DNA from: Promethearchaeota archaeon Loki_b32
Lineage (GTDB): Archaea; Asgardarchaeota; Lokiarchaeia; Sigyniarchaeales; SOKP01
Assembly: GCA_005223125.1 (NCBI GenBank)
Contig: NJBH01000035.1
Coordinates: 1-39,631, forward strand
Direction of reading: 5' to 3'
Length of the DNA stretch: 39,631 nt
Shown here: one piece after another, positions 1-39,631 of the stretch
Layout: the number at the start of each line of letters is the position of its first letter
Numbering within the stretch: position 1 is the first letter of the stretch
Translations under genes and position numbers: made by a program
The notes under the pieces: generated by a model
Seen by the model: the letters and a program-made list of their open reading frames with translations, nothing else
What the model was told of the DNA's origin: nothing
Databases searched by the model: none

Positions 1-70
1 ATCAATCCTTCTTTAAAATCCCAATAGGTGTGGATTGTAGCTTTTTTAATTTCAGAAGGTTTTGCTGGCA
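1..70 (-). CDS. Partial CDS (N-terminus only; runs off the window edge), unknown function
   Basis: ATG at 70 on the minus strand opens MPAKPSEIKKATIHTYWDFKEGL... with no stop before position 1. Confidence 0.55.
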
Positions 71-229
71 TTAAATAAGATAAGGATTTAACGAAGATAA
101 ATCTTTCTATTAAGCTTAACGAGCCTATTTATTTTTGTCGGGTGAGTGTTGTTTGACACTAAAGTTTTTTTTAATAGATGATCAAAAAATTAAAAGGTAC
201 AAATAAAAAAATGGCGAAATAATAAAGAC

Positions 230-1207
230 TTAAAGGAAACCTAAAAGTTCCATAATTAACGACTCATAAGATCTACCATGAATCTTTCCAATCTGAGTCA
301 AGCTTGCATTTTTTCCGCTATTTGGATTAATTTTAGCTAGATATGGAATACCGTTAACATCTATTGGATATAAGTTATTATTAGAATCACTAATGACATC
401 AATCCTCGCTAAATCGTGTATTCCAAAAATATCATAAATAATTTTACCCAATTCAATTAATCTATCATTAAGATCTAAAGATTTTACAGCATTTTTTTTA
501 TAGTGCTCTTCTTTCATATCGCGATCATAAACTTTTCCTAAGGGAATTCCTATTTCAACAGGATATATTTCTGGTTTTCCCCCAATAATCAATATTTGAA
601 ACTCCTTTTTACTCTCTAAAAACTTTTCAGCAATAACATCACTATATTGTTCTTTTAAAAACATAGTATGATATATTGCTAAATGAATATCTTCAAAAAC
701 AGCTATACCTTTACTGGAATAACTTTGAGATGGTTTTAAAATAATTTTTTTATGTCTGTTTAGAAATTCATTTAAACTATTAAAATTATTTACATCTACT
801 CTCATAAAAGGCAAAACTTCAATTCCGGAACTCTTTAACTTTTTTTGACATAAAATCTTATCATACATTAATTTCATGGTATCACTAGAACTCAAATAAT
901 GGGGAATCTTCTGTCTTTCAAGTTCATTAAAAATCCATTTTTTCATACCACTATTTGCTAAATTATGATAAAAATCACAAAAAACAATATTTGCACCTGA
1001 TTTTTTAAAAATGCTAGATAATTTGGAAAAATCATTTCCTATCTCAAAAAAATGAGTTTTAAAATCAATATCTTTCTTTTTCATAACCTCAATAACATAA
1101 GACATCTCACCACTATACTCCCGTTTAAACTCAATGTCTCTTTGATTTTCATCCAATCCTATCCATAAAGGACTTTCCCTTCCTAAAAATAAAATTCTAA
1201 TACTCAA
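230..1207 (-). CDS. ATP-grasp protein, D-Ala-D-Ala ligase-like
   Basis: DK(ILCQ), ILKPSQSYSSKGI, EKFL..KEF and ARID...IDVNGIP motifs follow the Ddl/ATP-grasp order; TTG start. Confidence 0.8.
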   Translation of the reverse strand: MSIRILFLGRESPLWIGLDENQRDIEFKREYSGEMSYVIEVMKKKDIDFKTHFFEIGNDFSKLSSIFKKSGANIVFCDFYHNLANSGMKKWIFNELERQKIPHYLSSSDTMKLMYDKILCQKKLKSSGIEVLPFMRVDVNNFNSLNEFLNRHKKIILKPSQSYSSKGIAVFEDIHLAIYHTMFLKEQYSDVIAEKFLESKKEFQILIIGGKPEIYPVEIGIPLGKVYDRDMKEEHYKKNAVKSLDLNDRLIELGKIIYDIFGIHDLARIDVISDSNNNLYPIDVNGIPYLAKINPNSGKNASLTQIGKIHGRSYESLIMELLGFL

Positions 1208-1278
1208 TTTTATCAGCTATGCATAATATATTTTAAAAACAATAATTTTAATCGATGCTTTCAAACACTGTTAGAACT

Positions 1279-2259
1279 TCAAATTTTGATCATTCCTAAA
1301 CTTTTGCTTATTTTATAAGGATTTATAGTAACTCTTCGAATATATTCAGGAAGAATGTCTAACCCTCCATCTGCAATCTCCAAAAGTATCGGAGCAACTT
1401 GAATGCTGTATCGCTTTGAAATTCCTACAGGATCAAGCCCTGGCCACCCCCAACAAGAAGTATGGATCACATCATCTACAATAAAAGAATTATCATCTAT
1501 ACTTGTCGGATGCATCGTCTCAATCGGTGATTGACCCTCAGGATTGGATATTAAATCAAGTATTACTGATCCAGGCTTAAAAAGTTTTAACATCTTTCTA
1601 GTAATAAGAATTGTTTTACCCCGTTTTTCCATAGGCCAGTTAATCCCATTAACTAATATATCTATTCCTGGAATATGTTTCTTCATTTTATAAAAATCTT
1701 TTTTATTAAGGACTGTAACTGAAGCAAAATTTCTTGCTGCAAATCTTATTGCGCCCCATGCTACAGGACCATAACCCATTACTTTCACCACACACTTTTG
1801 TGGATTTCTATATCTTCCAGCAGTCAGCCACAATTCAAAACCTTTCTTCATACCAAGATATCCTGTTTCATGAAGTGCTTCTATCTTGCGATCCCCTGAA
1901 GGATTTTTAATTTCTTCCATAGGTATGGCAAAAATATTACGCTTCTTTAATAAATCTCTTAGATTGCGATTGCCAGGAAGATGAAGCATTGAAAAAATTG
2001 CTGATCCTGGCTTCATAAGCTTGAGTTCTTCTTCCACTGGTTCTTTAAGTCTCACAACAATATCGCATGCATAAACTTCGGTTTTATTTACTACTTGAAC
2101 GTGAACATTCTGGTATTCTGAATCATCTATTCCGATCCCTCTTCCCGCACCACTTTCGACTAAAATTTCATGCTTATCAGAAAGCTCTTTGAGCTCTTGA
2201 GGTCTTAAAATGACTCTCTTTTCTTTTGGTCTATTTTCCGCAGCAATTCCAATTCTCAT
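1279..2259 (-). CDS. Alanine dehydrogenase/PNT superfamily NAD(P)-dependent oxidoreductase
   Basis: MRIGIAAENRPKEKRVILRP, VESGAGRGIG, DIVVRLKEP and KPGSVILDL match the AlaDh_PNT N- and C-domains. Confidence 0.8.
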   Translation of the reverse strand: MRIGIAAENRPKEKRVILRPQELKELSDKHEILVESGAGRGIGIDDSEYQNVHVQVVNKTEVYACDIVVRLKEPVEEELKLMKPGSAIFSMLHLPGNRNLRDLLKKRNIFAIPMEEIKNPSGDRKIEALHETGYLGMKKGFELWLTAGRYRNPQKCVVKVMGYGPVAWGAIRFAARNFASVTVLNKKDFYKMKKHIPGIDILVNGINWPMEKRGKTILITRKMLKLFKPGSVILDLISNPEGQSPIETMHPTSIDDNSFIVDDVIHTSCWGWPGLDPVGISKRYSIQVAPILLEIADGGLDILPEYIRRVTINPYKISKSLGMIKI

Positions 2260-2863
2260 ATAAAATTTACCCCTTAATTTTCAATAGAATTAACTTTTTT
2301 TCCTACAAAATTTTTAAAATGTATTTATTCTTAACTCTCTCTTCTATACCAACAAATTTATTAGAGTATGGGTTTTTTCATTCTAGATAATTTTTAGTCA
2401 TAAATTTTAACTCTTTTTGGTTTTTCTGATTTTTATTTCCAAATATTTTTTATATATGAAATTATCAATCAACTCAACAATTGGTATAGTGATTAATAAT
2501 ACGTGATAATGCTTGAAATTACTAATTTGTCTGTTAAATTTTTCTTTAGATATATTTTTATTAAAAAAGATAAAAATTTAACATAAAATCTTCAAATTAC
2601 TTGATTCACGTCATATTATTAGTGTAAATAGATAATAAGACACTTTATTTATAAACATGACTATTCTAATTAAAGAAAGTAAGTAGGGTATTTAATTAAT
2701 TAGAAAAATATTTGACTAAATAAATATCTAAACCATTTTTTTTATATGAAATTTATCTTGTAAAAAAATTTTTAATTTAACAATAATTTAATGTAAGTAG
2801 CATAGGTTTTAAAAAAAGGTGCCTCAATAGCTCAGTCGGTAGAGCGTTGCCTTGGTAAGGCAA

Positions 2864-2893
2864 TTCATAAGGGATTTATCCCTTTGAGCTTAT
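2864..2893 (+). other. 30-nt tRNA intron at position 43/44
   Basis: Helix AGGC/GCTT, bulges AA^T and AT^A, inner stems TCA/TGA and AAGGGA/TCCCTT; removal gives GGCAA-AGGTC. Confidence 0.85.
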
Positions 2894-2909
2894 AGGTCGG
2901 GGGATCATA

Positions 2910-2939
2910 ATACTCGAGCATTTAGCTCGAAAAGGGTAA
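2910..2939 (+). other. 30-nt tRNA intron in the T-loop (best fit 59/60)
   Basis: Relaxed BHB: ATCA/GGGT (3 of 4 pairs), bulges TA^A and AA^A, hairpin TCGAGC/GCTCGA; removal leaves a 7-nt T-loop; exact junction uncertain. Confidence 0.7.
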
Positions 2940-2969
2940 ACCCCCTTGAGGCTCCATTGGAATAAAAGA

Positions 2970-2983
2970 GCTGGTGTGGCTTA
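2970..2983 (+). repeat. Duplicated 5' end of tRNA-Met (direct repeat with 3912-3925)
   Basis: GCTGGTGTGGCTTA vs GCCGGTGTGGCTTA, 13/14 identical. Confidence 0.8.
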
Positions 2984-2984
2984 T

Positions 2985-3776
2985 TTATGAACAACAAGAG
3001 TCTTTCCTTTTATATTTGCTTTTTAATGCTTGATTGATTGAACTTCCTAATGAATTTAAAATTTTTTCAATTTCTTCTCTTTTAAATTCCCATTTTTTTG
3101 GTCTAATTAATTCAAGAAATTTCTTCACATGATTTTTTGCTCTAATTAATACTTGATAAGCAATATATATTTTATTCGAAGATTTAGAAATATAAGGAGA
3201 TTCAGTTATTTTCCCCGTCCTGATTTTAAGAGATTTACACATTTCTTTAAAATCATGAACGAGAGAGATTGATGCATTTTTAAAGCCAATTCCAATTATC
3301 TTATTGAAATGATCTACATATATAGAACCATCTGTGTCTACCAATCCCCTTAAGCATCCGATGACTAATGAACGGTATTTCAATTCCCAATTTTTCTGAT
3401 TGTTTATAATCCATAATTCATCTTTTTTTATCCAATTAGGTACTGAGATTTGATTTTTAACTTTATCCCCTGTTAAAAGTCCTTTTAAAATCATAAAATC
3501 GATAATTTGATCATTATATATTTTCAAATCAATAGATTTACTATCGATTCGAACATGCAATTTTGGTTTTTCATTAAATAGACTAATTAAAAGTTGTCTA
3601 ACATATTCTACATATTCTGATTCCTCTATTCTATTGAGGGAAATACTTAAAACACTTCCGAGATAAGATTTTTCACCTTTTTTATGAAGATGTCCATCTC
3701 CAAGTAAAATTCCAATTAATTCTGCTAATGATTCATTTTCTTCTAAATAATATCCATTCGGATTATTCATAAACAT
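2985..3776 (-). CDS. Free-standing two-motif LAGLIDADG (DOD/intein-type) homing endonuclease
   Basis: LAELIGILLGDG and CLRGLVDTDGSI motifs about 120 aa apart; no intein splicing ends. Confidence 0.9.
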   Translation of the reverse strand: MFMNNPNGYYLEENESLAELIGILLGDGHLHKKGEKSYLGSVLSISLNRIEESEYVEYVRQLLISLFNEKPKLHVRIDSKSIDLKIYNDQIIDFMILKGLLTGDKVKNQISVPNWIKKDELWIINNQKNWELKYRSLVIGCLRGLVDTDGSIYVDHFNKIIGIGFKNASISLVHDFKEMCKSLKIRTGKITESPYISKSSNKIYIAYQVLIRAKNHVKKFLELIRPKKWEFKREEIEKILNSLGSSINQALKSKYKRKDSCCS

Positions 3777-3935
3777 TCAAATCAGTAATTTTTTGAATAG
3801 AATAAATATACAAGCAGAGAATAGATTTATTAATTAAATATGAAAGAAAAAACAAAAAAGATAATAATAATTTTATATTTATAAAATTACTAATCTTAAT
3901 ATACCTTATAGGCCGGTGTGGCTTAGCTGGTTATA

Positions 3936-3965
3936 AAGCATTTGAGATAATCATATGTTTAATAG
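3936..3965 (+). other. 30-nt tRNA intron in the D-arm (23/24)
   Basis: Helix GTTA/TAAT, bulges TA^A and AG^G, inner stem AGCAT/ATGTT. Confidence 0.8.
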
Positions 3966-3980
3966 GCGCCAGACTCATAA

Positions 3981-4013
3981 TCCTACTGAAAAAATGGGTC
4001 AGACTGGATGTAT
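3981..4013 (+). other. 33-nt tRNA intron at the anticodon loop 3' edge (best fit 38/39)
   Basis: TCAT/ATGT helix (3 of 4 pairs), bulges AA^T and AT^T, inner CC/GG and CTGA/TCAG pairs; removal restores CTCATAA-TCTGG. Confidence 0.75.
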
Positions 4014-4318
4014 TCTGGAGGTTCGAGGGCTCGAATCCCTCCACCGGCACTCTTTTTACATTAAAAAAATTATATTAAAATTGGAATTAGTTTATTCTGA
4101 AATTCCCAGATTTAAGTATACAATAGAGACTTTCCTTTCAGGAATAGATGTTATGCCAATGGTTGGTTTAATGAAGCCTGACTTTTAAAATCCCCATACT
4201 TTTTTGATTTATAGTATTTATATTTTAAATTCACTTCTTTTTTAATTTGAAGTGTTTGATATTATTTAGATTAAGAACCTAAAAGGTTTTTTATAGCAAT
4301 ATCTTAAATAAAATTGTT

Positions 4319-5890
4319 ATGAAACCATTTAATTCTGAAATGATTAGTTCTGAAGAGATGGCGATTTTAGATAATAACTCAGAGTGGCTCGGAATACCTA
4401 AAAGTCACTTAATGGAATGTGCTGGTTATGCTTTCGCAACTAAAATTATGAATCGTGGTTATTTAGGGATAGAAAATAAAGCAGTAATTTTTTGTGGAAC
4501 CGGAAACAATGGAGGAGATGGATTTGTTGTTGCTAGGCACTTAAGTTCTTATGGAGTTAAAGTTTTGGTTATTTTAGTTGGCAATTCAGATAAAATTCGA
4601 ACTAAAGAGGCTCAGTTAAACTGGAATATAATTTTTAATAACCTTAATTATTCTATTGAAGTAGAAATAGTAAAAGATTCCACAGATTTAATTAATATAG
4701 GAAATAGTATTAAAGAAGATAAAAGTTATCATGTAATTGTTGATGGACTGTTAGGAACGGGAATAGAAGGAAAAATCAGAGAACCTATAGCTTCTGCAAT
4801 AGATCTAATAAATGATATTAAAAAATTAGAGAATGAAAGGATTACCGTAGTTTCCATTGATGTACCATCAGGAGTAGATCCCAATACTGGAGCTGTCTCT
4901 GATAAGGCAGTAAAAGCAGATCTAGTAATTACTTTTCATAGAAGGAAAAAAGGACTGTCTTGTAGCAGTGAGCATATAAAAGAGATTGTAGAAAAGTCGA
5001 TTGGTATCCCTCCAGAAGCTAGTATTTTTGTAGGTAGAGGTAATTTATTACCTACCTTGAAAAAAAGAAGAAAAGATGTTCATAAGGGAGAATTTGGAAA
5101 AATTTTGATAATTGGAGGTTCTAAAGATTATTCTGGAGCCCCGACTTATGCTTCATTAACTGGTATTAACTTCGGGATTGATTTAGTAATAACCTACGTG
5201 CCAGAAGTAATTGTAAATGCTCTCAGGAACTATTCTCCTAACATGATTGTGAGATCTAGTAAAGGAAACTGGCTAAATACAGAATCTTTAGATGATCTTA
5301 CAGAATTGATAAAATGGGCAGATTCAATATTAATTGGTCCTGGTTTGGGAATAGAAAAAGAAACCGAAAATTTATTGGTGAAATTGCTCAAAATTTTAAA
5401 ACAATTTAAAAAGCCATTTATACTTGATGCTGATGCTTTAAAATTGATAAAGAATCATCTTGATTTAATTAAAGGCTTACCTGTAATATTAACTCCTCAT
5501 GAAGGTGAATTAAAAATTATGACGGGTATGGAATTGCCCCCTTATAATAACATGGTTGATCGTAGTAAAATAATATTTGACTTGGCCAAAAAATTAGACG
5601 TAACTTTACTTGTAAAAGGACCATATGATTATATATCAAATCGAAAGCAAATTAAGATTAATAAAACTGGTTGTCCTGAAATGAGTATTGGAGGAACGGG
5701 TGATGTATTAGCAGGATTATGTGCTTGCTTTATTGCAATAAAAAATGATTCTTTTCAGTCTGCATGTTCAGCAGCTTTTCTTAATGGCATAATGGGTGAA
5801 TATTGTAAAACTAATATCGGTGATCGCTTTACAGCATTGGATTTGGTTAAAAATATTAATAATGTGATTAGAAGCGTTCTTAATTTTTAA
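4319..5890 (+). CDS. nnr: Bifunctional NAD(P)H-hydrate epimerase/dehydratase (YjeF)
   Basis: LMECAG, GTGNNGGDG, VDGLLGTG, IDVPSG, HKGEFG, IGPGLG, LDADAL, LTPHEGE, GGTGDVLAG. Confidence 0.96.
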   Translation: MKPFNSEMISSEEMAILDNNSEWLGIPKSHLMECAGYAFATKIMNRGYLGIENKAVIFCGTGNNGGDGFVVARHLSSYGVKVLVILVGNSDKIRTKEAQLNWNIIFNNLNYSIEVEIVKDSTDLINIGNSIKEDKSYHVIVDGLLGTGIEGKIREPIASAIDLINDIKKLENERITVVSIDVPSGVDPNTGAVSDKAVKADLVITFHRRKKGLSCSSEHIKEIVEKSIGIPPEASIFVGRGNLLPTLKKRRKDVHKGEFGKILIIGGSKDYSGAPTYASLTGINFGIDLVITYVPEVIVNALRNYSPNMIVRSSKGNWLNTESLDDLTELIKWADSILIGPGLGIEKETENLLVKLLKILKQFKKPFILDADALKLIKNHLDLIKGLPVILTPHEGELKIMTGMELPPYNNMVDRSKIIFDLAKKLDVTLLVKGPYDYISNRKQIKINKTGCPEMSIGGTGDVLAGLCACFIAIKNDSFQSACSAAFLNGIMGEYCKTNIGDRFTALDLVKNINNVIRSVLNF

Positions 5891-6062
5891 TACTTTGCAA
5901 AACGATAACTGTCTATTAACAGATGTCAGAACGTGAATAAATTACAAAATAAAGATTTATTAATTTCTAATATTATTATATTATTAACTTAGTTATTGTG
6001 AAAACTTAAGTTGAGGTTGCAGATTTTAATTTAAACTAAATTTCAAAAAAAAAAAAAGGAGA

Positions 6063-6902
6063 TTGATTAAAATACCACAAGTATTTCTCATTAATCCAGA
6101 TGGAACAACTACAGAACTTACAAGTGACGGTCCGATTAAAGATATATTAAAGACGGAGGAATGTTATGTACTTATTGCTGATGATATAAGAAAAATGTTT
6201 CTATGGAAAGGTGTTAAAAGTAGCGTTAGATCAAAATTTATTGGGGCTAAAAGATCTCAAGAAATTAGAGGTCAAGTTGGAATGCACTATGCTGTGATCC
6301 CACTTGATGAGGGTGAAGAGGATCCTGAATTTATTAAGTTAATTGGAGGTCAAACAGAAGCAGGAATAGCAAAAGAAATTAGAGCAGCAGAAGTCTCTAC
6401 TCCTTCAGTGCATCCATTACGAGAAAAGAATATTTTTGGAACTCCAAGACCCGCTGAAGGTATGAATATAGCAGGAAGCAGAGATCGCGAAACTCAAAAT
6501 CTTGGTCCCTTATATAGGGGCGATGGATCTATGGCCGATTTGATGCAAGACCAAACTCAAGTTGATTTTCAAAAAGTGATGCAAAAATTAGAAGAAATTC
6601 AAATGCCCCCCGGATTTGAAAGAGAACTTATTATCATTGGTAATCATGCATACTCTATTGTTGAAAAAGTACAACAATTTCTTGGAAAAAAACAAGTCAC
6701 AAAGGAAATTTCTAAGGTCGGTGCGATTCCTGAGGGTGTATTTTTTGCTGAAGATTATTCTCCACGAATATTATCAGAAAATGGTAAAATTATTGCTATT
6801 GAATTTCTTAAACGTACTAACGCCACTTCCAAACCAGTAGAAGCTAAAAGCAAGAGAGAAATGTTAAAGGAGCAAATTAAAGAACAATTAGGAGGAAATT
6901 AA
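6063..6902 (+). CDS. Gelsolin-like domain protein with a C-terminal extension
   Basis: CYVLI...MFLWKG..SS..SKFIGA...LDEGEEDPEF matches the gelsolin repeat pattern; TTG start. Confidence 0.8.
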   Translation: MIKIPQVFLINPDGTTTELTSDGPIKDILKTEECYVLIADDIRKMFLWKGVKSSVRSKFIGAKRSQEIRGQVGMHYAVIPLDEGEEDPEFIKLIGGQTEAGIAKEIRAAEVSTPSVHPLREKNIFGTPRPAEGMNIAGSRDRETQNLGPLYRGDGSMADLMQDQTQVDFQKVMQKLEEIQMPPGFERELIIIGNHAYSIVEKVQQFLGKKQVTKEISKVGAIPEGVFFAEDYSPRILSENGKIIAIEFLKRTNATSKPVEAKSKREMLKEQIKEQLGGN

Positions 6903-7101
6903 AAATACAAAATTTCCCATCAACTTTATTCTTATTAATTTATTACTCATAAATTAAAAGCATTAAGATGTAAGATAATAATTTCATTTCAGATGTAAAT
7001 TTCTAAATCTTTAAAAACAAGATTTAACAAATTAGAAATATAAATTTTTAAGTTTAAACTTTTTAATTAATATTAATTAAATCACAATATTTTACTTTAT
7101 T

Positions 7102-7491
7102 ATGAGTGACTTAACTCCTGAAGAAGCAACTGCTTTAAGTAACTTTCTAGGGAGCATAACAGAATACTCTGAATTGGAAGCATTAGCACTAATAACACGA
7201 GAAGGTTTAAGATTAGCTTTTAGTGCTATTCCGGGATATAATTTGGATCCCGATCTCTTTTCAAGTCTTAGTGCGGTAGTTGTTCAGTCAGGAAGCGATG
7301 CTGTTGCTGCTTTAGGGTATACAAATATGCTTGAAGTTGTATTACGTGGTGATAATGGATTTATAATTCTTAGTGCTGCTGGACGATTTTTTTTAATGGG
7401 AGCCTCAAGAGATATTGCAGATCTGGGAAAAATCGTTAAAGTGTTTCGATATTACTCTCAAGAGATATCTAAACGTTATCCTTTAACATAA
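7102..7491 (+). CDS. Roadblock/LC7 (MglB-like) domain protein
   Basis: LALITREGL, LSAVVV, EVVLRGDNGFIILSAAG and DLGKI fit the Roadblock pattern; 129 aa. Confidence 0.85.
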   Translation: MSDLTPEEATALSNFLGSITEYSELEALALITREGLRLAFSAIPGYNLDPDLFSSLSAVVVQSGSDAVAALGYTNMLEVVLRGDNGFIILSAAGRFFLMGASRDIADLGKIVKVFRYYSQEISKRYPLT

Positions 7492-7696
7492 AATTACGGT
7501 AATAGAAAGAAATCTCATATTAATATTGAATTTTAATATAAATAGATTTATATTTATTATAATATCAAATCTAGATAAATATCTTATACTGATATTAGTT
7601 TATTATTTATAAGGAATACAATTAATTGTTGATAGAAATTTTAAGTTTTATCACTTATATTATATTAAAAAACTTTAGTAAATAATTTGTATAATT

Positions 7697-9862
7697 ATGA
7701 CAGAAATTAAACTTTTTGTCGATTCGAATAATGATATAAAAGATAAGATCCTTATTTGCCAATCTAATGCAAATAAATTAGGGGTAAAGGATGGAGATTC
7801 AATAGAAGTCTTAAATATCGAGAACAATTTGAAAAAAACTGCAACTGTCGAAATTTCTGATACTATTTTAGATTTTGCTGGTCAATTTGCTAAGAATATA
7901 TTGGATGACTTACAATTTTCGGGAGTTGAATTATCAGTGCGTCCTAGTAGTGCTGCCGCAAAGCTCACACCAACATTAAGAGTTCCAAAAGTTCCTACAC
8001 CGCAACCTACCCCTCCATCGGAACCTATACCAGAACCTACACCGGGACCTACTTTATCTCCATTACCTACACCACCTACACCTCAGCCAACTCCTACACC
8101 GACACCTGCTCCACAACCTACATATACACCGACACCACCACCTCAGCCTTCTCTAATGCCACCACCTACTCCAATATCTCAACCTACTCCTGCACCCACA
8201 CTACCACCTCAACCTTCATTATCACCTCTCCCATCAAAACCTCCCCCTCCCATGGAAATTCCACAACCAAGTTATGATCAGCCAATGATAGAACCCACTG
8301 CCCCAGTTGAACCATTTCCAAATAAAATTGATATTAACATGCTACAGAGCCAAATAAATGGTATAATTCTTACGCCAAAGTTAGATAATAATATAGAAGG
8401 TGGACGAGTACAACTAAACGTTGGTATTCTTCAACAATTAGGCTTAGGTCAAGGAATGTTAATAGCATGGGAAGATCCTCTAACAAGAGCTATGGGTTCA
8501 GCAAGAATCGATCATGCAAATATTGGAATGAATGAAATTAGAATGAGTATGGATACGTATGAAGACACGAATATTCAAGCAGAGCAAGTTGTAGTATATT
8601 CCACTGAACCACCAATCCAGCAGGCTTCAGAATTAATGTTAGAAGTTCAATCGCAACCTAATCTAATGGGATATGCATTGGTAAGCCCAAGAACTCAATA
8701 TACTTTGGCAATACAGTCAGATGATATTCTAGCTTTTGAAGATGAACTTACTGGAGCTATGGGGGCTGGAAAAATAGAAGTTTCGGAGACAACTCCAGAT
8801 AATGTAATTATTATTGATAGTGAAATTTTAGAAGCTTCAGGAATTGGAAGCTTTGAAGTTAAAGTATTTAAAAATCAAAGAACTATTATCCCGTTACAAA
8901 ATATTTTCTTAGGGATATCACCCATTTCCGGAGAAAATATGTGGGAAATAATAAGTACTGCTCGAGAAAATATAGATTCCATGAAAGGATGGATTTCAAA
9001 TTATATTATCTTCAAAGGTATAAAACTAAGATGGTCTGCCGTCAATATCGCTTGTTCTATTATTGATACTGTTCCCGATCTAGTAGGGGATATTTTTGCT
9101 AGGGTTACCCCAAATACAACCTTATCTTTAAGTCCAGTTGGTTTAATTCCATTTAACGCGATTTTAATAGTAGATATAAGTCGTTCCATGATGGCCCGTG
9201 ATGTGCTCGTTACCAACATTGCTCCTGCTATTGAAGGAATAAAAGCGGCTATGGAATCTCGAGAAATCCAAGAATTTCTTAAACATTTTAAAGATGGAAT
9301 TAATATTCCTCGTAGAATTTCAGCAGCATTCGCAGCGGTTCTATTTTTAAGTGAAAAAGTAGGAAGAGGGTTTGGTGAGAAGGTTTCTGTAATTCGCTTT
9401 GCTGACGAAGCACAGGTATTGCCGTTTGGAGGTAGCTTCTACATGGATTCTGCTAGTGGTAAGAAGGGTGTGCTTGAAGATGCTGCTAGAATGATCGTAG
9501 ATAGAATCGGAAATTCATATGGTCAAGCTACTAATATGCATCTTGCAACGGATTCGGCGTACCAAATTCTCCAAGAATTCGATAAAATAACCCCAGATCA
9601 GCCTACTATGATCGTTCTGCTCACAGATGGGGAACCAACAATGAAGGAAGCATTTCTCCAATCCGTTAAGCGATTTAGCGACAACCCTAATGTTGTTATG
9701 TATATAGTAGGATTAGGTAATCCAAATCAGGAATTAATGTCACGAGCCGCAGCATTGTGTGGTGGTGAATACTTTGAGCCCGAAGATGCAGGAGAACTCT
9801 TAATTTGGTACTCAAAACGGGCAAGAGATCTAACGGTTAAACTGAAAGCTCATAAAGAGTAA
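7697..9862 (+). CDS. vWA domain protein with a Pro/Thr-rich linker and repeated CDC48-N-like beta-barrel domains
   Basis: MIDAS DISRS...T(NM)...TDG; repeated 'LGVKDGDSIEV / LGLGQGMLIAW / LAIQSDDILAF' units; about 100-aa Pro-rich tract. Confidence 0.8.
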   Translation: MTEIKLFVDSNNDIKDKILICQSNANKLGVKDGDSIEVLNIENNLKKTATVEISDTILDFAGQFAKNILDDLQFSGVELSVRPSSAAAKLTPTLRVPKVPTPQPTPPSEPIPEPTPGPTLSPLPTPPTPQPTPTPTPAPQPTYTPTPPPQPSLMPPPTPISQPTPAPTLPPQPSLSPLPSKPPPPMEIPQPSYDQPMIEPTAPVEPFPNKIDINMLQSQINGIILTPKLDNNIEGGRVQLNVGILQQLGLGQGMLIAWEDPLTRAMGSARIDHANIGMNEIRMSMDTYEDTNIQAEQVVVYSTEPPIQQASELMLEVQSQPNLMGYALVSPRTQYTLAIQSDDILAFEDELTGAMGAGKIEVSETTPDNVIIIDSEILEASGIGSFEVKVFKNQRTIIPLQNIFLGISPISGENMWEIISTARENIDSMKGWISNYIIFKGIKLRWSAVNIACSIIDTVPDLVGDIFARVTPNTTLSLSPVGLIPFNAILIVDISRSMMARDVLVTNIAPAIEGIKAAMESREIQEFLKHFKDGINIPRRISAAFAAVLFLSEKVGRGFGEKVSVIRFADEAQVLPFGGSFYMDSASGKKGVLEDAARMIVDRIGNSYGQATNMHLATDSAYQILQEFDKITPDQPTMIVLLTDGEPTMKEAFLQSVKRFSDNPNVVMYIVGLGNPNQELMSRAAALCGGEYFEPEDAGELLIWYSKRARDLTVKLKAHKE

Positions 9863-10205
9863 CTTTGAAATTTAAAATTTTTTCTTATTCTATCTCTAAA
9901 TTGTATTTATATCCTTTACTAGATTTAATATCTCAAGTTCCTAAACTTTAACTAAGGTACCTATGTCAAGTATTATAGTTATCTTCTAATAACAACTTCA
10001 AATTACAAATGAACGTATTATATGCCTTACATGATTTAATTCATTCAAAGATATCAAATTCTTTAATATATAGATGAAGAGATTATTGTTTAATTCATTA
10101 GGATTACATTAAAGTTATTAATAATAATTTTGATAATAATTATAATAACATTATTTCCATGAATTATAGTTAGAAATTTATAGCAGAAAAACAATAGTAA
10201 AAAAT

Positions 10206-10607
10206 ATGAAAGACGTAAAAATTATAACAATTGATAATCGAGGACGGATAGTATTGCCTTTAGTGACGAGGAAGAGTCTTGGTATAACCACCAATTCCCA
10301 GTTGATGTTAGTGAGCGATTCAGAAACAAAAGAGATAAGAATCACACCTATTGGATTAAGAGATGAAAGTAATCTGGTTAAATTAAAAGTAGTAATGAAA
10401 GACATTCCCGGAGCTTTAGCAAAGTTACTTGATATATTTGCCCAAGAAGGTCTTAGTTTAGTGTACAGTGAAGCTGTAATTGTTGAGAAGGATAAAACAG
10501 CAGTTTTAACTGCGATATCTGAAAGCCCGAGTAACGCAAATCAGTTAAAGGATATTTTGACTGAAAAGGGAGAAGCGTTAGAAGTTGAATTTTCTCCTTT
10601 AGATTGA
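10206..10607 (+). CDS. AbrB/SpoVT-type DNA-binding protein with an ACT domain
   Basis: TIDNRGRIVLP..RKSLGI (AbrB) followed by MKDIPGALAKLLDIFAQEGLSL (ACT). Confidence 0.85.
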   Translation: MKDVKIITIDNRGRIVLPLVTRKSLGITTNSQLMLVSDSETKEIRITPIGLRDESNLVKLKVVMKDIPGALAKLLDIFAQEGLSLVYSEAVIVEKDKTAVLTAISESPSNANQLKDILTEKGEALEVEFSPLD

Positions 10608-10654
10608 TTTTTAAGTTTTATTTGCTAGAAGAGATTATTGAGAAGGTGTATTAG

Positions 10655-11557
10655 GTGGCGAAAAAGAAAAAAAAAGAAAAGAAGAAAAAACCCCAAGAGA
10701 AAAAGAAAAAACCACAGGAAAAAGAAAAAAAAGTTGATCAAATCCCAGAGTATTCTTTAGATTCTGCCTTATCTTCCGCAAGGACTACGGAAACTACATT
10801 ACAAACCTTATTAAAAGGGGTGTCTGAAGGAAAAGGATTTGTTCATCCATCCAAAGGAGGAAAAGTAAAGGTCACCCCACAGTTAACACACGAATCAAAG
10901 AGTAAGATAGCAGAAGCATATGTTATGGAAGATATTCCATTGACTCAAAGAGCACAGGATCATAAACAACCTCGTACAACACTAGTTCCTATGGCAAAAG
11001 AAAAAGCAACTACTCCAAAAAAATCAATAGGTTCAAAAACAGCACCACAAGAAAGCAAAGTAGAAGTTTCCACTCCAGCCAAACCTCAAACGATACCAGA
11101 AAAAACAGTTAAACCTCCTGTTGAAAAAGAAAAAGCAGAAGAATTACCCACAATTCCCTCTACTAAAAAAGAACCTTCATTTGTAAAAAAAGAGAGTATC
11201 TATTTAAAATTAACAGAATTTTTTGAAGGTTTATTGATGGGTTATAATGAGAACTATGATAGATGGGAAATGTCGATATCTAATATACTCGGAATCTTAC
11301 GAAAAATGCGAAAAATTACAAAGAAAAATACTGATGATTTAGTAGTATCAATTAATAATATTTTTGAAAAAATTCAAGCGAACTTAGAGCAATTTAAAGT
11401 GAAACGAAACGAAATCGAAAAAGTTGCTGAAGTTGACATTGAAACCATGTCGGGCGAATTTAAACAAGTTTTAGGGTTACTAGAGCTACAAATAAAAGAA
11501 TATCAATTAAAACGAGTTACTGATGATTTTGTTCATGAATTAAAATATTATCTATAG
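10655..11557 (+). CDS. Hypothetical protein: Lys-rich N-terminus, disordered middle, helical/coiled-coil C-terminus
   Basis: 300-aa ORF; GTG start with AGGTG upstream; co-oriented with neighbours. Confidence 0.8.
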   Translation: MAKKKKKEKKKKPQEKKKKPQEKEKKVDQIPEYSLDSALSSARTTETTLQTLLKGVSEGKGFVHPSKGGKVKVTPQLTHESKSKIAEAYVMEDIPLTQRAQDHKQPRTTLVPMAKEKATTPKKSIGSKTAPQESKVEVSTPAKPQTIPEKTVKPPVEKEKAEELPTIPSTKKEPSFVKKESIYLKLTEFFEGLLMGYNENYDRWEMSISNILGILRKMRKITKKNTDDLVVSINNIFEKIQANLEQFKVKRNEIEKVAEVDIETMSGEFKQVLGLLELQIKEYQLKRVTDDFVHELKYYL

Positions 11558-11614
11558 GAAATTTATTCTTAACTTAAATTCGATAATTTATAGAGATACA
11601 TTATTAAAATTACA

Positions 11615-12811
11615 ATGTTAACTGAAAATAAAAGCCAATTACGTCCAATAATTATAGAAATTGGAAGTCAAAACTTTCGATTAGGGTGGGCGGGTGATGA
11701 TTACCCGGATATTATTGCACCTAGTGTCTATGTTGATAATAACGATTACTTATTTACATCAGATGTAATTGATGGTCTTGAGGATATTTTTATAACTGAA
11801 AAGAATGCTGAAAACCACCTGTTTGGTCACGAAGCTTTAAAATATTCTAATATTCTTAAGATTCATTTTTTCAAGAAAGAAAGCAATTATAATGTTTTCA
11901 TGAAATACTTCTATCATCATTACAAACAATTAAATATAGCTGAGGAAAATCATTTCAAACAACCTATTATCATTATATCACCTTTTAATATGTCAGAATT
12001 GGAAAAAACAAAACTACAAGATATCTTTTTTAATGTATTTGACTTTCCCTCTTTACTATTTTTATCTGAATCACAAGGAATCTTAGCTACACTGCGAAAA
12101 ACTAGTGGTGTGGTTATTAATATGGGTGAAGCAAACACAACATTCACTACATTTTTACATGGATTTTCAAATGTAATGGCAAGGGATATATATCCTATTG
12201 CTGGCAAGGAATTAACAAATTACCTTCTAAATTTAATTTTAACAAGAAAAGGAATTGGAAAAACAGTTTATATTGACAAAATAATTGCAAAGGAAATCAA
12301 AGATAAGCTATCCTTATGTATTTTTAATCCAGATGAAGAAATAAAAAGAATAAAAGATGGATTAACAAAATATAATAGAACAATTGATTTACCGGATGGT
12401 TCATCCTTGGAAATTAATACAGAAAGATTTATGCTAGTTGAACCTTTATTCAATCCTTCATTAATTCATATTGATTACCTAGGATTACCTGAGGCGGTTT
12501 CAAAAGTTATTAAATTTTGGGATAGAGAAAACTGGGAGATAATAGTTCCAAATATTATCATTGCTGGAGGGGGTAGCCTAATTCCTGGATTAGAAAAACG
12601 TCTAAAATTGGAAATTGCAAAGCATTTTTCAGATAGATTGAAAGATAAAATTAACGTTATTGTTGTTTCTGGAAGAGAAAATATTGGCTGGATTGGTTCA
12701 TCAGTCTTGTGGGCTCAAGATAAGTTAAAGAAAGGATGGATTCAGAATCCTAGTCAAGAAGGTACAGACCAGGTACATAATGTGGAAGAACCCTCTCAAA
12801 ATGATAATTAA
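11615..12811 (+). CDS. Divergent actin-related protein
   Basis: IEIGS..FRLGWAGDDYP, AGKELTNYL, LPDGS, ERF.LVEPLFNPS, NIIIAGGGS.IPGLEKRL and WIGSSV align with actin. Confidence 0.93.
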   Translation: MLTENKSQLRPIIIEIGSQNFRLGWAGDDYPDIIAPSVYVDNNDYLFTSDVIDGLEDIFITEKNAENHLFGHEALKYSNILKIHFFKKESNYNVFMKYFYHHYKQLNIAEENHFKQPIIIISPFNMSELEKTKLQDIFFNVFDFPSLLFLSESQGILATLRKTSGVVINMGEANTTFTTFLHGFSNVMARDIYPIAGKELTNYLLNLILTRKGIGKTVYIDKIIAKEIKDKLSLCIFNPDEEIKRIKDGLTKYNRTIDLPDGSSLEINTERFMLVEPLFNPSLIHIDYLGLPEAVSKVIKFWDRENWEIIVPNIIIAGGGSLIPGLEKRLKLEIAKHFSDRLKDKINVIVVSGRENIGWIGSSVLWAQDKLKKGWIQNPSQEGTDQVHNVEEPSQNDN

Positions 12812-12835
12812 AATCGAAAAAGGTATTAAAATCTT

Positions 12836-15427
12836 ATGTCTGTGAGTTTAGATTTAAAGAAGGAATTTTTGACTAATTTCCAAAAAAAAATTATTACTGC
12901 TCGTAAATTACTTTTTGCTGCAAACCATAAGTGGGCTAGCAGTGTACTTGATAATTTAAGTTTTGATATAGAAAAAAGTGATTGGCTCGATATTCAGAAG
13001 AAGCATCAATTAAATATGGTAATTTCTAATTCTTGGTGGATGTATTTAAATTCATTAGTAAAACATAAAGAAGGAAAAGCTGACATCGATTTAATCAGAT
13101 ATATTGATGCATATAAAAGATTCTTCTCCTTTTTATCTAGACTAGACGATTTCTATTTATTTAATAATTTCAGTACTAACCTTTTAAAGAAGTTTGTAAA
13201 TATGGAAGATTTATCCCAAATTGGTATAACTAAATTTATCAACTCCTTTTCAGCAAAATTACAGGAAAAAGAAGAGTTCCAGAAATTATTTGAATTACAG
13301 ATATTACAAATTTTTTTGAGAAAATCAGTAGCACCTTCCGAGTATTTTCATTTAAGCATGGAAACATTAGGTAAAACAATTTTCAATATAGAGCCGAGCA
13401 AACGTGCTTTATTTCTTTATATAATTTTGGAAGACGTCTGTTTAAAATACAAATTAATGGGGGATTCTGCTGAATTTGTAAGATTAATAAATAAAATATT
13501 AGTAAACAGACTTCCTGGCTATTTAAAAAACGAATTCAGCAATATTAGTAGAATTACTATTAATGAAAGAAGTTTTGGAGCAACATTAATTGATCTTGAA
13601 GAATTGATATATTATTTGAATGATATAGGTGAATATTCGTGGATTATTCTCTTAATTCGCAATATTTTCTCAAAAATCCAAGAATATAATTCATTTGGTG
13701 AAGCTGTTACGTACATTCGGAAGTTTATCGATTTTTCAGTCGATAGAAATCGTTTTGAAATGGCATTTGATATTTATGATTTCTTAGAGGATTTGTTCAT
13801 GTATAAAACAGATTTATCTTATGATAATATATTAATTGAATTATGGGGTGAAGCTTGTAAGAAATTTGTTGATATGAAAGAAAAGAAATATTTACTTCAA
13901 TCCTTAGTAAAACTAAACAATCACTTAAAATTACCTCAAAAACATGATCAAATCTTTCATTATTTTTACACTTGCAATATTTTATGGCAATTTAAATCCA
14001 TGTTCTTTGCTTTAGAACAACGAGATTTTTGGAGAATGATGTTTTATCGTGCGCTTTTTGAAGAACAAAATTATCGAATAGCACAAAAAATACTCCTCTA
14101 CTTAGATGAGGATTTTAATAAAATAATACCAGATCTCAAAGTGCTATATAGCGAAACTGAACATTTACAAAAAGAAATTTACGCTTTTGATGATCAAAAT
14201 GCTGTTCCACATTTATTCCACAAGGATTTTGCGATAAAACAGTTAATTCTAAGAATCAATTTTAATGGGATGATTTCTTATAGAATGAATTCTGTTGATG
14301 ATGAAGTAATTGATGGTACAATCTCTAATGAATACTGGAATGATTCTCAAGTATTAGAATTATATAATGAACTCTTCACCGAACCTGAACATCGCAAATT
14401 CACCTTTGATTTGAATGAATTTGGTGAATTACTATATATTTTTCTCCCTAAGTTAATTAGAAATTTCTTTAAATCATTTAAAATTGAAAGTCTGAACTTA
14501 ATACCTCAAATTTATTTTGTATTAGACAATATAACCATCCCTTTTGATCTTATCTATGATAATAACTTTTTCTGTTTAAAATATTCAATTGGATATAAAC
14601 TATCTGAGGTTTCACTTAGAGGCGTAGTTTTCGATGATACTGATATTGAAGATTCTTCATTAGAGCCATCTAAAACAGGATATAAAGTTTTAATAATTGA
14701 TTCGATCAATTCAAAAAGTCCTTTAAAATGGAATGAAAAAGCAAGACAGAAGGAATTACTTTTTCCATTTCAAGCAGGAGCAGATGAATTGAATTATATA
14801 ATAAATTTCTTTAATGAAAGATCTGAAATTGATCAATTAACAACACTAATAGGTGCTAATTCAACACGAGAGAACATAATCTCAAATTTATCTGACGGAA
14901 CTTATCAAATTATAGTTTTTGTGGGGAATATTTTCTATTCTAAATGGAGTCCTAAAAATAGCTTTTTCCTTACAAATGATAATCATATTGTAACATTTAA
15001 TGAAATTAATCAAATCTTAAGCAAAAACTCCCTCAAAATTCAACCATTTATATTTTTTAATTCCCAAATTTATGATATTAACGGCAGAAAGATTAGAAAT
15101 ACCTTAACCAACTTTGGAGAAATTGTTGCTCAATTTGATTATAATAAAATTACGGGGATTGTATCAAAAAACTATCCTATTTTTAATGATGAGACAAAAC
15201 AAATTACTTCTAGTTTTTTCATAAATTTCTTTAACAAAACTAGCCAAGGAGTTTCTCTTTTGAAGGCTCGCCAACAATGTATAGCAAGGAAGATGGAAAA
15301 AATTCTAGAACAACAAGTTAAAGATTCAATTTCAAAAAATGGTACTACGAGAATTGATTTACGCAGTAGCTTAGCAATTTCAAGTTATTTACTTTTCGGA
15401 AAACCGTGGAGAAAAATTAGTTCTTGA
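12836..15427 (+). CDS. Large helical protein with a degenerate C-terminal CHAT-like domain
   Basis: IPFDLIYD..FFCLKYSIG, GADELNYI, STRENII, GVSLLKARQ and YLLFGKP follow the CHAT layout; catalytic His and Cys are absent. Confidence 0.7.
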   Translation: MSVSLDLKKEFLTNFQKKIITARKLLFAANHKWASSVLDNLSFDIEKSDWLDIQKKHQLNMVISNSWWMYLNSLVKHKEGKADIDLIRYIDAYKRFFSFLSRLDDFYLFNNFSTNLLKKFVNMEDLSQIGITKFINSFSAKLQEKEEFQKLFELQILQIFLRKSVAPSEYFHLSMETLGKTIFNIEPSKRALFLYIILEDVCLKYKLMGDSAEFVRLINKILVNRLPGYLKNEFSNISRITINERSFGATLIDLEELIYYLNDIGEYSWIILLIRNIFSKIQEYNSFGEAVTYIRKFIDFSVDRNRFEMAFDIYDFLEDLFMYKTDLSYDNILIELWGEACKKFVDMKEKKYLLQSLVKLNNHLKLPQKHDQIFHYFYTCNILWQFKSMFFALEQRDFWRMMFYRALFEEQNYRIAQKILLYLDEDFNKIIPDLKVLYSETEHLQKEIYAFDDQNAVPHLFHKDFAIKQLILRINFNGMISYRMNSVDDEVIDGTISNEYWNDSQVLELYNELFTEPEHRKFTFDLNEFGELLYIFLPKLIRNFFKSFKIESLNLIPQIYFVLDNITIPFDLIYDNNFFCLKYSIGYKLSEVSLRGVVFDDTDIEDSSLEPSKTGYKVLIIDSINSKSPLKWNEKARQKELLFPFQAGADELNYIINFFNERSEIDQLTTLIGANSTRENIISNLSDGTYQIIVFVGNIFYSKWSPKNSFFLTNDNHIVTFNEINQILSKNSLKIQPFIFFNSQIYDINGRKIRNTLTNFGEIVAQFDYNKITGIVSKNYPIFNDETKQITSSFFINFFNKTSQGVSLLKARQQCIARKMEKILEQQVKDSISKNGTTRIDLRSSLAISSYLLFGKPWRKISS

Positions 15428-15520
15428 ATTAAGATGTTCGATTAGAAAATAACAATAAATAAAAAATATTATTATAAATATTATTTATGGTATTTAATAA
15501 ATAAAAAAAAGAGTTGATAA

Positions 15521-16066
15521 GTGATAAGCCAAACTGACCGAATACTGGAATTAAGGGTGGAGAATAAACGACTTAAAGAACAGATAACTAACTTAGAAAA
15601 TAAAATACTGACATTAGTAGGGATGGTAAACATAGAATCTTCTGGAGACCCCGAAAGGAAAAATGTACTTAATGATCTTTTAATGAACATAATAAATTCC
15701 ACTAAAGACCAGTTAAATATCGTATCTCCTCGTATTGACAGTTTTTATGCAAAAGAACTTAAAAGACTTGTTGAACGAGGTATCCCAGTCCTCTTAATAA
15801 CTACTGATAGAGGAGAAGTTACTAAAAAAGATCTCCCAATTTATGATGATTTAAAACTTACTCAAGGAATTAGCGTAATAAATAATCCTAATGTGAAGTT
15901 TTTATTGGTTTTTAATACTGAACAAGCAGTTTATGCAGGAGGCTCTTTGGATAAAGAGGAGTTATCTAAATCGATTCTAATAATCACCAAAATTCAAGAA
16001 AAATCAAAGTTAAGGATGATAGCAGAAATCTTTTCCTTAATGCTTCCTACATTTATGAGAAAATAA
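15521..16066 (+). CDS. Coiled-coil plus PLD-like fold protein lacking the HKD motif
   Basis: IINSTKDQLNIVSPRI, LVERGIPVLLIT and AVYAGGSL resemble the PLD-like/Nuc fold. Confidence 0.65.
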   Translation: MISQTDRILELRVENKRLKEQITNLENKILTLVGMVNIESSGDPERKNVLNDLLMNIINSTKDQLNIVSPRIDSFYAKELKRLVERGIPVLLITTDRGEVTKKDLPIYDDLKLTQGISVINNPNVKFLLVFNTEQAVYAGGSLDKEELSKSILIITKIQEKSKLRMIAEIFSLMLPTFMRK

Positions 16067-16136
16067 CAATAGTTTTCTCTATTTTTTTTGTAATAGCATC
16101 TAATATTAGAGATGTTTAAGACCTCATTTTTTAGAA

Positions 16137-19103
16137 TTAGTATTCATGAATAACTATAGTATGGTCAACTGATCTTAAGATATTTATTCCTAATTTTTGA
16201 ATCTCTCTTAATTCATTTAAGATCAGATTTTTGATCTTAGTATCTTTAACTTTACTATTACTTAAAACATAACTTTTGATTTTTTGTGAACAATTTTTAG
16301 AAAGAGTAGAAATTTTCAACTGTTCATGAGTTTTCTTAAATTTGGGAATATTAAAATATAAAGGTCTTTTATGATGATGTCTTGTATCACTTATGATTTT
16401 AACACTTTTTGCCAAATCGGGAATACTTAACATTCCACATAAATAATAGGCTTCATCTTCGTTTTTTGTACCATAATAGTATAATGTTGAATCTACATAG
16501 ATTCTTCCATTTGGATCGTTAATTACAGCTGCAGTCAATCTCTTTGCATTCGGAAATACTACTTTAAAAGGCATTCTTTGATTTTTTTTAACAATATCAT
16601 TTGAACACAACTTATTCCTATAATTAATTCCTATCTTGAATAAATCCTTTTTAACTTCCTTTTGATAAAGATTTTTAATAAAATTCCAGTGCTTTCTACT
16701 AAATGGTCCTAATGTAGAAACAGAATAAGCATAATTTTCATTTAAAGGTAAGAATATAGTATAGGGTTTAAGATAAAAGGGATATAGTTGACGAGAAAGC
16801 GTTGCTTGAAAGAGACAACTTGTTTCAACACGTGCATGTTTGTAAGGTGTTTTTTTCCAAACTCCTTTAGCTTGAGGTGATATCCATGGATTAATTATAG
16901 AAATTTTATCACTTTGAGTGGTTTCTATAACATTACAATAAAGTAAAACCTTAGGAATTAAATCCGCTCCTTGAATAAATTCATTATAGTAATCAGATAA
17001 GTGACATGGAAGGATTTCACTTTTTCTTTCTGATTTAATTAATTTTTTTACTAAATATTTTTCATTCTTTTTTTCTTGGAAATAAACATATGGTTCTAGA
17101 TGGTATTGATCTAAAATCTCCATCGTATTAGCATCTAAATGATAACAATAGAGAGGATATTTCTTAAAAACATCCAATATTCCCAAATTTTTATCAACAT
17201 AATTAGCGAACATACAGCAACAATCAATATTAAATACTAGATCGCTAAATTCAAAAAATTCAATATTTTCAAATGGCTCAAATCTTCTTGCTTTTTGGTT
17301 TTGAGATGAAATAAGCAAAGAACGTGGCATTACGAATGCAATTTTACCTTTACCATCTTTTTTAAGATAAAGATCTGGAACCTTGTACAAAAAAATAACT
17401 GCTTCTTCTATATTAGTTATATTTTGAGCCCCAGGTTTTATATCGAACTTCTTCGAAACTTTTTTCATTGTTTCTTTTAATTTATGATCAGCATCTTTAT
17501 ATGTTAACCAAGGGGGATTTGTGATAATTAAATCCATTTTTTTTTTCAATAAAAGTAAACGTATTCCAACTAAATTATTCAAAATGTAAAGCCAAATATG
17601 ATCCTTATCTTGTTTTCTTAAAGCAAATAAATCTTTGAAAAATTTATGAATAACACGGATATTTGGGCTATCTAAATCTGAATAAAATTCTTTTAAACTA
17701 ATTTTATTTGAGATTGCAGCAGTCCAAGTATCTACAAATCGATCAAAATCTTCCCATACATTATAAAGTGATTTTATTAATGCTTGAAAAGTTTCAATAT
17801 TTGAAGGAGATAAGGCTTCACCGGGTATTCTAAGTTCTAATTCACTATCTAATAAATCAACACAAAAAGCATAGTATCTTCCTAGTTCGATATCTGCAAT
17901 TTCAGAAAATTCCAATGGGTCTATAGAATTACATAAATATATGTTAATAGAAATATTTTCAATCCATTCTTTTTTATTTTTGAAATATAATATACAATTT
18001 GCTTTAGTTGTTAAAACTGCAATAGGATTGATATCAAACCCAAAAATATTATTAATTGCATCAAACCATTCTTCAGAAGGTCTTTCATTTTTTTCCAATG
18101 TAAACTGAGAATCAATTTTTTTATAAGTTTCTATGAGAAAAGTTCCTGAACCACATGAAGAATCAAGAACTCTATCTCCTAATTTATATTGTTTTTCAAC
18201 CATTTTATTACATAAAGATTCAGGGGTATAATATTCTCCCAATCTATGTCTTACTCCAGCAATAATCATCTCTTGATAAATAGTCCTAAAAATATCAGTA
18301 GCTTTTAAAGTGATTATTTTTAAAATTTCGAAATAATCATCACATAATTCGTGAACATTAATTATCCACCTAAAAAAATCATAATGAAATAAAGATATAC
18401 CTAACAACTCGAAATAATTTTCTAAATCCTTAAAATACTCACGAGAGTATTGCTCCGGATTAATAAATTCTTTATATAAAATCAACTTTAAAAGCATACT
18501 CAAATAGGAGTGTCTTAAAAACAATTCCTTGCCCACTTCTTCATCATGATAAGCAAGTCTAAAATGTTTTTTCCACTGTTGAAAACAAACTGTTTTTTCT
18601 CCACTATGATCATCAAAATGTTTCTCGAGACGAGAATATGAAAGGATATATAATGGAGAATTTACTCCAAATAAAATAGCAAATTGCTCTGAATCTAAGG
18701 ATTTCGGCTCTAATAAACACTCAATTAAGGATTTAATTGATTTTTCATTAATTTCACGCTTATTTCTTAATATAAAATCCATATCATAGTACCAAATATA
18801 AGACTCAGAGATAACAATCAATAAAGAAGGATATTTACTCCTTGTGTCAAAAAACTCTTGGACATACTGTTTTCCTTTTGTATTTACCCAATTGTGTAAA
18901 TTCTTATTTGATATTTTATATTTGAAATCAATAATAATATCTCCGATCAAACAATCTGGCTTTCCATTTAAAATTCTATGTTGCGCTTGATAAGTTAATC
19001 CTATTTTATCAAATAAACTATCAAAACAATGCTCAACTTCGTATTCATTTGAAGCCCTTTTCACTGGATTTATGTCTATTTCAAGGTCCTTTATCAAGAA
19101 CAT
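16137..19103 (-). CDS. Type IIG-like restriction-modification protein / N6-adenine DNA methyltransferase
   Basis: GEYYTP, motif I LDSSCGSGTF, GFDINP, motif IV TNPPW; N-terminal PD-CLIGDIIIDFK resembles a PD-(D/E)xK nuclease site. Confidence 0.88.
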   Translation of the reverse strand: MFLIKDLEIDINPVKRASNEYEVEHCFDSLFDKIGLTYQAQHRILNGKPDCLIGDIIIDFKYKISNKNLHNWVNTKGKQYVQEFFDTRSKYPSLLIVISESYIWYYDMDFILRNKREINEKSIKSLIECLLEPKSLDSEQFAILFGVNSPLYILSYSRLEKHFDDHSGEKTVCFQQWKKHFRLAYHDEEVGKELFLRHSYLSMLLKLILYKEFINPEQYSREYFKDLENYFELLGISLFHYDFFRWIINVHELCDDYFEILKIITLKATDIFRTIYQEMIIAGVRHRLGEYYTPESLCNKMVEKQYKLGDRVLDSSCGSGTFLIETYKKIDSQFTLEKNERPSEEWFDAINNIFGFDINPIAVLTTKANCILYFKNKKEWIENISINIYLCNSIDPLEFSEIADIELGRYYAFCVDLLDSELELRIPGEALSPSNIETFQALIKSLYNVWEDFDRFVDTWTAAISNKISLKEFYSDLDSPNIRVIHKFFKDLFALRKQDKDHIWLYILNNLVGIRLLLLKKKMDLIITNPPWLTYKDADHKLKETMKKVSKKFDIKPGAQNITNIEEAVIFLYKVPDLYLKKDGKGKIAFVMPRSLLISSQNQKARRFEPFENIEFFEFSDLVFNIDCCCMFANYVDKNLGILDVFKKYPLYCYHLDANTMEILDQYHLEPYVYFQEKKNEKYLVKKLIKSERKSEILPCHLSDYYNEFIQGADLIPKVLLYCNVIETTQSDKISIINPWISPQAKGVWKKTPYKHARVETSCLFQATLSRQLYPFYLKPYTIFLPLNENYAYSVSTLGPFSRKHWNFIKNLYQKEVKKDLFKIGINYRNKLCSNDIVKKNQRMPFKVVFPNAKRLTAAVINDPNGRIYVDSTLYYYGTKNEDEAYYLCGMLSIPDLAKSVKIISDTRHHHKRPLYFNIPKFKKTHEQLKISTLSKNCSQKIKSYVLSNSKVKDTKIKNLILNELREIQKLGINILRSVDHTIVIHEY

Positions 19104-19221
19104 AATAGTATATTTTTTTCTTAGATTTATATTAAGTTTTCAATATAAATTACAAAATTCTAGTTCTCTTTAACTTTTTAAATATCTGTTGAAATAAATT
19201 ATAAATGAAAAAATTATACAC

Positions 19222-19761
19222 ATGATACACTATAAATCAATCAAAAATCTTGCGATTAAAGATTTTGATATAATAAAGCGAAAGTTAGAGATAATTGATA
19301 TAGCACTAAAAAAAATAGCTAAAGTTCTAGGTGAGAATGAATATGAGTCAATATATAATCTTGAAAAACAAAATAATATAAAAGTTGAATTTCAAGAAGT
19401 TGGGGAATTAAGAGGAAGAAATATTTGGATTTGGGTAATAATACCCTATAGTAAAGAAAGTTTAGAACTTGTAAGAGGAAAAATTTGTAAATTTGATATT
19501 CCCTTATTAGAATTTATCAAAAGCTTTTACATTTTTAATCAGAAATTTATTAAATATCCTGAGAAAGTAGAGAGTTGCAGAGTTAACAAAGAAATTTTCG
19601 GTCTCCTTAAAGAAATGCATGGTATATCAAGTAGTTATTTTAAAGATTATGAATGGGAACAAATTCAAAACTCAGATACTTGGATAAAAACACAAGCCGA
19701 AATCGCGCGAGAATTTGTCGCAGATAAATTATTGAATGAATCTAAAGCATTACTTTGTTAA
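19222..19761 (+). CDS. Hypothetical protein
   Basis: 179-aa ORF with no recognisable motif. Confidence 0.65.
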   Translation: MIHYKSIKNLAIKDFDIIKRKLEIIDIALKKIAKVLGENEYESIYNLEKQNNIKVEFQEVGELRGRNIWIWVIIPYSKESLELVRGKICKFDIPLLEFIKSFYIFNQKFIKYPEKVESCRVNKEIFGLLKEMHGISSSYFKDYEWEQIQNSDTWIKTQAEIAREFVADKLLNESKALLC

Positions 19762-19851
19762 AATTATCATCCATGTAAGCTTTTAATTATCTTTTTTATT
19801 TAGTAATGTAATAAATTATATTTTTAAATCATTAATTCTAATAAGCTCTTA

Positions 19852-20700
19852 ATGCTTTCATCCCAATATAAAAGTAAATTTTCACAAGGAGCTAATCTCT
19901 TTCCACGAAGTCTAATATTTTTCGAAATTGAAGAAAAGAGAGATGGAACTCTTATTATTACATCTGATTTAGATGTATTATCCCGCTCAAAAAAAAAATG
20001 GGAGTATAGATTTCAAAGAAAAGAAATTGAAAGAGAGTTCCGATTTAAAACATTTTTAAATAAGGATTTAATACCCTTCTTTATAAAAAGCAAAAAGAAT
20101 GTGTTCCTTCCTATTAATGCAGATTTTAATTATGGCATTCAATTTCTAAAAGATTATCCTAAAGCTTCTGAATTTTATGAAGAAATAAATAATTTCTATA
20201 TAGATAATAAAAAAAAAACAAGTAAAATTAATACTTTGTTTGCGAGTTTGAACTATGGGAATAAACTAAAAAAACAACAAAAAAGCAATTCCAATATTGT
20301 TGTATATAATGCTAGTGGCTCTAGTTTGAATGCTTCTGTCATAGATAATGAAAAACAAAAAGTTATTATCGGATCTGAAAATTATTATTATTCCACTAAT
20401 TCAAAAAATGAAGCTTATTACTTATCAGCAATATTAAATGACCCTAATTTATCAAAGAATATAAAATTAATAAAAAGCTCAAGACATATTCATAAAAGAG
20501 TTTTCGATTTTCCAATTCCTACTTATGACAAAAATGAGATTTTACATAAGCGATTAACAAAAATAGGTAAAAAATGCGAGTTATTAGTTTATGATTTAGT
20601 TATGAATAATCCACGCATAAGTACCGAGAAAGTTAAGACGATATTATATCAAAAACTAATTAAGATACAAAAATTAACTGAACAAGTTTTTTTAGAATAA
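19852..20700 (+). CDS. Stand-alone C-terminal (specificity-like) domain of a type IIG-like R-M enzyme; possibly a gene remnant
   Basis: FSQGANLFP, YYYSTNSKNEAYYL and RHIHKRVFDFPIP match FIQGADLIP, YYYGTKNEDEAYYL and RHHHKRPLYFNIP in the 988-aa protein. Confidence 0.75.
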   Translation: MLSSQYKSKFSQGANLFPRSLIFFEIEEKRDGTLIITSDLDVLSRSKKKWEYRFQRKEIEREFRFKTFLNKDLIPFFIKSKKNVFLPINADFNYGIQFLKDYPKASEFYEEINNFYIDNKKKTSKINTLFASLNYGNKLKKQQKSNSNIVVYNASGSSLNASVIDNEKQKVIIGSENYYYSTNSKNEAYYLSAILNDPNLSKNIKLIKSSRHIHKRVFDFPIPTYDKNEILHKRLTKIGKKCELLVYDLVMNNPRISTEKVKTILYQKLIKIQKLTEQVFLE

Positions 20701-20795
20701 TATTATATTATTTTTTTACAAAACTTTATCTTCCTTAATTTATTTATTTAAATTGATAATGTGTGAAAAAGAAAACGTGATAGTGAAAAACAAAA

Positions 20796-21944
20796 TTGAG
20801 TTTTATAGATTTAGGTATTAGTGAAAAAAATAATAGTGCTTTAAAAAAATTAAATATTTTAAAACCTACACCTGTCCAGAAAAAAGCAATTCCACTTGTT
20901 TTAAACGGCAACCATTTGATGACCCAAGCTAAAACGGGTACTGGAAAAACTTTAGCTTTTATTCTCCCTATTATTGAGCAGTTAAAGTACGTTAATAATG
21001 AAGCATTAATTTTAGTTCCCACAAGAGAGCTTGCTAAACAAATAAATAGTGTTATTAAGGACTTAGGAAATCCTAAAGTTAAATCGATGACTATTTATGG
21101 TGGTGTCTCTATAAATAATCAAATTCAGAAATTAAAGAATGGTGTTAATATTATTGTTGGGACCCCAGGTAGAATCATTGATCTTTATAAAAGAAGAGAG
21201 CTGAAGCTCCAGAATATCCGATTTGCAGTTCTCGATGAAGGCGACAGATTGTGGGACATGGGTTTCGCTCCTGATGTAAAGTATATTCTAAATCAAATTA
21301 AATCATCATATCAGTTTATGCTTTTTTCAGCGACTTTAGATTCTGATATGAGGAAATTAGTCCAAAAATATTCAAAAAATAAATTTGAATTTTTAAATTT
21401 AAGTCGGGATAATTTAACTGTTGGAAATACAACTCAGGTCTATTATTTAGTTGAAAGGTTTGAGGAAAAATTTAAAACTTTTGTTAGAATTTTAAAGCTT
21501 GAAAAACCAAAGCATGCGCTAGTATTTGTAAATACAAAGAAAACCGCATCTTGGTTAGAAAAAAGATTGAAAACATATAAGGGTATAAATTTCAGAGTAG
21601 GGATTATATCTGGAAATTTATCACAATTCCAGAGAGAAAATGTCTTACACAAATTTAAGACACACAATATTAATTTATTAATAGGTACTGATGTAGCATC
21701 GAGGGGTCTTGATATAGATAATATCTCTCATGTATTTAATTATGATATCCCTAAATTTCCTGATAATTATATTCATCGAATAGGACGTACTTCACGAATG
21801 AGTAAAAAGGGAGTTGCTATTACACTTTGTTTAAAAGATGAATATGAATACTTATGTCACATTGAAGGTTTAATCGGTAAAGAAATTAAATTAAGAACCT
21901 TATATAATAGAGATATGAAGAATTATAATAATCCTTTTTATTGA
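20796..21944 (+). CDS. DEAD-box RNA helicase (DEGD variant)
   Basis: Q motif PTPVQ, AKTGTGKT, PTRELA, GG, TPGR, DEGD, SAT, SRGLD, HRIGRTSR. Confidence 0.95.
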   Translation: MSFIDLGISEKNNSALKKLNILKPTPVQKKAIPLVLNGNHLMTQAKTGTGKTLAFILPIIEQLKYVNNEALILVPTRELAKQINSVIKDLGNPKVKSMTIYGGVSINNQIQKLKNGVNIIVGTPGRIIDLYKRRELKLQNIRFAVLDEGDRLWDMGFAPDVKYILNQIKSSYQFMLFSATLDSDMRKLVQKYSKNKFEFLNLSRDNLTVGNTTQVYYLVERFEEKFKTFVRILKLEKPKHALVFVNTKKTASWLEKRLKTYKGINFRVGIISGNLSQFQRENVLHKFKTHNINLLIGTDVASRGLDIDNISHVFNYDIPKFPDNYIHRIGRTSRMSKKGVAITLCLKDEYEYLCHIEGLIGKEIKLRTLYNRDMKNYNNPFY

Positions 21945-21954
21945 TATTTCTGTC

Positions 21955-24900
21955 TTAAACAAATTTTTCTTTCCAATTTTCTAATTCAGCTAAAAATTCC
22001 TCTTTAATTTCATCTTCTAAAGGTTCTTTTATAGATCTTAGTTTACTTATCCATTGCCTTATTACATTCACTGCTACGGCACCATGAGATTGTAAAAGAA
22101 TATCAGCAATATTCTGTAAATTATCACTTAATTCATTGCCGTTATGAGTTGGAGCATTCTGTATCAAAGCATTGAATTTGTCATTTAAAGTTCCTCCGTT
22201 CCCAATTCCACTTCCTTCACTAGATTCTTCAATCATCTCAAACGAGGGACTAAAATCTAATCCAGTCTCGTCATCTTCGGTTGAATATTTTTGTTTTAAC
22301 TTTAAAAATTCTACTTCAAAGTCTTCTTTAATTTCAGTTTCAAGAGGCGTTCTAATCATTCGCAGTTTACTTACCCAATCTTTGATTCCCTTGAGAGCCA
22401 TGGAATATCCTTCAGTTTCTAAAATAATATCAACTATATTTTGTAATAACTTACTGATTTCAGTTCCACTTAATTGCCCTAGGTTTGCTTGGATCTTATT
22501 AAATATTTCATTCCTTTCTATTTCAGGAGCAATCTTATCTGTATCATCAGTAGCAGAAGTGTCTGCTTCATCGCCAAATTGAGATTGTGAAAGACCAGGA
22601 CTAATATATTCTTCTTCAAAAATTGATGAAGTTGTTTCTTGTTTCGATGTAGTTTGTTGAGACTGTTCAAAAGTCTCAGTAGGTATTTCTTTTGATAGTA
22701 TGGAAGAAGATGATGCTTGCTGTAATATTCCGTTTTTCCACTTTAAAAGATCTTTTCTTATTTTTTCTTTAAATGGTTCTTCTAGCATATCTTCTACGGT
22801 GGATAAACTCTTCTTCCACTCGATAATTTCAGAATATCCTTGTAATTTTAAAATTACTTCTATAAATTTATCAATTTGTTCACCAATTTCTACACCTTTC
22901 AGCTCATCAATCTTGTCTAGTAGAATCTCAAATAAGTTATTGATTTTTTCTGGATCAAGTGGTTCAATTACAGTATCCTCTATGATAATCTCACCCTCAA
23001 TTTTCTCTTTCGTTTCAGTTTCTAAAAGAGGAGGTCTAAATTCTGGAGGATAAATTAATTCTAATGTCGAGAATTTTTTGTTTAGTTTATTAAGCTCGTT
23101 AATAACATATTCTTTCATTTCATCATTTAATGGATGATATGATTTTTCTAATTTGCCAGCTAATAATTTAAGTTCCAAAATATCAAGAGAAATTCCATCT
23201 TTTTCAAAAGCAACATCTAACAATCTTTTTAATCTTTTACTGATTTTTTTTCCTATATAATCATTGATATTTTCAATAATTTCATTAAATCCTCTATTTA
23301 TTTCAATTTCCTTAGGATGTTTTGCTTTATTCCTGATTTCTTCAATTAGAGGTCTAATTATCTCTAATGTAGGTTTATATGACGTGAAAAAGCCACTTAT
23401 CTCAAATGTGGGTTTAATACTTGTTTGATGGTAAACTCCAAAAGCCAAATATGAATCATCTCCAAGAATAGCAAAAATGCTATTATTTTTTAATTGTAAA
23501 TATTCAGTATTCGCTTTATTTGCAAAGGCTAAAGCGTGCTTACTATCATGAGATTCTGATGAAATTAGTTGCAATTGTAATCCCATGGATTGAGGTTTTT
23601 CTTTAGAGAATTTCTCTTTTAATTCATCAACCAATTCTTTTTCTGGTTCTTCCTCTTTTTTTTTCACTTTTAAATAGTCTTTCTTCCACTTTCCAATATT
23701 TTCCAGAAGTAAATATTGCGTATTTGAATCTAGATGTTTTCTAATAACTAAGAGTCTATTCAGCCACCCCTGTATACTATCTAGAGTAGCAGATTCGGGG
23801 TTTACTTCAGAAATTGATGATAAAACCTCAGCGATATCGTGAGTTAATTCAAATCCTTTTAATTCAGCCACCTTTTTAGATGTAAGGTCAAGTTTCTCTT
23901 CAATCTCTTTTTTTTGTTTTTTAGTAATTGAAGGTCCTTTACGTGCAGACTTTTTAGGTGTTACTGGAGCTACTTTTTTCTCTAAACTAATATCTTCAGA
24001 GTAATCTAACTCAAAATTCTCTAAGGGAATAAATTTTTTGATATTAGGAACTATAATTGTTAAATTATGAGTACATTTGTCTAATAATATAGCAATAATT
24101 TCTTTAATTTTCTCATAATTGTTAATAGACCAAAATTTTTCAATTGAACCCTTATTTACGCTAATATAATTTTTTAAAATATCATTTACTGAGTTTTTAA
24201 TGGACTCAATTTTATCTGAAGGGACAGAACCAGGGACTCTAGAGATTTCGTTAACTCCTTTTTCTATTGACTCTCCTAACCTTCTTATAAATATCTTAAA
24301 TGCCTCAATCTGAGAAGTTTTATCAGGAGTAGCCATTTCTTTCACGATACCTCCAAATTGGGCAAACATATTTGTTACAATTTCTTCTGATTCTGTAATT
24401 TTCTGTTTAACTAAATTGATGAGTTTACTAAAATCACGAGCATCCACTCCGGATTGCATTTTAAGAGGTGAGATCATCCCTATAACATCATTTAATATTA
24501 CTTGAGCAAATTTCTTTACATTTTCTTCAACTTCAGCTAAAATTTCTGTTGTTTGAATGGCACTATCTTGAGAACTAATCGCATCGATTAAATCACCAGT
24601 AATATTTTCGATATCCTGGTATAATGCTTCCTGAAATCCCTCTAGCGTAGGAGTTTTCTTTGAATCCTTAACTTCATTATCTTTAGGACCTTTATATAAT
24701 TCAGTTATACTATTGAGCATTGCTGCGAATGGTGGTATAATAATATAGTGTGTTAATGATTCTGAATATTTAGGGTTAATCAGGATAATTAATTTTTTCT
24801 CTATAAGTTCATCAAGAGTCTGTTTCATTTCTTTTTCTGAGAGATCTGGGATAATACTTTGGATTTCACTAAAAGTATATGGAGATTTCCCTAATCCTTC

Positions 24901-24957
24901 AATATAAATTCTGATAGCATTATCAGAAAGGCCAAATGATTTCAAAAGAGTTTTCAA
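21955..24957 (-). CDS. Large protein with an N-terminal TrmB-like winged HTH and about five repeats of a helical domain
   Basis: LKSFGLSDNAIRIY...LDELIEKKLI is TrmB-like; internal repeats are visible in the C-terminal two thirds. Confidence 0.75.
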   Translation of the reverse strand: MKTLLKSFGLSDNAIRIYIEGLGKSPYTFSEIQSIIPDLSEKEMKQTLDELIEKKLIILINPKYSESLTHYIIIPPFAAMLNSITELYKGPKDNEVKDSKKTPTLEGFQEALYQDIENITGDLIDAISSQDSAIQTTEILAEVEENVKKFAQVILNDVIGMISPLKMQSGVDARDFSKLINLVKQKITESEEIVTNMFAQFGGIVKEMATPDKTSQIEAFKIFIRRLGESIEKGVNEISRVPGSVPSDKIESIKNSVNDILKNYISVNKGSIEKFWSINNYEKIKEIIAILLDKCTHNLTIIVPNIKKFIPLENFELDYSEDISLEKKVAPVTPKKSARKGPSITKKQKKEIEEKLDLTSKKVAELKGFELTHDIAEVLSSISEVNPESATLDSIQGWLNRLLVIRKHLDSNTQYLLLENIGKWKKDYLKVKKKEEEPEKELVDELKEKFSKEKPQSMGLQLQLISSESHDSKHALAFANKANTEYLQLKNNSIFAILGDDSYLAFGVYHQTSIKPTFEISGFFTSYKPTLEIIRPLIEEIRNKAKHPKEIEINRGFNEIIENINDYIGKKISKRLKRLLDVAFEKDGISLDILELKLLAGKLEKSYHPLNDEMKEYVINELNKLNKKFSTLELIYPPEFRPPLLETETKEKIEGEIIIEDTVIEPLDPEKINNLFEILLDKIDELKGVEIGEQIDKFIEVILKLQGYSEIIEWKKSLSTVEDMLEEPFKEKIRKDLLKWKNGILQQASSSSILSKEIPTETFEQSQQTTSKQETTSSIFEEEYISPGLSQSQFGDEADTSATDDTDKIAPEIERNEIFNKIQANLGQLSGTEISKLLQNIVDIILETEGYSMALKGIKDWVSKLRMIRTPLETEIKEDFEVEFLKLKQKYSTEDDETGLDFSPSFEMIEESSEGSGIGNGGTLNDKFNALIQNAPTHNGNELSDNLQNIADILLQSHGAVAVNVIRQWISKLRSIKEPLEDEIKEEFLAELENWKEKFV

Positions 24958-25071
24958 ATATAAAACCTCAATTATCTATTTAAAATTTTGAACTTAATTC
25001 ACTTATAATATCATGAAAAAACTTACTTTTTAATATTCTGAAAAAAAAAATTTAGAGGAAGAAATTCATGA

Positions 25072-25341
25072 AATTCTAAAACGCTAGTTGATAGGAAAAA
25101 TTTTATCAAGATGGAATTTAGTGATAATGGAATTGGAGTACCAGAGGATAGAAAAGAAATAATATTTAAACGGGGCAATAGAGAACTAAAAGGGTCTAAA
25201 GGTATGGGAATAGGGCTATCTCTTGTGAAAAAAATTATCAAGGGATACAATGGAAAAATATGGGTTGAGGATAAAGTGAAAGGTGATTATTCTCAAGGAA
25301 GTAATTTTATCCTTTTAATTCCAGAAATCATTCAATATTAA
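25072..25341 (+). pseudogene. Histidine kinase HATPase C-terminal fragment
   Basis: G1 box DNGIG, F box and G2 box GMGIGLS present; N-box and HisKA domain missing; in-frame TGA at 25069. Confidence 0.8.
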
Positions 25342-25456
25342 TTATTATGTTATAAGAGATGTTATTTTGATATTAGACTTAGTAATCTTAATAGAGTTAG
25401 CTTTATTCTAAAAAAAGCAAAAATTATAATTAATATTAGGAATAAAAATTAATATT

Positions 25457-26278
25457 ATGCCTTTTGCAGAAGTTAATAATATTAAAATTTGTTATGAGAT
25501 TTATGGAGAAGGGTATCCTTTATTATTAGTTCATGGTTATGATGCAAAAAAAGAAGTGTGGGTTGCTCAAATTGGCGCATTATCCGAAAAATTTAAAGTT
25601 ATTACGGTAGATCTTCGTAGTAGTGGAAAATCTGATAGAACAGAAGAACCTTACACGATGGATAAACTTGTAGAAGATTTAAAAGGATTAATGGATTTTC
25701 TCAAAATAGAAAAAGCTAATTTGATGGGGCAATCAATGGGTGGATGGATTATTCAAAATTTTTTATTAAAATATCCAGAACCAGCAGGTAAACTAATTTT
25801 AATCGCAACTAATCATAAAGGAGCGGGTATACATGTATTAAAAGAATCACTTATAAAAGAAATTGAAATTCGTGAAAAAGATCCCGTAGAGGCTTTTTTA
25901 AAGCATGCCCGATTAATGTATCATCAAAAATTTAGAAAAGAAATGGAAGAAAACCTCTCGAAAAAATTCCATGGCATCTGGTCTCCTGAAGATCTGATAA
26001 AAGAAAGCACATTAGACCCTAAGTCAACTCGAGATCTTGAAAATCTTGCTACTGCTAGTGCTTCTCATAATACTCTTGAAAAACTTGATCAAATTAAAAA
26101 TCCAACTTTATTAATAACAGGATCTCATGATAGGATGTCCCCTAAAATTGTACTCGATCAAATGCATGAAAAGCTTCCAAACAGCACTTTAAAATTGTTT
26201 GATAAGACGGGACATAAATCATTCTTATCAAAAGCACCGGAAGTAAATCAAGTAATCTTAGAGTTTTTAGCAGACTAA
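25457..26278 (+). CDS. Alpha/beta hydrolase
   Basis: VHG, DLRSSGKS, nucleophile elbow GQSMG, GSHD, TGH. Confidence 0.93.
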   Translation: MPFAEVNNIKICYEIYGEGYPLLLVHGYDAKKEVWVAQIGALSEKFKVITVDLRSSGKSDRTEEPYTMDKLVEDLKGLMDFLKIEKANLMGQSMGGWIIQNFLLKYPEPAGKLILIATNHKGAGIHVLKESLIKEIEIREKDPVEAFLKHARLMYHQKFRKEMEENLSKKFHGIWSPEDLIKESTLDPKSTRDLENLATASASHNTLEKLDQIKNPTLLITGSHDRMSPKIVLDQMHEKLPNSTLKLFDKTGHKSFLSKAPEVNQVILEFLAD

Positions 26279-26501
26279 ATTGTAATTATAATTATTGAAT
26301 TTTATTCTTTTTGCTTTTTAAATTATATAGGAGTATATATAATATTTGGATATTAGAGCTAATTACAAATAAAAACTATACTCTCAATACTTAAAAAACA
26401 TAAAACTTTTCTTTTGCAAATTTTTATATTACAAGAGTTTTATAGAATTAATAAGATTTATTTATAATTATTTGAATATCTAAAAGCGAGGATTGCTATA
26501 T

Positions 26502-27116
26502 ATGCCAAGTCGTCGAGGAGATGGGACTCTCGTGTTTAAAATCTGTTTTTATGGTCCAAGTTTAGGTGGAAAGACCACAGCATTGGACTGGGTTTATAAA
26601 CGAGAAGGATTAGCCACGGGAGATATGCAACAGATACAAGATCCCACTGGTCGAACACTCTTTTTCGATCGCGTCGTTGCAAGGGTTTCAAATGTAGTAT
26701 TTCAAGTTTACACTGTTGCTGGTCAGCGGAGACATAAATTCCAACGTCAAACAGTTCTTAAAGGTACAGATGCTGTTATATTTACTTGGGATTCATTAAT
26801 AGACCAGTGGGGAGAGAACATATGGAGTTTAAAAGAATTGCTCCGATTCTATGGCGATAGACTAATCCCAACTGCAGCTTTTGAACCTCCTCAAGTACCC
26901 TTAACGGCACTAGCAAATAAAAGAGACCTAGAGGATATTATAGAAATCTCTAAAATACGACAAGCACTCGATACCGCTAAACTCAATCATGTGTTAATAT
27001 ACGAGACTATAGCGATTCAAGGAGTGAACGTAAAGAGGGCTTTTGTTTACGCTGCTCGCCAAGCAGTATTAAACCATTACAAGAAACTTTCAGGGAAAAC
27101 AATGGAAAGTGCTTAA
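26502..27116 (+). CDS. MglA-like small GTPase (Ras superfamily)
   Basis: G1 GPSLGGKT, G2 region GRTLFFD, TVAGQ in place of DxxGQ as in MglA, G4 NKRD; ATG at 26502 preferred over TTG at 26493. Confidence 0.9.
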   Translation: MPSRRGDGTLVFKICFYGPSLGGKTTALDWVYKREGLATGDMQQIQDPTGRTLFFDRVVARVSNVVFQVYTVAGQRRHKFQRQTVLKGTDAVIFTWDSLIDQWGENIWSLKELLRFYGDRLIPTAAFEPPQVPLTALANKRDLEDIIEISKIRQALDTAKLNHVLIYETIAIQGVNVKRAFVYAARQAVLNHYKKLSGKTMESA

Positions 27117-27223
27117 TCTAATTTTTTTCTATTATAAGTAAATTATTTTTGATTTAGCTTTTCTTAAGAACTCTAAGATATCCACACATTTAAGTACCAA
27201 CAAAACATTTTAGGTAGAATATT

Positions 27224-27533
27224 TTAAGATTGGAATTTAAATCCACAATTGATGCAAAATCTAATTTCCGTACTTATAAGTTTTTGACCACATTCAGGAC
27301 AGTATCTCACTTGAATGTTTATAGGTTCTATTGGAGTTTTTATGATTAAATCTTTCCTTTCTTCAATCCGAATAACCTCTTCTCTTGGTTTAATAGTCCT
27401 AATAGCAATAGTCCCGATGATAGCTAAGGCTGCGCCTATGAATGGAGCAATCAAAGCGAATCCTGGGTTGTTTGCCCCCGCCTATAACTCAAAATCTCGT
27501 TCAATGCCAATATAGTCATAAAAAATATTCCCA
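27224..27533 (-). pseudogene. Remnant of a membrane protein with a C-terminal zinc ribbon
   Basis: TM helix plus CPECG...CINCG; the frame continues upstream through one TAG (GIERDFEL*AGANNPGFAL); no clear start; 5' boundary approximate. Confidence 0.6.
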
Positions 27534-27655
27534 AAAAAATATGAAGTTTTTTTAAATCGATAAAAGTTCTTCTTTTGATATTTCTTGTTGACATATATTT
27601 GAATCTAATGATTAGAGTTTAGATAGTTTTATATATTAATTCTAGAAAACGTGTT

Positions 27656-28090
27656 TTAGAAATTTTTACTGTTCTTTCTCTTTGCTCTTTTTGAATTTAA
27701 TTTTATATGTAAATCTTCACACCGCTTATACCACAGAATTTCATAATCTTTTTGGTCAATAACTCGATCACTTAGATCCGCAATAGAAAATAGACCTTCA
27801 TCTTTACACCATTTTATACATATTTTATACAACTCCCAGTCTAATTCCTCATCTTCCCAAATTACAGGAATTTCTGTAAAACCCGATTGATAAGCAGCAA
27901 AAGCTCTTGTATGACCATCAGTATAAAAGATATCTTTGCCTAGTTTTTTAATAGGGATAACCCCTAAAGTCGAAAGATTTTTTGGGTCGAAAGATTCTTT
28001 AATCATGGCAAGTTTTTTCTTGCTGATGTATAATTGACTAGGTTGGATTTCGCTTAATTTTAATTTAAAAGAAATATCTACAGAATTCAT
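27656..28090 (-). CDS. ParB/sulfiredoxin-like domain protein
   Basis: IQPSQLY...IPI...TDGHTRAFAA resembles the ParB-like DGHxR motif. Confidence 0.7.
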   Translation of the reverse strand: MNSVDISFKLKLSEIQPSQLYISKKKLAMIKESFDPKNLSTLGVIPIKKLGKDIFYTDGHTRAFAAYQSGFTEIPVIWEDEELDWELYKICIKWCKDEGLFSIADLSDRVIDQKDYEILWYKRCEDLHIKLNSKRAKRKNSKNF

Positions 28091-28121
28091 TATTTAAGAT
28101 AACATTTGCAAGATTATTAAA

Positions 28122-28652
28122 TTATAAATAGATTATTTCAGGCTCAACTTTTTCTTGAGATATTCTAAGGTATCCATAAGAGTTAATACTAGTAAATTTT
28201 TTATCCATAGGGGTACCTGGACTGATGTACAATTTACCATTCCTCCATACTTCATTATAAGGGCGGTGAACATGCCCAAAAATTATAATATCATATTTAG
28301 ATAAATCATGACTTCTATTCAATCGTTTGATTATGATATTGGGTCCACCCGTTCCGTGTGTTATAAAAATATTATGTCCAAATAAATTCAGCTCTATAGT
28401 TTCTGGTAACTCTTGTTTTATTTTAGATTCATCCATATTACCTTTAATTCCTATAACTTTCTCTTTACCAAAAATATCTTGAAGGTACTCATATACTTTA
28501 AAGCTAGTAAAATCCCCTAGATGAACTAAGCAATCAATATTTTTATCTTTAAAGTCTTCTATAATGAGTTGTGGGATTTCTGGTTGTCTTGAGGGAATAT
28601 GAGTATCGCCAATAAGTCCGATCAATAGTTCTTTCTTATTCGTTGTTATCAT
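28122..28652 (-). CDS. YfcE/Vps29-family metallophosphoesterase
   Basis: GDTHIP, HLGD, GNMD, THG, GHVH, SPGT; start may be 28652 or 28664. Confidence 0.9.
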   Translation of the reverse strand: MITTNKKELLIGLIGDTHIPSRQPEIPQLIIEDFKDKNIDCLVHLGDFTSFKVYEYLQDIFGKEKVIGIKGNMDESKIKQELPETIELNLFGHNIFITHGTGGPNIIIKRLNRSHDLSKYDIIIFGHVHRPYNEVWRNGKLYISPGTPMDKKFTSINSYGYLRISQEKVEPEIIYL

Positions 28653-29568
28653 TTTTTTCCGCATCTTTCAATCTTGTTTTAGTTACTCTTAAGGCAAAAT
28701 TAATTACTTCCTCTAGATTTGCCCATTTTCCTTTATTTATCATTTCCTTAATCCAATAAAATAGATCTTGGCTAATGGCAACAGTAGTAAGTATTGGTTT
28801 TAATGCTTGTTGTTCATCAGATTTTGCTTTATTTAACAACCAAGAAATCATATTGGTTACTAATTTAAAGTTATCAGCAGCTCTTATTCCATAAGATTTT
28901 TTCAAACTTGAAAATATTGATAAATTTCCTATCACAATTACTTTTCCAGGACCATAGTGTGTAGCGCCAATGATTGGAAGCTGTTGTTCTGATTTGTCCT
29001 GCCACTCATTTCCATTAAAATATCTATGCCATGAAGTGGTTTCAGAAGAAAATGCTAAACTATTCACATTAATATTTTCATCTTCGATTGATTTATCTAT
29101 TACTAATGAGCATCCATTTGAGTGAATAATTTGATAAATATCTCTTGTAATAAAGTGGTTTCTAAAATCCTTTATTATTGGATGAGCATTATCTTTTGAG
29201 AAATTCTTATTATCAAATAATATATCTGAATTAAAAACTATCCCAAAGTTTTTAGTTAATTCAGAGAGATTATTTTTATTTTCATAATCACCACCACCAT
29301 CATTAATTACAAGAAGACTTCCTCCATCTTTAGCATACTTAACTAAAGCACTAATTTCATCGATATCAAAATCAGGACCAAGATGGGGTACTCCAATTAT
29401 AAAGAGATCATATTTATTTAGCTTTTCATAAGTAAAGCCCGCTTCAATTTTCCCCAATTTAAAAGCTGAATCGAAAAGATATTGAATAAAATCAGTAAAT
29501 GCATTATTTTCAATAGTTAATTTATTATTATGAGAATGATCAAAACCAATTGCGATTTTCTTTGTCAT
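28636..29568 (-). CDS. GIFT/IFT52-like (class I GATase-like fold) protein with a possible C-terminal ribbon-helix-helix
   Basis: FDHSHN, EISALVKYAKDGGSLLV, LTKNFGI.FN, YGPGKVIVIGN..IFS, DNFKLVTNMISWL; tail GKWANLEEVINFALR. Confidence 0.7.
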   Translation of the reverse strand: MTKKIAIGFDHSHNNKLTIENNAFTDFIQYLFDSAFKLGKIEAGFTYEKLNKYDLFIIGVPHLGPDFDIDEISALVKYAKDGGSLLVINDGGGDYENKNNLSELTKNFGIVFNSDILFDNKNFSKDNAHPIIKDFRNHFITRDIYQIIHSNGCSLVIDKSIEDENINVNSLAFSSETTSWHRYFNGNEWQDKSEQQLPIIGATHYGPGKVIVIGNLSIFSSLKKSYGIRAADNFKLVTNMISWLLNKAKSDEQQALKPILTTVAISQDLFYWIKEMINKGKWANLEEVINFALRVTKTRLKDAEKNDNNE

Positions 29569-29639
29569 AATTTAATATACGTAATGTTTTCTTATTAAAA
29601 TCATTTTTAATTTGATACAATGATATGAATACAACACTA

Positions 29640-31007
29640 TTATTTTGTTGATAAGTTTTTTAAGGTGATAAATGCACTTCCAATTTGAACTCGAACTAGT
29701 TTTTGGATTGGAATAACTTCGAATTTTGTTTGGCTTAATAACTCGTTTATTCTTTTTTTAATCCATTTTTCTAAGTCAGTTTTGATTTTCATCAGTTCTG
29801 TTTTCTTTTCTGGATGATTCAAAAAGGCTTCTTGACACAATCTTACTATCATTGATATAGAGAGTAAACTGTAATATCTACTTGAGATGTTTGAATCAAA
29901 TGCTTGCGACACTGTTGCTTTTCCATCATACATGGATGATGTTTTAGCATCTTGCATATATACTTCTAGCATCATTCCAGAAGTTTTAATTAGATACTCC
30001 ACCGCACTATAAAGTTTTGTAATCTTTTTGCAATATTTCTTAATTGATCGAAAGATTTTCTTAGAATGATTATAGACATCTTTCATGTAATCTATTGACT
30101 TTATAAGAAGGTCTCTTCTTTCAAATTCAGTGTGAGATAAATCATCGATAGCTTCATCGTAAAAATAAGGCATTTCACAAACTAATGCCATGCTTTTATC
30201 ACCCATGATTCTTTTAAGATAATCATCTGATGATGTCCCACACCGTAAAATGTCTTGAGGATCCTCTACACCATTAGTTTCAACAAAATCATAAGTCTCT
30301 TGGATACCAAAGAGTTCGAAAACTGCATCATGTAGAGTTTTAATATAAGGTGCTTCAGGTTCTCCAAGATGTAATGGTAACTTTTCTTTTTTAACAAATT
30401 CAATGAGATCAGTAAATAAGTTTCCAACTCCACGAGTAACATAGAAATAGACACCACCAAAACCCGAATTATGGAGACTATACATGAACTTAGGTTTTAA
30501 TTTTTTCATTAAAGACATTAAAGCTTGAGTTTCGGATGGTGGAGTTTTGAATTCAAGCTTCTTGTATTTAGTGGGAAAAGACCATTCAATTTGTTCATAA
30601 CCTGCGGGTCTATAATAATTCTTAGCATATTTTAAAGGATTAAATTCCCCTTTAAACCATCCTTCGTTAAGAATCGCACCATCAATATCAATTGCTTTAA
30701 TTAAATACCATGTATAACCGGTTTCTTTCGTAAACTCAGGATTTTCTGCTAAAAAACATGATAAGAACTCCAAACTCATACTCCCTATTGGTTCATTGGG
30801 ATGTGGGAATCCAAAGAGAAGTGTATTCTCTTTTCCTTCACCAATTTTTAAGCAATATATTGTTCTTCCTTCTCGTGATTTACCAATTTCTTTCAAGTCT
30901 ACATGGTCAAATTTCTCAGCTAGCTTTTTACTAGAATCATCCAATTCCGCAATTGTCATGAATTCTTTATATTCTGGGATTTGGTTTAAGATTTCTATTA
31001 GTTCCAT
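29640..31007 (-). CDS. M14-family zinc carboxypeptidase
   Basis: IGKSREGR, HPNE (HxxE), SETQA, SLH. Confidence 0.88.
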   Translation of the reverse strand: MELIEILNQIPEYKEFMTIAELDDSSKKLAEKFDHVDLKEIGKSREGRTIYCLKIGEGKENTLLFGFPHPNEPIGSMSLEFLSCFLAENPEFTKETGYTWYLIKAIDIDGAILNEGWFKGEFNPLKYAKNYYRPAGYEQIEWSFPTKYKKLEFKTPPSETQALMSLMKKLKPKFMYSLHNSGFGGVYFYVTRGVGNLFTDLIEFVKKEKLPLHLGEPEAPYIKTLHDAVFELFGIQETYDFVETNGVEDPQDILRCGTSSDDYLKRIMGDKSMALVCEMPYFYDEAIDDLSHTEFERRDLLIKSIDYMKDVYNHSKKIFRSIKKYCKKITKLYSAVEYLIKTSGMMLEVYMQDAKTSSMYDGKATVSQAFDSNISSRYYSLLSISMIVRLCQEAFLNHPEKKTELMKIKTDLEKWIKKRINELLSQTKFEVIPIQKLVRVQIGSAFITLKNLSTK

Positions 31008-31168
31008 TTTTTTTCACCCTTAAAAATTAAGTGAATTTCGCTTATAAGTATTATAAGAATTTAATATTTTTTTCTTTATAAAATTGTTATATCTTCTTTT
31101 AATCATTTACTGTTAGTGGATAAGTAGACAAACTATAATTTTAATAGATTAAGAAATTTAATTTATTT

Positions 31169-31531
31169 ATGTTAAAAAAGAATTATAAGGATGTTGATGC
31201 ACAAGAAGCAGTTCTAGCCGATGGTACAAAAGTAAATGGTATTTATATTAGATGGTTAATCGATGAAAATTTAGGTGCTAAGAATTTCGCAATGAGGCGA
31301 ATTAAAATTAAACCAGATCAACGTGTTCCTCTTCATAATCATCCTGAAGAACATGAAATTTATGTGTTATCTGGGACTGGGAAATTTTATAATGATAAAG
31401 GGGAGGCTGAAATTGCAAATCAAGGAGATTTTGTTTATATTCCTTCTAATGAAAAGCATGGAATGGACAATATAGGTGAAGATAATCTGATTTTTCTCTG
31501 TCTTATCCCATATCTTAAAAGCAATAATTAA
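31169..31531 (+). CDS. Cupin domain protein
   Basis: PLHNHPEEHEIYVLSG and GDFVYIPSNEKH. Confidence 0.93.
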   Translation: MLKKNYKDVDAQEAVLADGTKVNGIYIRWLIDENLGAKNFAMRRIKIKPDQRVPLHNHPEEHEIYVLSGTGKFYNDKGEAEIANQGDFVYIPSNEKHGMDNIGEDNLIFLCLIPYLKSNN

Positions 31532-31536
31532 ATTTA

Positions 31537-31587
31537 TTAAGTTTCTTGTTCACATTTCCTTATTGCTACTACAGAATCATTTTCATA
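31537..31587 (-). repeat. Second copy of the gyrA 3' end (direct repeat with 32570-32620)
   Basis: 47/51 nt identical by manual alignment, including the stop codon. Confidence 0.92.
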
Positions 31588-31609
31588 AAAATTTTTATTA
31601 CTAATATAT

Positions 31610-32044
31610 TTAGGAATTCTCATTAACATATTCATCAAAAAAAATAAGTTCGACATCAAACAATTCATTTTCCATTGCTTTTTCAAGTTCTTTCACTTTA
31701 TGATAAAAAATTGCTTTTCCATTAATCGATTCGGCTAATGCAATTGTTAAACAATCTGCAATCGCAATAGGTCTCTGACATTTTAATTGCGAGGCTCTAT
31801 TTATTAAATTATTTATAGGTTCAATCTGAATAATATGACTTTCTTTTAAGGCATTAACCTTTTTCTTTGCGATTTTCCAGGTAAATTTTCGACAAAGGAT
31901 ATAAAAAGTTTCTAATATTGCCATTTCTGAACAATATCCTTTCCATTTAGTCTTTAAAAGGTTCTGAAATATTTTCTTTAACGGTTCGTCAGCTTGGATT
32001 GCTATTAAGCAACTTGCATCAATAGATACTAAATTATTTTTCGT
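31610..32044 (-). CDS. PIN-domain (VapC-like) toxin; full frame starts at ACG
   Basis: The frame extends 40 codons above the ATG at 31924 and contains VSIDAS; further PIN motifs are ILETFY and IADCLTIALA. Confidence 0.8.
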   Translation of the reverse strand, partial: TKNNLVSIDASCLIAIQADEPLKKIFQNLLKTKWKGYCSEMAILETFYILCRKFTWKIAKKKVNALKESHIIQIEPINNLINRASQLKCQRPIAIADCLTIALAESINGKAIFYHKVKELEKAMENELFDVELIFFDEYVNENS

Positions 32045-32276
32045 CTTCCTTTCGCCCCCTTCTTAATTCTCTCAGTAGATCTTCAGAAGATACATTTTCC
32101 ATGGTTTCACAAAATATTTCAAATTTTTCCCAGTTCTGCTCTTGATTAAAGTATTGATCAATTAAGTAAGAAATAGCCCTATCAAAGTCGACTCGAGTAC
32201 CTGTTTTTTTCTGTAAATCTGCCGCTACTTTTATTAATTTAATTTTTGTGTCCTTCTTAAGCATAACTGTTCCCAT
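32034..32276 (-). CDS. Putative antitoxin (RHH-like)
   Basis: 80 aa; TVML...VDFDRAISYLI; directly upstream of and overlapping the PIN gene. Confidence 0.75.
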   Translation of the reverse strand: MGTVMLKKDTKIKLIKVAADLQKKTGTRVDFDRAISYLIDQYFNQEQNWEKFEIFCETMENVSSEDLLRELRRGRKEDEK

Positions 32277-32384
32277 ATTTATATCACATCTTTATAGTTT
32301 TAACAAAGAATATAATCATGATATTTATAATATAAATTATAATGAATTAAATATATATTTTTTTGTATTATTTAATGATTTATA

Positions 32385-32530
32385 GAGAAAAAGAATTTAT
32401 CTTGTTATCTTGGCACTAATAATGAAAAGAGTGTAAAATTGTACAGACATTTTGGGTTTAATATTCTGAAAAAGCATCAAACCTCTGAAACTGATGTTCT
32501 AAATTAGTCAGTATTAAGAAAAAATCCACT
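32385..32530 (+). pseudogene. GNAT acetyltransferase C-terminal remnant
   Basis: EKKNLSCYLGTNNEKSVKLYRHFGFNI...DVLN*SVLR resembles the GNAT tail (YLET...N..LY..FGF); no start codon and one internal TAG. Confidence 0.65.
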
Positions 32531-32569
32531 ATATGATATGATAGATTCTATAATTTTCTCCGAATAAAT

Positions 32570-35008
32570 TTAAGTTTCTTGTTCACATTTCCCTATTGCT
32601 ACTACGAAATCTTTTTCATATAATTTGATAACTCGAACTCCTTTTGCTTTTCGATGTGTTATTCTTATTGAATCCACTGGAACCCTTATTACTTGCCCTT
32701 GTTCTGTTCCAACTAATAAATCCATGTGTTTTGCTATTTTTATTGCTATCACTTCATCATTTTTTGCTTTATTTAATGTGATATTCCTTACACCTTTAGC
32801 GGACCTACCAGTTTTACGATATTCTTTAACGTAAGTTCTTTGACCATACCCATTTTGAGTGAGTGTTAATATTATCTCATCATTAGATACAAGGAGACTA
32901 TCAATTACTTCATCATTTTCTCTTAGTTCTGCTCCTTTTACTCCCATAGAAGTACGGCCTAATTCTCTTAATTCAGATTCATCAAATCTAACAGCATAGC
33001 CTAATTTAGTAGCTATAAAAATATCTTGGAGTTCATTGGAGAGTCTTTTAACACTTATTAATGCATCATCTGCCCTAATCCTTTGAGCTCTTACCCCAGT
33101 ACTTCTAAATTTTGAGAATAGTTTTAAAGGAGTTTTTTTAATAATCCCATTCTTTGTCGTCATAATAAGCATTTCATTAGTATTGAAGTTATTAATTGGT
33201 ATCATAGCTGATATATTTTCGCCTGATTGCAATGGTATAAAATTAATAATTGGTTTTCCTCGAGCAGTTCGTTTTTGTGGTGGAATATTAAAACATCTAA
33301 TCGAATAAACCCTCCCTTTTGAAGTAAATATTAAAATTGTATCATGAGTTGTACAAACAAATAAATCAGTAATAAAATCCTCTTCACGTATAGTCATACC
33401 TCTTTTCCCGCGACCGCCTCGTCTTTGAGCGTGGTATTCTTCCAAAGATATTCTTTTGATGTATTGATTTTTAGTAAAAATTACAATGGTGGTTTCTTTT
33501 TTGATTAAATCTATGTTTTCAATTTCTTTTATTTCATAGTGTTCAACCATTTTAATTTCAGTCTTTCTATCATCTCCGTACTTTTTGTTTAATTCGATTA
33601 AATCGTTTTTAATTATATCTAAACGAACCTGTTTTTCTTTCAGAATTTTATTATAATCTTCAATACTAGTATGTAATGATTTTTGTTCATCTACTAACTT
33701 TTGTTGTTCTAAATTGGTTAATCGAGATAGAGGCATACTTAAAATAGATTGAACTTGAATATCACTTAATTTATAAGTTACTTTTAACTTATTTTTAGCT
33801 TCTTTAGTGTCTTTCGAACTTTTGATTATATTCACTACATTATCAATATCATTTAACGCAATTAAAAGACCTTCAACTCTATGAAGTCGATCTTTTGCCT
33901 TTTTTTGGAGATATTCGGTTCTTTTTTGAATTATAACTAATCGATGTTCAATATATTCATTAATAATTTCTTTTAGATTGAGAATTTTTGGTTGCTTACC
34001 ATCATTAACCAGAACTAGATTAGTTATATTAAATGTTGTTAGAAGTCTAGTCCTTTTAAAGAGAATATTTTTTATTATAACAGGTTGAGCTTTTTTAGAT
34101 AAATCTAATACAATGCGCATTCCTTTTCTATCTGATTCATCACGCAAATCTCTAATATCCTTAATTACTCCATCTTTTATTAGTTTAGCGATAGATTCAA
34201 TTAAAGTTGTTTTATTAACTAAATAGGGAATTTCAGTAATGATTAAACTAGTTTTGTTTCCTTTTATTTCAGTTTCAATCCTACCACTATTATTAATAGT
34301 TCCATTCCCTGTATGATATGCATTGTAGATTCCATTTGTGTCAGTAATAATTCCTCCTGTTGGAAAATCAGGACCTTTTATGATTTCCATTAATTCGTCT
34401 ATGGAAATTTCAGAATCTTCTATAGTTGCGACAATCGCATTACAAACTTCTGTTAAATTATGTGGGGCCATGGATGTTGCCATTCCCACAGCAATCCCTT
34501 TAGTACCATTTAATAAAATATTCGGAAGTTTTGCTGGTAAACATAATGGTTCAGAGGTACTATTATCAAAATTCGGTTGAAACTCTACAGTCTCTTTATC
34601 AATATCTCCAATCAATTCATTTGAGATTTGAGATAATCTTGCTTCAGTATACCTATAGGCTGCGGGAGGATCTCCATCTATAGATCCGAAATTTCCCTGT
34701 GGATGGATTAAAGGATATCTTAATGAGAAATCTTGTCCCATTCTAACAAGTGCATTATAAACAGACATATCGCCGTGAGGATGATAGTTTCCTAATACTT
34801 GGCCTACAATTTTAGCACACTTGACGTGTGAACTATTCCAATTCCAATTACTTTCAGCCATAGCGTAAATAATACGTCTGTGAACGGGTTTCAGACCGTC
34901 CCTGACATCTGGAATGGCTCGTCCTACGACTACGCTCATAGCATAATCGATGTAGCTGCTTTGCATTTCATCTTTTAATAAAATCTCTTCTATTTGTTCT
35001 GAAGTCAA
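32570..35008 (-). CDS. gyrA: DNA gyrase subunit A
   Basis: RDGLKPVHRR, YHPHGD, catalytic AAYRYTE, GyrA-box QRRGGRG, CTD blade repeats; TTG start with GGTG upstream. Confidence 0.98.
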   Translation of the reverse strand: MTSEQIEEILLKDEMQSSYIDYAMSVVVGRAIPDVRDGLKPVHRRIIYAMAESNWNWNSSHVKCAKIVGQVLGNYHPHGDMSVYNALVRMGQDFSLRYPLIHPQGNFGSIDGDPPAAYRYTEARLSQISNELIGDIDKETVEFQPNFDNSTSEPLCLPAKLPNILLNGTKGIAVGMATSMAPHNLTEVCNAIVATIEDSEISIDELMEIIKGPDFPTGGIITDTNGIYNAYHTGNGTINNSGRIETEIKGNKTSLIITEIPYLVNKTTLIESIAKLIKDGVIKDIRDLRDESDRKGMRIVLDLSKKAQPVIIKNILFKRTRLLTTFNITNLVLVNDGKQPKILNLKEIINEYIEHRLVIIQKRTEYLQKKAKDRLHRVEGLLIALNDIDNVVNIIKSSKDTKEAKNKLKVTYKLSDIQVQSILSMPLSRLTNLEQQKLVDEQKSLHTSIEDYNKILKEKQVRLDIIKNDLIELNKKYGDDRKTEIKMVEHYEIKEIENIDLIKKETTIVIFTKNQYIKRISLEEYHAQRRGGRGKRGMTIREEDFITDLFVCTTHDTILIFTSKGRVYSIRCFNIPPQKRTARGKPIINFIPLQSGENISAMIPINNFNTNEMLIMTTKNGIIKKTPLKLFSKFRSTGVRAQRIRADDALISVKRLSNELQDIFIATKLGYAVRFDESELRELGRTSMGVKGAELRENDEVIDSLLVSNDEIILTLTQNGYGQRTYVKEYRKTGRSAKGVRNITLNKAKNDEVIAIKIAKHMDLLVGTEQGQVIRVPVDSIRITHRKAKGVRVIKLYEKDFVVAIGKCEQET

Positions 35009-35056
35009 TTATAACACCATTTCTATTTCAAATTATTATAAATTAATAGATAAGAA

Positions 35057-37122
35057 TTAAATATCTAATGTTTTAACTTCATCAAAATTACTAATAATGA
35101 ACTTTTTACGGGCTTTTACTTCTTTACCCATTAATTTTGTAAAGATTAAATCATTTTCGAGATAGTTTTCATAAGTTACTTTTTTCAATCTTCTTGATTC
35201 TTTTTTCATTGTAGTATCATATAGTTCATCAGAGTTCATCTCCCCAAGGCCTTTATAGCGCTGAGTTTTGATAGAATCCAGATTCTTTAAATTGTATTTT
35301 TCTTTGATACTTTTAAGTAAGTTCTCTTTCTGATTATCTGAATAAACATATTCTTTTGTTTTTTTATAAGAAACTTTATATAAGGGAGGTACAGCAATAT
35401 ATAAGTGCCCCTCATCTATTATTGGACGTAAATACCTAAAAAAGAAAGTAAGTAATAAGGTTTCGATATGAAATCCATCAATGTCTGCGTCGCACATGAT
35501 TATGACTTTATGATATCGTAGTTTACTTAAATTGAAGTTTTCTTCGGTCTCTTCCCCATTCTCTTCTATTTCACCATTTGTTCCATTCATTTGACTGGAA
35601 TCTTGAAATCCAACTCCCAAAGCTTTTATAATAGCTTGAATTTCGTTGTTTTGTAATACTTTATCTATTCTAGCTTTTTCAACATTGAGAATTTTGCCTC
35701 TAATGGGAAGGATTGCTTGATAAGTTCTATCTCTACCTTGTTTAGCAGGGCCGCCTGCTGAATCACCTTCTACTATAAAAATCTCTACTTTTTCAGGATT
35801 ATTTGATGAACAATCGGCTAGTTTTCCTGGCATCCTAGCACTATCTAATACTGATTTTCTCCGAATTAATAATCTCGCTTTTTGAGCGGCTTCTCTCGCT
35901 ATTTTTGCATTAATAGTTTTTAATACAATCTTTTTAGCGGTCTGTGGATTCTCTTCTAGATATTGAGTTAACCTGTTTGTAACAATTTGGCTTATAATCT
36001 GTCTAATTTCAGGATTACCTAACTTAATTTTTGTCTGACTTTCAAATTGAGGATCAGGAAGTTTAACGGAGAGGACAGCTGATAACCCTTCTCTTGTATC
36101 AGCTCCACTTAAGACGTGTCCTTTATACTTTTTTTCCATATAATTTTCTACATATGAATTAAAAATTCTTGTTAGAGCAGATTTAAATCCAGTGAGATGT
36201 ACTCCGCCTTCAATAGTGTTGATCGTATTTGCATATGTTAAAATATTTGTTTGGTATCCTTGAGTATATTGCATTGAAAGGTCCAGAAAAACATCTGATC
36301 CATCCGCATCTTTACCTGAATCACTTATAAATATGATATCATTATGAAGCGGTTGCCTATCTTTATTCAAATACGAGACAAATTCTTTAATGCCACCCTC
36401 ATAGTGAAATTCTTCCTTTTCATCATTGAATTTATCATTAAGTTCAAACCTAGTATGAGGTGTAAGAAAGGCTAGTTCACGCATTCTATTACTAATGGTA
36501 TAGGCATTAAAAAGAGGTTCATTTGGTATGAATTCAAAAATCTCTTTATCTGGGTAAAAGTGTATCTTAGTATATGACTCCTTTGCGTTAGATTCTACTA
36601 CTGTTGGCTCTGAAGCTTTTTTCCCCTTTGAAAATTTCTGTGTGTAGTTTTTCCCGTCTCGACAAATTTCTACATTCATCCAATCTGTTAAAGCATTAAC
36701 AACTGATAATCCAACACCATGTAAACCACCTGAAATTTTATAACTTTTATTGTCAAACTTACCACCAGAATGTAAATATTCCATAATTACTTCAACAGCA
36801 GGTTTCTTAAATTCTGGGTGTATATCAATTGGAATCCCGCGTCCATTATCGAATACCTGAACTGTGTTATCGTTATAAAGTGTAACTTTTATCTCATCTG
36901 CATAACCTCCCATAGCTTCGTCAACAGAATTATCCAAAACTTCGAAAATAAGGTGGTGAAGCCCTTTCTTCCCTTGATCCCCAATATACATTGCTGGGCG
37001 TCGACGCTAACGACTCAACGCGAATCGCGTATATTATTCAAGATTTACTATAATGAGTTTACGCCTTCGAGCCCTTTTAATACCTGAATATCCTCTGCAT
37101 CATACACATTCCTATCAGCCAT
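35057..37122 (-). CDS. gyrB: DNA gyrase subunit B, split into exon 1 (37122-37060) and exon 2 (37006-35057); 670 aa when joined
   Basis: Exon 1 encodes MADRNVYDAEDIQVLKGLEGV; exon 2 encodes RRRPAMYIG, EVLDNSVDE, GGLHGVG, EGDSA, PIRGK, DADIDG, RYKGLGEM. Confidence 0.95.
37007..37059 (-). other. 53-nt BHB-type intron in the gyrB coding sequence
   Basis: Helix GGCG/CGTT, bulges TA^A and AG^C, inner stem ACTCA/TGAGT, outer stem TCGA/TCGA; removal restores the frame and the conserved motif. Confidence 0.88.
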
Positions 37123-37501
37123 AAGATCCAAACCAAAAATTTTTGTAAAAGCAAATTTATCAAATCTAAAATGAATTTGTGTGATAATTTACAAAATTAC
37201 TAAGTAACTAGTGGTAATGAAAACATTTAAATGTATCTGCACTTTTTTAACGTTCAAAAGACCGACTTCTCTTTAAAAATACACCCAGCGCTAATGTCCT
37301 TTAATTAAAGAGTAATATCAATTGAATTGAGCTAAAGATTAAGAGTTCTCTACATAGAAAGCCCTAATTTTTAACTAAAAAATTTATACATAAAAACAAA
37401 AGATTACTAATTCTCTTGAATCTCCTCAACTAATATAGACAAAATCATTATTGTACTACACTAAACAAGTAGACAAGCAAGAATAGAACAATATGAGTTG
37501 T

Positions 37502-37837
37502 TCAGTAGCTTTCTTTCCTTAATTTTCTCAAAGAAGGTATAACTCCTTTCTTTAAACAATCAGTACAATACCAACACTTATGCCGCGGAATGTAGATTCT
37601 GTCTCCGTCTAACTTAGAGCATACACTACACACTAAAATTGAATCACGATAATTTTGACGGAATTGTTCAAGCTTTCGAAGAAGTGATAGTTGCTCATTT
37701 CCCTCCGCACCTAACCACAGTGCTTTAAGAGCTGCCTCCTGATCATAAAAAGTGTTCATTAGAACTTTCCTTAAATTAAGTCTTACATTTCTAAGTCTCG
37801 AGTCTTTAATTCTAATAATTCTTTGTCTTCTTAGCAT
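37502..37837 (-). CDS. Small basic protein with a putative Zn-binding domain
   Basis: CSVC...WYCTDC; 111 aa; Arg-rich N-terminus. Confidence 0.7.
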   Translation of the reverse strand: MLRRQRIIRIKDSRLRNVRLNLRKVLMNTFYDQEAALKALWLGAEGNEQLSLLRKLEQFRQNYRDSILVCSVCSKLDGDRIYIPRHKCWYCTDCLKKGVIPSLRKLRKESY

Positions 37838-37872
37838 TCTTAATAATAATATAAAAAATTAATAATTTAAAA

Positions 37873-39195
37873 TTATGGATTAGGATTACCAAGGAAATTC
37901 GTAATTTGAACTTGCGAGGAGACTAAACCAAGCTTACTCAGAATGGTATTTGGCAATTTTGGTATTGTATTATATTTTTGAATCCAACTATGTATCATAC
38001 CTCTTATTCCTAATTCAATAGTTCTAGCGGCGACATTTGATCCAAAGACTCTCTCAATAACATCAGGATAAAAATCTAAAAGAAATCTACCCACTCCTTC
38101 TTTCTTTATAAAATTTCGTCTATCTATAACTTCCGCCCATTGTTCCCTCCAAGTATCTGGATAAGAATTCTTATAATAATCTGGACAAGAATCACTGCTC
38201 CAATCAAGCATTTGATCTATTAGCGTATTAATTAATTTAGCATCTAAATTTTCCAAGTAAGGATGCAAACCTTTTAAAACAAGGACAATCCTATTGGGAT
38301 CAATAGATTTTTTATCGTTCTTAAAAATATGATGACGTTCAAACTTGAATCTATCTCTAAGAGAAATTTTGAAGGATATAGAATCAATTTTTTCTAACGA
38401 TCCTATACCAATACCTAAATCCCGAAGTAATAAAGCAATAATATGAAAATCAATCACATCTGGGTTCAACCAATCTTGATTATATTCCTTTTTTGAAGCT
38501 GTGACTTCACGTCTACTCAAATATTCACGAATTGCACTTGAAGCACGACGATAATTTTCTCCTGTAAACTCTTTTCTAAGAGTACCAATTTGGTAAAAAT
38601 TACCCTTAAATTCACCAATTAGACTAGTAAGAGTCCTCCAACTCATAGGACTAGCAGCTCTAGCAAATAAAAATCCAAAATGTCCACCAAGTCGTTCAGC
38701 GAACTCTTTGTGGGATAATGGTCTATTATTCTCTTTTGAAAATGCAATATACAGCTCTGAACACAAGTCATATTCAGGAGCAAAATACGAAGCACTACGA
38801 CGGATATAACTGGATCTAGCATGTATATATTTTCTTTCAAATGGATTACCGAAAATGAATGATTTAACTATCTTTTTGATACTTTCTTTTAATCTTTGTA
38901 CACTAAACTCATTAGCTTCGCTAATACCAAGTTGCCTTAGTTTACTAACAGTAATTTTCTCATTGAGATAAAGTAATTCAAATAATTTATAAAGATTAAT
39001 ATACTCATGCCCAGATGCAGAGAAAACTCCAACTCTACTATTTTTATTATAAAAAATCTTAGTAAGCAAATTTCCGCTAAATCCTCTTCGATTGCCCGTA
39101 TCCTTGTAGCGTGGAAATTCCGACAAAAAGACCTTCTGCAACCAACTCCCTAGGGAGTCTCTGATTGGAGTTCTTGTAGTTGAAACACCAGACAA
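37873..39195 (-). CDS. Hypothetical protein with a possible HNH/His-Me finger nuclease motif
   Basis: 440-aa ORF with TTG start; FERHHIF-x8-PNRIVLV-x3-LH pattern. Confidence 0.55.
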   Translation of the reverse strand: MSGVSTTRTPIRDSLGSWLQKVFLSEFPRYKDTGNRRGFSGNLLTKIFYNKNSRVGVFSASGHEYINLYKLFELLYLNEKITVSKLRQLGISEANEFSVQRLKESIKKIVKSFIFGNPFERKYIHARSSYIRRSASYFAPEYDLCSELYIAFSKENNRPLSHKEFAERLGGHFGFLFARAASPMSWRTLTSLIGEFKGNFYQIGTLRKEFTGENYRRASSAIREYLSRREVTASKKEYNQDWLNPDVIDFHIIALLLRDLGIGIGSLEKIDSISFKISLRDRFKFERHHIFKNDKKSIDPNRIVLVLKGLHPYLENLDAKLINTLIDQMLDWSSDSCPDYYKNSYPDTWREQWAEVIDRRNFIKKEGVGRFLLDFYPDVIERVFGSNVAARTIELGIRGMIHSWIQKYNTIPKLPNTILSKLGLVSSQVQITNFLGNPNP

Positions 39196-39451
39196 TTTTT
39201 TTTTTAATTTTAAGTATTTATTAATAACTTAATAAATCAAAAATCGTAAAAAATACCAATGCTAAGTATTAAAATTATAAGTCAGTTTTTAAATTACAAG
39301 ATGTACTAGATTTTTTAGTTTTTTTTAGTTTTTTATTTATAGGGTATTATCAAACCGAAAAAATCGGCAAATTTTAGAGAGAATTTGCTTAATCATTCGT
39401 TGTAAATACACTAATTTGTTGATACAAGGAAATAAAATTGCGTAACAAAGA

Positions 39452-39487
39452 AAGTCGTAACAAGGTAGCCGCAGGTTCCCCTACGGC
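39452..39487 (+). other. Isolated 16S rRNA 3'-end fragment with helix 45 inverted
   Basis: AAGTCGTAACAAGGTA followed by GCCGCAGGTTCCCCTACGGC, the exact reverse complement of the archaeal h45 sequence GCCGTAGGGGAACCTGCGGC; flanks are not rRNA-like. Confidence 0.85.
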
Positions 39488-39496
39488 GGTTTTTTT
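39468..39496 (+). terminator. Terminator-like hairpin followed by an oligo-T run
   Basis: GCCGCAGG-TTCC-CCTACGGC stem (one C.A mismatch), then GG and T7. Confidence 0.35.
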
Positions 39497-39631
39497 AGAT
39501 AGCACAAATGAAGAATTCGCCTCCCTAAATTGTGTGATTAGAAATAATTTATTTGAAAACAATACCTCTTATGCTTTAATCCTTTCAGCTTTTATGGAAC
39601 AAAGTTTTACTGAGTATCAGAGATTAAGTAT

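Follow-up and report, generated by a model that had tools for sequence, protein, structure and literature searches.

The window analysed here, a 39,631-nucleotide stretch of DNA from Promethearchaeota archaeon Loki_b32 (contig NJBH01000035.1), carries a gyrase locus in which the gyrB reading frame is interrupted near its 5' end by 53 nucleotides. Is this insert a tRNA-type intron with bulge-helix-bulge (BHB) ends that is removed from the mRNA, as a sequence-only reading had proposed, or does it reflect recoding, a broken gene or a faulty assembly? The locus is organized as follows.

37060-37122, minus strand: gyrB exon 1, 21 codons from the ATG at 37122, encoding the N-terminal arm and ending in ...GLEGV
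37007-37059, minus strand: gyrB insert, a putative BHB-type intron of 53 nt, phase 0, length modulo 3 equal to 2
35057-37006, minus strand: gyrB exon 2, 649 codons plus stop, starting with RRRPAMYIG and comprising the HATPase_c, gyrase B, Toprim and C-terminal domains
32570-35008, minus strand: gyrA, intact, 812 aa, 48 nt downstream of gyrB

The unspliced gyrB frame ends after 24 codons, as had been read earlier, at a TAG (37050-37048) located four codons into the insert. When each bulge is cut behind its second base, exactly 53 nt are removed and the LEGV-RRRPAMYIG junction of the original proposal is restored; the joined exons encode a 670-aa GyrB with the motif GLEGV-RRRPAMYIG and no further lesion in the ORF. 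The two gyrase genes are probably carried on one transcript. No second gyrB was detected by blastn in the 95.5% complete genome, nor was a second copy of the intron with its flanks by covariance model or blastn, and a search of Rfam gave no match to the intron at E-values up to 1. A group I or group II self-splicing intron is ruled out, as the insert is too short for a ribozyme core and Rfam is blank. The idea that an intact gyrB elsewhere and relaxed selection here might explain the insert is not borne out either: gyrB is single, gyrA is intact and exon 1 is constrained (see below).

The elements of the predicted BHB structure are distributed over the insert and its exonic borders, the caret marking the cut within each bulge.

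37062-37065, minus strand: central helix, 5' strand, exonic GGCG
37059-37061, minus strand: 5' three-nt bulge, TA^A, predicted cut 37060/37059 from known EndA geometry
37054-37058, minus strand: inner stem, 5' strand, ACTCA, pairing with 37017-37013
37031-37053, minus strand: AT-rich arm with a premature stop at 37050-37048, folded as a hairpin in most relatives
37018-37030, minus strand: GC-rich hairpin, conserved, restricted to the 52/53-nt form, CGC/GCG core invariant in 16/16
37013-37017 and 37009-37012, minus strand: inner stem 3' strand TGAGT and central helix 3' strand CGTT, from the consensus fold
37006-37008, minus strand: 3' three-nt bulge, AG^C, predicted cut 37007/37006

The geometry claimed by the sequence-only reading (a 4-bp helix with two G.U pairs, 3-nt bulges, a 5-bp inner stem and an outer stem after a mismatch) is present in full, and the internal hairpin it mentioned is located at 37030-37018. 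In the Loki_b32 copy, the central helix pairs GGCG (37065-62) with CGTT (37012-09), including the two G.U pairs. The outer stem, TCGA/TCGA, follows an A.G mismatch and is extended by GGGC/GCCC; because the outer exon helix begins with a mismatch, an EndA of relaxed specificity would be needed. The BHB fold of this copy lies 2.3 kcal/mol above the predicted minimum (fold z = -1.35), and pairing probabilities in the central helix are 1-2% in the predicted ensemble. Moreover, BHB-shaped motifs arise by chance about 20-40 times per intron length in the genome, in true and false registers alike. Since the motif is common by chance and the Loki_b32 copy folds weakly, the case rests on comparison.

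Relatives of Loki_b32 are labelled Promethearchaeota, in line with the Asgard host suspected earlier. Among 135 genomes of the family, 113 had a match to the GyrB N-terminus and were scored. The same codon boundary is interrupted in 23 of the 113, spread over three genera (12/43 in the Loki_b32 genus, 6/36 and 5/9 in two sister genera), and three metagenome contigs also carry an insert at this site, giving 26 distinct inserts with lengths of 30, 31, 33, 52 or 53 nt. Every one of the 26 contains an early stop, and in every one the GyrB motif is restored at the BHB register, with 4/4 pairs in the central helix of 23 inserts and 3/4 pairs in the remaining three. Placement by protein motif alone allows two to three registers, and the BHB register is the sole one to pair. 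The BHB match rate for random placement is about 0.2%, versus 26/26 at the frame-restoring boundaries of these homologous inserts. About 90 of the 113 scored family genomes are without the intron, the closest gyrB relatives among them, and none of the 13 scored genomes of the sister family is interrupted at the site. A long form carrying a nuclease gene was not found at the gyrB site among the 113 scored of the 135 family genomes searched. Several genomes of the genus that are more than 90% complete gave no gyrB match to the queries used; gyrase may have been lost in some species of the genus, or gyrB may be unassembled. Two genomes titled Odinarchaeota and Hermodarchaeota, L045 (identical in sequence to L256) and L048, classify into the Promethearchaeota family, and their titles are probably mislabelled.

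Such a distribution is difficult to obtain from an assembly artefact, or from chimeric assemblies behind the mosaic described below. All genomes compared are metagenome assemblies and no listed DNA-run contig spans the intron, but the 26 inserts differ from one another, come from independent assemblies including one closed chromosome, and the mosaic recurs in several species pairs, which makes an artefact exceedingly improbable.

The long form was examined for evidence of a conserved structure. Unguided RNAalifold prediction on 16 long-form homologues recovered the central helix, the bulge, the inner stem and the GC hairpin. Paired cells amount to 98% in the central helix and 97.5% in the inner stem, versus about 40% in slid controls, and the covariation score exceeds 500 of 500 shuffles and all slid controls, both figures being inflated by relatedness. 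Compensatory changes comprise G.U to G-C replacements and, in 5 of the 16 homologues, a C-G to T-A double change in the inner stem, so that the alignment of gyrB 5' ends suggested by the sequence-only reading yielded double changes in the stems as well as the pattern of presence and absence. Relatives with G-C pairs in the central helix fold straight into the BHB. The Gly codon of the central helix is GGC or GGT in 22/22 carriers versus 14/37 intron-less genes, which are not independent observations. The 30- and 33-nt gyrB introns keep an AT-rich hairpin and have no GC hairpin, and the AT-rich arm of Loki_b32 (37031-37053) resembles the loop of these short introns in the sister genera. An origin of the 53-nt form as a 30-nt GC-hairpin core with an added AT arm was rejected because the short forms have the AT-rich hairpin and not the GC one. 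A box C/D guide inside the intron was also considered and rejected, the box D-like CTGA not being conserved.

In 22 intron carriers, exon 1 shows a pN of 0.056 versus a pS of 0.72, indicative of purifying selection, and the corresponding values in intron-less genes are 0.095 and 0.76. Exon 1 is equally constrained with or without the intron, and is therefore translated into a working protein. A broken gyrB, or a restart at the internal ATG at 36991 with the insert as a neutral passenger, is thus very unlikely. The ORF from this ATG does encode 644 aa and retains all Pfam domains, the genome encodes topoisomerase VI subunit A, so gyrase could be dispensable, and dN/dS of gyrB versus its nearest relatives is 0.32-0.39 on short branches. 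However, this ATG is replaced by a Leu codon in two carriers, the full-length carriers show no other lesion, and the protein would lose the N-terminal arm, which is kept in solved GyrB structures and is required for ATPase dimerisation. This is in line with the earlier expectation that a restart at 36991 should not give a normal enzyme.

Translational recoding would offer another route to a full-length protein, by bypass of the T4 gene 60 type, programmed frameshift or stop readthrough. T4 gene 60, which encodes a subunit of a type II topoisomerase and has a gap of 50 nt, is close to gyrB in both gap size and gene class, and the stop a few codons into the insert, before or within the hairpin, would suit such a mechanism. 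Against it, matching take-off and landing codons are present in 0 of the 26 inserts, insert lengths fall in all three frames, and in 11 of 16 53-nt copies the exon-2 frame is closed by stops within the insert, in several of these copies directly before exon 2. Lengths of 0, 1 and 2 modulo 3, stops in both frames and the missing matched codons therefore effectively exclude frameshift, readthrough and bypass, and recoding is extremely unlikely.

Removal at the RNA level is left as the explanation, and the genome encodes enzymes that could perform it: two EndA genes (PF01974; contigs C18 and C2), one of which has, by inspection, the catalytic Tyr/His/Lys residues, and a single RtcB gene. A hetero-oligomeric EndA has been linked to relaxed motifs and to cbf5 splicing (PMC2738675), and the two-subunit gene content suggests that the Loki_b32 EndA is likewise relaxed in specificity. 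RNA runs (two, plus a doubtful one; about 10% of words) gave contigs that carry at the site the codons of intron-less relatives, end loose at 36965-36991 without the 53-nt joint and all derive from intron-less relatives. Of the earlier proposal that gyrase depends on EndA/RtcB mRNA splicing, the need for removal at the RNA level and the presence of EndA alpha and beta and RtcB hold; the gyrB message almost certainly needs splicing, and splicing itself we strongly infer. We put the probability that gyrB mRNA contains a real archaeal endonuclease-type (BHB) intron at roughly 0.92. The gyrB transcript would fold into a bulge-helix-bulge, the two-subunit EndA would cut after the second base of each bulge, and RtcB would ligate the exons, giving full-length GyrB from the spliced message. 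Translation of an unspliced message would terminate four codons past the end of exon 1, yielding a peptide of 24 residues.

The intron does not follow the ancestry of the gene that hosts it. A 5' block was delimited as follows, its ends being approximate.

36960-37210, minus strand: 5' block with leader, exon 1, intron and about 45 nt of exon 2, differing in ancestry from the gene body

Intron presence requires 16 changes on the tree of the gyrB body, against a shuffled mean of 18, and is not clustered; on the tree of the 5' block it requires 8 changes, a value that none of 500 shuffles reached, and is clustered. From about 45 nt into exon 2, the Loki_b32 gyrB body is 92-97% identical to that of the intron-less G003, whereas the leader is only 54% identical to G003 and 79-87% identical to five of six compared carriers (70% to the sixth). 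The same mosaic was observed for G006 versus G009 and for G017 versus G011. The nearest neighbour has the same intron state in 52 of 59 rows by 5' block and in 33 of 59 by body. AU tests reject congruence in both directions (p = 1e-44 and 3e-5), also for the upstream part alone, with groups picked after the trees were seen, a short 5' block and non-independent kin. Contigs from both the DNA and the RNA runs follow the gyrB body as far as 36965-36991 and there diverge into intron-less 5' ends, at the border of the block. In the DNA run, coverage of the gyrB body contig far exceeds that of the leader contig, which hints weakly at the coexistence of intron-bearing and intron-less alleles in one sample.

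The conflict between block and body ancestry seems to indicate lateral exchange that involves no nuclease encoded by the intron. The Loki_b32 gyrB body is placed, with good branch support, among five relatives that lack the intron, and gain by lateral replacement would therefore be the simpler reading; the intron-less block may instead have spread. The intron may thus travel between species via recombination of a block of about 250 nt around the splice site, with gain as its presumed direction; a nuclease supplied in trans and directed at the site lacking the intron is one guess at the driver.

We also searched for introns in other genes. A marker search revealed stops in an EF-2 paralogue, and further candidates came from a census that made no use of the motif and compared Loki_b32 (G000) with 72% of one relative's closed chromosome. 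The candidates are listed below by genome and contig.

G000 C3 75804-75833, plus strand: 30-nt BHB intron in the P-loop of the EF-2 paralogue; BHB cuts restore the protein exactly
G000 C66 7883-7912, plus strand: 30-31-nt gene-breaking insert with BHB-like ends (census/extension)
G000 C32 33892-33921, minus strand: 30-31-nt gene-breaking insert with BHB-like ends (census/extension)
G000 C32 11030-11060, plus strand: 30-31-nt gene-breaking insert with BHB-like ends (census/extension)
G000 C4 82075-82105, minus strand: 30-31-nt gene-breaking insert with BHB-like ends (census/extension)
G000 C57 28521-28550, minus strand: 30-31-nt gene-breaking insert with BHB-like ends (census/extension)
G000 C63 17590-17619, plus strand: 30-31-nt gene-breaking insert with BHB-like ends (census/extension)
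G000 C64 72108-72137, minus strand: 30-31-nt gene-breaking insert with BHB-like ends (census/extension)
G006 C1 1505072-1505101, plus strand: 30-nt BHB-like insert with stop, in an apparent cis-prenyltransferase catalytic motif

A different 30-nt intron, located after QMTDSD, is present in the EF-2 paralogue of six relatives (L082, L087-L091), and BHB cuts again restore the protein exactly. One EF-2 paralogue pair shows an identity dip over about 90 nt, comparable to that in gyrB; the EF-2 species tree is poorly resolved. The census revealed 11 gene-breaking inserts in Loki_b32, 7 of which are 30-31 nt long with BHB-like ends (3 strict, 4 relaxed), and found strict BHB ends in 0 of 52 harmless in-frame indels. 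An end-extension pass over about 1600 orthologous ORFs added one further insert. The genome scan for frame-breaking inserts with BHB ends that the sequence-only reading had advised thus yielded about eight other protein genes. By motif, the C66 product resembles CTP synthase and the C63 product a small GTPase. Introns common to both compared genomes are missed, and the total of about nine, with gyrB counted, is therefore a minimum. G006 has far fewer private introns than Loki_b32. The 30-nt in-frame cases contain a stop in 7 of 7, one of them from a relative (shuffle probability 0.015, a modest value that is partly selected for); the stop would block lengthened proteins from unspliced messages. 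A reference-free BHB scan of the genome showed no clear excess over false registers and no more than a slight rise at 30-31 nt; therefore the motif alone proves nothing, and the introns are few, not hundreds.

The gyrB intron would accordingly belong to a set of mini-introns, about nine or more in this genome, that are tolerated in protein genes at conserved motifs. At slightly better than even odds, we favor a wider reading, in which the family hosts protein-spliced mRNA introns of about 30 nt, with about ten or more in each genome of some species. These would be placed in highly conserved motifs, usually contain a stop, and spread between species through gene conversion of short tracts while encoding no nuclease themselves. 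This would amount to routine mRNA splicing of invading mini-introns.

A dedicated regulatory switch for supercoiling, in which condition-tuned splicing sets the gyrase level in the manner of HAC1/XBP1, was also part of the sequence-only reading. It would add to the intron reading and not replace it, and we consider it rather unlikely. The early stop in 26/26 inserts, the invariant GC hairpin of the 52/53-nt form and the competing fold in the Loki_b32 copy would allow it; the leader moves with the intron, so an allele could bring its own regulation; and a negative-regulator role has been proposed for the cbf5 intron (PMC2738675). However, the intron is missing in about 90 of 113 family genomes and in 13/13 scored sister-family genomes, lengths range from 30 to 53 nt, the 30- and 33-nt forms do without the GC hairpin, which may merely aid folding, and similar inserts occur in unrelated housekeeping genes of Loki_b32. 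Because most relatives have no intron and about eight other genes have 30-31-nt BHB-like inserts, little speaks for a gyrase-specific switch, and the pattern is more readily explained by introns that are tolerated and spread than by a dedicated regulator.

In HAC1/XBP1 splicing, a protein endonuclease and an RtcB-type ligase remove a short intron and alter the reading outcome, Ire1 cutting two separate hairpin loops under stress signalling. The gyrB intron shares the short length and the predicted pairing of a protein endonuclease with an RtcB-type ligase, but both of its splice sites are placed in a single helix, within bulges on opposite strands. Homing typically co-converts the flanks of the inserted element. 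The gyrB intron resembles a homing rRNA-type intron in its patchy spread and co-converted flanks, with a direction set by parsimony only, and differs from it in having 30-53 nt and no nuclease gene. Mobile archaeal rRNA introns have BHB ends, EndA splicing and a patchy spread (PMC2738675), which the gyrB intron shares, its EndA splicing being predicted.

The closest known system is the cbf5 pre-mRNA intron of Desulfurococcales and Sulfolobales, of 16-44 bp, for which splicing was shown experimentally (Yokobori 2009, PMC2738675). Both are short BHB-type introns in a conserved coding motif, with a hetero-oligomeric EndA, no nuclease gene and a patchy distribution (PMC2738675). The cbf5 intron differs in gene, phylum and experimentally proven splicing, and has been attributed to a single gain followed by losses, with no transfer apparent (PMC2738675), whereas the gyrB intron block conflicts with the gene tree. 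The gyrB case further differs from cbf5 in that several genes per genome are affected and in having a long form with an extra hairpin. The BHB intron in the 5' UTR of HVO_1309 from Haloferax volcanii is likewise an mRNA substrate of the archaeal splicing endonuclease, but lies in an untranslated leader and breaks no reading frame (PMC7714728, PMC10485636). Asgard tRNA introns show repeated gains at BHB-compatible sites and a two-subunit EndA, as here; the preprint describing them treats tRNA introns only, mRNA introns being absent from its main text, and gives their arrival route as unknown and splicing as not yet shown in an Asgard cell (bioRxiv 10.64898/2026.10.13.758758). In Loki_b32, the tRNA genes detected by ARAGORN number only 15, and several of them contain introns of about 30 nt; many tRNAs are probably hidden by multiple introns.

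In the literature searched, archaeal mRNA splicing comprises cbf5, the only confirmed coding-region intron, and the HVO_1309 leader (PMC2738675, PMC7714728, PMC10485636). No gyrB or Asgard mRNA intron was found in this literature, which covered few subscription journals, and introns go unmentioned in a survey of archaeal gyrase (PMC9348778). Every feature of an archaeal EndA-type intron that can be tested from sequence is found in the gyrB insert, which would combine cbf5-type chemistry with an Asgard host, several introns per genome and apparent lateral exchange. With a second family of coding-region introns, several per genome, splicing of mRNA by the tRNA machinery would become routine in relatives of eukaryotes, and the gyrB intron would offer protein-catalysed mRNA splicing of the HAC1/XBP1 kind a precedent in nature. 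It would also mean that current annotation truncates core genes in these genomes, and pairs of genes that are almost identical but differ in intron presence would allow direct study of its gain and loss.

Two genes lie upstream of gyrB in the window.

37873-39195, minus strand: 440-aa protein with a conserved HNH-like motif
37502-37837, minus strand: 111-aa Cys-rich protein

Pfam, PHROGs, Atlas and a homologue search gave nothing usable on the family of these proteins. The HNH-like gene was considered as a mobiliser of the intron and rejected, as it was not found in most carriers and elsewhere is located beside other genes. The two-gene cassette looks like a mobile free-standing endonuclease cassette. 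It has matches in 13 of 54 genomes of the genus, mostly after an apparent rps11, and a degraded second copy is present on contig C36.
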